DNA of 64,000 bases from a bacterium. GTDB taxonomy: Bacteria; Myxococcota_A; UBA9160; UBA4427. The notes under the pieces were generated by a model. That model saw only the letters and a program-made list of their open reading frames with translations, was not told the DNA's origin and did not search any database. The translations under genes were made by a program, and so were the position numbers. Location: assembly GCA_031413515.1 (NCBI GenBank), contig JANOFF010000015.1, forward strand, positions 1,591 to 65,590, written 5' to 3'. Positions 1 through 64,000 of the stretch are shown piece by piece. The first letter of the stretch is position 1. Every line of letters begins with the position of its first letter.

Positions 1-747
1 GACCGGATCGAGGACACCTGCGATGAAGTCGTCGAGTGCATCGTCGACCGGGTCCGTCACGAGAAACGTCAGCGCAAACAGCGGTCCGACCGGGCCCGAG
101 TCCTGCCCCGGCGTGTTGCCTGCCGTGCAGGTCCCGGTCAGGCAGTCGTTCGGCGGCGCGAAGGGAGCGGCGGGCTGGCCGCCGAAGCCCGCGAGCTGCT
201 CGATGCCCGTCAAGTCCAGCTCGAGCTCGTCGAAGTCGAAGTCGAGCGTGTAGCCGTTGATGATGACGCCGGTCTGATCGCTGGCGTTTTCGACACCGAC
301 CGTCACCCGGACCTCGTCACCGGGAGGACTCTCATCGACCACCAGGTACAGGTCGATGGTCGGCCCGACCGCGCTCGGCGAAGCCGCGCCGGCCCCGGCT
401 CCATCCGATCGCAGCGCATTCGTCCGGGGGGCGACGGCGCCGGAGCGGGAATAGATCTCGTAGTCGGCCTGTCCGACGTCTCCGTCCGCGTCGAAGTCGA
501 AGCCCGCGCAGGCGCCACCGACCTGCCCGAAGCATGCGAGGAAGGCGCTGTAGTCGCGCTGGGTACAGATGCCGTCCCCATCGCTGTCGCAGCTCGACCG
601 GGATTCGGCGTGGGCGCTGCCGGCCATCAGCACGACGAGCACGAGCCCGATCGCGGTCGCGAACCGCCGCGACGACCGGCGCGTCGCTCGGATCAGCAGA
701 GAGACGGATGACTTCGATGACCGGACCGAAGTCGACTGCGTTTCCAT
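1..747 (-). CDS. Secreted protein with N-terminal dockerin/EF-hand-like repeats and a cohesin-like beta domain (3' end outside window)
   Basis: Translated by hand (no stop in window, so absent from ORF track): ATG at 747 with GAGGAGG RBS; signal peptide ...AIGLVLVVLMAGSAHA; two Ca-loop motifs CDSDGDGICTQRDY and FDFDADGDVGQADY; then GDEVRVTVGVEN...INGYTLDFDFDELEL...GPLFALTFLV, cohesin-like. Confidence 0.7.
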   Translation of the reverse strand, partial: METQSTSVRSSKSSVSLLIRATRRSSRRFATAIGLVLVVLMAGSAHAESRSSCDSDGDGICTQRDYSAFLACFGQVGGACAGFDFDADGDVGQADYEIYSRSGAVAPRTNALRSDGAGAGAASPSAVGPTIDLYLVVDESPPGDEVRVTVGVENASDQTGVIINGYTLDFDFDELELDLTGIEQLAGFGGQPAAPFAPPNDCLTGTCTAGNTPGQDSGPVGPLFALTFLVTDPVDDALDDFIAGVLDPV

Positions 748-815
748 CAGGGCCTCCTCCTCGCACTCGCTCAGAGGAGATCTCTCTCGGTCTCTATCCA
801 GATCGTTGGCGCCCG

Positions 816-845
816 AGTATGCCGGGATCCGGTCGGGATGGTCAA
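816..845 (-). promoter_or_regulatory. Putative sigma70 promoter for the dockerin/cohesin-like gene
   Basis: Minus strand TTGACC-N18-CATACT, with an A/T-rich tract just upstream of the -35. Confidence 0.45.
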
Positions 846-1015
846 ACTTTTTCTTGAAAGCGGAGGTCACGCAGCTGTGATCCGCCGGCGCATCCGGATC
901 CCGAAGCCTGCTCGCGCACGCGCAAAAGAGGCCCGATGCGTCCGATCTGTCGACGTGCGCTCGTCGATCCTGCGCGATCGGAAGTTGCCGGTGGGGATGG
1001 GGCGGGCTCGCGGAC

Positions 1016-1768
1016 CTAGCTTCGCAGTTGTCCCTGCATGCTGAACAGCCCGCTCGTCAGGCTGCTGCCGATCGACTCGTCCTTCAGCTGTTGCACGGTC
1101 AGGAAGACGCTCAGTCGACGCGCCGCATCGCCGACCGTGCCGATCGTCATGCTGCCGTTCAAGAACGGCGAGAAGACCTGCTTGCTCAGCGTGACGTTGC
1201 AGCTGGCGGATCCGAACTCGCCAGCCGATGCCTTTCGCGCCGTCGTGAACGTGCCCCGGGTGTCCCCCTTGAATCCGTTCGTCAGACCCCGGTCGATGAA
1301 GTTCGGGACGATCCTGAACTCCTTGCTGTCGACGAGATCCGTGCTCGCGATGAACAGCGTGAAGACCTCGGTTCCGCCGATCCCGGTATTGCCGAAGAAC
1401 GTGAAGCGCCAGTTCTTCGAACCGAACTCGATCACGGGCGGCTTGAACTGGATGTCGGCATCGAGGCGGTGGATCGTCTGGATGCCGACGATGTTGTCCG
1501 GCCTGGTCTGGCCGGGGCCGAGGATCGGATGCGAGCCGCTCTTGAATTTCAGGACGGCATCCGCCGTGGACTGACCGAAGACGCCCTTCGGATCGGCCAC
1601 CTTGAAACCGAGCTTTGCGAGGGCGTCCTGGATGCGGCCGACGGCATCCGACAGGCCGGGTACGGCGGGCTTGCCTTTGAAGATGTGCGCCGGATGCGAG
1701 ACCGCGCAGTCCCGCAACAGGTTCTTGCCCGGGCCTTCCGCGGTGAAGAGCGGCGATGAAAGCGTCAT
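1016..1768 (-). CDS. Peptidoglycan-binding domain protein with uncharacterised C-terminal beta-rich domain
   Basis: DAVGRIQDALAKLG...GVFGQSTADAVLKFK...DNIVGIQTIHRLD is PG_binding_1-like; GGAGG RBS; no signal peptide. Confidence 0.65.
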   Translation of the reverse strand: MTLSSPLFTAEGPGKNLLRDCAVSHPAHIFKGKPAVPGLSDAVGRIQDALAKLGFKVADPKGVFGQSTADAVLKFKSGSHPILGPGQTRPDNIVGIQTIHRLDADIQFKPPVIEFGSKNWRFTFFGNTGIGGTEVFTLFIASTDLVDSKEFRIVPNFIDRGLTNGFKGDTRGTFTTARKASAGEFGSASCNVTLSKQVFSPFLNGSMTIGTVGDAARRLSVFLTVQQLKDESIGSSLTSGLFSMQGQLRS

Positions 1769-2007
1769 GCTCGATGCCTCCGCGACCGAGCCGGAGCGAA
1801 CCCACTCGCGACCCGGCCTCGATCGTCAGTCCAACGGTGGAGGATCCGACCGGTGGAGATCCCTGACTGGGTGGCAGTGAGTGACGCGCCTGGCCTCGGG
1901 GGTTTCCCGGTTTCGGCAGCAGCGGGAGCGATTTCCGGTCCGGGTCTGCGATGCTGGCCTGCGCGGCCCGAGCGGCGATCCTGCACATCCACCCGGAAAC
2001 GAGACCG

Positions 2008-2766
2008 ATGACCCGACCGATCCTCTACGTGTTCGCGATCTCGCACTACTGCGAGAAGGCGCGCTGGGCGCTCGACTCGCTCGCTGTCGACTACGAGTTG
2101 CGCCATCTGGCGCCTGGCCTGCATGGTCTGATCGCGAAGCGGCTCGGAGCGCCGGGCTCTTCGCTCCCGCTGTTGGTCGCCGACGGACGGGTGGTGCACG
2201 GATCCGGCGCCATCCTCGAGTGGGCGGATGCCGCGACGACGAACGACTCGATGCGTCTGTGTCCCGATGCGATGCGCGAAGAGTGTCGCTTGCTGGAGCA
2301 ACGCCTCGACGACGTCGCCGGCGTGCACGCGCGCCGCTACTACTACTCGGAGGCGCTCGTCGAACATCCGCAAACGGTTCGACCCATGTTCACGCGCGAT
2401 CTTTCGTTCGGGCAGGGCCTGCTGTTACGCGCTGCCTGGGGCCGTGTCCGTGCGCTGATGATCCGCGCAATGGATCTCGGGTTCGAACAGGGACAGCAGT
2501 CGAAGCAGATCCTCGAACAGGAACTCGACTGGTTCGACGGGCTGCTCTCCGATGGTCGACGCTTCCTGGTGGGCGACCGCTTCTCGCGGGCCGACCTCAC
2601 GGCTGCAAGCCTGCTGGCGCCAATCGCGCTCCCGCCGGAGCACCCGACGTATGGCCGGCTCGAACTGCCGCCCAGAGCGCGCGCGGATCTGGCGCGTTGG
2701 TCGGATCGCCCGACCACCGGCTGGGTGCGCGAGATCTATCGCACGCATCGCCCGCGCGCGAAGTGA
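2008..2766 (+). CDS. Glutathione S-transferase family protein
   Basis: ISHYCEKARWALD N-terminal motif, SLPLL, GSGAI, FLVGDRFSRADLTAASL C-terminal motif; start moved to ATG 2008. Confidence 0.85.
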   Translation: MTRPILYVFAISHYCEKARWALDSLAVDYELRHLAPGLHGLIAKRLGAPGSSLPLLVADGRVVHGSGAILEWADAATTNDSMRLCPDAMREECRLLEQRLDDVAGVHARRYYYSEALVEHPQTVRPMFTRDLSFGQGLLLRAAWGRVRALMIRAMDLGFEQGQQSKQILEQELDWFDGLLSDGRRFLVGDRFSRADLTAASLLAPIALPPEHPTYGRLELPPRARADLARWSDRPTTGWVREIYRTHRPRAK

Positions 2767-2777
2767 TCGTCGCGGTC

Positions 2778-3956
2778 TCAGCCGCCGATCCCCATCAGAT
2801 CGCAGAAGTTGTGCGAGTAGAAGCGTTGTCGCGCCGGCTCCGTGATGTCTTTGTTGTCCATCGACTCTTCGAAGCGCTTGATCGGGTTGCGGCCGCCTTC
2901 CGGGTGGGGATAGTCGCTCGAGAACAGGAACACTTCTTCGCCCGCCTGCTCGATCAGCCAGCCGATGTCCTCGAACGGGAACGGCGTGAAGCGGATCTGT
3001 CGCTTGATGTACTCCGACGGGCGGAGCGAGAGCTCCTTCAGCAGCGGCTCGTTCTTCCCGAAGCTGTCGAACGCGGCGTCGAGATTGCGCATGAGGCCGG
3101 GCACCCACGACGCGCCGAGTTCGATCGCCCCGCAGCGCAGCCCCGGATGGCGCTCGAAGACGCCGTCGAGCACCAGTGCGTTCAAGAAGTTCTCCGGCGA
3201 ATGATGCACGGCCGGAAAATCCTTGGCGCGCAGATTCTCGCCGCCGCCGAGCCAGTCGTTCGGCCGCGGCCGACCGTTGTCGTGATACGGACGCGGCAGC
3301 AGGCGACCGCCGCCGATGTGCAGCAGCACCGGGAGCTTGCGTTCGACGAGCCGCGCCCAGAACGGTTCGAGATCCACGTGGGCCGGTGAGAATCCGCCGG
3401 CATATCCGCCCGGCGGATCGGAGGGGACGTGGATGCCGCGACATCCGAGGTCGGCGGCGGCGTCGAGTTCTGCGAGCGCCCGCTTCGGATCGTTCAGCGG
3501 AATCAGGGCGACCGCCATCAGGCGCTCGTCCTCGCTGCAGAACTCGGCCATCGCGCGGCTGTGCGCCCGGGTGCCGCCGTAGACCACGTCGGGATCGCTC
3601 GATCGCAGGAAGTGACCGGCGAAGGTCGAGAACACAAGTTGACCCCGGAAGCCGAGCAGGTCGAGGGTGCGGCTGCGCTCGGCGCCGTCGACCGCGCCAT
3701 GAGCCGCCCAGCCCTTGGCACTCGCGATCACGTTGTCTTCGAGGGCGCGCGTGCGTTCTTCATCGTCGAGGCGCGCGTCGACGTCGCGCACGATCTCGCC
3801 GAACCACTTCTCGAAACCCTCACCGCCGTTCGCACCGCCATCGATCCGGAGCGCGTCCTTCAGTCTGCCGTCCGCGTGTCGCGACAGGAAATCGGGCCTC
3901 GGCATCAGGTGGCTGTCGGCATCGAAGCAGATGCGGTCGCCCGCGTAGGTGTTCAT
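2778..3956 (-). CDS. Amidohydrolase family protein (Amidohydro_2)
   Basis: DADSHLM metal-binding motif, LLHIG, GVFERHPGLR, FSSDYPHPEG; GGGAGG RBS before ATG 3956. Confidence 0.88.
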   Translation of the reverse strand: MNTYAGDRICFDADSHLMPRPDFLSRHADGRLKDALRIDGGANGGEGFEKWFGEIVRDVDARLDDEERTRALEDNVIASAKGWAAHGAVDGAERSRTLDLLGFRGQLVFSTFAGHFLRSSDPDVVYGGTRAHSRAMAEFCSEDERLMAVALIPLNDPKRALAELDAAADLGCRGIHVPSDPPGGYAGGFSPAHVDLEPFWARLVERKLPVLLHIGGGRLLPRPYHDNGRPRPNDWLGGGENLRAKDFPAVHHSPENFLNALVLDGVFERHPGLRCGAIELGASWVPGLMRNLDAAFDSFGKNEPLLKELSLRPSEYIKRQIRFTPFPFEDIGWLIEQAGEEVFLFSSDYPHPEGGRNPIKRFEESMDNKDITEPARQRFYSHNFCDLMGIGG

Positions 3957-4062
3957 GACTGGTCCCTCCCATGGATCGACGTGGTCCGCGCGTCGCGCCG
4001 AGCACGACGAGAATACGCGATTCCGGCTCGTGCCAAGTGGAGATTTCGCCGCGAGACGAAGC

Positions 4063-4791
4063 TCACTGCGGCGCGCGCGGGCCGAGCGGGTCGGCTTGCT
4101 GCGCAGTCTTCTCGGCGATCGCTTCGAGGGCACGGTCGAAGCTGCGTCGCCAGAGCGTCATATCGAGTCCGCCGGCGCTGACACCGGCCTGGGCCGAGAC
4201 GTTCGCCCCCTCGTTGAATCCCCGAACAGCACCCTGGAGGGCGATCTCGACCCGGTACTCGACAGTTGCCAGACCGGCCGAGGGTTGGACGTCCAGCCAG
4301 AACTCGTGGATCGACACGGACAGGCGCGGCGGCCGCGTGGCGCCGTCGTCGGCTTCCGCCGCGGCCAGCTCCGCCTCGATTCCCGCGGTGCGCAGTCCTT
4401 CGACGACGGCGCGGCCGACCCACTGCGAGACCGATTCGCCGGGTGGGAGCACGATGTTCGACGCAAGCATGTTGATGCCGTCGACACGCCGCCCGACCAC
4501 ACGCGCCGTCAGCGCCGCGTCGGCGGGATTGCCCTGGACGCTCGGGACCGGCGCGCGATTCGACGAACCGCTGAAGGGTCGGAGATCGGCAGGTGTCGCG
4601 ACGACCACCTGCACGGCGCCTGTCGCGGCATTCGGGATCGCGTAGCGCGACTCGAGGTAGAGCGGCTTCGACATCCCACAGGCCGACGTGAGCAGGGCCA
4701 GGAGAATCCAACCGACACCGGCAGCCGCGCTGGCCTTCCGCGCGGGCCGGCTTGCCTGGCGATCTGCTCGGGTCGGTCGGGTTCGCGCCAC
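4063..4791 (-). CDS. Putative lipoprotein (YajG-like)
   Basis: Hydrophobic stretch ending in lipobox-like LTSAC; size and pattern resemble YajG-type lipoproteins; start uncertain. Confidence 0.5.
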   Translation of the reverse strand: MARTRPTRADRQASRPARKASAAAGVGWILLALLTSACGMSKPLYLESRYAIPNAATGAVQVVVATPADLRPFSGSSNRAPVPSVQGNPADAALTARVVGRRVDGINMLASNIVLPPGESVSQWVGRAVVEGLRTAGIEAELAAAEADDGATRPPRLSVSIHEFWLDVQPSAGLATVEYRVEIALQGAVRGFNEGANVSAQAGVSAGGLDMTLWRRSFDRALEAIAEKTAQQADPLGPRAPQ

Positions 4792-4833
4792 TCGTCTGTC
4801 CTCTCGATTCCGGGCCTTGCCGTCCGCCGCTCG

Positions 4834-6168
4834 TCAGTCGCTGCGCCGCCGCACCCGGACCGACTCGGCGTGGGCGTCGAGTCCCTCGAGTTCGGCGAGC
4901 GCGGAGATCGTGTCGATGGCCACGCCCGGCATGCCGTCCGTGTACTGGACCGTGCCGCTCCGCTTGAGGAAGGTGTGCACGCTGATCCCGCTCGCGAATC
5001 GCGCCGTGCTGCCCGTCGGCAGGCAGTGGCTCGGGCCGGCATAGTAGTCGCCGGCTGCGACGGGGGTCTGGTCGCCCAGGAAGAACTCACCTCCGTGTCG
5101 CAGGCGGGCGAGCCAGGCAGCGGGATCGCCGACGGCGAGATTGACGTGCTCGGCCGCGATCTCGTCGGCGATCGCAGCGGCTTCTTCTTCATCCCGCACG
5201 AGCAGCGCCGCGGAGTCGTGCTCGAGCGCCCGCTCGATGGCTTCGATGCGGCTGCGCTTCGCGAGCTGCCGCGCGACCTCTGCCGCGACCGCGTCGAGCA
5301 CCGGGCGCGACCACGACACGAGGAAGCACTTGCCCGGATCGTGCTCGGCCTGCGCGATCAGGTCGGCGGCCACACAGCGCGGGTCGGCGCTGGCGTCGGC
5401 GATGGTCACGATCTCGCTCGGGCCGTAGAAGCCGCCGTCGGTCCCGCACGCGCCCGAGACCAGCTGCTTGGCGAGCTGTCCGTACACGTTGCCGGGGCCG
5501 GCGATCATCGCGACCGCCTCGACGCTCTCGGTCCCGTAGGCGAGCGCCGCCACCGCCTGCGCGCCGCCGATGCGGTAGACGGTGTCGATCCCGAGCAGCC
5601 GGCAGGCGGCCAGCACGACCGGCGAGATGTCGCGCGCCGGTTCGCCGCGTCGCCGCGTGGGCGGAGGATTCACGACACGCACTGCCGCCGGAGCCACGCC
5701 CGCCACGATCGCCGGGACGGCAAGCATCACCAGCGTCGAGACGAGCACCGCGACACCGCCCGGCACCGTCAGGCCGACGCTGTCGACGGGGCGAAAGCGC
5801 AGTCCCACGCGCGCGCCGGCGAGTTCGAGCGGTTCGGGATCGACCGGACGGATGTGGGTCTGATACGCGCGCACGTTGGCGATCGAGCGCTCGAGGGCGC
5901 GCCGAAGATCCGGATCGAGATCCCGCTCGGCGCGCTCGAACTCGTCCGCGCCGACCCGGATGCGGGCCGCGCTGAACTCGGGATCGGTCCAGCGGCGCAT
6001 GTGTTCGACGACGGCCTCGTCACCGCGCTGCCGCACCGACTCGACGATCTCGGCCACCGTGCGGGCGGCCTCACCGTCGCGGCTGGCCGTCGCCCGCAGC
6101 CGCGAGAGACGCTCGGTCCACGCCTCGCGATCGACGGGGCGGCTGAGGTCGAGGATGGGCAGAGGCAT
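4834..6168 (-). CDS. hisD: Histidinol dehydrogenase
   Basis: [50 protein letters not shown]; catalytic and Zn ligands retained. Confidence 0.92.
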
Positions 6169-6247
6169 GGGTGGCTCGCGTCGGGGACGGGCGGGCCAAG
6201 GTAGCGGGCGAGGTCGCCGGCCGCGCTGCAGCGAAGCGCGGGTCCGC

Positions 6248-7222
6248 CTATTCGGCGCCCGGCTCGACGCGTTCGCCCGGTCGGGAGTCGCCGGGTCGCA
6301 CGAAGTCGGCCGCAACGACGCTGCCGAGGCGCGCGACGTTTGCCGCCTCGACTTGCACCACGAAACGGTCGCTGTCGGATTTCACGATCGCCTGGCCACC
6401 CTCGATCACGCCGACCGCGTATCCATCGACGACCGACTGATCGCTCGCTTCGAGGGTCCAGCTGATCCGCGGGCCGGCGCCGAGTCCGTACTCGGGGAGC
6501 ACTTCGGTGCCGAGGGGTGTGACCAGCGTCAGCGCCGTCACCTCGGCGAGGAACTTCTCGATCGCCTCGGAGTCCGCCCGTGTGTCGGCGGGCGCGTCGG
6601 CGACCGTCCAGCCGTCTGCGCTGCGTTCGACGCGAAGTGTGCCGCGCTCGTTCTCGACAGTGAAAGAGCGGATCTCTTCGATCGGCACACGGACGAATTC
6701 GCGCGACCAGTACGCCGACGCGGTATCGGCGAGCGCGAACTCCGAGATCCCGTCGGCCAGATACACGTCGTCCTCGTCGGCGAACCGCACGCGGATGCTG
6801 TTGCTGCGGTCCGCACCCACGATGAGCTCGCGTTCGGTCCCGCCGGCCGACAGTTTCACCCGACGACCGTAGTCTCGTTCTCCGACCGAAAGCGCGTTGT
6901 GGCTCGATGGGCGGGTCGCGATCGGCGCGCGGACGCGCAGATCGAGCAGCTGCGTGATCAGCTGCTCGACCTTCACGGCATCGGCCGGGTAGCCGTTCGA
7001 CGAGTCGATCGTCCAGCCGGCTTCCGTGCGCCGGAGCTTCAACCCTCCGGCTTCACTGCCCTCGACCGGCTTCCGCGCGATCTCGATCCCGGTGATCGTC
7101 GTCGCGTCGAGGGCGAGCAGCGGACGTGCGATCTGCGCTGATCGGTCGGCGGGCCACCACGTGAACAGCGCGAGCGCGAGTTGCGCGACCAGCAGGATCC
7201 CGAGCACCCGGGTCGTTTTCAT
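6248..7222 (-). CDS. DUF4340 domain protein (accessory to Gld-type ABC system)
   Basis: N-terminal TM anchor, two W...P/AD repeat units (GWTIDSSNGYPADAVKV; GWTVADAPADTRADSEAI); ATGA overlap with upstream gene. Confidence 0.75.
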   Translation of the reverse strand: MKTTRVLGILLVAQLALALFTWWPADRSAQIARPLLALDATTITGIEIARKPVEGSEAGGLKLRRTEAGWTIDSSNGYPADAVKVEQLITQLLDLRVRAPIATRPSSHNALSVGERDYGRRVKLSAGGTERELIVGADRSNSIRVRFADEDDVYLADGISEFALADTASAYWSREFVRVPIEEIRSFTVENERGTLRVERSADGWTVADAPADTRADSEAIEKFLAEVTALTLVTPLGTEVLPEYGLGAGPRISWTLEASDQSVVDGYAVGVIEGGQAIVKSDSDRFVVQVEAANVARLGSVVAADFVRPGDSRPGERVEPGAE

Positions 7223-10077
7223 GACGCGGCTCCAGCGCTCGGCAGCAGGACGCGCACACGGCCGAGTCTTCGAGCCACGAGGATCACGCCGGCCAGCAAG
7301 GTGAGCGACGCCGCATAGCAACCGAGTTCCCATCGCCAGGTCTGGTCTTCGTCGAGCGGAATCAGCGTGCGCGCGAAACTGCCGCTCGACCGGATCTGCA
7401 GCAGATCGGTGTCCTCGACCGACCAGTCGATCAGGTTCTGCACGAACTGCAGATCGGGGCGATGCACCTCGCCGCCCATGCGACTCGCGAGCTGCACCAT
7501 CAGATCGGAGATGATCTCCGACGAGCCGATCACGCTGAGCCGCGCGTCGGGGAGGGAGGTCTTCAACGTGTCGTCGATGCCGGCCGGTGCACCGTCCGGA
7601 CCGGGCTGCGCGAGCGGTGACGGGCGATCCGCGAAGGCGCTCGGGAAGACGCCGGTCAGGCTGGCGGCCAGCACCACGCGCCCGATCTCGCCTTCGGGCC
7701 CGAAGCCGACGCCCGGGAAGCGCTCCATGTCGGGCTCGATGCGGCCGCTCGTGTTGCGCCAGCTCGCGTCCGAACTGGACAACAGCGATTCGGCGCTGAC
7801 GCCGTCGGGCGGTGCGACGACCAGAGGCGATGCCCACGGCGTCGTCACGTTCTGCAGGCCGACCAGGGCGGGATGCCCCGACGCCATACCGTCCCGGCGC
7901 ACGTCGGGGAAGAACGGATACGGAAGCATCTCGACGCGCTGCACCCGGAACATCCCGCGCTGCTCCTCGACGGGCACGGGGAACGAAGCGTTCTGCGGAT
8001 CCATCACCAGCGAGGACTCGACCGTCACGCCGTAGCGGGCGAGCAGATCGAAGATCGGGCTCTGATGCGGCGCGGCGTCGAGGCGTCCCTGGTCCACGCC
8101 GATCGCCGTCCTGCCGGCGAGCACGATCAGCTTGCCGCCGCGCATCAGGTACTGATCGATCGCGTACTGCTGCACTTCGCCGAGCGGACCCGGCTTGCCG
8201 ATCAGCAGCACGTCGATCTCCTGCGGCACGCGACCGTCTGCCAGGTCGACGGTCTGCACCCGGTAGTCCTCGCCGTAGACCTCTTCGAGGGCCCGGTAGT
8301 CGCGCTCGGGCGGCGGGGGCTGCATCTGCGGCGGCAGCTGCGGGTTCGGCGGCGGGGCGATCGGATCCTCGGTGTAGATGCCGAGGGTCTTCAGCTGCCC
8401 GGGACTCGCGCGGCGGATCGCCGCCTCGAGGTCGGCCTTCAGCTCGACCTCACCGACCGCCGAGCGCGGGCTGAGGCGCAGCACTTCGTCGTCGGTCTCG
8501 AGCAGCATGTCGAAGTAGAAGGTGCGCTGCGCGAACAGATCGGCGGCCAGGGGGCGGATCCCGTAGTCGTCCGCGAGCTTCCTGGCCAGCTCGGGATCGC
8601 TGCCCGGATCCACCTCGGCGAAGACCAGCTTGCCCTCCGACGCACTCGCGAGCCCGGCGGCGATCGTGCGGATGTGACCCGGCACCGCGGCGAGGGACTC
8701 GGGCAGGTTCGCCGGCGTGGCGTACAAGGTCAGCTTCACACCGCCCGGGATGCGGGCGAAGATCGATTCCATGTTCTGGAAGTCGCGCGACACGCGCTTG
8801 ATGGTCCGCGTCAGGTCGTACTCGGGGTTCGCGAGTCGGACCAGGATCTCGTCTTCGTTGGCGCTCACCTCGATCAGATCGTCGAAGCCGAGCACCTCGA
8901 ACTGATCTCCGTAGCGCACCACGATGTGCAGGAACGAATTGACGACCGCCTGTTGATGGCGGTCCGAGACCTGGAACGGCACGCTGCGGATTCCGTAGCG
9001 CTCGCCGATCTCCTGCTCGAGGGCGTCGTCGGCGCTGGGGTCGGCGATGCGGAGCGTGACGTGACCGTCGCCCGCGACCTCGATCTCCTCGAGCAGATCT
9101 CGCAGCTGCGGGACCAGCGGCGCCAGCAGTGGGTGCGTTCGGTCGGAGAAGTAGGCGTCGATGTACAGCGGCTCCGCGAGGCCCCGGAGCGTCGCCGTGG
9201 TAGTCGGGCTGATCGAGTACTGGCCTGCCTCGGTCAGATCGATGCGGAGGAACGAAACCGGGGCCAGCCAGAGATTTGCGGCCACCACGTTCAGCCCGAC
9301 GAGGCCGGTCACGAGAGCGAGGGCACGCGCCTGGCGGCCGCCCGCCTCGCTGCCGCGATCGATCCGGTCCAGTTCGAGGAAGTGCCAGTTCAGCACCAGG
9401 AAGAAAGTCGTGAGCCCGACGTAGTAGGCGAGGTCGCGAAGATCGAGCACGCCCCGCTCGAGGCTCTCGAAACGCGAACCCGTCCCGAGCGCGCGCAGCA
9501 CTTCGCCGACTGTCTGGCCGAACAACTCCGTCAGGGGGCCGCTGCCGATTGCCACCAGCACGCTGCCGATCACACCCGTCAGCATCAGCGCGACCACTTG
9601 ATTGTCGGTTCGCGCACTGACACACAGGCCGATCGAGAGATACGTGGTGCCGAGCAGCAATCCTCCCACGTAGCCGCCGATCACCGGGCCCCAGTCGAGA
9701 TCACCGAGCAGCGAGACCATCCACGGGATCGGCAGCGTCAGACCGAGCGCGATCGCGATCAGGATCGTGCCGGCGATGAACTTGCCGAGCACGAGATCGC
9801 GGGTCGGGACGGGCAGGCTGAGCAGCACCTCGAGGGTGCCCATCTTGCGTTCCTCGGCCCACTGGCGCATCGCGATCGCGGCGACCAGCAGCACGAGCAG
9901 GGCCGGCAGCCAGGCGAACAGCGGACGCACGTCGGCGAGGTTGCGGGCGAAGAACCCCGAGTAGCCGAAGAAACTGACGAGCGTCGCGAGCAGGAAGACG
10001 CCGAGGAAGATCAGCGCGATCGGCGAACCGAAATAGCTCCGGAGTTCCTTGCGCGCGATGATGGCCGTGGCGCTCAT
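7219..10077 (-). CDS. Fused GldF-like ABC permease / GldG-like auxiliary domain protein
   Basis: IARKELRSYFGSP, WAEERKMGTLEVLLSLP, RIDLTEAGQYSISPTT, IDQYLMRGGK, FVQNLIDW, C-terminal TM. Confidence 0.85.
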   Translation of the reverse strand: MSATAIIARKELRSYFGSPIALIFLGVFLLATLVSFFGYSGFFARNLADVRPLFAWLPALLVLLVAAIAMRQWAEERKMGTLEVLLSLPVPTRDLVLGKFIAGTILIAIALGLTLPIPWMVSLLGDLDWGPVIGGYVGGLLLGTTYLSIGLCVSARTDNQVVALMLTGVIGSVLVAIGSGPLTELFGQTVGEVLRALGTGSRFESLERGVLDLRDLAYYVGLTTFFLVLNWHFLELDRIDRGSEAGGRQARALALVTGLVGLNVVAANLWLAPVSFLRIDLTEAGQYSISPTTTATLRGLAEPLYIDAYFSDRTHPLLAPLVPQLRDLLEEIEVAGDGHVTLRIADPSADDALEQEIGERYGIRSVPFQVSDRHQQAVVNSFLHIVVRYGDQFEVLGFDDLIEVSANEDEILVRLANPEYDLTRTIKRVSRDFQNMESIFARIPGGVKLTLYATPANLPESLAAVPGHIRTIAAGLASASEGKLVFAEVDPGSDPELARKLADDYGIRPLAADLFAQRTFYFDMLLETDDEVLRLSPRSAVGEVELKADLEAAIRRASPGQLKTLGIYTEDPIAPPPNPQLPPQMQPPPPERDYRALEEVYGEDYRVQTVDLADGRVPQEIDVLLIGKPGPLGEVQQYAIDQYLMRGGKLIVLAGRTAIGVDQGRLDAAPHQSPIFDLLARYGVTVESSLVMDPQNASFPVPVEEQRGMFRVQRVEMLPYPFFPDVRRDGMASGHPALVGLQNVTTPWASPLVVAPPDGVSAESLLSSSDASWRNTSGRIEPDMERFPGVGFGPEGEIGRVVLAASLTGVFPSAFADRPSPLAQPGPDGAPAGIDDTLKTSLPDARLSVIGSSEIISDLMVQLASRMGGEVHRPDLQFVQNLIDWSVEDTDLLQIRSSGSFARTLIPLDEDQTWRWELGCYAASLTLLAGVILVARRLGRVRVLLPSAGAAS

Positions 10078-11036
10078 GCCGCAGACTCCGGTCGGTCGGC
10101 GGTGGCGTGCCGTTCATGCAGCCGTGTGAAGAACGCTTCGAGGGTGTCGCGCTGCACGGCGGCACCGGCAATCCGCCAACCCGCGTCGCGGGCGACTTCG
10201 ATCGCGGCGGGCACCGGGTTCTGGCCGGCCGCGCAGTCGAGCTCGAAGCGCGAGTAGCCCGGGTTCTCGGCGTCGGGGCCGAGGGAGCGCGTCGCTTCGA
10301 TGCCCGGGAGCGCCGACAATCGCGTAGCCACCGACACCGGATCATTGGCGGCGAGCGAGAGCCGGACGGTGCGACTCGACAGCAGGTCGCTGATCCGGCC
10401 GTCCGCGGCGATCCGCCCCTGGATCAGCACCACCACGCGATCGCAGACGGCCTCGATCTCCTGGAGGATGTGGGTCGAGAGGATGATCGTCGTGCGCTCG
10501 GCGAGGCGGCGGATCAGCTCGCGGATCGACTGGATCTGGGCGGGATCGAGGCCGTTGGTGGGCTCGTCGAGCACCAGGACTTCCGGAGCATGCACGATCG
10601 CCTGGGCGAGTCCGACGCGCTGGCGATAGCCCTTCGAGAGCGTGTGGATCGGCGTGCCGAGCCGGTCCTCGAGGGCGGTGTCGTGGACTGCGCGCAGCAC
10701 GGCCGCGTCGATCCGATCGGCCGGCACACCGCGCAGCGCCGCCATCATCTGCAGATACTGCTGCACGGCGAGTTCGGGATAGAGGGGTGCGTTCTCCGGC
10801 AGGTATCCGATCTGGCGCTGGGCGGCCGCGCGATCGCGGGCGACGTCGATCCCGCCGACGCGAACCGAACCGCCGCTCGGCTCGAGGTAGCCGGTCAGCA
10901 GCTTCATGACGGTCGTCTTGCCCGCGCCGTTGTGGCCGAGCAGACCGACGACCTCGCCGCGCTCGATTTCGAGTGAGATCGAATCGACGGCTCGGACTTC
11001 GCCGTAGTTCCGGGTCAGATCGCGTATCGAGATCAT
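10074..11036 (-). CDS. ABC transporter ATP-binding protein (GldA-like)
   Basis: Walker A GHNGAGKTT, signature LSKGYRQRVG, Walker B LVLDEP, STH; start ATG 11036. Confidence 0.92.
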   Translation of the reverse strand: MISIRDLTRNYGEVRAVDSISLEIERGEVVGLLGHNGAGKTTVMKLLTGYLEPSGGSVRVGGIDVARDRAAAQRQIGYLPENAPLYPELAVQQYLQMMAALRGVPADRIDAAVLRAVHDTALEDRLGTPIHTLSKGYRQRVGLAQAIVHAPEVLVLDEPTNGLDPAQIQSIRELIRRLAERTTIILSTHILQEIEAVCDRVVVLIQGRIAADGRISDLLSSRTVRLSLAANDPVSVATRLSALPGIEATRSLGPDAENPGYSRFELDCAAGQNPVPAAIEVARDAGWRIAGAAVQRDTLEAFFTRLHERHATADRPESAA

Positions 11037-11261
11037 GCGGGAGGGGCAGGCTCCTCGGGTCCGACGCACGCGGAAGGCTCCGGCATGACGACCGGCGGGC
11101 GCATTGTATTGCGAACAACCATCGGGGCCGCAAGACACCGGGTCGTCGCCGTGGGTTCCGTCGGTCGGATGAAGTGCGGTTTCCGTCGGGCCGATCGGTA
11201 TGCTCGGCGCGACTGCGCGGGAACACACGCGACTCGACGGGCCATGGAGGAGACCACGCAG

Positions 11262-12032
11262 ATGGGCACCATCGCGATCAGTGGCTGTGCGACGGGGATC
11301 GGGGCCGCGACGCGCAAGCGTCTCGAATCCGACGGGCATCGGATCGTGGGCGTCGATTTGCGCGATGTCGAAGTGCCGGCGGATCTCGCGCACGCCGACG
11401 GGCGGGCTGCCGCGGTTCGAGGCGTGCTCGAGCAGTGCGAGGGGCGGCTCGACGGCGTGGTGCTGTGCGCGGGGCTCGGAGGCCACATCGGGGATGGCGC
11501 GCGTGTCGCGTCGGTCAACTATTTCGGCGTCGTCGAACTTCTCGATGGCCTGTTTCCCGCACTGCGCCGCGGCACCGACCCATCGGCGATCGCGATCTGC
11601 TCGAACAGCGCACAGCTTGCGACGTCGATCGGCGAGTCGTCGCTGGTGGCCGCTTTCCTCGCGGCTGACGAGGCCGAGGCCCGACGGCTGGCACGCGACG
11701 AATTCGCCGGTCAGTCCGTCTACATGATGAGCAAGAACGCGGTTGGCCGCGCCGTGCGTCGGCGGGCTCTGGCGTGGGGCGAAGCGGGAGTCCGGCTGAA
11801 CGCGGTGGCGCCCGGCCCGATCATGACGCCGCTGCTGCAAGCGGCGCTCGACACACCCGGTGATGGCGATGCGATCCGCGCCTTCAAGGTGCCGATCGGT
11901 CGCACGGGTCGCGCCGACGAGATCGCGGGCGTCGTCCGCTATCTGCTCGGCTCGGAGGCCGCCTATGTGCATGGCGCGATCTGGTATGTGGATGGCGGTG
12001 CCGATGCACTGATCCGACCGGATCGTTTCTGA
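11262..12032 (+). CDS. SDR oxidoreductase, 3-alpha-hydroxysteroid dehydrogenase-like
   Basis: ISGCATGIG, SVNYFG, YMMSK (YxxxK), VRLNAVAPG, VDGGADALIRPDRF; GGAGG RBS. Confidence 0.85.
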   Translation: MGTIAISGCATGIGAATRKRLESDGHRIVGVDLRDVEVPADLAHADGRAAAVRGVLEQCEGRLDGVVLCAGLGGHIGDGARVASVNYFGVVELLDGLFPALRRGTDPSAIAICSNSAQLATSIGESSLVAAFLAADEAEARRLARDEFAGQSVYMMSKNAVGRAVRRRALAWGEAGVRLNAVAPGPIMTPLLQAALDTPGDGDAIRAFKVPIGRTGRADEIAGVVRYLLGSEAAYVHGAIWYVDGGADALIRPDRF

Positions 12033-12041
12033 AGGCAGTGG

Positions 12042-12800
12042 CTAGACAATCTGCGGCAGGATCTCGCTGATCGAGCCGCGCAGCGAGAGATCAGCGAGGA
12101 AATCCATCTCGGTGGGCTCGCCGTTCAGGATCACGATGCGGGCGCCGCTGTCCTTCGCGATCGGCACCACGCCCGCGATCGGATAGACGCCGAGCGTCGT
12201 CCCGATCGCGAGCATCAGATCGCAGTGCCTCGCGGCCTGCTCGGCACGTCGGAGATCCTCGGCGACCAGTCCCTGGCCGAACGAGATGGTGGCCGACTTG
12301 AGGATGCCCCCGCAGTGGCGACACGGCGGATCCGCCTCGCCGGCGCGCACGCGATCGAGCGCACGCGCCATCGGCGCGCGCTCTGCGCAATCGAGACACA
12401 CGACTTCCCGGAGCGAGCCGTGGATCTCGACGATCCGCTCGGGCGAGTTGCCCGCCGTGTGGTGCAGGCCGTCGACGTTCTGCGTGAGCAGCGCCTCGAG
12501 GCGACCGCTCTGTTCGAGCTTCACCAGGGCCGCGTGTCCCGCGTTCGGCCTGCGCTCGCTGCGCGCACCCTCGAGCTTCATCTGCCAGGAGCGCTTGCGG
12601 ACCTCGGGATCGGCGACGTAGTGCGCAAGCGTCGCCATCTTCTCGGCCTCGGGATTGCGCGTCCAGAGTCCCTGCGGTCCACGGAAGTCGGCGATCCCCG
12701 AGTCGGTCGAGATGCCGGCGCCGGTCAGCACCGCGATGTGCTCGGCGGCGGCGATCCAGTGGCGTGCCTGCTCGATGTCGCGATCCAGATCGCTCGCCAA
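12042..12800 (-). CDS. cobB: NAD-dependent protein deacylase (sirtuin, CobB family)
   Basis: TGAGISTDSGIADFRG, TQNVDGLH, EIHGS, two CxxC zinc pairs, IGTTLGVYP; TTG start at 12800 with GAGGAGG RBS chosen. Confidence 0.88.
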   Translation of the reverse strand: MASDLDRDIEQARHWIAAAEHIAVLTGAGISTDSGIADFRGPQGLWTRNPEAEKMATLAHYVADPEVRKRSWQMKLEGARSERRPNAGHAALVKLEQSGRLEALLTQNVDGLHHTAGNSPERIVEIHGSLREVVCLDCAERAPMARALDRVRAGEADPPCRHCGGILKSATISFGQGLVAEDLRRAEQAARHCDLMLAIGTTLGVYPIAGVVPIAKDSGARIVILNGEPTEMDFLADLSLRGSISEILPQIV

Positions 12801-12921
12801 CCCGGCCTCCTCGCTCCGAGCCGATTCTGACGGCGGCGTCGCGGCCCGTAAAGCGGCTGGCCGCATCGCCGATCTGCCAGGCGGCGTCTCGAGGCTCGAA
12901 GGGCTCGCCATCGACCGGCGT

Positions 12922-12992
12922 CGAAAATTTTGTTCGAACAGCACAAAAACACCCGCATTTCGGTGCTTTCGGTCAATTCTAAACGCTGTTCT
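12922..12992. promoter_or_regulatory. AT-rich divergent regulatory region between the sirtuin and the Zorya-III-like operon
   Basis: Unusually A/T-rich for this window; palindrome TGTTCGAACA (12931-12940), GAACAGC...GCTGTTC inverted pair, TTTCGGT direct repeat. Confidence 0.45.
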
Positions 12993-13072
12993 GCACGCTG
13001 CCGAGCCTGGATGCCCGGGCGGCGTCTCGTAGTATGCGCCTGGTTTCGTGGGGGTGGGCACCGCAGCAGGTC

Positions 13073-13124
13073 GGTCGAGAGAACCGGTCGAGAGAATCGA
13101 TCGCCAGAACCGCTGGCCAGAATC
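13073..13124 (+). repeat. Four tandem degenerate 13-bp direct repeats
   Basis: GGTCGAGAGAACC / GGTCGAGAGAATC / GATCGCCAGAACC / GCTGGCCAGAATC, immediately upstream of a GGAG RBS and TTG at 13139. Confidence 0.75.
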
Positions 13125-13138
13125 GAGAGCGGAGCAGG

Positions 13139-14074
13139 TTGGAAGCGACAGCGACGGCCGGATCATCCAGGGCCCCGAAGAGCGACGAGATCCGTGCGGC
13201 CTGTCCGATCGCGGATGCTCTCGGGCCGATCCATCGCCAGCGTCCGGGAACGGACGCCGCCGCCGCCGAGACACGGCGCGTCGATGCGATAGAGACCCTC
13301 GCGACACTGCTCGATCTGACGGGCTCGATGACGCTCGCGGTGCAGCTCGAGTCGGCGGCGCGGCTCGAGCCCATCGCGCCTGCCACGCTGCTGCCGGCAA
13401 CGGATCTCGCCGCGCTGATCCGGGACCGCGCTGATCTGCTGGCCACCGCGGTCGACCGCCGGCTCGCTGAACTGCCGACCAGCCGATCCGCGATCTGGGG
13501 TGCGGCGCGCATGACCGACGAGATCACGAGCCGGGGTCTCGCCGGTGCGAAGCGTGGACGGGGCGCCGCGGCGCTGGCCCGCGAGTCCAGCGATTCGTAC
13601 GGGCTCGCGATTCGTGGACTGCTCGACCGGATCCGCGGCGATCTGCGCGGACTGCGCGCCGAACTCGGCCCGCGCCTCGCGCTGCGCGGTTCGCGCGTCG
13701 CACGCCTCGAGGCCTTCGATGCGCTGGTCGGCCGGGCGCGCGCGGCGGCCACCCATCGCCTGATCGGCCGCATCCCGTCGGCACTCATCGACGACTTCGG
13801 GCTGCGCCTCGAGCTGGCCCTGCAGGCGCTCGATGCGAGCCACGCGGGAGCGGCGATCGCGAGCTGGTACGGACCCGATGGATTCATCACGCAGTTCCAC
13901 GCGGATACTGGCCGCGTGGTGCGGGGCGTGTTCGAACACGATCGCATCGCGCTGCTGGAACTCGTCGCGGCGGCCCGGATTCTCGAATCCGATTCGTCGC
14001 CCGATCGAGCGTCCGACGCAGGCGCGTCGGGCGAGGCGACCCCACAGTCGGATTCAGGGAGGGCACGGCATTGA
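13139..14074 (+). CDS. DUF3348-like protein (Zorya type III ZorF-like)
   Basis: Segments TLATLLDLTGSMTLAVQL, LRGLRAELGPRLALRGSRVARLEAFDALVGRA, IPSALIDDF, GFITQFHADTGRVVRGVFEHDRIALLELVAA resemble the recalled DUF3348 consensus; first gene of a coupled triplet; start uncertain (ORF open from 13034). Confidence 0.6.
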   Translation: MEATATAGSSRAPKSDEIRAACPIADALGPIHRQRPGTDAAAAETRRVDAIETLATLLDLTGSMTLAVQLESAARLEPIAPATLLPATDLAALIRDRADLLATAVDRRLAELPTSRSAIWGAARMTDEITSRGLAGAKRGRGAAALARESSDSYGLAIRGLLDRIRGDLRGLRAELGPRLALRGSRVARLEAFDALVGRARAAATHRLIGRIPSALIDDFGLRLELALQALDASHAGAAIASWYGPDGFITQFHADTGRVVRGVFEHDRIALLELVAAARILESDSSPDRASDAGASGEATPQSDSGRARH

Positions 14075-15336
14075 ACACAGCCATGAAGCGATGGGTGGAC
14101 CAGCTCCGGGTTCGTGGACACGAGCAGTCCGACGCCGCCGCTCCGCTCGGCGAAGCCGTGCGCGGGCTGAACCAACTCGTCACGCAGGCTGAATCACTGC
14201 CCCGCGCCGCGGCGAGTCTCGAGCAGGCGAGCAATCGGATCGACCTGCTCGGCCACGACCTGGCGGTCGCCGTCGAGCGCGTGGCGGGCGAGGTCGTGGC
14301 GGTGATGCGCGACAACCTGCTCGAGCTGCGCGGAGACCTGAAGACAGCGGTCGAGCACACGGGTGTCGTCACGCGTCAGGTCGTCGTGCCGATCGTCGAG
14401 CAGGGTGTCGAGGCGAGCGTACGGATCGCGGGCGATCGGATCGAGGCGTTGGCGGGCACACTCCACGGATTCCTCGACACGCGGAGTGCCGCCGATACGG
14501 CTCTGCTCACGCAGTTCGAGGGCCGACTCGAAGGGCTCGTCCGGCAGCTCGGCGACGAGCAGCGCAGCGTGAGCGAGCGGATCGAACAGGGCGTGCGCGA
14601 GCGGACCGCCACGCTGCTCGAAAAACTCGACGCGACCGCACAGGCGCTCGCGCGGTCCACCGAGGCCCAGCAAGCCGCCATCGCGCTGGCGGTCGAATCG
14701 GCGGAGACCCGTGTCGCGCGGCTCGAGGTCGAGACCGGCCAGCGCCTGCACGCGCTGTTCGAGGCGCTGCGCGAAGGCGCCACGCGCCAGACCGAGTCCG
14801 CGGCTCGTTTCGAGACGACGCTGGTCGAGCGACATGGCGCGCAGGCGAGCGCGCTCGGTCAGGCCTTCGAGCGTCAGAGCAGCGAGCTGACCGCACAGCT
14901 CGTCGCTGCGGGGCGGCAGCTCGGCGAGGTCGCCGCGGTGGTCGCGGCGAGCGGAGCCGAGATGTCGGCGTTGACGGGGGCCTTCTCGCAGGCGGTGGAG
15001 CGACACCGTGAGGCGTCACTGAGCTGGTTGGAGCGACTCGGCGAGGTCGAGGGCGCGGTCGATCGCGCGGGACGGGGTGCGGCCGCCGAGGCACTCGGCG
15101 GGCAACTCGCCGCGACGGAGGAGGTGCTGGCGCGGCAGCTCGAGTTCCAGCGCGAGATGTTCGAGCAGCTCCGGGCGCTGCGCGCCGACTCGACGTTCGA
15201 GGTCGACAGCGACGCGGTCGTCAGCGATGTGCCCGACGAGGACGAGGTCACGCTCGACGGCGTCGATCCCGATGGGACGGAAGACGCCGGCTCTGAGCCC
15301 TGGAACGGAGCGCTGCAAGAGCCAGCGGATGTCTGA
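14071..15336 (+). CDS. DUF802/ZorA-type-III-like coiled-coil protein lacking the N-terminal transmembrane domain
   Basis: Long amphipathic helices; C-terminal EMSALTGAFSQAVE...LERLGEVEGAVDRA...QLEFQREMFEQLRAL matches the recalled DUF802-protein C-terminus; no hydrophobic TM segment; acidic tail; alternative ATG at 14083. Confidence 0.62.
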   Translation: MNTAMKRWVDQLRVRGHEQSDAAAPLGEAVRGLNQLVTQAESLPRAAASLEQASNRIDLLGHDLAVAVERVAGEVVAVMRDNLLELRGDLKTAVEHTGVVTRQVVVPIVEQGVEASVRIAGDRIEALAGTLHGFLDTRSAADTALLTQFEGRLEGLVRQLGDEQRSVSERIEQGVRERTATLLEKLDATAQALARSTEAQQAAIALAVESAETRVARLEVETGQRLHALFEALREGATRQTESAARFETTLVERHGAQASALGQAFERQSSELTAQLVAAGRQLGEVAAVVAASGAEMSALTGAFSQAVERHREASLSWLERLGEVEGAVDRAGRGAAAEALGGQLAATEEVLARQLEFQREMFEQLRALRADSTFEVDSDAVVSDVPDEDEVTLDGVDPDGTEDAGSEPWNGALQEPADV

Positions 15337-15946
15337 CATCGAAAGCCCGGATCGCGTCTGGCTGTCGACGCGGCTCGACGGACTCGAACGCAGCGGGGCG
15401 GACCGCTTCGATCCGGTCGGGGCCGAGTTCGTCGTCGATCTGCTCGCCCGGGGCGAGAGGCTCGGGGGGCGGGCGCGCGATCTGATCGAGGCCCGCGCGG
15501 CCGAGCATCTGACTCGCCTCGAGGACGCGCATCGCGGGGCCTGCGCGCGCGCTCGCGCGGCGCTCGAGGCGCTGGGTCCGGATGCGGTCGGGACGGCGGA
15601 AGTCGAAGCGTTGCAAGACTCGATCGATGCGGGCGATCCGCTGCCCGTCCTGCGGACTGCGCGGCGGTTGTCTGCATCGCCTCCCGTTCCGACGCAGACG
15701 CGCGATGCGAGCCACCGGCGCTATCGCGATGCGCTGGCCGATCTGCAGACCGCGCTCGCCTCGCGACCCGAGCGGAGTGCGGACCCGCAGACCGGTCTGC
15801 TCAATGGCACCCGGTTGGCGGAGCGGATCCTGGAAGAGGCCGAGGCGATCTCGCCGACCTGGCGGCGGAGCCTGGTGGCGAGTCTGTTCGATCTGGCAGC
15901 GTTGATGCACCTGCCCGAGACGCCCGCGCCTCGTCGACGACGCTAG
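15329..15946 (+). CDS. DUF2894-like protein (Zorya type III ZorG-like)
   Basis: LDGLERSGADRFDPVGAEFVVDLLARG...GRARDLIEAR and TGLLNGTRLAERILEEAEAISPTWRRSLVASLFDLAAL resemble the recalled DUF2894 motifs (GADRxDPV; GPLNS..L..SP.Y); 8-bp overlap with upstream gene. Confidence 0.68.
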   Translation: MSDIESPDRVWLSTRLDGLERSGADRFDPVGAEFVVDLLARGERLGGRARDLIEARAAEHLTRLEDAHRGACARARAALEALGPDAVGTAEVEALQDSIDAGDPLPVLRTARRLSASPPVPTQTRDASHRRYRDALADLQTALASRPERSADPQTGLLNGTRLAERILEEAEAISPTWRRSLVASLFDLAALMHLPETPAPRRRR

Positions 15947-15985
15947 GCCGGCATTCACGAGGCCGCGCCAGCGCGGCGCGACCGC

Positions 15986-17062
15986 TCAGCAGCAATCCGG
16001 TCCGGTGTGCTCGTGCTGGCCCGGGTGATCGTCGCGGTGATCGTGCCAATGGCCGCGTCCGCTGTAGGCACCGGACAGCGCGGCTGCGCGCAGCGTGCGC
16101 GCGGGGTCGATCACGCGCGGACCGTCGCGTTCGATGCGGATCGTGGCCCGTTGGCCGTCCCGCAGCGCGCGCTCGCGGTCGCCGTCGAAGGCGAGCAGCC
16201 CGGGGCCGCTGATCTCGATCCGCTCCCCGAGGGCGATGCGTCGCACCTCGGCGACGGCGACCGACCGATACAGGCCCGGCGAGATCGGGGCGAGCAACGA
16301 GCGCCCGCCGCCGTTTCGAGCGGTGCGGACCACGACCCCGAAGTCGTCGTCGACGCCGCAGGGTTCGAGCAGTCCACCGATCGACGACAGGCCGACCGCA
16401 GCGGGTTCAGCGCGGGCGAGCACCAGCGTGTGCATCAGTGCCGGATCGAAAGGCAGCAGGTTTCCGGTGCTGTCCCCCACCATGTGGGCCGCATCGATCA
16501 GCGCGAGGTCGGGCCTCTCTCCGTCGATCTCGATCCGCGCGACCTTGGTCCGCGAGGTCGCCACGTCGAGGGACACGACACCGGACGCGACGAGTCCCGC
16601 GGCGGCGCCCGCCACGGTGGCCTCGAGCATCATCGGAAAGACGTTGTTGGTGCCCGTCGAGAGCGGCAGGATCGGGGCATCGGGCCAGGTTGCGGCGACG
16701 ATCCGGCTCGTGCCGTCGCCGCCGAGCACGGCGAGGGCGCCGCAGCCGGCCTCGCGCATCAACTCGACGGCGGTCACGGTATCCCGCGGATGGCAGCTGG
16801 CCCCGATGTCGCGCAGATCGATCTCGAGATCGACACCGAGCGCTTCGACCGCGGCGTCGCCGATGCGGAAGGGATCTCTCACGAGCACGACGCGCCGGAC
16901 GCCGGCGGCCGCCGCACCGACCAGGATCCGCTCGACCTGATTGCGCTTGGATTCGGGGCTCGAACTCATGGCGCGCGCGAACAGGCGCCGCGCGTCGCGA
17001 CCCGACGAGGGATTGATCACGATGCCGAGCGCGCGGGCTCGAGTCGAGGTTTCGTTCTTCAC
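15986..17062 (-). CDS. ATP-NAD kinase family / AcoX-like protein with His/Cys-rich tail
   Basis: GIVINPSSGRDARRL, LGGDGT, STGTNNVFP, DGDRE motifs; GTG start at 17062. Confidence 0.8.
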   Translation of the reverse strand: MKNETSTRARALGIVINPSSGRDARRLFARAMSSSPESKRNQVERILVGAAAAGVRRVVLVRDPFRIGDAAVEALGVDLEIDLRDIGASCHPRDTVTAVELMREAGCGALAVLGGDGTSRIVAATWPDAPILPLSTGTNNVFPMMLEATVAGAAAGLVASGVVSLDVATSRTKVARIEIDGERPDLALIDAAHMVGDSTGNLLPFDPALMHTLVLARAEPAAVGLSSIGGLLEPCGVDDDFGVVVRTARNGGGRSLLAPISPGLYRSVAVAEVRRIALGERIEISGPGLLAFDGDRERALRDGQRATIRIERDGPRVIDPARTLRAAALSGAYSGRGHWHDHRDDHPGQHEHTGPDCC

Positions 17063-17096
17063 GGCGTCAGACGGTAGCGCCTCGCGGATCGAAACC

Positions 17097-19034
17097 TCAC
17101 GGTGTGCAGTCCGTCGCGACTTTCTCGGCCGCGGATTCGTGGCCGGCGGATGCCGCCTTCGCGAATTCGCGGCAGGCCTCGTCACGCTTTCCCAGCTCGA
17201 GCAGTGCGCGACCGCGGATCCACGATGCATCGATCCAGTCGGGATACAGGGCGAGCAGTGCGTCCGCTTCGGCGAGCGCGCGCTGCGGCGGGCCGAGGCC
17301 GAGCCGCGCCTCGGCGCGACCGAGCAGCGCGGGTGCATGGTCGGGCGCGAGCGCGAGCGCATTCTCGAAATCCCCGAGCGCGGCCGAGTACCGCCCCGCC
17401 GCGCTCTGGGCCAGACCGCGATTGGACCAGGCGAGCGGCCGGTAGGGGTCGGCTTCGATCACGCGATCGAAGTCGGCGAGGGCACCGCTCGTATCGTGGT
17501 TCGCGAGCCGGATCGCGCCGCGATTCAGATACGCGTCGATCGATGGCTCGAGGATCAGGGCCCGGTCGAGATCGCGGAGACCCTCTTCGATCTGTCCGGC
17601 CTGGAATCGCATCACTCCGCGATGACCCAGCGCCTTCGCGAAGTCCGGATCGAGAGACAGCGCCACGTCGAGATCCGTGAGGGCAGCCGTCAGATCACCG
17701 GCCTCATGATGGGCGAGAGCGCGGTTCAGTCGAGCGACCGGCAGATCGGGGTGACGCGCGAGCGTGTCGTCCCAGAGGTGCAGGCTGTCGCGCCAGACCA
17801 GGCTGCGCTGCCACGTCGCGGTCGCGAGCAGCGCCGAATAGACGACCAGCGCCGCGAGCAGCGGTACCCGGATCGCCGGCCAGCGCGCGAGCAGCGCGGC
17901 GCCCGCCGCAGCGATCGCCAGGAAGAAGCCGACGCTCGGCACGTAGGCATAGCGTTCGGCGACCAGCGCGCCGCCGACCGGAATCCACTGCAACATCAGC
18001 AGCACGTTCAAGGTGAAGAACGCGAGCCCGAACGCGACCGGCGGCGCGCGTCGGTGGATGGCCACCGTGAACCCCTGTACGGCCACGAAGCCGAGCGGTG
18101 CGAGCCAGTAGAGGAGGGGCAGCGCGCCGTCGATGCGATCCGGATACGGGTGGAAGGCCGAGAGACCGAACGGGGCGATCAGCAGGCCGAGATACCGACA
18201 GTAGGCGGCGCTCGACAGGGCCAGCCGCTCGAGCAGGCTCCATTCCGATTCGCCGACCAGTTGCCCCACTGCGCTCTGCGTGACGAGGGTGACGAGACCC
18301 GAGACCACGGCGACCGCCAGGAAGGGCAGTTTCTCGATCACGACGCGCAGTGAGAGGATGCGCCGGTCGAACAGCCCGTCGACGAGCAGCAGGGTGGGGG
18401 CCAGCGTGACGGCCGTTCCCTTCGACAGCAGCGAAGCCACGAACAGGAACAGCGACGCCAGGTACGAAAAGGCCGCGCCGCCGCGGCGAGCGTCCGCGCC
18501 CTGTACGTCACTTAGGCAGCGGAGATAGCGGAGATAGGCGAGCAGCGAGGCCAGATAGAAGAAGCCGTAGAGGACGTCCTTGCGTTCGGAGATCCACGCC
18601 ACGCTCTCGACGTGGATCGGATGCAGGCCGAACAGCAGCGCCACGACGAGTGCCACGCCGCGACGGCGCGTGAGGTGGAGTGCGGCGATCGCGGCCAGTG
18701 CGGTGTTGGCCAGGTGCAGGGCACCATTCACGAAGTGATGCACCGCGACGTTGCCGCCGCCGATCGCCGCATCGAGCCAGAGCGAAAGCATCGTGAGCGG
18801 GTGGTAGTTGGCTTTGAAGGGGGTCTGGAACATCGAGACCACCGCGGCCCAGGTGTACTGACCGAACCACGGATTGCCGAGCACGTAGGCGTCGTCATCC
18901 CAGTTCGTCAGCCCGTTGCTGAAGCTCGGCCCATAGGCGACCGCAGTGACGAGCAGGATGGCGAACAGACCCCACCAGGGCATCGCGTCCGCAACCGGAG
19001 TGCGCGCGCAATCCTCTCGAGGCGCCGCAGACAT
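17097..19034 (-). CDS. TMTC-like membrane glycosyltransferase (putative protein O-mannosyltransferase) with C-terminal TPR repeats
   Basis: WDDDAYV, YHPL, HPIHVESVAWISERKD, LLSKG, AERYAY, multiple TMs, ~6 TPR repeats. Confidence 0.8.
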   Translation of the reverse strand: MSAAPREDCARTPVADAMPWWGLFAILLVTAVAYGPSFSNGLTNWDDDAYVLGNPWFGQYTWAAVVSMFQTPFKANYHPLTMLSLWLDAAIGGGNVAVHHFVNGALHLANTALAAIAALHLTRRRGVALVVALLFGLHPIHVESVAWISERKDVLYGFFYLASLLAYLRYLRCLSDVQGADARRGGAAFSYLASLFLFVASLLSKGTAVTLAPTLLLVDGLFDRRILSLRVVIEKLPFLAVAVVSGLVTLVTQSAVGQLVGESEWSLLERLALSSAAYCRYLGLLIAPFGLSAFHPYPDRIDGALPLLYWLAPLGFVAVQGFTVAIHRRAPPVAFGLAFFTLNVLLMLQWIPVGGALVAERYAYVPSVGFFLAIAAAGAALLARWPAIRVPLLAALVVYSALLATATWQRSLVWRDSLHLWDDTLARHPDLPVARLNRALAHHEAGDLTAALTDLDVALSLDPDFAKALGHRGVMRFQAGQIEEGLRDLDRALILEPSIDAYLNRGAIRLANHDTSGALADFDRVIEADPYRPLAWSNRGLAQSAAGRYSAALGDFENALALAPDHAPALLGRAEARLGLGPPQRALAEADALLALYPDWIDASWIRGRALLELGKRDEACREFAKAASAGHESAAEKVATDCTP

Positions 19035-19037
19035 CGC

Positions 19038-20405
19038 TCAGCCTCCGTCCGCGGTCCGCAGGACCGGGGTCTCGTCCTGCAGCCAGGTCCGTTCGCGGTA
19101 CAGCCGGGCGACCGGAATGAACAACAGCGCGGTGAGCGCCATCGCGGCGGCGAAGAACAGGAAATAGTCGACGCCGGCCAGCGTAGAGTTGCCCGAGTCG
19201 TCCTGGATGAAGACGTTGACGCCGGCGGTGAAGAGGTTGCCGATCGAGACGGACATCAGATTGAGGGCCATGACGATGGACTTGAGGGCGGGCGGTGCCT
19301 GGGTGTAGGAGAACTCGAGCGCGGTGATCGAGATCAGGATCTCGGCAGCGGTCAGGATCGCGTAGGCGAGCAGCTGCCAGGCGATGTTGGGTGTCTCGCC
19401 GGCCGCGATCCAGATCTCGATCTGCGCGTTCAGCAGATAGGCGAACACCGCGATGAACAATCCCGTGCCGATGCGCCGGAGGGGCGTCGGGTCGACGAAG
19501 CGACCCACCCGCGGATACACGACGACGTTGAACAGCGGAATGAAGACCAGGATCAGGATCGGATTCACGGCCTGGATCTGGGACGGCAGCCACGCGATGC
19601 CGGCGAAGTGTCGATCCATCTTCCCGGCCTGCGCGACCCACGACGAACCCGTCTGATCGAACAGTGCCCAGAACACCGCGATGAAGACGAAGATGGAGGA
19701 CAGCCGGAGCAGCGCCGTCCAGCCTTCGCGGTCGCGCAGTTGTTGCAGGAATGCGCGGCCAGCCGGTTCGATATGGACGAATTCATGGCGTCCCGCGTAG
19801 AAGACGACCGTGGCGAGCAACATCAACAGGCCCGGCAGACCGAACGCCACGTGGGGGCCGTGGCGATCGAGCAGGAGCGGCGTGATCAGGGTCGAGACGA
19901 AGGCGCCGAAGTTGATCGCGAAGTAGAACCAGGAGAACACCGGTCGCAGTCGCTGGGCGTTCGAGCGACCGAACTGATCGCCGACATGAGCCGATACACA
20001 GGGCTTGATGCCGCCCGAGCCCAGCGCGATCAGCCCGAGTCCGAGGGCGAGGCCCGCGCGTGTGTCGTCGAGCGCGAGGGCGAGATGGCCGAGGCAGTAG
20101 ACGCCCGAGAGCAACAGGATCGTGCGGTACTTGCCGAGCCAGATGTCCGCGAGCAGCGCGCCGAGCAGGGGCGTTGCATACACCGCCGAACCGAAGAGGT
20201 GATACCACGAATTGGCCTGCGCCTCGGTCATCGGATCGGGCTGTGCAGCGTCGCCCATCAGGTGCTTCGTCATGAAGACGAACAGGATCGCCCGCATCCC
20301 GTAGTAGCTGAAGCGCTCGGCCGCCTCGTTGCCGATGATGTACGGAATGCCGCGCGGCAGATCGGAGGTCTGTCGCGGCGCGTTGAGGTAGGGGCGATGC
20401 GGCAT
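19038..20405 (-). CDS. POT/PTR family proton-dependent oligopeptide transporter
   Basis: EAAERFSYYGMR (ExxERFxYY), GSGGIKPCVSA, FYFAINFG, EFSYTQAP. Confidence 0.92.
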   Translation of the reverse strand: MPHRPYLNAPRQTSDLPRGIPYIIGNEAAERFSYYGMRAILFVFMTKHLMGDAAQPDPMTEAQANSWYHLFGSAVYATPLLGALLADIWLGKYRTILLLSGVYCLGHLALALDDTRAGLALGLGLIALGSGGIKPCVSAHVGDQFGRSNAQRLRPVFSWFYFAINFGAFVSTLITPLLLDRHGPHVAFGLPGLLMLLATVVFYAGRHEFVHIEPAGRAFLQQLRDREGWTALLRLSSIFVFIAVFWALFDQTGSSWVAQAGKMDRHFAGIAWLPSQIQAVNPILILVFIPLFNVVVYPRVGRFVDPTPLRRIGTGLFIAVFAYLLNAQIEIWIAAGETPNIAWQLLAYAILTAAEILISITALEFSYTQAPPALKSIVMALNLMSVSIGNLFTAGVNVFIQDDSGNSTLAGVDYFLFFAAAMALTALLFIPVARLYRERTWLQDETPVLRTADGG

Positions 20406-20443
20406 CTTGGGCGTTTGTGTCGGCGTCCGGGTCGCTGCCGACG

Positions 20444-21235
20444 CTATCCGAGCCCGGGCATCTCGAAGGGCCAGTTGGTCGTCTCGGTGCCCCCGTCGAT
20501 CTCGAAGATCTTGCCCGTCACCCAGCTCGAGGCCGGTGACGCCAGATAGAGCGCCGCGAGCGCGATGTCGTCGACCTCACCGAGGCGTCGCATCGGGGTC
20601 AGGGCCGCCATCTTCGAGCGGGTCGCCTCGTCGAGGAAGGGCAGCAGCGCGCTGGTCGCCACCGAACCGACTGCGATCGCGTTGACGCGGACTCGCGGTG
20701 CGAACTCCTGCCCGAGACTCCGGGTCAGCGACGAGAGCGCCGCCTTGGCGGTCCCGTATGCGGCGAATCCCTTCTGCGCGAGTCGCCCGGCCGCAGACGA
20801 GATGTTCACCACCGCGCCTCCGTCGTTCTTCAGCATCAGCGGCACCACGCGCCGGGTCAGCGAGAAGGCGGTCGTCACGTTGAAGTGGAATGCCTTGTCG
20901 AACATCTCGTCGCTGGTCTCGAGAGCCGGTCTCGGCGGGGATCCTCCGGCGTTGTTGATGAGGATGTCGATGCGACCGAAGCGATCCATCGCGCGGGCCA
21001 CCAGCGCATCGAGCTGCGCCTTGTCGGCCACGTCACACGGAACGGCGAGCGCTTCGACTCCGAGCTTCTTCGCCGCTGCGGCCGTGTCGTCGATCTGCGC
21101 CTGGGTGCGTGCCGAGCAGACCACGTGGGCACCCGCCTCGGCGAAGCCCAGCGCGCAACCGCGGCCGATGCCCCGCCCGGCGCCCGTCACCACCACCGCC
21201 ACCCGGCCATCCAGCCGGAATCGTTCCATCAACAT
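20444..21235 (-). CDS. SDR oxidoreductase, 7-alpha-hydroxysteroid dehydrogenase-like
   Basis: TGAGRGIG, NNAGG, YGTAK, RVNAIAVG, EIDGG. Confidence 0.85.
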   Translation of the reverse strand: MLMERFRLDGRVAVVVTGAGRGIGRGCALGFAEAGAHVVCSARTQAQIDDTAAAAKKLGVEALAVPCDVADKAQLDALVARAMDRFGRIDILINNAGGSPPRPALETSDEMFDKAFHFNVTTAFSLTRRVVPLMLKNDGGAVVNISSAAGRLAQKGFAAYGTAKAALSSLTRSLGQEFAPRVRVNAIAVGSVATSALLPFLDEATRSKMAALTPMRRLGEVDDIALAALYLASPASSWVTGKIFEIDGGTETTNWPFEMPGLG

Positions 21236-21332
21236 GTCGCCGCCTCCCCGTGCAGGTGAAGGGATCGTGTGGTCCGACCCCGAGCGCGTGCGAGATTAAC
21301 AGAGCAGCGCTGCTCTTCGGCGGGGATCCGGG

Positions 21333-22862
21333 TCAGCGCTCCGGATCGGGTTCGGTCGCGGGTGCGATCGGTTTCGGGGGCTGGCGCGGCGGTCCGTCGG
21401 CGACTCGCGTCGCCAGGGTGCGGATCATGCGTACGGCGACCGACGAGTTGCAGGTGACGAGCTGCTCGAGTTCGGCCTCGTTGAAGATGCAGGCCCAGAC
21501 GGTCCCCCGCGCTCGCATGCGCACCTGTCGCGGTGCGCCGGTCAGCGTCGAGATCGCGCCCATCAAGGTGCCCTCGCGTTTCTCCACGTCGATCACGCGA
21601 CCCGCGCGCTCGATCTCGATGCAGCCCTGGATCAGCAGGAAGGTGTGGTGCGCCGTTTCACCGCGGTCCGACAGCACTTCGCCATCGTTGAACTTCACGA
21701 AGTAGCGATCGAAGCCGGGCGCCCGGCAGATCGATGCCCAGAGCGGATCGACGAGGGATTCGATCACGGCCCGGATCTCTTCGGGATCGGCGTGTTGTCG
21801 GCGCGATGCGGCGACCGTCTGGGCGTCGAGTCCGAATCCACTCGCGATTGCGCGGATCTGCGTCAGCACTTCACCGGTGCCGCCGGGCCGCCGCGAGGGA
21901 TCGATGTACAGCATGCCCATCACGACTTCTTCGAGGGGCGGCGGGCAATTGATCTTCACGTCGGACAGGCGCGCCAGTCCGAAGATGTTTCCGTCCTCCT
22001 GGCGTCGCAGCACGTCGGCGCGGCGGTTCAGGTCGATGCCGGTGTAGAGCGCCCAGGCGGTGGCGCCCACGCCCCAGAGATCCGTCCGCAGATCGAAGGC
22101 CTGCACGGCGCGGCTGTCCTGTTCGGGGGCGCGATAGCCGTGGGTACCGAGCCCGACGGCGATCTGTCCCTGGTGGAGCAGGCCGCGGGACATGCGCGAG
22201 GCGTGGCTGACACCGAAGTCGGTCAGCACGTAGCCGCCTCGACCATCGAGCAGGACGTTCGAAGGTTTGACGTCGAGGTGCAGGATCGACGCGCGGTGCG
22301 CGGCATTCAACGCGGACAGCAGGTCCGACATCAGGCGCCAGGTCTGTTCCTCCTCGAGCTGCCCGATCAGCGGCCAGGCATCGGCGAGACTGCCACCCGG
22401 ATAGTGGTCGACGACCGAGAACGCGATCTCTCCGTCGAGGCACCAGTCGTGCAGGCGTGGAATGTTCGGCGCGCGGATCGCGAGCAGTGCGGCCAGTTCG
22501 CGCTTGAGTGAACTCTGGGCCTGACGGTCCCGCGTCCTGCCGAGGACTTTGACGGCAACGTGGGCGGGCGGCACGTCGGTCTTGCGCGCGGGTCCGATCG
22601 CCGAGGCCTGCAGACACTCGGCGAGATAGACCGAACCGAACCCCCCGGCACCGAGTCGCTTCTCGAGGCGGTAGGTGAATCGGCCCTGGACGATGTCGCC
22701 GACGCCGGGCTCGCCCCCCCCGACGGTCGGGGTGTGTGCCAGGGTCTTGCGATCGTCCGACCCCGCCTGGATCGGCTCATCGGCGGTCGGGGTTCCGTCG
22801 CGTGCGATCCTGCCACGCCGATCGTGGCGGGTTCTTCGACGATCTCCCCCGCGATCGCCCAC
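21333..22862 (-). CDS. Hanks-type Ser/Thr protein kinase with C-terminal cyclic-nucleotide-binding domain
   Basis: LGAGGFGSVY, VAVK, HLDVKPSN, DFG, APE, DLWGVG; C-terminal GEVLSDRGE...LLIQGCIEI...GAISTLTGAPR cNMP-like; start uncertain. Confidence 0.85.
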   Translation of the reverse strand: MGDRGGDRRRTRHDRRGRIARDGTPTADEPIQAGSDDRKTLAHTPTVGGGEPGVGDIVQGRFTYRLEKRLGAGGFGSVYLAECLQASAIGPARKTDVPPAHVAVKVLGRTRDRQAQSSLKRELAALLAIRAPNIPRLHDWCLDGEIAFSVVDHYPGGSLADAWPLIGQLEEEQTWRLMSDLLSALNAAHRASILHLDVKPSNVLLDGRGGYVLTDFGVSHASRMSRGLLHQGQIAVGLGTHGYRAPEQDSRAVQAFDLRTDLWGVGATAWALYTGIDLNRRADVLRRQEDGNIFGLARLSDVKINCPPPLEEVVMGMLYIDPSRRPGGTGEVLTQIRAIASGFGLDAQTVAASRRQHADPEEIRAVIESLVDPLWASICRAPGFDRYFVKFNDGEVLSDRGETAHHTFLLIQGCIEIERAGRVIDVEKREGTLMGAISTLTGAPRQVRMRARGTVWACIFNEAELEQLVTCNSSVAVRMIRTLATRVADGPPRQPPKPIAPATEPDPER

Positions 22863-23073
22863 TTCGTTCCCCTCCAGATGACCGCACGACGGCTATGCAG
22901 ACTCGCCGCATCCCGCGAAACGCGACGGGACGGACGTCGAGCCTTCATCGGCCGTCTGCGCGACGAATCGGAGGGGAATTGCACCGGTACGCAGGGGGGA
23001 GGAAACGCTCGCCCGAGTCGAAGCCGATCACACGGAGCAAGGTTGGAGATGCCTGCTGGGGCCTGGCTTCGAT

Positions 23074-23400
23074 TCAGCGGTGCGGGGTGCCGGAGCCGGA
23101 CTCGCTGGCCTCGCGCTCGGCCTTCTCTTCCCGCCACTCGGCGATGCCCTTGTAGCCGAACCAGGCGGTCAGGAGGGTGAGCACCCCGAATCCGTAGCGA
23201 TTGAAATCGAGATGCTCCTGCATGTCGGGATCCTGATTGATCCAGCCGTCGTAGCCGAACCACAGCATCCCGGCGAACAGCAGCGCGGGCAGGAACAGCG
23301 GATGATCGAAAGGTGTCGGCGGCGGGCCCCGTCGCGCGCTGTCGGAGCCTTCCGCGTCGGATGCCTCGGGATCGGAGTCGCTCTGCTTCGGATCGCTCAT
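23074..23400 (-). CDS. Small two-TM membrane protein, hypothetical
   Basis: Two hydrophobic segments; ATG 23400 lies 7 nt after TTGAGT-N18-TATGGT (leaderless-like). Confidence 0.65.
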   Translation of the reverse strand: MSDPKQSDSDPEASDAEGSDSARRGPPPTPFDHPLFLPALLFAGMLWFGYDGWINQDPDMQEHLDFNRYGFGVLTLLTAWFGYKGIAEWREEKAEREASESGSGTPHR

Positions 23401-23485
23401 CTCGAACACCATAGCGTCTGGGTCGCGACCGACTCAAGCATCCGCTGCCGTTGACCGTGTTCCCGCCCGACGCGATGGTTCCGCG

Positions 23486-23971
23486 GTGACTGGAACAGGC
23501 GAGCGGATCAGTGCGTACATCACACCCGAAGGTTTCGCGCGGCTGCGCGACGAGCACGCTCATCTGTGGCGGGTCGAGCGCCCGAAGGTGACCGAGCAGG
23601 TGTCCGTCGCGGCGGCGCTCGGAGACCGCTCCGAAAATGCCGAGTACATCTATGGCAAAAAGCGCCTGCGTGAGATCGACCGGCGTGTGCGCTTTCTCGC
23701 CAGGCGGATCGAGGAGCTGACCGTCGTCGAGCCCGATCCGGATCGGCCCCGCGATCGGGTCTACTTCGGGGACTGGGTGACCCTCGAAGACGGGGACGGA
23801 AATGCGCTGCGCTACCGGATCGTCGGACCCGACGAATCCGATCCCGCGCGCGGGTTGATCAGCATGGATTCGCCCGTCGGTCGTGGCCTGATCGGCAAGC
23901 GCGTGGGCGACGAGGTCGAGGTACGGCGCCCGAAGGGCATCGCCGCGTACGTGATCCTCGAGATCGCCTAG
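23486..23971 (+). CDS. greB: Transcription elongation factor GreB
   Basis: YITPEG, LWRVERP, AAALGDRSENAEYIYGKKRLREIDRRVRFL, ISMDSPVG. Confidence 0.93.
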   Translation: MTGTGERISAYITPEGFARLRDEHAHLWRVERPKVTEQVSVAAALGDRSENAEYIYGKKRLREIDRRVRFLARRIEELTVVEPDPDRPRDRVYFGDWVTLEDGDGNALRYRIVGPDESDPARGLISMDSPVGRGLIGKRVGDEVEVRRPKGIAAYVILEIA

Positions 23972-24027
23972 CGGTTCGCGGCGCCGGTGTTCTTCAGAAG
24001 CCGCCGTCGCCGGTCGATGACGAGGGC

Positions 24028-24993
24028 ATGGGGATGGACCTGCTCGCGATCACGATCCTGGGACTGTTCGCGGCGTTCGGTGCCTGGCGTGGCGTGGTCG
24101 CCACCGGTGCAGGTGTCGTGACGCTGGTCGTCGCGTACGCGTCCGCGGTCTTCGGGGCGGCGGTCTTCGGCGACGGGGTCGGGGCGGAGCTCGGCCGGGG
24201 CTCGATGCTCGGTCCGGTGGTCGCGGGCTCGGGGATTTTCGCGCTCGTCCTTCTGGTGTTCGGGATCCTCTCGAAGATTCTCCGCCGCTGGGACCGCGGA
24301 CGTCTCGGCGACGAACCGCGCACGGCCTGCGACCGACTGGGCGGTGCTTGCTTCGGATTGCTGCGGGGTTCGCTCGTCGTGCTTCTGCTCTCGGTCCTGC
24401 TGACCTGGCTCGATGCGGCCCGCGACATGGGGATCCTCCAGGGTTTCGACAATCTGCCGGAGACCGAACACTCGCAGTTCGGCGAGGCGACGAGTCGCGT
24501 GATCGAGAGCGCGGTCGCTGCGGCGAGCCCCGCCGACGAGGCGTCATCCGGCGCCCGGATGATGGCCCGCGTGGCCGCCCGCCCGGGCGTGACACTGGCG
24601 AGCTTCAAGGCGTTGATCGAAGATCCGCGCATCCAGTCGGTCCAGAGCGACCGGCTCTTCTGGGTGCTGGTCGAGAGCGGCGCCGGCGAGCGCGCCATCA
24701 ATCAAGCGAGCGTCTACTCGATCGTGCATGACGAAGAGATGCGGAAGCAGTTCGCGGATCTGGGCCTGGTGCCGCCCGAAGCAGCCGCGGATCCCGAGGT
24801 ATTCCGGCGCACCATGGCGGCGACCCTGGACGAAGTCGGCCCGATGATCGCGACGTTGCGCAGTGATCCCGAACTGGCCCGCCTCGCCACGGATCCCGAG
24901 ATCCAGGCGCTGGTCGAGTCGGGCAACACGATCGGCCTGGTGACGCGACCCGAGATCCAGCGCATCGTCGCGCGCGTCACCGCCGGGCGCTGA
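24028..24993 (+). CDS. CvpA (colicin V production) family membrane protein with long C-terminal extension
   Basis: MDLLAITIL...GAWRG, four TMs, DRLGGACFGLLRG motif. Confidence 0.75.
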   Translation: MGMDLLAITILGLFAAFGAWRGVVATGAGVVTLVVAYASAVFGAAVFGDGVGAELGRGSMLGPVVAGSGIFALVLLVFGILSKILRRWDRGRLGDEPRTACDRLGGACFGLLRGSLVVLLLSVLLTWLDAARDMGILQGFDNLPETEHSQFGEATSRVIESAVAAASPADEASSGARMMARVAARPGVTLASFKALIEDPRIQSVQSDRLFWVLVESGAGERAINQASVYSIVHDEEMRKQFADLGLVPPEAAADPEVFRRTMAATLDEVGPMIATLRSDPELARLATDPEIQALVESGNTIGLVTRPEIQRIVARVTAGR

Positions 24994-25023
24994 ACTCCGG
25001 CGGTCGACGAGCCCGCACAGGCG

Positions 25024-25701
25024 TCAAGCTTCGAGGCCGGGCAGGCGGCGCTGCCGGGTCGACTCCTCGGGCATGACCAGCCCGCCCGACATGATCACCT
25101 TGAAGGCGTTTTCGATACTCATGTCGATCTCGCGCACTTCGGCCTCGGGGACGAGCAGATAGAAGCCGGATGTCGGGTTCGGAGTCGTCGGGATGAAACA
25201 GCTGATCATCTCGGTGCCACTGAACGCCTCGCGGAGCGGACCGCGGACCGGTCCGGTGACGAACGCGATGCCCCACATGCCGACTCTCGGATACTCGACG
25301 AGCACCACGCGGTTGAAGCTCGACTGGGCGTCCGATGACGCCAGGATCGCTTCGACCAGTTGCTTGACGCCCTGGTAGATGCTGCGCGCGATCGGCACGC
25401 GCGCGACCAATCGCTCGCCGATGCGCACGATCTCGTGGCCGAACAGATGCCGGACGATCACGCCGACGAGCAGGATCACGACGAACGTGAAGACCGCGCC
25501 GACCAGCGGCGGCAGATCGGGCTGCTCGGGCAATGACGGGAAGAACCAGCGGATCACCGTCGGCAGGAGCAGGTTGTCGAGGCGCCGGACGATGAAGGCG
25601 AGGGTCCAGAGCGTGACGCCGATCGGCACGAAGGCCAGCAGCCCCGCGACGAAGTAGTGGCGGATCGCCGCGCGGAAGGCCTTCCAGAATCGCTTCTTCA
25701 T
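25024..25701 (-). CDS. DUF502 family membrane protein
   Basis: YFVAGLLAFVPIGVT, RVPIARSIYQGVKQ, VLVEYPR, FIPTTPNPTSGF, AFKVIMSGG. Confidence 0.9.
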   Translation of the reverse strand: MKKRFWKAFRAAIRHYFVAGLLAFVPIGVTLWTLAFIVRRLDNLLLPTVIRWFFPSLPEQPDLPPLVGAVFTFVVILLVGVIVRHLFGHEIVRIGERLVARVPIARSIYQGVKQLVEAILASSDAQSSFNRVVLVEYPRVGMWGIAFVTGPVRGPLREAFSGTEMISCFIPTTPNPTSGFYLLVPEAEVREIDMSIENAFKVIMSGGLVMPEESTRQRRLPGLEA

Positions 25702-25713
25702 GATCGTTTTTTT

Positions 25714-25767
25714 CCGCCGGTGCCGCCGGTCCTACTGGTTCCACCGGTCCCGCTGGTCCCGCTGGTC
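25714..25767. repeat. Six tandem degenerate 9-bp repeats next to a T7/A7 homopolymer
   Basis: ccgccggtg ccgccggtc ctactggtt ccaccggtc ccgctggtc ccgctggtc; T run at 25707-25713. Confidence 0.75.
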
Positions 25768-25879
25768 CCATAAGTGTGGATCGGACCGGTGACCGCCGTG
25801 TCTTTAGCGCGGAATCGGTGCGTCACGTAATCGACGCAACCGCGTCGCGATCGGGCCATTCGCTGCGGCGGCTGCTCGC

Positions 25880-26890
25880 TCAGCGAAGCAGCAGGTCGCA
25901 GAGTGCCCGCACGCCGCGCACACCGCGGCGGATCGGATCGATCCGGACGAGTCGGCGCGCCAGCACCAGAAGTCGGCGCTCGAGGACGTGGCGCGTGAGC
26001 TTCGGCCCGTTGGCCCGTTTGCCCCCGACGTCGATCGCATCGAGTTCGGCCTGGATCGCACTCCGGTCGTAGCCCCAGGTGGCGAGATCCCGGTCGTCGA
26101 GTCCGGCCAGGATCAAGCGACACTGCGCAACCTTGGCGGGGTGCCCGGTCAGTGCGGACGCCCACTTGCCGAGCGAGGCCGTCGTCGGGCGCGTTTCCCG
26201 CGCGACCGTCATCGGATCGCCTAGCCCCCGGGCCGTGGGCCCGTGCTGGCCCGCGCTTCCATAGTCGACCATGCCGGGTTCGAAGGGGATCCCGATGAAG
26301 TCACACAGCCGGCGCATCTCGCCTTCGGGATCGGTCACGAGCTTCTCGTACGAGACCTGGCAGAGCGGTACACGACGCTCGCGCAGGAAGCTGGCCATCG
26401 CCGGGACGTATCGCTCGAGCACCGGGTTGTGGCGATACGCGACCTCGTGGTCGCCGTCGTAGAACGAGTCCACGATCGAGGACCAGATCGAGAGCGGATG
26501 TCGCGTCAGCACGATGTAGCGGGCACGCGGGTAGAGGCGCGCGGCGAAGTCGAGTACCAGCGCGTAGGCGGGAGTCTTGTCGAGCACGTACCGCGCGCCG
26601 CTGGTTCCGAGCAGCCTCGTGTAGAGGGTGTCCGTGTAGGCACGGAGCGCGTCGAGGTAGTCGGCTTCGCCGGACGGCAGATGCTGGACCAGTTCGCGGA
26701 TCCCGAGCTGGCTGATGATCGGATCGTAGGGAGCTTGATCGACTCTGTCGTAGTAGCCGAGGTGGGCTAGGGGAGTGAGCAGATGCGGCTCGACCGGGGC
26801 GTGGATGGCGGAATGCGCGCCGAGCATCCGGTTGAGCAGCGTCGAGCCCGAACGCGGGGGGCCGATCAGGAACAGCAGCTTGTCTTGCAC
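25880..26890 (-). CDS. Sulfotransferase family protein
   Basis: 5'-PSB loop GPPRSGSTLL, LDKTP, LTRHPLSIWSS (3'-PB), SYEKLV. Confidence 0.88.
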   Translation of the reverse strand: MQDKLLFLIGPPRSGSTLLNRMLGAHSAIHAPVEPHLLTPLAHLGYYDRVDQAPYDPIISQLGIRELVQHLPSGEADYLDALRAYTDTLYTRLLGTSGARYVLDKTPAYALVLDFAARLYPRARYIVLTRHPLSIWSSIVDSFYDGDHEVAYRHNPVLERYVPAMASFLRERRVPLCQVSYEKLVTDPEGEMRRLCDFIGIPFEPGMVDYGSAGQHGPTARGLGDPMTVARETRPTTASLGKWASALTGHPAKVAQCRLILAGLDDRDLATWGYDRSAIQAELDAIDVGGKRANGPKLTRHVLERRLLVLARRLVRIDPIRRGVRGVRALCDLLLR

Positions 26891-27122
26891 GGAATGGCGC
26901 TCCGGGTCGACGTCGCGACGGACGCGTCTGTCGGGCGCGCCAGTCTAACAGGCGCGTTTGTGCCGCGCGGGCCGCCGGTTCGGGCACATCCGATCCCCCG
27001 CGAGACTTTCAGCGCGATGGCAATCGCGACTTCGGGCCGTGCATTCGCTGGATCGTCGGGACGTGCAACGGCCGATAGACTCGACGTCCGCGCGGATCCG
27101 ACGCGCCTCGATGCGGAGCGAC

Positions 27123-28037
27123 ATGAGCGACAGGATCGACGGGCTGAGCGGGCCACGTACAGCGGACACGCCGGCTCGACGCGAGCCGACGAGCCTTTGG
27201 CCGGATGCACGCGAGTGGCTCGGACTCGCTGCACTGTTCGCGGTGCTCTGGCCCGGTCTGCGCGAGATGGCGGTCATCTGGGGCAGCGTCGACTACTACT
27301 CGCATGGACCCCTGATCCCGTTCGTGGCGCTCTGGGCGGCGAGTGCCCAGCGTCATGTGCTGCCGCGTCTGCCTCGGAGTCGCGATGCGCGTGGCGCCGT
27401 CGCGGTCTGTGTCGCACTGCTCGCCTACCTGCTCGGACTCGTGGCGGGTGAGGTATGGCTCGCCGGTCTGGGCAGCGTGTCGGCCGTTGCCGGTGCGGTC
27501 CTGTACGCGCGGGGTCCGGCCTGGCTCCGGACTCTCGCCTTCCCGCTCGGGTACCTGTTCTTCATGGTCCCGATCCCGGACGAGTGGCTGGCGCCGGTGA
27601 TCGTGCAGCTGCAGCTGCTCGTCAGCAGCACCGGGACGGAGATCCTCCGCGCGCTCGGTGAGCCGGTGCTCCGGACCGGCAACGTGCTGCAGCTCGCCAG
27701 TGGCGAGCAGCTCTTCGTCGCGGAGGCGTGCAGCGGGATCACGTCGCTGATCACGCTGATTCCACTCGGCGTCTTCCTGGCGTACTTCACCGAGCGCTCG
27801 ATCTGGCGTCGTGTCGGCCTGGTGCTGACGGTGATCCCGGTGGCCCTCGCCGGAAACCTGGCGCGCGTGCTGTTGACCGTCGCTCTGGCGAATCGAATTG
27901 GCGCACGGGCCGCGACGGAGAGCAGCTTGCACGACTGGATCGGGCTCTCGACCTATGTGGTCGCGTGCCTGGTCGTGCTCGGCGTCGGAGCCTGGATGCG
28001 CCGAGCGGACACGGTGCAGCCGGTCGCCCGGTCTTGA
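27123..28037 (+). CDS. Exosortase (EpsH/XrtA family)
   Basis: YYSHGPLIP, FMVPIP, VAEACSGITSL (catalytic Cys), NLARV (Arg), LHDWIG (His); multiple TMs. Confidence 0.88.
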   Translation: MSDRIDGLSGPRTADTPARREPTSLWPDAREWLGLAALFAVLWPGLREMAVIWGSVDYYSHGPLIPFVALWAASAQRHVLPRLPRSRDARGAVAVCVALLAYLLGLVAGEVWLAGLGSVSAVAGAVLYARGPAWLRTLAFPLGYLFFMVPIPDEWLAPVIVQLQLLVSSTGTEILRALGEPVLRTGNVLQLASGEQLFVAEACSGITSLITLIPLGVFLAYFTERSIWRRVGLVLTVIPVALAGNLARVLLTVALANRIGARAATESSLHDWIGLSTYVVACLVVLGVGAWMRRADTVQPVARS

Positions 28038-29128
28038 ACGTCGAGGATTTCCACGCGGACACCCTGGACCTGACGACCCGCGCGAAGGCGCTGGCGCTGG
28101 CCCTCGGCTTCGATCGGGCGGGCGTGGCTTCGGCCGAACCGGGACCCGACACGCAGTTCCTGCGCGAGTGGCTGGATCGCGGCTATGCGGGCGAGATGGA
28201 ATATCTCGCCGCGCGCGCGGCCGATCGGATGGATCCGCGTCGGCTGATGGCCGACGTCCGGAGCGTCGTCGTGGTCGCGCTGTTCCACGATCCGGCCGCT
28301 GCTTCGGAGGCGGGCGCGCGGCCCGGCTTCGCGCGGATCGCCGCCTACGCGGGCGGCGAGGACTATCACGCGGTGATGTCCGATCGACTGCGCGCTCTCG
28401 CGAGTGGCCTCGAGTCACTGGCCGGACATCCAATCGTCTCGCGCGCCTATGTGGACACGGGTCCGGTGCAGGAGCGGGTGTTCGCCGCGCGCGCCGGGCT
28501 CGGCTGGATCGGCAAGAACACCTGTGTGATCGACGCGAAGCTCGGCTCGCGCATGCTGCTCGGCGTCGTGCTGTGCGATCTCGAACTCGAGCCGGATCGC
28601 CCCGAACCCGATCACTGCGGGACTTGCCGGGCATGTCTCGACGCCTGTCCGACGGACGCGTTCGCGAGCCCGTACGTACTCGACGCCACCCGCTGCATCT
28701 CGTACACGACGATCGAGACACGCGGGCCGATCGATCCCGGACTGCGGGCCGGACAGGGCGACTGGATCTTCGGCTGCGACGTCTGCCAGGACGTCTGCCC
28801 CTGGAATCGCCGCCGCTGGCCCGGGGATCTGCCCGACCCGCTGGCGCTCCGCGAACGCCTCGTCCCGGATCCGCGCCTGGTTCGTGCGAGCCTGGCCTGG
28901 GTGTTGTCGCTCGATCCCGATGCCTGGCGGGCGGTCACGCGCGGCACCGCGCTGCGGCGCGCGGGGCACCGAGGCCTGCTGCGCAATGCGCTGGTGGCGG
29001 CGGGCAACAGCGGCGACGTCGGACTCGCCGATCTGATCTCGGCCCACGCCAACGGTCCGGACGAGTTGCTCGCCGAACACGCGCGCTGGGCCCTGTCCCG
29101 GCTCGGAGTGGCGCTGCCGATCGGATGA
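28034..29128 (+). CDS. queG: Epoxyqueuosine reductase
   Basis: GYAGEMEYL, DYH, YVDTGPVQER, GLGWIGKN, CGTCRACLDACPT, CISY, FGCDVCQDVCPWN; TTG start overlapping the exosortase stop. Confidence 0.93.
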   Translation: MNVEDFHADTLDLTTRAKALALALGFDRAGVASAEPGPDTQFLREWLDRGYAGEMEYLAARAADRMDPRRLMADVRSVVVVALFHDPAAASEAGARPGFARIAAYAGGEDYHAVMSDRLRALASGLESLAGHPIVSRAYVDTGPVQERVFAARAGLGWIGKNTCVIDAKLGSRMLLGVVLCDLELEPDRPEPDHCGTCRACLDACPTDAFASPYVLDATRCISYTTIETRGPIDPGLRAGQGDWIFGCDVCQDVCPWNRRRWPGDLPDPLALRERLVPDPRLVRASLAWVLSLDPDAWRAVTRGTALRRAGHRGLLRNALVAAGNSGDVGLADLISAHANGPDELLAEHARWALSRLGVALPIG

Positions 29129-29143
29129 CGCGCGGGCTCGGGA

Positions 29144-29701
29144 TCAGAGATGCGGCTTGCGAGCGATCAGCCGCGCGATGAAGTCCGGGCGCGGTTGGCC
29201 CTCGCTCAGTTCTTCGTGCCCGAGGATTTCGAGTTCCGGGAACAAACGCGGAAGTTCTGCCGGAGCAAGCAGGTACGCGGGATTGCTCGGGCCATATGGC
29301 AGGGACTGCTGCTGCAGGGTGAACGTCTCATAAAGGAGGAGACCACCGGGCGCGAGCAGCCGCACGATTTCGGAGGCGAGCGGTCTGAACAGAAAGCGAA
29401 ACACGAGCACTGCGCCACAACTCTCTGATCGGATGGGGATTTTGTGGCCCGACTCGAGGTCGGCTCGGAGACACGGCAGCGATCTCCCGAGCGCTGCGCC
29501 CCGGGCTCGCAGATCGGCCAGGAATTCGGCGCTGCGATCGACCCCGATCATGGGCAGCCCGGCCAGCGCGCCCGGGATCGCGTGTCGCCCGCGCCCGCAT
29601 GCGAGATCGAGGATCGGTCCGAGCTGCCCGGCTGCGCGCAGCGCGTCGAGTTGCTCGACGAACAGCCGCGAGGGTTCGGGGGCGTGCGGCCGCTCAGCCA
29701 C
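29144..29701 (-). CDS. Class I SAM-dependent methyltransferase (TehB-like)
   Basis: LDLACGRGRHA, VDRS, LAPGGLLLYETF, PAYLL. Confidence 0.8.
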   Translation of the reverse strand: MAERPHAPEPSRLFVEQLDALRAAGQLGPILDLACGRGRHAIPGALAGLPMIGVDRSAEFLADLRARGAALGRSLPCLRADLESGHKIPIRSESCGAVLVFRFLFRPLASEIVRLLAPGGLLLYETFTLQQQSLPYGPSNPAYLLAPAELPRLFPELEILGHEELSEGQPRPDFIARLIARKPHL

Positions 29702-30500
29702 GATCCGCGGCGATCAACGCGGCCATTCGATCGGGCCGATCCGTCACGATGCCGTCGACACCGAGGTCGAGCAGTCGGCGCATCTCCGTCGGGTCGTTGA
29801 TGGTCCACACGTGGACCACCAGGCCGTGGGCGTGACAGTGGTCGACGAGTGGGCGCGTGACGAGCGGATTCCCGCCGAACTCGGCGGGGATCTGCAGCGC
29901 CATGCTGTCGGTCGTCGGGGCACGGCCCGCCGTCGCGGCGCGCACGACATCGAGGATGTCGGAGAGGCTCGCGCCGAGGGCAGGGCGGGCGGCGCTTTCG
30001 GCCAGCACCGCGCGCAGGTCGCGCTGGATTGCGTCCTCGCCGGCCACCAGCAGCGTGCGCTCCTCGCGATCCAGCTCGACCACCATTTCGACGATCTGTC
30101 GGATCAGCGCTCGGCCCGGTGCCTTGATCTCGAGATTGAAGCGGGCGTCGGGATGGGTCTCGAAGGCCTCGCGGAGGGTGGGGATGCGCAGGCCCTGGCC
30201 GCGAAACGGAAACGTGGCGCCATCCTCCGATGAGAACCGATAGCCCGCGTCCAGTCTCTGGACGGCGGCGAGATCGAGCGCGTCGAGCGGGCCGCGTCCC
30301 TCGGTGGTGCGATCGACGTGCGGATCGTGGATCAGCACCGGAACTCCGTCGCGGGTCACATGCACGTCGCTCTCGACGATCTGTGCGCCGTCGGCCAGGC
30401 CGCGCGCGAAGGCGAGGAGTGTGTTCTCGGGCGCCAGCCCCGCCGCACCGCGATGGCCGAGGATCGTCGGGCGAGGCAGGTCGAAGTAGGGATGCGGCAT
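29694..30500 (-). CDS. Glycerophosphodiester phosphodiesterase
   Basis: GHRGAAGLAPENT, ESDV, HD, NLEIK, HVWTIND, GIVTDRP. Confidence 0.9.
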   Translation of the reverse strand: MPHPYFDLPRPTILGHRGAAGLAPENTLLAFARGLADGAQIVESDVHVTRDGVPVLIHDPHVDRTTEGRGPLDALDLAAVQRLDAGYRFSSEDGATFPFRGQGLRIPTLREAFETHPDARFNLEIKAPGRALIRQIVEMVVELDREERTLLVAGEDAIQRDLRAVLAESAARPALGASLSDILDVVRAATAGRAPTTDSMALQIPAEFGGNPLVTRPLVDHCHAHGLVVHVWTINDPTEMRRLLDLGVDGIVTDRPDRMAALIAADRG

Positions 30501-30527
30501 GCGGCGTACGTTATCATGCGCCCGCCC

Positions 30528-31040
30528 ATGGCCGTCCTGACCCGCGATGTCATTCTCGCCGAGATCGCTTCCGGCCGTGTGAAGGTGGAACCCTTCGAGA
30601 CGGATCAGGTCGGCGTCGCGTCGATCGATCTCACGCTCGGCGAAGAGATCCGGATCATCGAGCCGGCAGGGCGCGCGATCGAGATCCGTGAGGACACCGA
30701 CTATCGCGACTACACGCGCGTCGGCACACTCGCAGATCCCTATCTGCTGGCCCCCGGCGAGACGATCCACGGCATCACGCGCGAGCGCATCACGCTGCCC
30801 GGAGATCTGTGCGGATTTCTCGAGGGTCGCAGCCGGTATGCGAGGCTCGGATTGATGATCCACGTCACGAGTGCATTCGTGCAGCCCGGCGTGCGGAACC
30901 GGCAGGTGCTCGAGCTGAGCAACGTGTCGAACCAGCCACTGCTGATCCACGCCGGCGTGCGGATCTGCCAACTCGTGTTGATGCGCACCGAGGGTCACGC
31001 CGTCTATGCCGGGCGGTTCGCCGTCCAGGACGAGATCTGA
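30528..31040 (+). CDS. dcd: dCTP deaminase
   Basis: ASIDLTLG, EGRSRYARLGL, VLELSN, RICQL. Confidence 0.85.
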   Translation: MAVLTRDVILAEIASGRVKVEPFETDQVGVASIDLTLGEEIRIIEPAGRAIEIREDTDYRDYTRVGTLADPYLLAPGETIHGITRERITLPGDLCGFLEGRSRYARLGLMIHVTSAFVQPGVRNRQVLELSNVSNQPLLIHAGVRICQLVLMRTEGHAVYAGRFAVQDEI

Positions 31041-31050
31041 AGGGTCGCCC

Positions 31051-31500
31051 GTGCGTGCGGTGGTTCAGCGGGTGGATCGAGCCAGCGTGACGGTCGGGGG
31101 CGAGCGGGTCGCCGAGATGGGGCCGGGTCTGCTCGCGCTGGTCGGTGTCGCGCGCGACGATCTCCCCTCCGATGCGCTCGAACTCGCGCAGAAGCTGGTT
31201 GCTCTGCGCGTATTCGAGGACGCGGCGGGGCGGATGAATCGCTCGTTGCTCGATCTCGGCTTCGCGCTCGGCGTGGTGTCGCAGTTCAGCCTGATGGCGG
31301 ACTGTCGCAAGGGCCGTCGGCCGTCGTTCGGGGCTGCCGCCCCACCGGAGATCGCGGCGCCGTTGATCGAGCAGGTGGTGCACGCCGCGCGGGACCTCGG
31401 CGTGACGGTCGTCACCGGGCGCTTCCAGGCGACCATGGAGGTCGAACTCCTGAACCACGGCCCGATCACGTTGTTGATCGATACACGGAAGGTGTTCTGA
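31051..31500 (+). CDS. dtd: D-aminoacyl-tRNA deacylase
   Basis: RAVVQRV, LRVFED, VSQFSL, GRRPSF, NHGPIT (Gly-cisPro motif). Confidence 0.92.
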   Translation: MRAVVQRVDRASVTVGGERVAEMGPGLLALVGVARDDLPSDALELAQKLVALRVFEDAAGRMNRSLLDLGFALGVVSQFSLMADCRKGRRPSFGAAAPPEIAAPLIEQVVHAARDLGVTVVTGRFQATMEVELLNHGPITLLIDTRKVF

Positions 31501-31631
31501 CTCACCGAGTCCGGTCCGGAGTCCGTCGATGACACCGGCAGAGTCCAGCCCGCCTTGCCGATTCCCCGAGAAGCCGGAACACTGTCCTGTGGGGGAACCA
31601 AGGCGGATCATCCGCCCGAATGAGAGGTGTC

Positions 31632-32075
31632 ATGGACAGCTGTATTTCGATTGGAAGTGGGAAAAGAGGAAAGAGTCGTCGCGCGCTGTGCGCGGCACTC
31701 GTCTTCGCCGCGTTCCTGACGGCGCCGATCGTCTCGATCGCCGACGACGGCGGGGTCGGCGGGACGTTCAAAGAAGGTGGGATCGGAACGGCCGCGGCCC
31801 TGTCGAGTCTGGTCTACGGACCCGTCAAGGTCGTGTACGCGTTCGGGGGTCTGGTGGCCTCCGGCCTTGCCTGGGGGTTCTCGGGCGGCGACGGCGAAGT
31901 GGCGACGACGGTGCTGACCCGCGCAGTGCGGGGCACATACGTGATCTCGCCGGATACGTTGCAGGGCAACCAGGAAGTCGAGTTCGTCGGACGCTCGCCG
32001 CAGTACCGAACGTCGGCCGGCGGAACGGCGCAGGTCGCCGCTGCACCGGAAGGCGCCACACCGGACGGCTGGTAG
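31632..32075 (+). CDS. Hypothetical exported/membrane protein
   Basis: Signal-like hydrophobic segment and Gly-rich hydrophobic core; GAGAGG RBS; typical codon usage. Confidence 0.6.
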   Translation: MDSCISIGSGKRGKSRRALCAALVFAAFLTAPIVSIADDGGVGGTFKEGGIGTAAALSSLVYGPVKVVYAFGGLVASGLAWGFSGGDGEVATTVLTRAVRGTYVISPDTLQGNQEVEFVGRSPQYRTSAGGTAQVAAAPEGATPDGW

Positions 32076-32230
32076 CGGTCGACCGGGCCCGGCCCGGCCG
32101 GCGTGCCCAGCTTGCTGGAGTACGCGGATCTAAGATCCGCGTCCGGTCATGGCTCCGCGGGTCGATCGCAAGATCGGCCCGCGGGGTGGTGGCAGGGCAC
32201 CGAGCGAGACGCGACTCTCCGGCACCCGCA

Positions 32231-33004
32231 ATGAATGAGTTCGTCTCCCACGTGCCGCTGGCCCTCGCGGCCGGCCTGCTCTCGGTGCTGTCACCCTGCG
32301 TGATGCCCCTGATGCCCGCCTATCTCTCGCTGGTCTCGGGCATCTCGGTCGAGGAGATGGAAGCCGGAGTCGCCGACACTGAGCTGCGCCGGCGTGTGAT
32401 GCAGGCGTGTCTCGGATTCGTCTGCGGCTTCTCCGCGGTCTTCATCCTGATGGGGATCGGCGCCTTCACGCTCGGACACGTGATCCGCTCGTGGCAGGTG
32501 GGTGTATTCGGGGTACAGATCGGGATCGCGCAGATCGCGGGTCTGGTGATCGTGGCATTCGGCCTGCACATGACCGGTCTGCTTCGCATCAAGGCGCTGT
32601 ATCGCGACACACGCATGCACTTCCCGATGCGCGAGCACGGCTTTCTGTCGACCGGGCTGGTCGGAGCGGGCTTCGCGCTCGGCTGGTCGCCGTGCATCGG
32701 CCCGATCCTGAGCACGGTGCTCACCCTGGCCGGCAGCACGGACACCGTCGTTCAGGGCACCGCGCTGCTCGCCGTCTACTCGGTGGGCCTGGCGATTCCC
32801 TTTTTGCTGGCGGGCTGGAGCATCGAGCATTTCTTCACCGCGTTCGGACGCATCAAACGACACTTCCGGAAGATCGAGGTGGCATCCGGACTCGTATTGA
32901 TGGCGGTCGGCATGCTGCTCGTCACGGATCAGTTCACGCGTCTGAACGGCCAGTTCGTGTTCGTGTCGGATTGGTTGGCGCGCGCCGAGCAGGCGCTGCA
33001 GTGA
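32231..33004 (+). CDS. ccdA: Cytochrome c biogenesis protein CcdA (DsbD TM domain)
   Basis: AGLLSVLSPCVMPLMPAY and GWSPCIGPIL redox Cys motifs. Confidence 0.9.
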   Translation: MNEFVSHVPLALAAGLLSVLSPCVMPLMPAYLSLVSGISVEEMEAGVADTELRRRVMQACLGFVCGFSAVFILMGIGAFTLGHVIRSWQVGVFGVQIGIAQIAGLVIVAFGLHMTGLLRIKALYRDTRMHFPMREHGFLSTGLVGAGFALGWSPCIGPILSTVLTLAGSTDTVVQGTALLAVYSVGLAIPFLLAGWSIEHFFTAFGRIKRHFRKIEVASGLVLMAVGMLLVTDQFTRLNGQFVFVSDWLARAEQALQ

Positions 33005-33552
33005 TCCTGCGTGGACGAGCGCGTGCGACGGGCCGCGTCCGGGCCGCCATCGGGGCGCTCGGACTGATCGTGTGGCTCGGTTGCACGCCCGAGGCCGCGC
33101 TGGAACCGGACATTGCCAGTGAGCCCGAGCCGGCACCGGCGTTCTCGTTGCAGCGATTGGGGGGAGGCGAGCCGGTGAGTCTCGAGTCGCTGCGGGGCAA
33201 GACCGTCATCCTGGACTTCTGGGCGACCTGGTGCCCCCCCTGCGAGTTCCAGGTCCCCGAACTGAACCAGTTCTATGACGCCCATCGCGCTGACAGCGAT
33301 GTGGCCGTCTTCGGGATCTCGATCGACGTCGAAGGAACCGATGTCATCTCGGCCTGGGTGTCGGAGCACGACGTCCGTTACCCGATCCTGCTCGGCGACG
33401 AGGCACTGGCCCGGAAGTTCGGAGCCGTTGGATTCCCGACCCTGTACGTGATCGCACCGGACGGCACGCTCGCCGAGCAGCACGTCGGCTTGATCGAGAG
33501 CGCCACGCTCGAATCCGCCGTCGCGGCACGGCGCGCCGCGGCTCCGCGCTGA
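33001..33552 (+). CDS. TlpA/ResA-family thiol-disulfide oxidoreductase (lipoprotein)
   Basis: LDFWATWCPPC, GFPT cis-Pro loop, WLGC lipobox-like; GTGA overlap with ccdA. Confidence 0.88.
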   Translation: MILRGRARATGRVRAAIGALGLIVWLGCTPEAALEPDIASEPEPAPAFSLQRLGGGEPVSLESLRGKTVILDFWATWCPPCEFQVPELNQFYDAHRADSDVAVFGISIDVEGTDVISAWVSEHDVRYPILLGDEALARKFGAVGFPTLYVIAPDGTLAEQHVGLIESATLESAVAARRAAAPR

Positions 33553-33662
33553 GCCCGGCCTCGTCGCTTCGCCCGTTCGGCTTCCCTGAGGGGTCTGTGG
33601 CTCGCCGAACTCCGCAGCGCCGCAAAATCCGGTGGTCCTCAAGGCCCCGAGATTGCTGGACG

Positions 33663-34298
33663 ATGCAGCCGGGGATGACCGAGAGCACGCAGGTCCAGGT
33701 CCGCAGGCAGCACGAACGCGCCCTCCAGGCCGGAGATCTCGTTTTCGACGAAGGCGACGAGGGCGATGTCCTCTACATCATCGCCTCGGGCGAAATCGAA
33801 CTCACGCGCAGGGGTGCTTCCGGACGCAGGGTCGTTGCGCGGCTCGGTCCGGGTGAATTCTTCGGCGAGATGAGCGTGATCATCCGCGAGGCGCGCTCGG
33901 CCCGGGCGGTTGCCGTGCGTACGACGCGGCTGCTCGAACTCGATGGCGAGACCCTCGAGGCCATGTGCATCGAACGTCCGGAGATCGCGATCCGCATCAT
34001 CAGCCGACTCTCTGCCCGCTTGATCGACACCGAACGTCGGCTCGCAGCCCTCGGCAGCGACGATCTGCTGCGGCCGGTAGTTCGCGCGCTGGTGCGCGAC
34101 GCCGAGCCCGACGGCCCGCACGGCATCCGGATTCCGACGACGTTGCGTCGCCTCGCGATCGACTCGGGGCTCTCGCTGTTCGAGACCCATCGCGCGATCC
34201 AGCAACTGCTCGACCAGAAGGTCGTGCGCCTGATGGACGACGTGCTGCTGGCGCGCGATCTCGAATCCCTCTCGTCCTGTCTCGACACGCCGGCCTGA
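33663..34298 (+). CDS. Crp/Fnr-family cyclic-nucleotide-binding regulator
   Basis: FDEGDEGDVLYIIASG, GEFFGEMS...RSA; C-terminal winged-helix-like region. Confidence 0.78.
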   Translation: MQPGMTESTQVQVRRQHERALQAGDLVFDEGDEGDVLYIIASGEIELTRRGASGRRVVARLGPGEFFGEMSVIIREARSARAVAVRTTRLLELDGETLEAMCIERPEIAIRIISRLSARLIDTERRLAALGSDDLLRPVVRALVRDAEPDGPHGIRIPTTLRRLAIDSGLSLFETHRAIQQLLDQKVVRLMDDVLLARDLESLSSCLDTPA

Positions 34299-34341
34299 TC
34301 GCGGTCCATCCGCTTGGACCGCCCGGACGCGCTCTGATAGC

Positions 34342-36789
34342 GTGATCGGGCCCGCGACCATGGGCGGGGGGGAACCGTTGTCGGCACGGGAGCTGCGCCG
34401 CCCCGTCGCGACGCTCGGTGCCGCGGAGGCTGGATCCCGCGCACGACGGCTCTTCGCGATCCGGCTGTTGGCTCTGGCCGCCTCGCTCATCGCGGCCGGT
34501 GAAGCTTCGGCGGTACCGGGGCTCGATCCTTCCGTGCCGATCGAGTTCTCAGCGGACCGCCTCGACTACGTGGAAGACGGCGAGGTCTACATCGCCGACG
34601 GTCACGTGATGATCCGCCAGGCCGGACGCACGCTCACGGCCGACTGGATGGCGATCAGTCTGGCCACACGCCGCGGGGTGGCGAGCGGGCGCGTCCGGAT
34701 CGAGGATGCGGATCAGGTCGCCACGGCGTCGTTCATGGAATTCGACGTCGACACGCTGCAGGGTTTCCTGTTCGACGCGGAGATCGACACCGGGGCGGAT
34801 GGATTCGTGGTCGTCGGCCGGGAATTCGAACGCCGGAGCGACGTCGACTATGCGCTGCGCGAGGGAGGTTTCACCAGCTGCCGCTGCCCGGAGGAGGACG
34901 ACCGCGAGCCCTGGCGTGTCGAAACCGAGGTCGGCGAGGTGGAACTGGGCGGCTACGGGCAAGCGCGCAATTCCACCGTCGAGGTCCTCGGTGTGCCGGT
35001 TGCCTGGCTGCCTTGGATCCTGTTTCCGGTGAAGACCGAGCGTGAGTCCGGAGTGCTGCTGCCTGACCTCGCGTTCGGCGGCACCAACGGCGTGCAGGTC
35101 GGACTGCCGCTGTTCTGGGCCGCGCGTCACGACGTCGGGGTCATCTTCACTCCCCGTTATCTGGAGAACGCCGGATTCAAAGGCGACATCGAGGTCGAGT
35201 ATCTGCTCGGCGAGCGTTCGAGCGGTGTGATGGGAGGAGCCTACGTGCGCGATCAGCGCGGCGCGGCTGGCTCGACCGGAATTCCGGAGAATCGCTGGGC
35301 GGTGCTGATCGAGCACGATCAGGCCCTGCCGGCCGACTTCCGGGCGCGGGTGGACGCCAGGGCGATCTCGGACAACGCCTACCTCGATGATTTCGATGAC
35401 TATGCGCTCTACCGACGCGATCTGTTCCTGCGCTCCTCGGCGTTCGCCTTCGGTCAACTCGGGGAGACCGGGCGCGTCGGCCTCGTCGGGGCGCTCAACT
35501 ACGCCGACGATCTGCAGAACCCGCTCGGGCTCGATCGCGACACGACGTTGCTGAATCGCCTGCCCGATGCGGCGGTGCGGGTGCTGCCCGGGGAGACGCC
35601 TTTCGCACCGGGACTCGGCTTGTTGCCCAGTCTCGACAGCGATCTCAGCTATTTCTTCCAGCGCGAGGATCCGCTGATCGCAGATCCCACGGCTCTGCTC
35701 GGGCCGGACGGAAGCTTCCTCGATGCGGGCATCGATCCGGCAGCCGGCGCCGCGGATCCGACTCGCGGCGACGGGATCTTCCAACCCGGCGAACCGCTGA
35801 TGCAGGACGGCACGCGCTTCACGGTGCGTCCGCGCATCGCACGGCCGGTGTCGCTCGGGGGTGTCGCCGACTTCGTGCCTGAACTCGGATACGCGGAGAC
35901 ACTCTATGACGGCAATCGGACGGGTTTCGCCGAACGCGGCGTCGCCAGCGCGCGCGGAGATCTGCGGACCCGGTTCGTCGGACTGCGGTCTCTCGGTGCC
36001 GATTTCGAGGGCGAGCACGACTTGATGCCCTTCGTCCGATACACCTGGATCCGCACGCGGAATCAAGCGAGCGTGCCGATCTTCACACCGCCGTCCACCG
36101 TCGACCAGGAGCGACTCCGTCAGCTCGATCCCGAGAACTACGTGCTCGATCCCTCCGATCGGATCGCCGATGCAAATCTCCTCGCGGTCGGGTTCGACAA
36201 CGAGTTCCGCATCGGACGCCGCGTGGGTGGCGCCGATCCGCTTCGCGCCGAGGCCTGGGTCTCGTTCCAGCACGACTTCGATCAGGGCGACGCGGGCCAG
36301 CTCGTGCTGGGCGGCCAGTCGGAATGGCGCGGGCGCCTCGCGGGTACGGCGAGTCTGTTGCTCGACGCGGGGCAGGGTGAGATCGATGAGGGTCTGCTCG
36401 GTCTGCGGGTCGAATTGCCGGACTGGGCACTCTTGCGATCCCCCTACGTGAGTGGTCGCTACCGCTACCTGCGTGTACCTCCGCAGATCACCTTCATTGC
36501 TCCGCGCTCGGTCGATCAGGTGGACGTGGGCGTCGGCTTCCGGATCTCGGAACGATTCGCGATCGACTATTCGCTCGCCTACTCGCTGGAGGACGGATCG
36601 CGGCTCACCCAGGTGGGGAGCGTCGTCTACGCGTCGCGCTGCAAGTGCTTCTCGATCGGCTTCGATCTCATCGAGGATCCGACTCGCGACGTGTTCTTCC
36701 GGGTCCGGTACAGCATCACCGGACTCGGAAGTGCAGGCGCGGATCCATTCGCGGCTGCACGCGGGCTGTTCAGCGACGCGGGCTTCTAG
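34342..36789 (+). CDS. lptD: LPS assembly outer-membrane protein LptD
   Basis: FSADRL jelly-roll start, FTSCRC, PW, WLPWILFPVKTERESGVLLP, PLFWA, C-terminal CKCF; start uncertain. Confidence 0.82.
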   Translation: MIGPATMGGGEPLSARELRRPVATLGAAEAGSRARRLFAIRLLALAASLIAAGEASAVPGLDPSVPIEFSADRLDYVEDGEVYIADGHVMIRQAGRTLTADWMAISLATRRGVASGRVRIEDADQVATASFMEFDVDTLQGFLFDAEIDTGADGFVVVGREFERRSDVDYALREGGFTSCRCPEEDDREPWRVETEVGEVELGGYGQARNSTVEVLGVPVAWLPWILFPVKTERESGVLLPDLAFGGTNGVQVGLPLFWAARHDVGVIFTPRYLENAGFKGDIEVEYLLGERSSGVMGGAYVRDQRGAAGSTGIPENRWAVLIEHDQALPADFRARVDARAISDNAYLDDFDDYALYRRDLFLRSSAFAFGQLGETGRVGLVGALNYADDLQNPLGLDRDTTLLNRLPDAAVRVLPGETPFAPGLGLLPSLDSDLSYFFQREDPLIADPTALLGPDGSFLDAGIDPAAGAADPTRGDGIFQPGEPLMQDGTRFTVRPRIARPVSLGGVADFVPELGYAETLYDGNRTGFAERGVASARGDLRTRFVGLRSLGADFEGEHDLMPFVRYTWIRTRNQASVPIFTPPSTVDQERLRQLDPENYVLDPSDRIADANLLAVGFDNEFRIGRRVGGADPLRAEAWVSFQHDFDQGDAGQLVLGGQSEWRGRLAGTASLLLDAGQGEIDEGLLGLRVELPDWALLRSPYVSGRYRYLRVPPQITFIAPRSVDQVDVGVGFRISERFAIDYSLAYSLEDGSRLTQVGSVVYASRCKCFSIGFDLIEDPTRDVFFRVRYSITGLGSAGADPFAAARGLFSDAGF

Positions 36790-36853
36790 CGCGCCGTCCC
36801 TCCGCGACTCGCGCGGACCTCGCCACCGGGCCCCGACCGATCGCGTCTCCGCC

Positions 36854-36881
36854 TTGCACGCGGTGGGAAACCCCTTAGAAT
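36854..36881 (+). promoter_or_regulatory. Putative sigma70 promoter of the trp operon
   Basis: TTGCAC-N16-TAGAAT about 60 nt upstream of trpE. Confidence 0.55.
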
Positions 36882-36941
36882 CGAAGCTCTTTTCGCTCGC
36901 AGCCCCGCCCCGCGCCGTGCCGGGTGCCGGGGGAGGCCATC

Positions 36942-38432
36942 GTGCTCCGCCCGTCGCTCGAAAGATTCGTCGAGCTCGCCGCTCAGGGAAACCTCGTCCC
37001 GATCGTGCGCGAGATCATGGCGGATCTCGACACACCGCTGTCGCTCTTCAAGCGCCTCGATGACGGACGGACGAGCTTCCTCCTCGAGTCCGTCGAGGGC
37101 GGTGAGAAGTGGGCCCGCTACAGCTTCATCGGCACCGGTTCGCGCGCGATCTTCCGGGCCCGTGGCCGGGAGATCGAATGGACGGTGGACGGCCGCACCG
37201 AACGCCACACCTCCCAGGGCGATCCGCTGGAGTTCCTGCGCGACCGACTCGACGCGTATCAGCCGGTGCTGCCGCCCGAACTCGAACTTCCGCGCTTCGT
37301 CGGCGGTGCGGTCGGCATGATCGGCTACGACTGGGTGCGTTTCGTCGAGCGGGTGCCCGATCGCAATCCCGACCGGATCGGTCTGCCCGATCTGTGGTTC
37401 AGTTTCCCCGAGACGGTCGTCGTCTACGACAACATCCGTCACGCGGCGCTGATCGTGCGTCTGGTCGAAGTGCCCGAGCACGCCCATCTCCCGTCGCTCT
37501 ACGGCGCCGAAGTACGCGCGATCGATGCGGTGGTGTCGCGGCTGCGCGAGTCGTTGCCCGCCGAGCCGCGGGCCGAAGCGGTGCGCGTGCCGATGGAAGT
37601 CAGCCGCAGCATGACGAAGGAGGGCTACTTCGAGATCGTCAAGCGGGCCAAGGAGTACATCGAGGCCGGTGACATCTTCCAGGTGGTGCTCGCGCAGCAG
37701 TTCCAGATGCCACTGCAGGTCGACCCGTTCACCATCTACCGCCATCTGCGCGCGATCAATCCGAGTCCCTACATGTTCTTCATCCGCATGGAGGGGGATG
37801 CGGTCCTGATCGGATCGTCTCCGGAGATCCTCGTGCGCGTCGAGGGCAAGCGGGTCGACGTGCGGCCGATCGCGGGCACCCGCGCACGGGGCGAGAATGC
37901 CGAACAGGATCTCGCGCTCGAGCGCGACCTGCTCGCGGATCCGAAGGAGCGGGCCGAACACGTGATGCTGGTCGACCTCGGTCGCAATGACGTCGGACGG
38001 ATCGCGGAGATCGGCAGCGTCCATGTCGACGAGTACGCGGTCGTCGAGCGCTACTCGCACGTCATGCACATCGTTTCGAACGTCCAGGGTCGCCTGCGTG
38101 AGGGACTCGATTGGCACGATGTGCTGCGCGCGACGTTTCCGGCCGGCACCCTGTCGGGCGCGCCGAAGGTCCGGGCCATGGAGATCATCGACGAACTCGA
38201 GACGGTGCGCCGCGGTCCCTACGGAGGCTGCGCGGGCTACATCGACTACTCGGGCAACATGGACATGGCGATCACCATCCGCACGATGACGGCGCATCGC
38301 GGCACGATCACCCTGGCCGCGGGGGCGGGAATCGTCGCCGATTCGCAGCCCGAGATGGAATTCGACGAGACGGTCAACAAGGCCCGCGCCGTCCTGCAGG
38401 CGATCGATCTTGCGCGCGAGGGGATCGACTGA
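36942..38432 (+). CDS. trpE: Anthranilate synthase component I
   Basis: [59 protein letters not shown]; GGAGG RBS. Confidence 0.95.
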
Positions 38433-38433
38433 C

Positions 38434-39024
38434 GTGCGCATCCTGATGATCGACAACTACGACTCGTTCACATACAACCTGGTGCAGTACCTCGGCGAGC
38501 TCGGTGCCGAGGTCGATGTAGTGCGAAACGACGTCGAGACCGTCGACGCGCTGCTCGCGCGCAATCCGGACGGCGTCGTGGTGTCGCCGGGTCCGGGGAC
38601 ACCGGAGGAGGCGGGCGTCTCGATCGACGTCGTGAAGCGCTTCGGTGCGCGCGGCACGCCGGTGCTCGGCGTGTGCCTCGGCCATCAGTCGATCGGCGTC
38701 GCGTTCGGCGGGCGCGTCGGGCGGGCGCGTTCCATCATGCACGGCAAGACATCCGAGATGCATCACACCGGGAAGGGCGTCTTCAGCGGGCTGCCGGATC
38801 CCTTCACGGCGACGCGCTACCACTCGCTCGTGATCGAGCCCGAGCACTGTCCGGATTGCCTCGAGGTCACGGCCCGCACCGAAGACGGCGAGATCATGGG
38901 CGTGCGTCATCGCACACTGGCCGTCGAAGGTGTCCAGTTCCATCCCGAGTCGATCCTCACCGAGGTCGGCAAGCAGCTGCTCGGGAATTTCGTCAGGGGC
39001 TGCCGACCGGGGTCGCGGCCGTGA
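38434..39024 (+). CDS. trpG: Anthranilate synthase component II (glutamine amidotransferase)
   Basis: [34 protein letters not shown]. Confidence 0.95.
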
Positions 39025-40049
39025 GGCTCGGCGAGGCGATCGCGTTCGCCGCGGATGCCCGAGAGGTGCCTGCAGAAGTTCTCGAGGCAGCGTTCCGCGA
39101 GATCATGACCGGTGCGGCGAGTCCGGTGCAGATCGCGGCCCTGCTGGTGGCGCTGCGCGTGAAGGGAGAGACCGTCTCCGAGATCGTGGCCGCCGCGCGT
39201 GCGCTGCGCGCGATCGCAACGCGAGCGACGGCACCGGACCCGCGCACGGTCGATACCTGCGGAACCGGCGGAACCGGTCGATCGACGTTCAGCATTTCGA
39301 CGACGGCCGCGTTCGTCGTGGCGGGCGCGGGAGTCCCGGTCGCGAAGCACGGCAATCGCGCGGTGACCAGCTGCACCGGCAGTTTCGACACCCTCGAGGC
39401 GCTCGGCGTGCGGATCGACCTGTCGATCGGGGCCTGTGTGGAGATCCTCGGCGAAGTGGGGATCGCGCCGTTCTTCGCGCGCACCGCGCACCCGGCCTTC
39501 CGACACGTCGCGGCCGTGCGCGCCGAACTCGGGGTGCGAACCCTGTTGAACTGTCTCGGCCCGCTGCTCAACCCCGTCGGTGCCCGATACCAGATCGTCG
39601 GCGTGTACTCCGAGTCGCTCGTCGAACCGCTGGCCTCGGCGCTCGCGCGGCTCGGAGCCCGGCGCGCGCTCGTGGTGCACGGCAGCGACGGTCTCGACGA
39701 ATTGACGACGACGGGGACGAGCCGGGCGGCGCTCTACGATGGCGGTCGCATCGAGTGTTTCACCGTCGACCCGGCGACGTTCGGTCTGAAGCTCGCCCGG
39801 CCCGAGGATCTTGCAGGCGGTGACGCGACCGCGAATGCGAAGATCCTGCGCTCGATCCTCGACGGCGAAGTCGGGCCGCGACGCGACATCGTGTTGCTGA
39901 ATGCGGCCGGCGCACTGTGGGCCGCTGAAGCCGCAACCGGCATCGAAGAGGGCCTCGTGCTGGCCGCCGAGAGCATCGACTCCGGGCGCGCGCGCGGGCG
40001 ACTGGCGGCGTTGATCGAGGCCTGCAGCCGGCGGGCGGTGGGCGCGTGA
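39021..40049 (+). CDS. trpD: Anthranilate phosphoribosyltransferase
   Basis: DTCGTGG, KHGNR, GPLLNP, DGLDE, LNA. Confidence 0.95.
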
Positions 40050-40834
40050 CGATTCTCGACGAGATCCTCGTGCACAAGCGCAGCGAACTCATCGAAGCGC
40101 AGCGCCGGGTCGCACCCGAAGAGTTGCGGCGACGCGCCGAGTCCGCGGGCCCCACGCTCGGATTCCGTCGGCAACTGCAGGCCGCGCCCCGCCCGACGGT
40201 GATCGCCGAGATCAAACGCCGATCGCCGAGCAAAGGGCTGATCCGCTCCGATTTCGAGCCTGTCGAACTCGCGCAGGCGTACGTACGCGGAGGTGCTGCC
40301 GCGCTGTCCGTGTTGACGGACGAGCACTTCTTCGGCGGGCACCTCGACTTCCTGCGTCGGGTCCGCGCGGCGGTCGCAGTACCCCTGCTGCGAAAGGACT
40401 TCGTGGTCGACGCGTATCAGATCGACGAGGCCCGCGTCGCCGGTGCCGATGCCGTGCTGTTGATCGTGGCGGCACTCGGCCGCGACGAACTGGAGTTCCT
40501 CCACCGACGCGGCGTGGCGCTCGGCCTCGACGTGCTGGTCGAGGTGCACGACGAAGCCGAGCTCGAACGGGCACTCGCCGTGGGCGCCACACTCGTCGGC
40601 GTGAACAATCGCGATCTGCGCAACTTCGAGGTCGATCTCGGGGTGACGGAGCGGCTGGCGCGACGATTGCCGGCCGGTGACGAGGTGTTTCTGGTGGCTG
40701 AGAGCGGCATCTTCGGCCCCGAAGACGTCGCTCGTCTCGAGCGGGCGGGCGCGAGAGCACATCTCGTGGGAGAATCCCTGATGCGTCAACCGGACGTCGC
40801 GAAGGCGCTCGGAGAGCTACGGAGGGCAACGTGA
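40046..40834 (+). CDS. trpC: Indole-3-glycerol phosphate synthase
   Basis: IAEIKRRSPSKG, SVLTD, LRKDF, GVNNRDL, AESGI, LVGESLM. Confidence 0.95.
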   Translation: MTILDEILVHKRSELIEAQRRVAPEELRRRAESAGPTLGFRRQLQAAPRPTVIAEIKRRSPSKGLIRSDFEPVELAQAYVRGGAAALSVLTDEHFFGGHLDFLRRVRAAVAVPLLRKDFVVDAYQIDEARVAGADAVLLIVAALGRDELEFLHRRGVALGLDVLVEVHDEAELERALAVGATLVGVNNRDLRNFEVDLGVTERLARRLPAGDEVFLVAESGIFGPEDVARLERAGARAHLVGESLMRQPDVAKALGELRRAT

Positions 40835-41466
40835 GCGGGAACGTGCGAATCAAGGTCTGCGGAATCCAGACACCGGAGGAGGCAGTCGCCGCGGTCGAGG
40901 CGGGCGCGGATCTGATCGGAGTGAACTTCGTGCCGGGTTCTCCACGCAAGGTCGATCTGCGTCGCGCGGAGGCGATCTGCGCGGCGGTCGCGGATGCGCC
41001 GGTCGAACGGGTCGCGTTGTTTCGCGATGCGTCCTGGGACGAGATCGATCACGTGATCCAGCGGGTCGAATTCGATCGCGTGCAGTTCCACGGCGACGAG
41101 ACCGAGGAGGAGATCGAGGCGATCGATCTGCCCGCCATCAAGGCGATCCGCGGTGCGGACCTCGAGGCCGCCGAGTTGTATCCGAGCGCGATCCTTCTGC
41201 TCGACCACCCGCACGAAGGAGGAGGTCAGGGCAAGGCCTGGGATTGGAGCGGCGCCGCGGAATTGATCGCGAGGGGACTCGACGTGATCATCGCCGGAGG
41301 TCTCACACCCGAGAACGTGGAGCGGGCGTTGCTCGAAGTCGGGGACATCGAGCCCTGGGGTGTAGACGTCGCGACGGGTGTGGAGGGCGCCGACTACCGC
41401 AAGGACCCGGCGCGCATGAAGGCCTTCATCGAGGCCGTCCGGCGGCACGGCAGCGACTTCGAGTGA
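40831..41466 (+). CDS. trpF: Phosphoribosylanthranilate isomerase
   Basis: [38 protein letters not shown]. Confidence 0.93.
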
Positions 41467-41602
41467 GCCGATCCGCCAGCGGATCGCGGCGTTTCACCGA
41501 TTCGAGCCCCTCCTTCGGGAGACCTTGTCGCGGCGAGATCCCGTGCGAGTCTCGAACGATGTCGAAGAGCGGTGCACGCGTGGGATCTGGAGTGATGACC
41601 GA

Positions 41603-42823
41603 ATGAGTGCCCAGGGTATGAAGAGCGAGCCGGATGCGTCGGGGATGTTCGGCGAATTCGGTGGACGCTATGCGCCGGAGATGCAGATCGCCGCGCTCGA
41701 CGAACTGAAGCGGGCGATGGCGGAGATCCTGCCATCCGCGAAGTTCCAGGCCGAACTCGACCACCTGCTGCGCACCTACGCGGGGCGGCCGACGCCCCTC
41801 ACGCATGCGGCACGCATGACCGAGGATCTGGGCGGTGCGCGCATCTATCTGAAGCGCGAGGATCTGGCCCACACGGGTGCGCACAAGATCAACAACGTGC
41901 TCGGGCAGGCGCTGCTCGCCAAGTACATGGGCAAGCCCCGCGTGATCGCCGAAACCGGTGCCGGCCAGCATGGCTGTGCGGCCGCGACGGCCTGCGCGCT
42001 GCTCGGCCTCGAGTGCGAGGTGTACATGGGCGCCGAGGACGTCCGGCGTCAGGCGCTGAACGTCTTCCGCATGGAGTTGCTGGGTGCCCAGGTGCATCCG
42101 GTCACGAAGGGCTCGAACACCCTGAAGGACGCGATCAACGAGGCGATGCGTGACTGGGTGACGAACATCGATCGAACCTACTACTGCATCGGTTCGGTGA
42201 TGGGCCCCCACCCCTATCCACTGCTCGTGCGGAATCTGCAGCGGATCATCGGTCTCGAAGCACGCGAGCAGATCCTGGAGGCCGAAGGCCGGCTGCCCGA
42301 TGCGATCGTGGCCTGTGTGGGGGGCGGATCGAACGCGATGGGGATCTTCCATCCGTTCGTCGAGGACGACGGCGTGCGGTTGATCGGCGTCGAGCCGGGT
42401 GGCGAGGGCCTGGCTTCGGGGCGACACGGTGCCACGCTCTCGGCCGGTGTCCCCGCGATCTTCCACGGCAAGCGCACCTATGTGTTGTCGGACGACGATG
42501 GGCAGATCTTCCCCGCGCACTCGATCTCTGCCGGGCTCGACTATCCGGGCGTCGGTCCCGAGCACGCCTACCTGCGCGACGCGGGAAGGGCGGAGTACGT
42601 GATCGCGACCGACGCAGAAGCCCTCGATGCGTTCGTGTATCTGTCGCGGATGGAGGGCATCATTCCGGCCCTCGAGACTGCCCATGCGGTCGCCCATGCC
42701 CGCAAGCTCGCGCCGGAACTGTCGAAGGACTCGATCGTCCTGATCAACCTGTCGGGACGGGGCGACAAGGACGTCGCCGAAGTGCGGGACCTGCTGGCCG
42801 CGAAAGCCGCAGGGTCGCGCTGA
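41603..42823 (+). CDS. trpB: Tryptophan synthase beta chain
   Basis: [55 protein letters not shown]. Confidence 0.97.
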
Positions 42824-43671
42824 TGGGCCGGATCTCCGAACGCTTCGAGGCCCTGAAGAAGAGGGACGAGCGCGCGCTGGTCGCGTTCATCACCGCCGGC
42901 GATCCGGATCTCGAGACCACGGAGGCGATCCTTCTGTGCATGGCGGAAGCCGGCGTGGACGTGCTCGAACTTGGCGTGCCCTTCAGCGACCCGATCGCCG
43001 AGGGGCCGACCATACAGCGGGCGAGCGAACGCGCGCTGGCCTCCGGGACGAGTCTGCGCCGCATCCTCCGGATGGTCGGGCGTCTGCGCAGTCGCATCGA
43101 GATCCCGATTCTGCTGATGGGCTACGCGAATCCGATCCACGCGATGGGGCCGGTGCCCTTCGCGGAAGCGGCCGCACAGGTGGGCGTCGATGGCATCATC
43201 GTGCCGGACCTGCCTCCGGAAGAAGGAGAAGTCTTCTATCGCGAGTGCCGCGCGCGGGGGATCGACGTCGTACTGATGGCGGCGCCGACCACCACGCCCG
43301 AGCGCATGGCGCTGCTGTGCGAACGCAGCCGGGGCTTCCTCTACTACGTCTCGCTGCAGGGGGTGACGGGGGCGCGTGAACGACTCGCCACCGGTATCCG
43401 CGAGCGGGTCGAACTGGCGCGGAGCTTCGGTGGCGTGCCGATCTGCGTCGGCTTCGGAATCGCGACCGCCGCGCAGTCCGAAGAAGTGGGGCGCTTCGCG
43501 GACGGCGTCGTGGTGGGCAGCGCGTTCGTCGACGCGATCGAGCGGTCGGCCTCGCGTCAGGACGCGGTGGACGCCGTGGCGCGCCTCGCCGCCGAGTTGA
43601 AGGCGCCGCTGCGCGTCCCGCTCGCCCGCGATCGAGTCACGGCGATTCGCCCCGGTGCTCCCGTCGACTAG
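42823..43671 (+). CDS. trpA: Tryptophan synthase alpha chain
   Basis: AGDPD, ELGVPFSDPIAEGPTIQ, GVTG, VGFGI, VVGSA. Confidence 0.96.
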   Translation: MGRISERFEALKKRDERALVAFITAGDPDLETTEAILLCMAEAGVDVLELGVPFSDPIAEGPTIQRASERALASGTSLRRILRMVGRLRSRIEIPILLMGYANPIHAMGPVPFAEAAAQVGVDGIIVPDLPPEEGEVFYRECRARGIDVVLMAAPTTTPERMALLCERSRGFLYYVSLQGVTGARERLATGIRERVELARSFGGVPICVGFGIATAAQSEEVGRFADGVVVGSAFVDAIERSASRQDAVDAVARLAAELKAPLRVPLARDRVTAIRPGAPVD

Positions 43672-44312
43672 GCGGATGACGTGCGACGCGGGGCCTCGCC
43701 GATCAGTTCCTGCCAGAGCGCTTCGACCTGACGACGAGTCGCCTCGGGCGATCCTGAATTGTCGATGATGTGCGTGGCGAGCGCGCGCTTGTCGTCGAGG
43801 GGCATCTGGGCCGCGATCCGGCGTTCGGCTTCGCCCACGTCGCAGCCGTCGCGCGCGACCGTCCGCTCGATCTGGACAGCGCGGGGCACCCAGACCAGCA
43901 CGGTTGCGTCGTAGTGCATCGCCGTGGCGGTTCCGGTTCCGGCCTTCTGACCCTCGAAGAACAGGGGGATGTCGAGGACCACCATCGGCGCGCCCGAAGC
44001 AGCACCCGCCCTGGCTCGGCGCACCATCTCGGCGATCACCGGCGGATGGACGAGTACGCCGAGACGCGCCCGCGCACCGGCATCGCGGAACACGATGTTG
44101 CCGAGTGCCGCGCGATCGAGGGATCCGTCCTCGCGAAGCACGCCCGCGCCGAACTCGGTGGCGATCGCGGCCAGCATCGGCGTACCCGGCGCCTGCAACT
44201 CGTGCACGATCGCGTCTGCATCCACCGTGATCGCACCGAGGCCGGCGAGCAGACGGGTGACCGTGCTCTTGCCCGAACCGATCCCACCCGAGAGCCCGAT
44301 GATCTTCGCCAT
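43668..44312 (-). CDS. coaE: Dephospho-CoA kinase
   Basis: IGLSGGIGSGKST, DAD, DRAALG, HP, DIPLFFE, RIAAQ, IDNSG. Confidence 0.93.
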   Translation of the reverse strand: MAKIIGLSGGIGSGKSTVTRLLAGLGAITVDADAIVHELQAPGTPMLAAIATEFGAGVLREDGSLDRAALGNIVFRDAGARARLGVLVHPPVIAEMVRRARAGAASGAPMVVLDIPLFFEGQKAGTGTATAMHYDATVLVWVPRAVQIERTVARDGCDVGEAERRIAAQMPLDDKRALATHIIDNSGSPEATRRQVEALWQELIGEAPRRTSSA

Positions 44313-44369
44313 GGGCGCAGGATGACAGCGCCCGGCGCGGCGCTCAAGGGCGGATCGGCACGCGGTCGC

Positions 44370-46076
44370 TCAGGTCTCGTCGTCGGCGGCGATCACGCAG
44401 TTCTTGCCCTCGGCCTTGGCGCGATAGAGGGCACGATCGGCGGCCTGGAAGAACTTCCGGCGGTCGCCGTCGTACTGCGCGACGCCGCATGAGATCGTGA
44501 CCCGGATCGGACGCATCGACTCATCGATGATCTGGGACGTGGTCTCCACCGACATCCGGATCTTCTCCGCCAGTGCGATCGCGCCGTGGAGATCGGTGTT
44601 CGGTGTCAGGATCACGAACTCCTCGCCGCCATAGCGGGCAAGCAGATCGGTTTCGCGGACGTTGGCGTTCATCTGGCCCGCGATGTTCATCAGCACTTCG
44701 TCGCCCGCCGCATGTCCGTGCCGGTCGTTCAGCCGCTTGAAGTCGTCCAGGTCCACCAGCAGCATCGAGAGCGGCTCGCCGGTCCGGCTGACGCGTTTGA
44801 TCTCGCGGGTGAGATGGTCCTGGAAGAACCTGTGGTTGTGCAGTTTCGTCAACCCGTCGGTGATCGAGAGCTGCGCCAGGACTTCGTTGGCGCGTTGCAG
44901 TTCCTCGTTCTTCTCGGTCAGGTGCAGCTTGTCCTGCTCGATCTCCTCCTGGCTGCGCCGCAGCTTGTGCATCATCTCGTTGAACGTGCGCGTCAGCAGT
45001 CCGATCTCGTCCCGGGCCCTCGGCGTCGGGATCTCGTGACGGACGTCGCCGCGCGCGATCCGGGCTGCGCCTTCGGAGAGCGCCTCGATCGGCTGCATGA
45101 GTGCCGCGGTGATCCGATGGGCGATCAGGCTGAAGAGCGCGACGATGGCCAGATCGCCGAGAAGGACGCGTCGGACGACGGATATGAGCGGCGCGTAGAC
45201 GGTGTCGAAGGGCGCTTCGACGACCATCTGTCCGGAGAGCGCGCCCATCGGTCGGGCGCTGCCCAGCAGACGTCTGTCGTTCGTGTCCATGTACTCGGTC
45301 ACCCGGCCGTCACCGAGGGTGTCCAACCTCTTCAGTGGCACGATGGGCGAACTCGTCAGCGTGTTCGCTGAGTCCGTCCACAGGAAGCCGAGCCCCTCGT
45401 CATCGGTCAGGATGATCTGGCCCGGTCCTTCGTCGGGCGCGAGAGCGAGCAGCTCTCGGATCGGTCGCGGATCGTAGGTCGCGATGATGGATCGTGATCC
45501 TGCAGTGACGCCGAGGCGGGTCGCCAGACCCGGTGCCGGAAGATCGACCGGGAAGGCGATCGCACCCGTCTCGCCCGAAGGCCCGGCGGTGTCGCTCACG
45601 AGAGAGGTCGCCGAGTCGGTGGTGAGCCCCTCGCTGTACGCGACGACTTCACCCTCGGCGCCGATCACGACGAGACCCGCGAAAGCCGGATGCCGCCGGA
45701 GCAGTTCGTTCAGCAGGCCGACCGTCGCAAGGGCATCGGTACTCGCCCAGCGTCCGGGCTCGATCCGTGCGAGGTCCGTCTCCAGATCGGCGCGTACTTC
45801 GGTGACGTGACGGTCGAGTTGCGCCACACGACGCTCGAGCAGCGCGGGGAATCGGATCGCGAGCTGATCTCCGAGCTGCCGATGGATCGCATCGAGGGAG
45901 ATCCAGCTGACCACGACCGCCGCGAGGAAAGTCGACAGGAACACGAAGAAGACGATCCGCGTCGAGATACGATGATGCGGCCGGCCAGGCGGCACGCCTT
46001 CCGTCTCGAGTGGGGCGGATCGATGATGTTCTTCAGCCATTGCGGGTCGGGACTCCGGTTCGATCGTTATCGACAA
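44370..46076 (-). CDS. Membrane diguanylate cyclase (periplasmic sensor-HAMP-GGDEF)
   Basis: Two TMs flanking a Cache-like region, HAMP (DEIGLLTRTFNEM), TDGLT, DLDDFK, RETD I-site, RYGGEEF; start could be 46040. Confidence 0.9.
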   Translation of the reverse strand: MSITIEPESRPAMAEEHHRSAPLETEGVPPGRPHHRISTRIVFFVFLSTFLAAVVVSWISLDAIHRQLGDQLAIRFPALLERRVAQLDRHVTEVRADLETDLARIEPGRWASTDALATVGLLNELLRRHPAFAGLVVIGAEGEVVAYSEGLTTDSATSLVSDTAGPSGETGAIAFPVDLPAPGLATRLGVTAGSRSIIATYDPRPIRELLALAPDEGPGQIILTDDEGLGFLWTDSANTLTSSPIVPLKRLDTLGDGRVTEYMDTNDRRLLGSARPMGALSGQMVVEAPFDTVYAPLISVVRRVLLGDLAIVALFSLIAHRITAALMQPIEALSEGAARIARGDVRHEIPTPRARDEIGLLTRTFNEMMHKLRRSQEEIEQDKLHLTEKNEELQRANEVLAQLSITDGLTKLHNHRFFQDHLTREIKRVSRTGEPLSMLLVDLDDFKRLNDRHGHAAGDEVLMNIAGQMNANVRETDLLARYGGEEFVILTPNTDLHGAIALAEKIRMSVETTSQIIDESMRPIRVTISCGVAQYDGDRRKFFQAADRALYRAKAEGKNCVIAADDET

Positions 46077-46229
46077 GCGACCGACCGCTCTTGACCGACC
46101 GATCCCGAAAGTGGTGGATTCTCAAGGTGTTAGCCGCGACTTCAGGCAGATCGGAGTCCCTGGGGGTCGGCTCTCGGGAAGTCCGTCTATAACTCCCTGT
46201 CCCTCCACGTGAATTGGTCGCGAAGGAGT

Positions 46230-46258
46230 TTGCCTCGCCGGGAGGGCTCGTCTATCTT
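46230..46258 (+). promoter_or_regulatory. Putative sigma70 promoter of the pheA-hisC-tyrA-rpsA cluster
   Basis: TTGCCT-N17-TATCTT about 120 nt upstream of pheA. Confidence 0.5.
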
Positions 46259-46378
46259 GCGCCAGCTTTTTCGGGGGGTTAGCGCGTTTTCCCCGCTCTG
46301 CGCGCTGCGACCTGCCGAGCGGTCGACTTCCCCCCGCCCGAACAATCGATTGGCGTGCGCGCACACCGGGACCCACTG

Positions 46379-47545
46379 ATGTCGGAAGCCAACCAGTCCG
46401 GAGATCTCGATGTCGTCGATGACGGTGACATCGCTCCGGCATTGGCGCGTCTGCGCGACACGATCGATTCCGTCGATCACGAGATCCTCGCGGCGCTGAA
46501 CCGGCGTGCCGAGTTGGTGCGCGAGGTGGGACGCGTCAAGCAGGCGGGACGTCGCAGCCCGGTCTACGTGGCCAGTCGCGAGCGCGATCTCGTCGCGGCC
46601 CTCGAGGCGGCGAATCCCGGTCCGTTCCCGGACGCGGCCATCGCCCCGGTCTTCCGCGAGATCATCTCCGCGACGCGCTCACTCGAAGAGCGCGTGCGCG
46701 TCGCCTTCCTCGGACCCGAAGGCACCTTCAGCCACCAGGCAGTGGTGTCACAGTTCGGTTCGCAGATCGAGCTCGCGCCGATGGCGCACATGGAGGATGT
46801 GTTCGCCGCGACCGAACGCGGCGAGTCGCACTTCGGTGTGATCCCCGTGGAGAACACCATCGAGGGAGCGATCAATCCGACCTTCGACGCGCTGATGGAG
46901 AGCGAAGTCACGATCTGCGGCGAGATCATGGTCGCGATCGAACAGAACCTGTTGTCGCAATCGGGGCGGCTGGCGGACGTGAAGACGGTGGCGTCCATCC
47001 CCCAGGCGACAGGGCAGTGCCGACGCTGGCTGCTCGAGAATCTTCCACACGTCGAGATCCGCGATGCCACGAGCACCGCGGCGGCGGCGCGACTGGCCGC
47101 AGCCGACCCGAGCGTGGCGGCGATCGGGAGCGTGATGGCGGCGTCGGCGTATGGGCTGGAATTCATCGCGAAGAACATCGAGAGCGGGCGCGGCAACAGC
47201 ACGCGCTTCCTGGTGATCGGCAAGGAGTCGCCGGCGGCGAGCGGCAGCGATCTCACCTCCGCGGCCTTCACGGTGAGACGGGACCAGTCGGGAGCGCTCC
47301 ACAAGCTGCTCGAGCCATTCGCGCGCCACGGCGTCAATCTGACCGCCGTGCAGTCGCGCCCGATGAAGGGCAAGCCCTGGGAGTACGTGTTCTTCATCGA
47401 CATGGAGGGTCACGAGACCCAGGAGGCCGTCGGTCAGGCGCTCGACGAAGCGGCCGCCTACGCGCACTCGTACAAGATCCTCGGCTCGTTTCCCAGGGCA
47501 AGGAAGCCCGGCAAGCGCCAACTCGGACGGAGGCGCGGCGCATGA
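46379..47545 (+). CDS. pheA: Chorismate mutase / prephenate dehydratase (P-protein)
   Basis: LRDTIDSVD...LNRRA (CM), FLGPEGTFS, PVENTIEG, STRF, ACT domain NLTAVQSRP, WEYVFFID. Confidence 0.93.
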   Translation: MSEANQSGDLDVVDDGDIAPALARLRDTIDSVDHEILAALNRRAELVREVGRVKQAGRRSPVYVASRERDLVAALEAANPGPFPDAAIAPVFREIISATRSLEERVRVAFLGPEGTFSHQAVVSQFGSQIELAPMAHMEDVFAATERGESHFGVIPVENTIEGAINPTFDALMESEVTICGEIMVAIEQNLLSQSGRLADVKTVASIPQATGQCRRWLLENLPHVEIRDATSTAAAARLAAADPSVAAIGSVMAASAYGLEFIAKNIESGRGNSTRFLVIGKESPAASGSDLTSAAFTVRRDQSGALHKLLEPFARHGVNLTAVQSRPMKGKPWEYVFFIDMEGHETQEAVGQALDEAAAYAHSYKILGSFPRARKPGKRQLGRRRGA

Positions 47546-48657
47546 GTCTGTCCGAACTCGTCAATCCGCACATCCGCGGACTCGCGGCGTACGTGCCCGG
47601 CAAGCCCATCGAGGAGGTCGAGCGCGAACTCGGCATCAGTCATGCCGTGAAGCTCGCTTCGAACGAGAATCCGATCGGCCCGTCTCCGAAGGCGCTCGAG
47701 GCGCTGGCTCGCGGCCTCGCGGACGTGAACCGCTATCCCGATGGTGCGTGTTTCGCGCTGCGCACCCGGCTCGCCGCCCATCTCTCCGTCCGTCCGAACC
47801 AGATCATCTTCGGCTGCGGCGGCGACGAGGTTCTCGAACTGCTCGCGAAGACGTTTCTGTCCCCCGGCGACGAGGTCGTGATGCCGTGGCCTTCGTTTGC
47901 GATGTACCCGATCGTGACGCAGGGCATGGGCGCCACGGTGGTGAAGGTTCCGCTGACGGACGATTTCGACCACGACCTGCCGGCGATGGCGGCCGCGGTG
48001 ACCGACCGGACGAAGATGGTGTTCGTCTGCAATCCGAACAACCCGACGGGCACGAGCATCGGTGCCGGACGCATGGCGGAGTTCATCGAGGCTCTGCGCG
48101 AAGACGTCGTGCTCGTGATCGACGAGGCCTACTACGAGTTCGTGCGCCGGGTCGACTTCCCCGATTGCATCGCCTTGCTCGATCGTCGTCCGGCGACCCT
48201 GGTGCTGCGCACCTTCTCCAAGATCTACGGCCTCGCCGGTCTGCGCGTCGGATACGGGATCGGCAGCACCGAACTGATCAGCTTCCTCGAGCGGGCGCGA
48301 CATCCCTTCAACGTGAACCGGATCGCCGAGGCGGCCGCGCTGGCGGCGATCGACGACGTCGAGCACGTGGCTCGGACGAGGGCCGTGAATGCCGCGGGCA
48401 TCGAGTACCTGAGTCGCGAGCTCCCCGCGCTCGGCATCCGGGTCTGGCCGTCGGACGCCAACTACATCCTGGTCGAGATCGGGTCGGGATACGCGGATTC
48501 GCTCATGCGCGAGGGCGTGATCGTGCGTCCGATGTCGGGCTTCGGCCTGCCGGACCACATCCGCATCAGCATCGGGTTGCCCGAAGAGAACGAGAAGCTC
48601 GTCAAGGCCATCGCGCGGATCCAGCAGCGAGAGCGCACGGCAAAGGCCTCGCGATGA
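47542..48657 (+). CDS. hisC: Histidinol-phosphate aminotransferase
   Basis: YVPGKP, KLASNENP, NPNNPTG, DEAY, RTFSKIYGLAGLRVGY. Confidence 0.94.
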   Translation: MSLSELVNPHIRGLAAYVPGKPIEEVERELGISHAVKLASNENPIGPSPKALEALARGLADVNRYPDGACFALRTRLAAHLSVRPNQIIFGCGGDEVLELLAKTFLSPGDEVVMPWPSFAMYPIVTQGMGATVVKVPLTDDFDHDLPAMAAAVTDRTKMVFVCNPNNPTGTSIGAGRMAEFIEALREDVVLVIDEAYYEFVRRVDFPDCIALLDRRPATLVLRTFSKIYGLAGLRVGYGIGSTELISFLERARHPFNVNRIAEAAALAAIDDVEHVARTRAVNAAGIEYLSRELPALGIRVWPSDANYILVEIGSGYADSLMREGVIVRPMSGFGLPDHIRISIGLPEENEKLVKAIARIQQRERTAKASR

Positions 48658-49628
48658 ACGCAGCCTTCGATCGCATCGCCGTGCTCGGGCTCGGTCTGCT
48701 CGGCGGATCGATCGCGCTCGCCGCGCGACGCGCTGGAATCGCGGGCCGGATCTCCGCAGCGGGTCGGCGACGCGCTCCGCTCGAACAGGCGCTCCGGGCG
48801 GGCATCGTCGACGAGATCGGCGACGTGGCGTCGGCCGTGTCGGGCGCCGATCTCGTCGTGCTCTGCTCGCCGGTCGGTGCGATGCCTTCGCTGCTCGAAG
48901 CCGCCGCCCGCCACCTGCGCCCGGGTGCACTGGTGACCGACGTTGGCAGCGTGAAGGGTGCGCTGGCGGATCGGCTGCCGGGCCTGCTGCCGGCGGGTGT
49001 CACGTACGTCGGCGCGCATCCGATGGCCGGAAGCCACAAGACCGGCGTCGCCCACGCATCCGCCGAGCTGTTCGATGGCGCGTGCTGCGTCGTCACGCCG
49101 GGGCCGGGTGCCGAGGCGAGTTCGATCGACCGGGTGGTGGCGTTCTGGCGGGCACTCGGCGCCCGGGTCACGCTGCGCAGCGCGGCAGAACACGACATCG
49201 ACGTCGCCTGGGTAAGTCATGCACCCCACGCTCTCGCTTTTGCGTTCGCCCACGCGCTGCAGCAGGCACCCTTGACGGCGGGTGAGCTCGCGGGCCCGGG
49301 CTTCCGGGATTTCACCCGCATCGCGCACAGCGACGGCGAGATGTGGAGCGAGATCCTCGACACCAACCGCAAGGCGCTGGCCGGACCGTTGCAAGCATTC
49401 AGCCGCTCCCTCTCCCTGCTCGCGCAGGCGATCGAGGCCGGCGATTCCGATGAACAGGAAAGATTTCTCACGCAGGCCCGAAGGGCGCTGGCGCAGACGA
49501 CCGAAAGGTCTGCTGCGACCCGCCCGCGGACGACGTGCGAAAACGCCCGATCCGGGGGCGAACACCCGGAAATCCCGACTGGCCCCGTGCCGGTCACCCT
49601 AGGAGTGTCGAAAAACAAAAATGAATGA
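48654..49628 (+). CDS. tyrA: Prephenate/arogenate dehydrogenase with C-terminal extension
   Basis: GLGLLGGS, DVGSVK, HPMAGS, HD...SHAPH, GFRDFTRIA; stop overlaps the rpsA start. Confidence 0.9.
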   Translation: MNAAFDRIAVLGLGLLGGSIALAARRAGIAGRISAAGRRRAPLEQALRAGIVDEIGDVASAVSGADLVVLCSPVGAMPSLLEAAARHLRPGALVTDVGSVKGALADRLPGLLPAGVTYVGAHPMAGSHKTGVAHASAELFDGACCVVTPGPGAEASSIDRVVAFWRALGARVTLRSAAEHDIDVAWVSHAPHALAFAFAHALQQAPLTAGELAGPGFRDFTRIAHSDGEMWSEILDTNRKALAGPLQAFSRSLSLLAQAIEAGDSDEQERFLTQARRALAQTTERSAATRPRTTCENARSGGEHPEIPTGPVPVTLGVSKNKNE

Positions 49629-51333
49629 ATCCAATACCCCTGCCTCCGCCGAGCCGAGCTTCGCGGAGCTCTTCAACAGTGGGACCCAGGCGATCAAGGA
49701 AGGTGAAGTCGCCAAGGGCAAGGTCATCGCGATCGACAGTGATTTCGTGACAGTGGACGTCGGTTTCAAGTCCGAGGGCATGGTCCAGACCTGGGAGTTC
49801 ATGGACGACGACGGGACCTTGCAGATCAAGGTCGGGGACACCGTCGAAGTGCTGGTCGAGGATGCCGAGGACGAGTTCGGGCGCGTGGTGCTGTCGAAGG
49901 AGAAGGCCGAGCGTCTCAAGGTCTGGGACGAGATCAGCAACGCCTACGAGAGCGATCAGGCCGTCGAGGGGACGATCATCGCCCGCGTGAAGGGCGGCCT
50001 GTCCGTGGACATCGGCGTGAAGGCGTTCCTGCCCGGATCCCAGGTGGATCTGCGGCCGGTGCGCAATCTCGACGGCATGCTGGGCGAGAAGTCCCGGTTC
50101 AAGATCATCAAGTTCAACAAGCGACGGGGCAACATCGTGCTCTCGCGCCGCGCCCTGCTCGAGACCGAGCGCAAGCGCATGCGACAGGACACGCTGTCGA
50201 CGCTCGAAGCCGGCCAGATCCTGGACGGCGTGATCAAGAACCTGACCGACTACGGGGCCTTCATCGACCTCGGTGGCATCGACGGTCTGCTGCACATCAC
50301 GGACATGTCGTGGGGTCGGATCAACCACCCGAGCGAGCTGTTCAACGTCGGCGACGAGATCAAGGTCAAGGTGCTCAAGTTCGACCAGGAGAGCGAGCGC
50401 GTGTCGCTCGGCCTCAAGCAGATCCAGCCGGATCCGTGGGTCGACGCCGCGCACCGCTATCCGATCGGCAAGCGCCTCTCGGGCAAGGTCGTCTCGCTCA
50501 CCGACTACGGGGCGTTCATCGAACTCGAGCCGGGCATCGAGGGTCTCGTGCACGTCTCGGAGATGTCGTGGACCAAGCGGATCAAACATCCGTCGAAGGT
50601 GGTCGCGATCGGTGATTCGGTCGAAGCGGTCGTGCTCGATGTCGACGAGCGCAATCGCAAGATCTCGCTGGGCATGAAGCAGATCGAGGACAATCCCTGG
50701 ACCGTCATCGAGGGCCAGTATCCCGTCGGTGCGCGCGTCAAGGGCGTCGTCCGGAACATCACCAACTTCGGTGTGTTCGTCGGCCTCGAAGAGGGGATCG
50801 ATGGTCTGGTCCACGTCTCGGACATCTCGTGGACCGAGCAGATCAAGCATCCGGGCGAGAAGTTCCAGAAGGGCGACGAGGTCGAGGCGATCGTGCTGAA
50901 GATCGACAAGGAGAACGAGAAGTTCTCCCTCGGCATCAAGCAGCTCCTGGCAAACCCCTGGGACGACATCCAGCGCAAGTACCCGATGGGAAGCCAGATC
51001 ACCGGACCGATCACGAGCGTGACCGACTTCGGTGTCTTCGTGCGGCTCGGCGAGGGGATCGACGGTCTGGTCTACACGTCCGAGCTGGCTGCGGAGCGCG
51101 TGGAGAAACCGGCCGAGATGTTCTCGGAGGGTCAGGAAGTGACGGCACTGGTCGTCAAGGTGGATCCGAGCGAGCAGAAGATCTCCTTGTCCATCCGTGC
51201 CGTGAACGACAAGGCGGAGCGCAAGGCACTTCAGGAGCTCGCCGCCCAGCAGGCCTCCACCCAGACGACGACTCTGGGTGATCTGCTGGCCGAGAAGCTC
51301 GCCAAGAAGGCCGGCGAGTCCGACGCGTCGTAG
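49621..51333 (+). CDS. rpsA: 30S ribosomal protein S1
   Basis: Six S1 repeats (DYGAFIDLGGIDGLLHITDMSW, EGLVHVSEMSW, DGLVHVSDISW); TLGDLL tail. Confidence 0.97.
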   Translation: MNESNTPASAEPSFAELFNSGTQAIKEGEVAKGKVIAIDSDFVTVDVGFKSEGMVQTWEFMDDDGTLQIKVGDTVEVLVEDAEDEFGRVVLSKEKAERLKVWDEISNAYESDQAVEGTIIARVKGGLSVDIGVKAFLPGSQVDLRPVRNLDGMLGEKSRFKIIKFNKRRGNIVLSRRALLETERKRMRQDTLSTLEAGQILDGVIKNLTDYGAFIDLGGIDGLLHITDMSWGRINHPSELFNVGDEIKVKVLKFDQESERVSLGLKQIQPDPWVDAAHRYPIGKRLSGKVVSLTDYGAFIELEPGIEGLVHVSEMSWTKRIKHPSKVVAIGDSVEAVVLDVDERNRKISLGMKQIEDNPWTVIEGQYPVGARVKGVVRNITNFGVFVGLEEGIDGLVHVSDISWTEQIKHPGEKFQKGDEVEAIVLKIDKENEKFSLGIKQLLANPWDDIQRKYPMGSQITGPITSVTDFGVFVRLGEGIDGLVYTSELAAERVEKPAEMFSEGQEVTALVVKVDPSEQKISLSIRAVNDKAERKALQELAAQQASTQTTTLGDLLAEKLAKKAGESDAS

Positions 51334-51348
51334 GCAGTGGTCATGCGG

Positions 51349-51381
51349 GGCCCGGGCGGTGGAGAGACCTCCGCCCGGGCC
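51349..51381 (+). terminator. GC-rich hairpin after rpsA (terminator or processing site)
   Basis: Perfect 11-bp inverted repeat GGCCCGGGCGG / CCGCCCGGGCC; only a short T tract follows. Confidence 0.5.
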
Positions 51382-51402
51382 TTGTCGATCCTGGGGAGTG
51401 AG

Positions 51403-51720
51403 ATGACCAAGAGCGGGCTGATCGAAGAAGTCGCCAAGCAGACTCCACACATCTCGAAGAAAGACACCGAGGTGGTGGTCAACACCATCTTCGACGCGAT
51501 GATCGAGGCGCTGCGCCTCGGCGAGCGGATCGAGATCCGGGGATTCGGAAGCTTCCAGGTCAAGGTCCGCGAGGCGCGGGAAGGTCGCAATCCGAAGACT
51601 GGCGAGCCCGTGCACATCAGTGCCAAGCGCACCCCGTTCTTCAAGGTCGGCAAAGAATTGAAGGAGATGGTCGACGAGTCTCCGAGCGCCGCACCGCGCG
51701 GCCGGGAGGTCTCGGCCTGA
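51403..51720 (+). CDS. ihfB: Integration host factor beta subunit
   Basis: MTKSGLIE, RIEIRGFGSF, GRNPKTG, PFFKVGKELK; follows rpsA. Confidence 0.9.
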   Translation: MTKSGLIEEVAKQTPHISKKDTEVVVNTIFDAMIEALRLGERIEIRGFGSFQVKVREAREGRNPKTGEPVHISAKRTPFFKVGKELKEMVDESPSAAPRGREVSA

Positions 51721-51779
51721 GCGACGCGAAGCAAACCGGGCGGACGACGCTGAGGACCCTGCGCAGGATCACGTTCCTC

Positions 51780-52124
51780 ATGGTGTTCATCGGCCTGTTG
51801 TATACGGGATGGCGCTTCGCGCACGGCAACTCCACGGTCGTCGACGTCGACTACGTGGTGGGCCGCAGCCGCGACGTGGCCGTCTGGAAGGCGCTGGTCG
51901 TTTCGGCCGGCGTCGGCATGGCGATCACCTTCGTGTTGATGATCTTTTCGCTGATCGGCGCGCGTCTCGAAGCCCGTCGGTTCCGCAAGGCGGCGGTCGG
52001 ACTGGAGTCGGAGCTGAACGAGCTGAGGCAGTTGCACCCGTCGTCCGAGATCGTCGCGCAGACCGTGGATTCCGAGGACGCGTCGATCGTTCGCACGGGC
52101 CGGGGAGTCGTCCAGAAAGCTTGA
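51780..52124 (+). CDS. lapA: LapA (DUF1049) family membrane protein
   Basis: Two TMs with N..V..DY linker, then coiled coil ESELNELRQL; position after ihfB; true start may be slightly upstream. Confidence 0.65.
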   Translation: MVFIGLLYTGWRFAHGNSTVVDVDYVVGRSRDVAVWKALVVSAGVGMAITFVLMIFSLIGARLEARRFRKAAVGLESELNELRQLHPSSEIVAQTVDSEDASIVRTGRGVVQKA

Positions 52125-52371
52125 GATCGTGGAGAGGGCCGCCGCGATCGGCGGCGGCGGGCGGATGCGGGTTCCGACGGGGGGTCGGAGGACGTACTCG
52201 CCCAACGAGGGCACTGGCCCCCGCGCGCAGGTGACGGACGCGCGGACGCGCAGGAGAGACCGTGCGCTTGTTCGAACCAGGCAGGCCGACCGGAATGCGG
52301 GCCATCGACGTCGGCGCGCGGTTCGAGCCGGACGCAGCGTTTGTGCCCGTCGACCGCACGGGAGTCGCGTC

Positions 52372-55092
52372 GTGAGTTCGTCCGCGCTCGAGACGCCGAT
52401 GATGAAGCAGTATCTCGCCATCAAGGCGCGCCATCCCGACGCCGTGCTGCTGTACCGGATGGGCGACTTCTACGAGATGTTCCTGGCCGACGCCGAACTC
52501 GCGGCGCCGCTTCTCGAGATCGCGCTGACGACCCGGGACAAGGGCAAGCCCGACGCGGTTCCCATGTGCGGGATTCCCGTCCACAGCGCCGATCAGTACA
52601 TCAAGCAGCTCGCTGGGCTCGGACATCGCGTGGCGATCTGCGAGCAGGTGGAGGATCCGCGAGAGATCGGCGGACGGCGGCTGGTGAAGCGAGACGTCGT
52701 CGAAGTCGTGACACCGGGCCTCGTGGGCGATCCCGAGGGTCTCGACGGTCGCCAGGAAGTGTCGCTCGTCGCCCTCGATCCGGGTGGCGATGGAGGGACG
52801 CCGGCCCTGGCGGTCCTCGACGCATCGACGGGCGACTTCCGCGTCACGGTCCCCGCTCTCGACACACCCGCGGCGGGCGGTGTCGACGCCGGCCGATTGC
52901 CCGAGCTGTTGCTCGAGGAGATCGAGCGGATCGCGCCCCGCGAGCTGCTCGTGCCCGCCGATCGACTGCAGCAGTCGAAACAGATGTTCGCGCTGCGGCT
53001 GCCGCGCTGCGTGCTGACCGCAGTCGCGCCCGCGAGCTTCGATCCGACCGAGCTGCCCGTCGAACCCGAGGGCTTCGCGGAACTCGCCGCGGAGGGCGGG
53101 CAGCGCCCCGTTGCGGCGCTTCTCCGCTATCTCGGTGTCAATCAACCGGCGGCGCTCGGCCACCTTCCGCGTGTGCGCCGCTACGAGCTGCGCGACACCG
53201 TGGTGCTCGATGCGGCCACCCGCAACCATCTCGAATTGTTCGAGAACAGCGAGGATCGCGGTCGTCGAGGCACTCTGGTCGAACTACTCGATCGCACGCG
53301 CTGCGCGCTCGGCGCCCGTCGTCTGGCGCGCTGGATCGCGTATCCGCTGCGTCGACCGTCCGAGATCCGGCTGCGTCAGGATGCCGTCGCGTGGCTCGTC
53401 GCGCGCGATCGGGTGCGCTCGCTCCTGCGTGAGGCCATCGGTGAGGTGCGCGACCTCGAGCGGATCCTCCACAAGGCGGCGCGACCGACCGCCGTGCCAC
53501 GCGACCTCGGCGCGCTGCGCGATTCGCTGCTCGCGCTGCCCGATGTGGGCGCGGCGCTCGAGACCGCGGGTGATGAACTGTTCGCGCTGTCCTCGCAGGA
53601 GCCCGGTGTGCGGCCGGTTTCGATCGTGCCGCCGGTGGCGCTTCCCGAACTGGCGTCGCTGCTCGTGGAGGCGCTCGTCGACGAGCCCCCGGTGATCGCC
53701 CGCGGATCCCGCGGCGCAGGCGAATCGGGCTACATCCGGGCGGGATTCCGGCCCGAGCTCGACGCGATCCACGAGAGCGCGCAGAAGGGTCGCGAGTGGA
53801 TCGCGGGTCTCGAGACGAGCGAGCGGCTGCGCAGCGGAATCGCGAATCTGAAGGTGCGATACCACCCGGTGCACGGCTATTCGCTCGAGGTCTCGAAGAG
53901 CCAGCTCGCGAAGGTGCCCGCCGACTACGAGCGCAAGCAGACGCTCGCGAACGTCGAGCGCTTCACCACCGGCGCGCTGCGCGAAGTAGAGGGCACGGTG
54001 ATGGGCGCATCGGAGCGCGCGGCCGCGCTCGAGCGCACGATCTTCGAAGACCTGCGGCAGCAGGTGGTGGCGTCGGCCGGTGCGATTCGCGACGCGGCGG
54101 AGTGCGTCGCCGGACTCGATGCCCTGGCGAGTCTTGCCGAGGTGGCGCGTCGCGAGGGTTGGACGCGCCCCGAGGTGGACGAGAGCGATCGCACGCAGAT
54201 CCGGAGCGGCCGGCATCCGGTGGTCGAGAACAGTCTTCGCAGCCGCAGCGGTGATGGCTTCGTGCCGAACGACACGCAGCTCGACTCGCGCGGCACCCGC
54301 ATCCTGCTGCTGACGGGTCCCAACATGTCGGGCAAGAGCACCTACCTGCGGCAGGTGGCCCTGATCACGCTGATGGCGCAGATGGGCAGCTTCGTGCCCG
54401 CCGAGTCGGCGCGCATCGGGGCCGTCGACCGGATCTTCACACGGGTGGGCGCGTCGGATCGTCTGTCCCGCGGCGAGTCGACCTTCATGGTCGAGATGCG
54501 CGAGACCGCCGAGATCCTACGTCTCGCATCGCGGCGCAGTCTGATCATCCTCGACGAGATCGGCCGCGGCACCAGCACCTTCGACGGGCTCTCGATCGCC
54601 TGGGCGGTGGCCGAGTATCTCCACGACACGCCCGGCCTCGAAGCCCGCACGCTGTTCGCCACCCACTACCACGAGCTGATCGCGATGGCGAAGCAGCGTC
54701 GCCACATCGCCAACGCGCACTTCGAGGTTCGCGAGTGGCAGGACGAGGTGATCTTCCTGCGCCGCCTGGTCGACGGGGGCGCGAACCGCTCCTACGGGAT
54801 CGCGGTGGCGAAGCTCGCGGGCCTGCCGTCGGCGGTCGTCACGCGCGCCCGCGCGATCCTGGCAGAACTCGAGAGCGGCGAGCGTCAGGCCGACGCGGCG
54901 GGTCGATCCGGGCGCGGCAGCGTCGACGATGCGCAGCTCGATCTCGCGCTCTCGTCGGCCGTCCGTGAGGAAGCGTCGGACGGGCGCGCGGTGCTCGACG
55001 AACTGGCCGCCCTCGATCCCGATCGAACGAGCCCGATCGATGCCCTGCTCGCCGTGCAGCGCTGGCGTGCGCGCTTGAAGGACGGCCGATGA
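52372..55092 (+). CDS. mutS: DNA mismatch repair protein MutS
   Basis: TPMMKQY, GDFYEMF, GRHPVVE, TGPNMSGKSTYLRQ, STFMVEM, DEIGRGTST, ATHYHEL, SYGIAVA. Confidence 0.96.
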   Translation: MSSSALETPMMKQYLAIKARHPDAVLLYRMGDFYEMFLADAELAAPLLEIALTTRDKGKPDAVPMCGIPVHSADQYIKQLAGLGHRVAICEQVEDPREIGGRRLVKRDVVEVVTPGLVGDPEGLDGRQEVSLVALDPGGDGGTPALAVLDASTGDFRVTVPALDTPAAGGVDAGRLPELLLEEIERIAPRELLVPADRLQQSKQMFALRLPRCVLTAVAPASFDPTELPVEPEGFAELAAEGGQRPVAALLRYLGVNQPAALGHLPRVRRYELRDTVVLDAATRNHLELFENSEDRGRRGTLVELLDRTRCALGARRLARWIAYPLRRPSEIRLRQDAVAWLVARDRVRSLLREAIGEVRDLERILHKAARPTAVPRDLGALRDSLLALPDVGAALETAGDELFALSSQEPGVRPVSIVPPVALPELASLLVEALVDEPPVIARGSRGAGESGYIRAGFRPELDAIHESAQKGREWIAGLETSERLRSGIANLKVRYHPVHGYSLEVSKSQLAKVPADYERKQTLANVERFTTGALREVEGTVMGASERAAALERTIFEDLRQQVVASAGAIRDAAECVAGLDALASLAEVARREGWTRPEVDESDRTQIRSGRHPVVENSLRSRSGDGFVPNDTQLDSRGTRILLLTGPNMSGKSTYLRQVALITLMAQMGSFVPAESARIGAVDRIFTRVGASDRLSRGESTFMVEMRETAEILRLASRRSLIILDEIGRGTSTFDGLSIAWAVAEYLHDTPGLEARTLFATHYHELIAMAKQRRHIANAHFEVREWQDEVIFLRRLVDGGANRSYGIAVAKLAGLPSAVVTRARAILAELESGERQADAAGRSGRGSVDDAQLDLALSSAVREEASDGRAVLDELAALDPDRTSPIDALLAVQRWRARLKDGR

Positions 55093-56345
55093 CGATCGCC
55101 GCGCAGCGCCATCGCGGGATGCGGTTCGTCTGGCTGGCGGCCCTCGTCGTCCTCTCGACGGGTCTGCTCGGGACGGCTCGGCCGAAGGGCCTCGGCGACG
55201 TGAAGGATGTGCGCACCTGGTCCTATCCCGACTACACGCGCGTGGTGGTCGAGGTGACCCGCCCGCTCGACCTGACCGAAGAGGCCGTCGTGCGGTTGCC
55301 CGCTGACAGTCGCGCAGAGAGGCCCGAGCGGCTCTACGTCGATGTGCCCGGGGTGTGGGTCGGAACCCGCTACGTGAAGGGCCTCAAGGTGGGAGATGGA
55401 CTGCTGCAAGGCATCCGGATCGGTCAGAACACGCTGGAGGCCAGCCGCCTGGTGATCGACCTCGAGCGCTATGGCCACCACCGGATGTTCACCCTGAGCT
55501 CCCCCGACCGCCTGGTGATCGACGTGTACGGAAAGCGACGACAGGAGCAGGGACCGAGCCGATCCGCGGACACACAGCAGAAGTCGACCGGGACCGGCCG
55601 CCTCTCGATGGTGTCTCGCAGCGTGCGCACCGTGGTGCTCGATCCGGGGCACGGCGGCAAGGATCCCGGGGCGATCGGGATCGGCGGCGTGCGCGAGAAG
55701 GACGTCAACCTGCGACTGTCCAGGATGCTCGCCGCCGAGCTTCGCGCCCGTTCGTTCAATGTCGTGATGACGCGCCAGGACGATCGCTTCATCGATCTCG
55801 AAGGTCGGACGGTGATCGCCGAGTCGTCCGACGGGGATGTCTTCGTGTCGGTGCACTCGAACGCGTCGCACAACAAACGGCTGCGCGGGATCGAGATCTA
55901 CTACCTCGACGCGGGACACGCGCGGCACAACCTCGACGTCGCAGCCCGGGAGAACGGCGTCGCGCGCGGCGATCTCGATACGCTTCAGCGCACCCTGTCG
56001 CGGCTGCGCGTCGCCGAGGCCTCCCAGCACTCGCGAAAGCTCGCCGAGAACGTGCACAAGGATCTCCGGAAGGGACTGGCGAAGTCCTATGCGGGCATGC
56101 CGGATCTCGGCATCAAGCAGGGCCCCTTCTACGTGCTGTTCATGTCCAGCATGCCTTCGATCCTGATCGAGACGGGCTTCCTCACTAATCGCACCGACGC
56201 CGGGCTACTGCGGAGCGAGAAATATCTCGAGACCGTTGCGGCCCAGATCGCCGCCGGCATCGGCCAGTACCGGAACCGCATCGATCAACTGACCGCCGAT
56301 GCCGGTGATGCGAGCCTGCCGTCGGTCGGAGCCCGCAAGCGATGA
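55089..56345 (+). CDS. amiC: N-acetylmuramoyl-L-alanine amidase with AMIN domains (AmiC-like)
   Basis: Signal peptide, AMIN repeats (PERLYVD, PDRLVID), LDPGHGGKDPGA, SVHSN, LIETGF. Confidence 0.88.
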   Translation: MTIAAQRHRGMRFVWLAALVVLSTGLLGTARPKGLGDVKDVRTWSYPDYTRVVVEVTRPLDLTEEAVVRLPADSRAERPERLYVDVPGVWVGTRYVKGLKVGDGLLQGIRIGQNTLEASRLVIDLERYGHHRMFTLSSPDRLVIDVYGKRRQEQGPSRSADTQQKSTGTGRLSMVSRSVRTVVLDPGHGGKDPGAIGIGGVREKDVNLRLSRMLAAELRARSFNVVMTRQDDRFIDLEGRTVIAESSDGDVFVSVHSNASHNKRLRGIEIYYLDAGHARHNLDVAARENGVARGDLDTLQRTLSRLRVAEASQHSRKLAENVHKDLRKGLAKSYAGMPDLGIKQGPFYVLFMSSMPSILIETGFLTNRTDAGLLRSEKYLETVAAQIAAGIGQYRNRIDQLTADAGDASLPSVGARKR

Positions 56346-59149
56346 CCGCACCCACGATCGATCGCGAACTCGAGGCGCTGCGCGGCGCCGACGCCGCCCG
56401 CGACCGCGAAGTCGCGGCGGTGGTCCGGGCCCATCTCGAAAAGGTGCGCGCCTACCTGACCGATCTGCATGGACGTTCGGATTCGGGGCAGGTCGTCAAC
56501 GAGGCCAACTCGGATCTGACGGATCGCCTGATCCGACGACTGTTCGCGATGGCCGAGGAGCGCGTGCTCGTCCAGGGCGGGCAGCTCGAGCCGGGCGTCT
56601 GTGTCGTGGCGGTCGGCGGCTACGCGCGGCGCGAGATGTCGATCCATTCCGACGTCGATCTGCTGATCCTGTACCGGCACAGCCTCAGCGACTATGTGCG
56701 CACGATCGCCGAACGGCTGCAGTACTGGCTCTGGGATGCGGGCCTGACGGTCGGCTGCGCGACCCGCACGATCGAGGACACCGTCGCGCTCGGCCGCGCG
56801 GACGTCACCGTGCGGACGGGGGTGCTGACGGCGCGGTTCCTGTGCGGGGATGGTGAGTTCTTCCATCAATTCGCCGACATCATCCGCGCCAGGCTGCTGC
56901 CCGATCCCGTCGAGTTCATCGCCGAGCAGCGCGCGCTGCTCGAGAAGCGGCACAGCGACTACGGCGAATCGCTGTTTCTCTTGCAGCCCAACGTGAAGGA
57001 GGGGGCGGGGACGCTTCGCGACTACCACGCCGCCTACTGGGTGGCTCGCGGCGCGCAGCCCTCGCTGCGCAATCTCGACGACTTCCTGCACTTCGGTCTG
57101 CTGACCGAACGCGAGATGGACGAGTACCGGGCCGCGCTCGACTTCATCTGGCGTACCCGCAATCAACTGCATCTGATTTCGCGGCGTGCCAACGACCAGA
57201 TGAGTTTCGAGCTGCAGGAGCAGGTTGCGGAGGGGCTCGGCTACGGGGCGATGGGCGCGATCGTGCCGGGGCAGACCGAGCAGATGAACCTGCCCGAGCC
57301 GACGCTCGCCGAGCTGCGCTTCGAGCCCGACAACCCGGACCTGCCCGTCGAGCGGTTCATGCGCGACTACTACCGCCACGCGCGCGCCATCAAGACCTAC
57401 TCGGAGCTCGTGATCGCGCAGTGCGCGGCCCGGGCGGCCGACTCGAGCGAAGCGCCGGCGCCGAGCGTCGAGGTGGAAGAGGGCTTCCGGCTCGCGAACG
57501 GAAATCTCGAGATCCCCCATGCGGCCCACCTGCGCGAGCGGCCGATCCGGCTCTTGATGGCCTTCCAGGTGGCGCAGAACCACGACGTTCCGTTGTCGCG
57601 GATGGCGCTGCGGCTGCTGCGCGAGAACCTCTACCTGATCGACGAGGCGAAGCGCAGCGATCCATCGTTCACCGCTTGTTTCATGCGCATCCTCGATGCG
57701 CGCAGCCGCGTGATGCGCAGCCTGATGACGATGAACGACATCGGGCTGCTCTCGGCGTTCATCCCCGAGTGGGAGCACATCGTCTGTCGCTGGCAGCACG
57801 TCGTGTATCACACCTATACGGTCGACGTGCACTCGATCTTCCTGGTCGAAGAGCTGCGTCGGCTGTGGCGCGGCAAGTACGCCAGGGCGATGCCCGAGCT
57901 GAGCCTGCTGATGGAGCAGGTCGACGACCGGCCCGTGCTGTTCCTCGGCTGTCTGCTGCACGACATCGGCAAGGGGTTCGGCGGCCATCACTCGCAGAAG
58001 GGCGTGGTGCGCGCGCGCAAGTCCCTCGAGCGGCTCGGCCTGTCGGAGGAGCGGGCCGACCGCGCGCTGTTCATCGTCGAGCATCATCTGCTGATGTCGC
58101 ATCTGGCGCAGAGCCGCGACCTGTCGGATCCGAAGCCGATCCTCGAACTCGCGCAGGTCTGCGGTGACCGCGTGAACCTGCGCAACCTGTACCTCGCGAC
58201 CTTCGCCGACATCCGTGCGTCGTCGAAGGATGGCTGGACGGACTGGAAGGGACAGCTGCTGCGCGAGCTGTTCGAGCGCGCGGCCGAGATGCTGGAGACC
58301 GGAGCCGACGACGCCGACAAGGCAATCGAGCTGATCGAGGCGCGCGTCGAAGTGCGGCGCGAGAGCGCGCGCGGCGAGCTGCGTCAGCTCGGCGTCGGCG
58401 AGGCGAAGATCGACGCGTTCTTCGAGGGTATGCCGCGGCGCTACTTCATGACCCACACGCCGAGGCAGATCGCCCGACACGCGCAGGTCGTGCTCCGCTA
58501 TGCGGACGATCGCAGTCTGAAGACGGCCTTTCGCGAAATGCGCGGTGGCTTCACCGAGTTCATCGTCTGCACCCACGACGCCCACGCGCTGTATTCGACC
58601 GTGGCGGGAACCCTTTCTGCCCTCGGCTTCAACATCCTCGGATCCCACGTCTACACCAGTCGCGGAGGCATCGCGCTCGAAATCTACCGGCTGACCACGC
58701 CGGCGGGGGGGGCCGAGGAGCTGCGGTTCGCCTGGAGCGAGCTCGAACGGACGTTGACCGGCGTGCTGGCCGGCGAGATCGACGTCGAAGAGATGCTCAA
58801 GCGGAGCCGACGCCGCCGGCGCGGCACGCCGAGCATCCCGTCACGCCAGCCGACGCGGGTCTTGATTTCGAACACCGAGTCCGAGTTCTACACGCTCGTC
58901 GATGTGATCGCCGACGATCGGATGGGCCTGCTGCACGATCTGACGCGCTGCATCGGTTTGCACGGGCTCGAGATCTTCGTTTCGAAGGTGGCGACGATCC
59001 GCGACCAGGTCACCGACACCTTCTATCTGAAGGACGCCGAGGGGCACAAGCTGCGAGATCCCGATGCGCTCGCGCGTCTGAAGAGTGATCTGCTCGCCGC
59101 GGCGATCGGACGGCTCGACGACGCCGGCGCGCCGGGGAATCGGACATGA
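56342..59149 (+). CDS. glnD: [Protein-PII] uridylyltransferase / uridylyl-removing enzyme
   Basis: AVGGYAR..SDVDL, PNVKEGAGTLRD, YHTYTVDVH, LLHDIGKG (HD), two ACT domains (DRMGLL, DTFY). Confidence 0.94.
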   Translation: MTAPTIDRELEALRGADAARDREVAAVVRAHLEKVRAYLTDLHGRSDSGQVVNEANSDLTDRLIRRLFAMAEERVLVQGGQLEPGVCVVAVGGYARREMSIHSDVDLLILYRHSLSDYVRTIAERLQYWLWDAGLTVGCATRTIEDTVALGRADVTVRTGVLTARFLCGDGEFFHQFADIIRARLLPDPVEFIAEQRALLEKRHSDYGESLFLLQPNVKEGAGTLRDYHAAYWVARGAQPSLRNLDDFLHFGLLTEREMDEYRAALDFIWRTRNQLHLISRRANDQMSFELQEQVAEGLGYGAMGAIVPGQTEQMNLPEPTLAELRFEPDNPDLPVERFMRDYYRHARAIKTYSELVIAQCAARAADSSEAPAPSVEVEEGFRLANGNLEIPHAAHLRERPIRLLMAFQVAQNHDVPLSRMALRLLRENLYLIDEAKRSDPSFTACFMRILDARSRVMRSLMTMNDIGLLSAFIPEWEHIVCRWQHVVYHTYTVDVHSIFLVEELRRLWRGKYARAMPELSLLMEQVDDRPVLFLGCLLHDIGKGFGGHHSQKGVVRARKSLERLGLSEERADRALFIVEHHLLMSHLAQSRDLSDPKPILELAQVCGDRVNLRNLYLATFADIRASSKDGWTDWKGQLLRELFERAAEMLETGADDADKAIELIEARVEVRRESARGELRQLGVGEAKIDAFFEGMPRRYFMTHTPRQIARHAQVVLRYADDRSLKTAFREMRGGFTEFIVCTHDAHALYSTVAGTLSALGFNILGSHVYTSRGGIALEIYRLTTPAGGAEELRFAWSELERTLTGVLAGEIDVEEMLKRSRRRRRGTPSIPSRQPTRVLISNTESEFYTLVDVIADDRMGLLHDLTRCIGLHGLEIFVSKVATIRDQVTDTFYLKDAEGHKLRDPDALARLKSDLLAAAIGRLDDAGAPGNRT

Positions 59150-60114
59150 CGCCCGCGACGCCCCGGCGCCCGAGTCCTGCCTCGGCACCGCCGGCCGACG
59201 GCCTCGATGCGCTGCGCGACGACTTCCTCCGGCACATCCGGATCGATCGCGGGCTCGCGGCGAACACGCTCCGCGCCTACGCGTCGGATCTCGGCCGATT
59301 TGTGGCCCACGCTGGTGCGGCGGGGATCAGCGATCCGTCCGGACTGACCCGCGAGCACGTGGCGTCCTTCACGCATCGGCTCGAGGCCGAGGGGCTCGGC
59401 GCGAGGAGCCGCGCGCGCGCGCTGTCCTCGCTGCGCCGCATGCTCGCCTATGCGCAGACCCTCGACCTGTTGTCGCAGGATCCCATGGAGGGGATCCGCG
59501 GGCCGCGGGTGCGTCCGGCCCTGCCGCGCGTGCTGCGGCCGGACGAGAGCATCGCGCTGATCGACGCCGTCGATCCGACGAGTGCGCTCGGATTGCGCGA
59601 CCGCGCGATGCTCGAGTTGCTGTACGGCGCGGGGCTGCGCGTCAGCGAACTCGTCGGCCTGCCGGTTTCGGGCGTGGATCGTCGGGGCGGGCTCGTGCGC
59701 GTGCTCGGCAAGGGCTCGAAGGAGCGGCTGATCCCGATCGGCCAGGCGGCCCTCGACAGCATCGAGGCCTATCTCGCCGACGGTCGCGCGGCGATCCTCG
59801 GGAAGAGGCCCGATCGCAGCGGCGCACTCTTCCTGACCCGACGCGGCGGCGCGATGACTCGGCAGAACTTCTTCACGCTGCTCAAGGCGCTCGCGCGGCG
59901 GGCCGGGTTGCCGCAGGAGAAGGTCTCGCCCCACGTGCTGCGCCATGCCTTCGCGACGGATCTGCTCGAGGGTGGCGCCGACCTGCGCGCCATCCAGTCG
60001 ATGCTCGGCCACGCCGATCTCTCGACCACCGAGGTCTACACGCACGTGAGTCAGAAGAAGCTTCGCGACACCGTCGAGCGGCGCCATCCCCGCGGCTCCG
60101 GGCGCGCGACCTGA
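59146..60114 (+). CDS. xerD: Site-specific tyrosine recombinase XerD
   Basis: GLAANTLRAY, RDRAMLELLYGAGLRVSEL, GKGSKER, SPHVLRHAFAT, LGHADLSTTEVYTHV, HPR. Confidence 0.9.
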   Translation: MTPATPRRPSPASAPPADGLDALRDDFLRHIRIDRGLAANTLRAYASDLGRFVAHAGAAGISDPSGLTREHVASFTHRLEAEGLGARSRARALSSLRRMLAYAQTLDLLSQDPMEGIRGPRVRPALPRVLRPDESIALIDAVDPTSALGLRDRAMLELLYGAGLRVSELVGLPVSGVDRRGGLVRVLGKGSKERLIPIGQAALDSIEAYLADGRAAILGKRPDRSGALFLTRRGGAMTRQNFFTLLKALARRAGLPQEKVSPHVLRHAFATDLLEGGADLRAIQSMLGHADLSTTEVYTHVSQKKLRDTVERRHPRGSGRAT

Positions 60115-60116
60115 GG

Positions 60117-61583
60117 ATGCCGACGCGATCGTTCACTCGCGACGAGGTGCTGCGCAGCCTGCCGCCGGCATCGCTCGGGCTGGTCGAGAGCGTGCTCGCG
60201 GTCGCTGCCGAGATTGGGGCGCGTATCCTGCTCGTCGGAGGGCCCGTGCGCGACCTGCTGCTCGAGAGGCCGGTGCGCGACGTCGATCTGCTGGTCGACG
60301 CAGGCACAGGCCGATCCGGCGAAGTCGCCCTCGAACTGGCGCGCCGCGCCGCGCCCGATGACGCCCGTGTGGTCGGGCACGGCCGCTTCGGCACCGTGCG
60401 GATCGAGACGGCCGAGGGCGCGATCGATCTGGCCGGGCTGCGCAGCGAAACCTACGCGCGACCGGGCGCCTTGCCGGATGTCGCCCCGGGTTCGTTCGAA
60501 CAGGACATGGCGCGCCGCGACTTCACGGTGAACGCGCTCGCGATCAGCCTCGAGCCCGGCCCCGTCGACGCGCGGCTGCCGGTGATCGATCTCGTCGGCG
60601 GGCTGGCCGACTTGAAGGCAAAGCGCCTGCGCGTGCTGCATGGCCGCAGCTTCCACGATGACCCGACGCGCGCGCTGCGTGCCGCGCGCCTGGCGCCGAG
60701 GCTCGGATTCTCGCTGGCCCGCGAGACGCGCGCCGGCCTGCGAGATGCGCTGCGTGACGGTGCATTCGGCGCGGTCAGCGGCGACCGCCTGCGCCGTGAG
60801 ATCGAGCGCTGCTTCACCGACGCCACGCTCGGCCTCGATCCGCCGGCGGCGCTGAAGCGCTTGTCCGACTGGCATGTGCTGACCGCGCTCGAGCCCGGAC
60901 TCGAGCTGTCGAGTGGATCAGTGACCGCGCTGCGCCGCTTCGGCCGCATCACCGCCGAGCCCCCCTGGCGGACGACGCGCTATCGCGAGTGGATCGCGGG
61001 CCTCGCGATCTGGCTCGCGCCCTTCGCCCCGGCCCTGCGACGCCGCGCCGTGGCGCGGCTGGCGGTTCGCGGCGATGCGGCGACACGCATCCGCGATTTT
61101 CCGAAGCTCGCCGAGACGACGCTGCGGCAGCTCGCGAAGGCACGTGGCCGGGGCGCCGTCGACGTGCTGCTCGCCGGGATGGCCGAGGAGGAACTGCACG
61201 CCCTGCACGCGATCGCCGAGACCCCGCTGCGCCGACGCATCGAGCGCTGGGCCGCCGAGGACCGCACGCGTCGCGTCCCGCTCAGCGGCGCCGAGTTGGT
61301 TGCGCTCGGCCTCGAGGGCCCGGCCATCGGCCGCGTGCTGGCGCGACTGCGCGCCGCAGTGCTCGACGGCGAGGTGGCCAACCGCGAAGAAGCCATGGCG
61401 CTCGCCGAAGAACTGGCGCGCCGCAGCGCGCGACGGCAGCCGGCGAAGCGAAGAAAGGGTGCGAAGTCGCGCGGGCTGAAGCTGAAGGCAAAGGCCGCTG
61501 CGAAGAAGCGGGAGGTCGAGCCGGCTCCGGGGGCGTTGGCCGAGGGCGACGGCGCGGCTGGAGGCGAGACGGCCGGGCAGTGA
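60117..61583 (+). CDS. tRNA nucleotidyltransferase (CCA/A-adding type) with basic C-terminal tail
   Basis: VGGPVRDLL, DVD, RFGT, RSETYARPGALPDV, DMARRDFTVNA, SFHDDPTRALRAAR. Confidence 0.85.
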   Translation: MPTRSFTRDEVLRSLPPASLGLVESVLAVAAEIGARILLVGGPVRDLLLERPVRDVDLLVDAGTGRSGEVALELARRAAPDDARVVGHGRFGTVRIETAEGAIDLAGLRSETYARPGALPDVAPGSFEQDMARRDFTVNALAISLEPGPVDARLPVIDLVGGLADLKAKRLRVLHGRSFHDDPTRALRAARLAPRLGFSLARETRAGLRDALRDGAFGAVSGDRLRREIERCFTDATLGLDPPAALKRLSDWHVLTALEPGLELSSGSVTALRRFGRITAEPPWRTTRYREWIAGLAIWLAPFAPALRRRAVARLAVRGDAATRIRDFPKLAETTLRQLAKARGRGAVDVLLAGMAEEELHALHAIAETPLRRRIERWAAEDRTRRVPLSGAELVALGLEGPAIGRVLARLRAAVLDGEVANREEAMALAEELARRSARRQPAKRRKGAKSRGLKLKAKAAAKKREVEPAPGALAEGDGAAGGETAGQ

Positions 61584-61681
61584 CGGGCGCGTGCACTCGA
61601 GCGCTCGGTGATCGGTCGGACCGATCGGGTCGCGCGATGCGCGCGGGCCCACCGCGGAGGTCGAGCGGACCCCCTCTCTCA

Positions 61682-61710
61682 TTGCCCCTTCTTCCCTGAT
61701 CGCTCATACT
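61682..61710 (+). promoter_or_regulatory. Putative sigma70 promoter of scpA-scpB-rluB
   Basis: TTGCCC-N17-CATACT about 70 nt upstream of scpA. Confidence 0.55.
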
Positions 61711-61782
61711 CGGCGCTCGACGAGTCCGGCAGAGGTCGGTTCGTCCCCCGGCAACGAGTTTCCCCCCAGGCGTCGTGGATCC

Positions 61783-62662
61783 ATGAGCTTCATCGATGCC
61801 CAGAATCCGGCAGACCCCGACTTCTTCGATTCGGGGTCCACGCGGGCCGACGTCGGAAGCGACGACGGCTACGCGGTCAAGTTGCCCGCTTTCGAGGGGC
61901 CGCTCGATCTGCTGCTCCACCTGATCCGCCAGAACGAGGTGGACATCGCCGATATCCCGATCGCGCTGATCGGTCGGCAGTACCTGCACTACATCGAGCT
62001 GATGCAGGAACTCAACATCGACGTCGCGGGCGAGTACCTCGTGATGGCGGCGACGCTGGCGCTGATCAAGTCGCGCATGTTGCTTCCGCCGGAGCCGAAC
62101 GACGACGACGTTGACGAGTTCGATCCGCGCACCGATCTGATCGCCCGGCTGCTCGAGTACCAGCGCTTCAAGGAAGCCGCCGAAGCGCTCTCGCGCAGGC
62201 GCCTGCTCGGCCGCGACATCTTCGAGGCGCAGGGCAGTCCGCCCGAGGCGACCTCGGACAGCGACCTCGGACAACGACCGCGAGATCGAGGTCGGGCTGT
62301 TCGAGCTGATCGAGGCGTTCCGTCAGGTCCTCGACGAAGCGCGCGAACAGATGCGCATGCACACGGTCGAGACCGAGAGCGTCACGGTGCGCGACCGGAT
62401 GATCTACGTGATGGATCTGTTCGAGCACGTCGAGCAGGTGGAGTTCAGCGAGATCTTCCAGATCGGGCATCTCGGCGTGCCGAGCCGATCGATGCTGGTG
62501 GCGACGTTCCTCGCCATGCTCGAACTCGCGCGCCTCGGCGCCCTGCACATCTTCCAGGGGCTCGGCGACGTAGGTGCGCCCGAGGGCCCGATCCGGCTGC
62601 GAGTCGAGCGCGCGACCCCGGACGGGCCGAGCTGGCACGAGCGCATCACTGAAAGCATGTGA
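61783..62662 (+). pseudogene. scpA: Segregation/condensation protein A (kleisin), frameshifted by a 13-bp tandem duplication
   Basis: FEGPLDLLLHLI, EYLVMAATL..IKSRMLLP, LLEYQRFK in the first frame; VTVRDRM and VATFLAMLEL (C-terminal winged helix) in another frame; GCGACCTCGGACA duplicated at 62248-62273. Confidence 0.88.
62248..62273 (+). repeat. Exact 13-bp tandem duplication inside scpA
   Basis: GCGACCTCGGACA at 62248-62260 and 62261-62273. Confidence 0.9.
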
Positions 62663-62747
62663 CGACGCGGGTCGAGCCGACCCGATCGATCCGACTCACG
62701 CGACTGACGCAATCCAGAAGCGATCGGCGCGAATCGAAAGGCACGCG

Positions 62748-63581
62748 ATGGAACCGAGCGAGCAGCGCAGAATCGTCGAGGCTCTGATCCTCGCCTCCCC
62801 CGAGCCGATCCCGCTCGCGCGGCTCGCGCAGATCGTGCCCGAACTCGAGATCGGTGCCGCCAAGGATCTGATCCACGCGCTGAACAGCGAGTACGCCGAG
62901 CAGGATCGCTCGTTCGAGATCTGGGAGGTGGCCGGCGGCTACCAGATCCGCACCCGCGCCGAGTTCTCGGGCTATCTGCAGCAGCTCCGGCGCGAGCGAC
63001 CGCTGCGACTCTCGCAGGCGTCCCTCGAGACGCTGGCCATCATCGCCTACAAGCAGCCCGTCACCCGCGCCGAGGTCGACGACGTGCGCGGCGTCGATTC
63101 GGGGGCGGTGGTCAAGACGCTGCTCGACCGGCGGCTCGTGCGCATCAGCGGGCATCGCGAAGTGCCGGGGCGACCGCTCCTGTACGGCACCAGCAAGCGC
63201 TTCCTCGAGATCTTCGGCCTCGAGTCGATCCGCCAGCTGCCGACTCTTCGCGAGCTCGAAGAGCTGGCGCGCGAGCAGGGCATCGTGCTGCCCGGCCGCG
63301 TCGACGAGTCGGGAGAGGGATCGGCGCTCGAGGGCGCGGCGGACGCCGTCGGCGAATCCGCTTCGGTCGAGGCCGGCGCGGGAGTGAGTGGGGATCCGGA
63401 TGTTTCGTCCGCGGATGCGAGCGACGCCGTCGCGGGCACCGAAGAAGAGTTCATCGTGCGGGTCTACGCCGAGGACGATCGCGACGACAGCGACGACAGC
63501 GATACAGCAGAAGAATCGGACGAACCGCTCGATCCCGACGACGACTGGGACGAGTCGGAAGACGACGAAGTGGAGCGTTGA
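62748..63581 (+). CDS. scpB: Segregation/condensation protein B with long acidic tail
   Basis: VEALILAS, VAGGYQ, LSQASLETLAIIAYKQPVTRAEV, RGV, GRPLLYGT, FGL..LP. Confidence 0.94.
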   Translation: MEPSEQRRIVEALILASPEPIPLARLAQIVPELEIGAAKDLIHALNSEYAEQDRSFEIWEVAGGYQIRTRAEFSGYLQQLRRERPLRLSQASLETLAIIAYKQPVTRAEVDDVRGVDSGAVVKTLLDRRLVRISGHREVPGRPLLYGTSKRFLEIFGLESIRQLPTLRELEELAREQGIVLPGRVDESGEGSALEGAADAVGESASVEAGAGVSGDPDVSSADASDAVAGTEEEFIVRVYAEDDRDDSDDSDTAEESDEPLDPDDDWDESEDDEVER

Positions 63582-63587
63582 TTCGCG

Positions 63588-64000
63588 ATGGCCCACGGAC
63601 GCTCCCCGAAACACGCCCCGAAGCGCCGACCCCGCACGCCCGACGAGACCGGGACGAGCAGTGGTCCGGTGCGGGTCCAGAAGATCCTCGCCACGGCGGG
63701 CTTCGCGTCGCGCCGCGGCTGCGAGACGCTGATCCGGGACGGTCGCGTCACGGTGAATGGCAAGCCGATCGAGATCGGCGCCTCGGCGGATCCGGCGGTC
63801 GACGTGGTGGCGCTCGACGGCGAGCGGATCCGCGTGGAGGCGCCGTCCTACTGGATCCTCCACAAGCCGGCGGGTGTGGTGACGACGCTGCGCGATCCGC
63901 ACGGGCGTCAGTCGGTGCGCGATCTGATCCCACCGGGAGTCGGGCGTCTGCATCCGGTCGGCCGCCTCGATCGCGACAGTTCGGGCTTGCTGCTGCTCAC
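63588..64000 (+). CDS. rluB: rRNA pseudouridine synthase (RluB family), truncated by window end
   Basis: Translated by hand: RVQKILATAGFASRR..E..I..GRVTVNG (S4 domain), HKPAGVVTT, PVGRLDRDSSGLLLL; follows scpAB. Confidence 0.88.
   Translation, partial: MAHGRSPKHAPKRRPRTPDETGTSSGPVRVQKILATAGFASRRGCETLIRDGRVTVNGKPIEIGASADPAVDVVALDGERIRVEAPSYWILHKPAGVVTTLRDPHGRQSVRDLIPPGVGRLHPVGRLDRDSSGLLLL

Follow-up and report, generated by a model that had tools for sequence, protein, structure and literature searches.

A candidate motor-less form of Zorya type III in a Myxococcota genome

Three overlapping genes and their products

The window, by which we mean the whole 64,000-nucleotide stretch of DNA that was analysed, carries an operon of three co-oriented genes that are coupled by overlapping stop and start codons, as seen in the open reading frame listing and by direct reading (Table 1). 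The corresponding open frames on the forward strand span 13034..14074, 14071..15336 (TTG start, 421 aa) and 15077..15946. Gene g1 starts with the TTG at 13139, and the recorded protein P0157 has the same length of 311 aa; g3 starts with the ATG at 15329. The g1/g2 junction is TTGA at 14071-14074, with a Shine-Dalgarno-like run (GGGAGGG) 8 nt upstream, and the g2/g3 junction is an 8-bp overlap, ATGTCTGA, at 15329-15336. The frames read through without internal stops. The initial annotation had described an overlap-coupled trio of this kind, and both junctions could be read directly from the DNA. GC content by codon position (g1 0.76/0.59/0.80, g2 0.80/0.47/0.85, g3 0.78/0.56/0.81) fits real genes in a genome of about 69% GC. 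An upstream extension of g2 was considered and rejected; 200 codons are open there, but they include no ATG, GTG or TTG and read as an Arg-rich off-frame of g1.

The Sir2/CobB-like and DAGK-like genes on either side are housekeeping genes that serve as synteny anchors and lie outside the system. The first is divergent and the second convergent, and between them they leave no space for a further gene at the locus. The operon promoter presumably lies in the divergent intergenic region. A promoter and terminator scan found neither element for the operon on the forward strand, and its sole sigma-70-like match was on the minus strand.

Table 1. Features of the locus (positions within the window)
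Feature	Position	Strand	Description
Sir2/CobB-like deacylase gene	12042..12824	-	Pfam SIR2, E 5.2e-41; divergent upstream neighbour
Divergent intergenic region	12825..13138	.	No coding signal (codon-position GC)
g1	13139..14074	+	DUF3348 protein, 311 aa, soluble
g2	14071..15336	+	ZorA3 homologue of 421 aa, tail part only, starting with TTG; no membrane domain
g2 tail tip, residues 264-375	14860..15195	+	Region matched by all ZorA3 HMMs
g2 acidic C-terminal extension, residues 376-421	15196..15333	+	D/E-rich, poorly conserved
g3	15329..15946	+	DUF2894 protein, 205 aa, soluble
NAD-kinase/DAGK-like gene	15986..17362	-	Pfam NAD_kinase, 6.3e-6; convergent downstream neighbour

The outer two proteins belong to the families proposed for them earlier. 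g1 matches Pfam DUF3348 (PF11828) at 26.2 bits, barely over the cut-off of 25, and PADLOC model PDLC00658 at 3e-7; a genome-wide search gave no other DUF3348 match, and its homologues in metagenomes are 68, 58 and 54% identical. g3 matches Pfam DUF2894 (PF11445) at 33.7 bits (cut-off 25) and PDLC00652 at 4.4e-9, with homologues at 75% identity and below. Equating DUF3348 with ZorF and DUF2894 with ZorG, as had been done, agrees with the usage in Payne et al. 2021 but not with PADLOC-DB v2, where the labels are reversed ('ZorG3' and 'ZorF3'). Searches of Pfam, PADLOC, NCBIfam and solved-structure profiles revealed no recognisable enzymatic domain in g1, g2 or g3; NCBIfam gave no meaningful match, and alignments of the three against solved structures gave none below E 0.01. 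A homologue on record, P0148, falls in DUF2894 clusters only, with no structural match at a TM-score of at least 0.5.

g2 resembles the far end of ZorA3. All four PADLOC ZorA3 models (PDLC00647, 648, 650 and 649) recognise its tail tip, at residues ~257-375 and with E values from 2.7e-12 to 7.1e-6. The alignments begin only at about model position 574-657, and g2 is aligned only to the last ~110 positions (657-767 of 780 in PDLC00647, E 2.7e-12). The initial annotation had named this protein a DUF802-type ZorA tail. The ZorA part of that assignment stood, but g2 does not match Pfam DUF802 (PF05650) at E<=1, and the full-length ZorA3 of a relative, G011, likewise has no Pfam match. A DUF802 search of the genome also returned 0 matches, which carries little weight as the control search returned 0 too. 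There was no match between g2 and Pfam MotA_ExbB.

The prediction that all three proteins lack transmembrane segments was upheld: taking a 19-residue window with a Kyte-Doolittle value of at least 1.6 as the criterion, none was found in g1, g2 or g3 (maxima 1.26, 1.43 and 1.06), compared with 2.28 in a relative's full-length ZorA3. The start of g2 aligns exactly with the cytoplasmic end of the last transmembrane helix of full-length ZorA3. g2 retains the LPxAA motif of the tail start, and its hydrophobic periodicity is 3.64 residues versus 3.62 in the full-length tail. Like the tail of EcZorA, the E. coli type I protein, it is a long, largely proline-free helix, and its periodicity above 3.6 is compatible with the right-handed bundle described for that system (PMC11946911). 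At 421 aa, however, g2 has a shorter tail than the 747-894-aa ZorA3 proteins of canonical type III loci.

Among 142 representative ZorA3-tail hits, most are 570-1016 aa long and match at their C-terminal end; the tail tip is the region matched in most of them. This tip may be the docking surface for the DUF3348 and DUF2894 partners. The C-terminal extension varies in length and sequence and is acidic in 9/9 rows of alignment A2.

Absence of a type III motor

Ion-driven rotary motors of the 5:2 kind (MotAB, ExbBD, TolQR and ZorAB) are membrane-embedded A5B2 assemblies whose B subunit carries a conserved Asp. The operon has neither a MotB-like B subunit nor a membrane segment. zorB, which encodes a MotB-like, peptidoglycan-binding protein, is absent from the locus, and the 8-bp overlap of g2 and g3 makes an intervening zorB gene impossible. 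We also searched the rest of the genome (96% complete) for orphan genes of a type III motor, as the initial annotation had suggested, and found no type-III ZorA membrane domain and no true ZorB3. The ZorB3 model PDLC00651 scored at most 82.5 bits, over the OmpA-like part only (positions ~43-209), compared with 285.3 bits for a true ZorB3. ZorA3 models matched at the trio locus only, and tblastn with queries from the ZorA3 transmembrane domain gave a best E of 0.64.

It is conceivable that a soluble tail complex docks on a stator encoded elsewhere (TolQR, ExbBD, MotAB-type or ZorA1/ZorB1-like), perhaps through the N-terminal peptide of g2, but we consider this improbable. There are 10 MotA_ExbB matches on other contigs of the genome. 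On contig C99, a gene for a 744-aa ZorA1-like protein that has transmembrane helices and a long tail precedes one for a ZorB1-like protein; no ZorC/D-like gene neighbours the pair. Such a pair is carried by 4/4 trio-bearing genomes of the family, and conservation among the tail-only orthologues of g2 extends to its first ~35 residues. However, the pair occurs in 48/68 family genomes, including 44/64 that lack the trio, and thus shows no specific association with it. The C99 ZorA1-like protein has a tail of its own, and we rejected the idea that this tail shares the ZorA3 tip, as there is no similarity (best E 3.6). No candidate motor lies near the trio, and a literature search found no precedent for docking of this kind.

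Relatives of the trio and loss of the membrane domain

In Zorya type III, DUF3348 and DUF2894 flank a ZorA3-type gene, as in the window (Payne et al. 2021, PMC8565338). We verified the canonical order DUF3348-ZorA3-ZorB3-DUF2894 in a Myxococcales genome, and the trio keeps the order DUF3348, ZorA3 tail, DUF2894 of that reference, as had been claimed. The trio differs in that ZorB and the MotA-like membrane domain are missing and that the genes are set among housekeeping genes. In a 401-genome sample of the phylum, ZorB3 is present in the locus of 13/15 other DUF2894-bearing genomes.

The trio is rare, being found in 4/68 genomes of the family and in 4/61 of the relatives sample; a scan of genome contigs for the locus returned 0 relatives with a single-protein query and 14 loci with an alignment-based query. 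The syntenic locus in relatives consists of Sir2, the trio, the DAGK-like gene and TPR. The Sir2/CobB-like gene adjoins the trio in G005 (70% identity), and the DAGK-like gene is syntenic in G005 (70%), G011 (55%) and the congeners G001 and G002. In these two congeners the Sir2 and DAGK-like genes directly adjoin each other and the trio is cleanly absent.

Some relatives in the family lack zorB but retain membrane helices. G011 has a 789-aa ZorA with four helices and an 8-bp overlap of ZorA and DUF2894, ATGGCTGA, whereas the ZorA of G005 and G004 has two hydrophobic helices. These ZorB-less relatives share the trio with the window, and G005 and G011 also share its chromosomal position. Unlike g2, their ZorA proteins still have hydrophobic helices, which probably anchor them in the membrane. 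In the MotA-like helix, G011 has GLIGG compared with GLLGT in canonical ZorA3, and the Thr of this motif would be the counterpart of the ion-filter Thr147 of EcZorA. The series of four-helix, two-helix and tail-only forms looks like a stepwise reduction of ZorA. G005 has lost the g2 stop, and its DUF2894 match starts only from query residue 73; this damage at the g2/g3 junction looks like decay.

The tail-only form recurs in relatives, as the initial annotation had asked to be checked. g2 has seven other distinct tail-only orthologues of 399-421 aa, 51-76% identical, and the eight sequences form a monophyletic clade (SH-aLRT 99). Invariant columns in this clade are dense at g2 residues 288-371. 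Gene context was read for one of the seven, the metagenome contig L040, which carries the C-terminus of g1, a tail-only g2 and g3 in the same order and with an 8-bp overlap, ATGACTGA. Thus the overlap is common to three lineages, those of the window, L040 and G011. A locus scan of metagenomes returned a single 2-kb contig. Pairs of g2 and g3 homologues with equal longest contigs (3827, 2679 and 16359 bp) merely hint at adjacency.

The trio of the window is therefore not a unique copy among relatives that all carry the four-gene system. Nor is it a misassembly: a 5155-bp contig covers 12464-17500, and contigs from another sample bridge both gene junctions. Parts of the contig that were uncovered in runs X3-X5, and numerous short chimeric joints seen at 85% likeness, were set aside.

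In another Myxococcota family, the 100% complete genome G194 contains a second motor-less trio. It has DUF3348, a 476-aa tail-only ZorA3 (KD19 maximum 0.74) and DUF2894, adjacent or overlapping and without ZorB3; the neighbours are housekeeping genes (RF3, pyrC-like and carA). The two trios are alike in their three components, their tight packing and the lack of ZorB3. The G194 tail differs from g2 in starting further in (PADLOC model position 322 onward), in lacking LPxAA and in having heptad-like ERQ repeats. It groups with a full-length four-helix ZorA3 (SH-aLRT 98), and uniting all tail-only forms in one clade is rejected by an AU test (p=0.012), although the tested group was named after the resemblance of G194 to P0110 had been seen, and G194 is a long branch of odd composition. 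G194 apparently represents a separate, second origin of the tail-only trio, judging from these trees. In its own family sample 22/151 genomes match, and G194 is a singleton; the others have long frames or pieces at contig ends.

We obtained NG86 dN/dS values of 0.45 for g2, 0.36 for the C-terminal part of g1 and 0.56 for the N-terminal part of g3 between the window and L040 (dS 0.84-0.93); as pS of about 0.5 is near saturation, these values are imprecise. The flanking housekeeping genes gave 0.24-0.44, so that the trio lies above most of them. Values against G004, G005 and G011 (0.53-0.70) were set aside because pS of 0.55-0.58 is near saturation. The test of selection proposed at the outset thus gave 0.36-0.56 with intact frames and, like the other proposed checks that were run, came out in favour of the initial annotation.

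These data bear on the possibility that the trio is a dead remnant, left after the loss of zorB, slowly eroding and vanishing from one lineage after another, whose intact frames reflect recent inactivation or chance in high-GC DNA. The trio's clean absence from two congeners, its retention in so few genomes of the family, the damaged junction of G005 and dN/dS values above those of most flanks would all fit such a remnant. Erosion would resemble the stepwise shrinkage of ZorA, and in type I no gene can be deleted without loss of defence (PMC11946911). We nevertheless consider a remnant unlikely. The eight tail-only sequences have a constant length and start point and dense invariant columns down to 51% identity. 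The g2 frames of the window and L040 are both intact over 417/421 aligned residues at a dS of ~0.84, and the 8-bp overlap is preserved in three lineages. The tail-only trio of G194 groups with full-length ZorA3 and not with the clade of the window.

The polarity might also be reversed, with a soluble tail, DUF3348 and DUF2894 as the ancestral set and canonical Zorya III as the product of a later MotA-like fusion and gain of zorB. The tree is unrooted, so that gain and loss are strictly indistinguishable on it. Several observations make this reading very improbable, however. The nearest neighbours of the tail-only clade are two-helix and transmembrane-bearing forms, and the partner of G194 in the tree is a four-helix form. 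g2 begins just where the last transmembrane helix ends, and two-helix intermediates fit reduction more easily. The transmembrane-bearing form is also far commoner, both by the presence of ZorB3 in other loci and by the length of most of the 142 hits.

A model for the motor-less trio

The present view of Zorya centres on the proton-driven ZorAB motor. We think it reasonably likely that the trio is a derived, motor-less form of Zorya type III that consists of a soluble coiled-coil ZorA3 tail, DUF3348 and DUF2894. Gene coupling and co-conservation, which are the basis for proposing a complex, suggest that the three proteins act together, and the trio is probably a maintained soluble tail-ZorF-ZorG complex.

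We propose that the first step was a deletion of zorB in an ancestor belonging to the Myxococcota family of the window, and that it joined the stop of ZorA with the start of DUF2894. The MotA-like domain of ZorA, now useless, may then have shrunk to two of its four hydrophobic helices and later to none, while the tail and both partners would have remained under purifying selection. The tail may still oligomerise into a helical bundle, with DUF3348 and DUF2894 docking at the conserved tip (residues ~264-375). The result would be a free cytoplasmic complex of three proteins, independent of proton-driven rotation and of envelope sensing. Our guess for its role, which we hold to be the most likely one, is that it still serves defence or stress signalling as a sensor or scaffold, with a trigger in the cytoplasm and not in the envelope.

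Such a complex would have to work differently from the systems described so far. For type III, anti-phage activity is reported only with all four genes of the Stenotrophomonas nitritireducens system, in E. coli (Payne et al. 2021, PMC8565338). Regulation of ZorAB has been proposed as the task of type III ZorF and ZorG, and the portions of the Zorya literature searched describe no further role for them. The type I system of E. coli is a ZorA5B2 motor whose tail measures 70 nm. It no longer defends the cell if any gene is deleted, if the tail is truncated in any way or if proton flow is lost (Hu et al. 2024, PMC11946911). Thus, the known mode of action, as far as these sources describe it, would be impossible for a motor-less system. 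The type I tail does nothing unless the motor and ZorB are present, and ZorC and ZorD act as effectors (PMC11946911); the trio has no motor and its partners are others. In the literature listings and passages searched, no motor-less, soluble or ZorB-less Zorya is described.

A conserved lineage that lacks the motor but keeps the tail and both partners argues that the trio is a functional unit alone. It is possible, though less likely than not, that ZorA3 tail, DUF3348 and DUF2894 form an autonomous cytoplasmic machine for which the motor is only an upstream trigger, removed at least twice while the soluble complex went on working. If this is true, it is the tail-ZorF-ZorG assembly that delivers the output of Zorya III, and the motor-less forms are natural separation-of-function variants. 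Alternatively, a defence module may have been exapted for a housekeeping role, which its position between core genes would fit. The change from four to two to no hydrophobic helices at one locus would be a rare stepwise record of the dismantling of a membrane machine.

Three soluble proteins should be much easier to purify and to solve structurally than a membrane-bound motor that carries a 70-nm tail. The binding sites of ZorF and ZorG in canonical systems should become apparent from the way the three interact. Defence-system finders that require both ZorA and ZorB would presumably miss motor-less loci.

Structure and family membership of the operon

Direct reading of the sequence bears out the overlap-coupled arrangement of three co-oriented genes (g1, g2 and g3) that the initial annotation had described. 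The g1 stop codon lies within TTGA at 14071-14074, where g2 begins with TTG, 8 nt downstream of a GGGAGGG run; the g2 TGA lies within ATGTCTGA at 15329-15336, and g3 starts at the same site. Codon-position GC identifies these three frames as coding, as opposed to the antisense ORFs that overlap them. A longer g2 was considered and ruled out: the frame 5' of its start has no stop for 200 codons, but it offers no start codon and looks like an off-frame reading of g1. The operon is flanked by a divergent Sir2/CobB-like gene on one side and a convergent NAD-kinase/DAGK-like gene on the other. The window corresponds to positions 1591-65590 of contig C15 in a 96%-complete genome of 5.88 Mb (206 contigs, ~69% GC).

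Features of the operon and of the ZorA1/ZorB1-like pair elsewhere in the genome
Feature	Location	Strand	Basis or remark
Three ORFs (g1, g2, g3)	window 13139-15946	+	ORF listing
g1 (DUF3348)	window 13139-14074	+	
g2 (tail-only ZorA3)	window 14071-15336	+	
g3 (DUF2894)	window 15329-15946	+	
ZorA1-like protein, 744 aa	contig C99:8180-10414 (= L082:5181-7415)		PADLOC ZorA1 E 4.8e-16; among ten MotA_ExbB matches
ZorB1-like protein	L082:7304-8182		directly after the C99 ZorA1-like gene

The trio is not an artefact. Misassembly had been raised as a possible explanation of its form, but contigs from a different sample span both junctions (13674-14390 and 14995-15447), and near-identical fragments are also present in a run from another study. 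A 5155-bp per-run contig covers 12464-17500 with five differences; this run may be the source sample itself.

Two of the three family assignments made at first sight hold in Pfam. g1 narrowly passes the DUF3348 cut-off (26.2 bits against 25) and g3 matches DUF2894 (33.7 bits, cut-off 25); the PADLOC type III accessory models match g1 at 3e-7 and g3 at 4.4e-9. The third, DUF802, does not: g2 matches neither DUF802 nor any other Pfam family, but it is recognizable as a ZorA3 tail, matching four ZorA3 models at their C-terminal ends only (for example, positions 657-767 of 780). No 19-residue segment of g1, g2 or g3 reaches a Kyte-Doolittle hydrophobicity of 1.6, in agreement with the proposed lack of transmembrane segments, and no catalytic domain was detectable in the three proteins in Pfam, PADLOC, NCBIfam and solved-structure profile searches.

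Type III loci are described by Payne et al. (2021; PMC8565338) as zorAB flanked by DUF3348 (ZorF) and DUF2894 (ZorG), and Mariano et al. (2025) use the same names. Relative to Payne et al., the labels in PADLOC-DB v2 (PDLC00652-658) are swapped: DUF2894 is labelled ZorF3 and DUF3348 ZorG3. The canonical gene order was confirmed in a Myxococcales genome (L031), where DUF3348 is followed in turn by a ZorA3 of 812 aa (four hydrophobic helices), ZorB3 (E 6e-86) and DUF2894.

On the minus strand of the window, at 7219-11972, an ABC-2 permease is fused to a GldG-like ABC_transp_aux domain in a protein of 952 aa. The gene after it encodes an ABC ATPase of 632 aa in which the ATPase domain begins only at residue ~330. 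These genes could be a gliding-type ABC transporter.

Recurrence of the tail-only form

Seven further distinct tail-only proteins, 399-421 aa in length, 51-76% identical to g2 and lacking hydrophobic segments, emerged from word-indexed and exhaustive protein searches. All share the g2 N-terminus; three gene calls begin 13 residues later, at an internal Met. One is encoded on a 2-kb metagenome contig (L040) between the C-terminus of a g1 homologue and a g3 homologue that overlaps the stop of the g2 homologue by 8 bp (ATGACTGA). g1 homologues are 54-68% identical and g3 homologues 47-75%. When a tree was built from the C-terminal 230 residues, the nine rows for g2 and these proteins, eight of them distinct, grouped as a single clade (SH-aLRT 99), and the canonical ZorB-linked ZorA3 proteins as a separate one (SH-aLRT 96). 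The arrangement is not unique to the window, and its relatives do not all carry the four-gene system.

A further tail-only trio was found in G194, a 100%-complete 3.4-Mb genome from another Myxococcota family. It consists of DUF3348, a 476-aa tail-only ZorA3 (model positions 322-773; maximum 19-residue hydrophobicity 0.74) and DUF2894; the first two genes abut without a gap, the second pair overlaps by 4 bp, and RF3, carA and a dihydroorotase-like gene lie alongside. Searches of this genome returned no true ZorB3 and no ZorA3 match besides the trio's own. The G194 tail, which has a long branch and odd composition, groups with a full-length four-helix ZorA3 (SH-aLRT 98), and an AU test rejected a single clade for all tail-only rows (p=0.012), the group having been named after the resemblance was seen. 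The G194 trio is a singleton in its family, where 22 of 151 genomes match and the other matches are long frames or contig-end pieces. G194 apparently represents a second origin of the tail-only form. At the start of the G194 g2 (L069 5537-6967), heptad-like 'ERQxxxx' repeats, roughly nine in number, stand in tandem; longer internal repeats come after them.

In a sample of 401 genomes drawn evenly from the phylum, the DUF2894 model matches 16, the window's included. A ZorB3 homologue (E 7e-53 to 5e-83) is present in the locus in 13 of the other 15; of the remaining two, G194 lacks ZorB3 and the other has a locus too short for a verdict.

Search for a motor and an apparent reduction series

The initial annotation left room for a motor encoded elsewhere. 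In the window's genome, the ZorA3 model and DUF3348 match the trio locus only, and no true ZorB3 was found: matches to the ZorB3 model are confined to OmpA-like domains (82.5 bits or less, positions ~43-209). When the membrane regions of two full-length ZorA3 proteins and the N-termini of the two-helix forms served as tblastn queries, no significant ZorA3 membrane domain emerged (best E 0.64 with the four-helix queries; the best other match, 26 residues at E 0.027, is not significant). By these searches, no type III motor was found elsewhere in the 96%-complete genome.

The genome does contain ten MotA_ExbB matches, all on other contigs. One is the ZorA1-like protein on C99, which has transmembrane helices and its own long tail. 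This ZorA1/ZorB1-like pair has gcvP on its upstream side, an FHA/YscD-like gene on its downstream side and no ZorC/ZorD-like neighbour. The pair is not specifically tied to the trio, because it is present in 48 of 68 family genomes (15 of 19 genera), trio-less congeners included, and no likeness of its tail to g2 was found. The pair resembles a tailed 'orphan' ZorAB-like stator passed on by vertical inheritance.

Homologues of g2 are present in 4 of the 68 genomes of the window's family. The G011 locus, which lacks zorB, encodes DUF3348, a ZorA3 of 789 aa (four hydrophobic helices) and DUF2894, whose gene overlaps the ZorA stop (ATGGCTGA); next come the DAGK-like and TPR genes known from the window. 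In G005, the trio is again enclosed by the Sir2 and DAGK-like genes. The G005 ZorA contains two hydrophobic helices, its g2 frame has lost the stop, and DUF2894 is matched only from query residue 73 onward. The trio of G004 is intact, includes a two-helix ZorA and lies in another neighbourhood. Aligned with TM-bearing ZorA3 proteins, window g2 starts exactly at the end of the last TM helix. Taken together, the four-helix, two-helix and helix-free forms look like a stepwise reduction of ZorA. Two congeners lack the trio cleanly: their Sir2 and DAGK-like genes sit side by side, ~130-175 bp apart.

The MotA-like helix reads GLIGG in G011 versus GLLGT in canonical ZorA3. Hu et al. (2024; PMC11946911) place the EcZorA ion filter at Thr147 and Ser184, contacting ZorB Asp26; we infer that the Thr of GLLGT is equivalent to Thr147.

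These three ZorB-less loci are among 14 in species-representative genomes. In ten of the other 11, ZorA is followed either by an ORF of ~220-250 aa that has a single hydrophobic segment at its N-terminus or by a gap of 650-750 bp; L028 has neither such an ORF nor a DUF2894 match after ZorA.

Some records need comment. The G011 contig (L029 = C348) is titled 'uncultured Spirochaetaceae bacterium', but G011 is assigned to the window's family, and its genes are syntenic with the window's DAGK-like and TPR genes (46-55% identical); it is probably a mislabelled bin. In G005 (L033 5692-7091), the ZorA-like ORF continues past the homologous end into off-frame-looking sequence, which points to a deletion across g2/g3 or an assembly error. 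At L027 (2478-4843), otherwise canonical, a frameshift or sequencing error divides ZorA3 between overlapping ORFs of 335 and 470 aa.

Selection and a working model

Between the window and L040, NG86 dN/dS is 0.45 for g2 (417 aligned codons), 0.36 for g1 (125) and 0.56 for g3 (99), with dS of 0.84-0.93; flanking housekeeping genes give 0.24-0.44 (dS 0.65-1.05) by the same method. Thus, the trio is somewhat less constrained than its neighbours, yet far from neutral, although synonymous sites are near saturation and the figures are therefore rough. Its loss in close relatives and the damage in G005 show the trio to be dispensable and frequently discarded, as is usual for accessory systems. The sequence comparisons favour a maintained soluble Zorya III derivative rather than a dying remnant.

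The Zorya mechanism described by Hu et al. (2024) cannot operate in a trio that lacks a motor. As a working model, we propose that the g2 tail would be a helical-bundle scaffold and that its conserved tip would hold the DUF3348 and DUF2894 proteins. This proposal draws on gene coupling, co-conservation and the tail-like hydrophobic periodicity of g2 (3.64 residues).

DUF2894 proteins, motor-less and canonical, have a conserved LHLPExPxPRRRR-like basic C-terminal tail, and the tail-only ZorA proteins have an acidic D/E-rich C-terminal extension (15196-15333 in g2). The two C-termini may be a charge-complementary pair.
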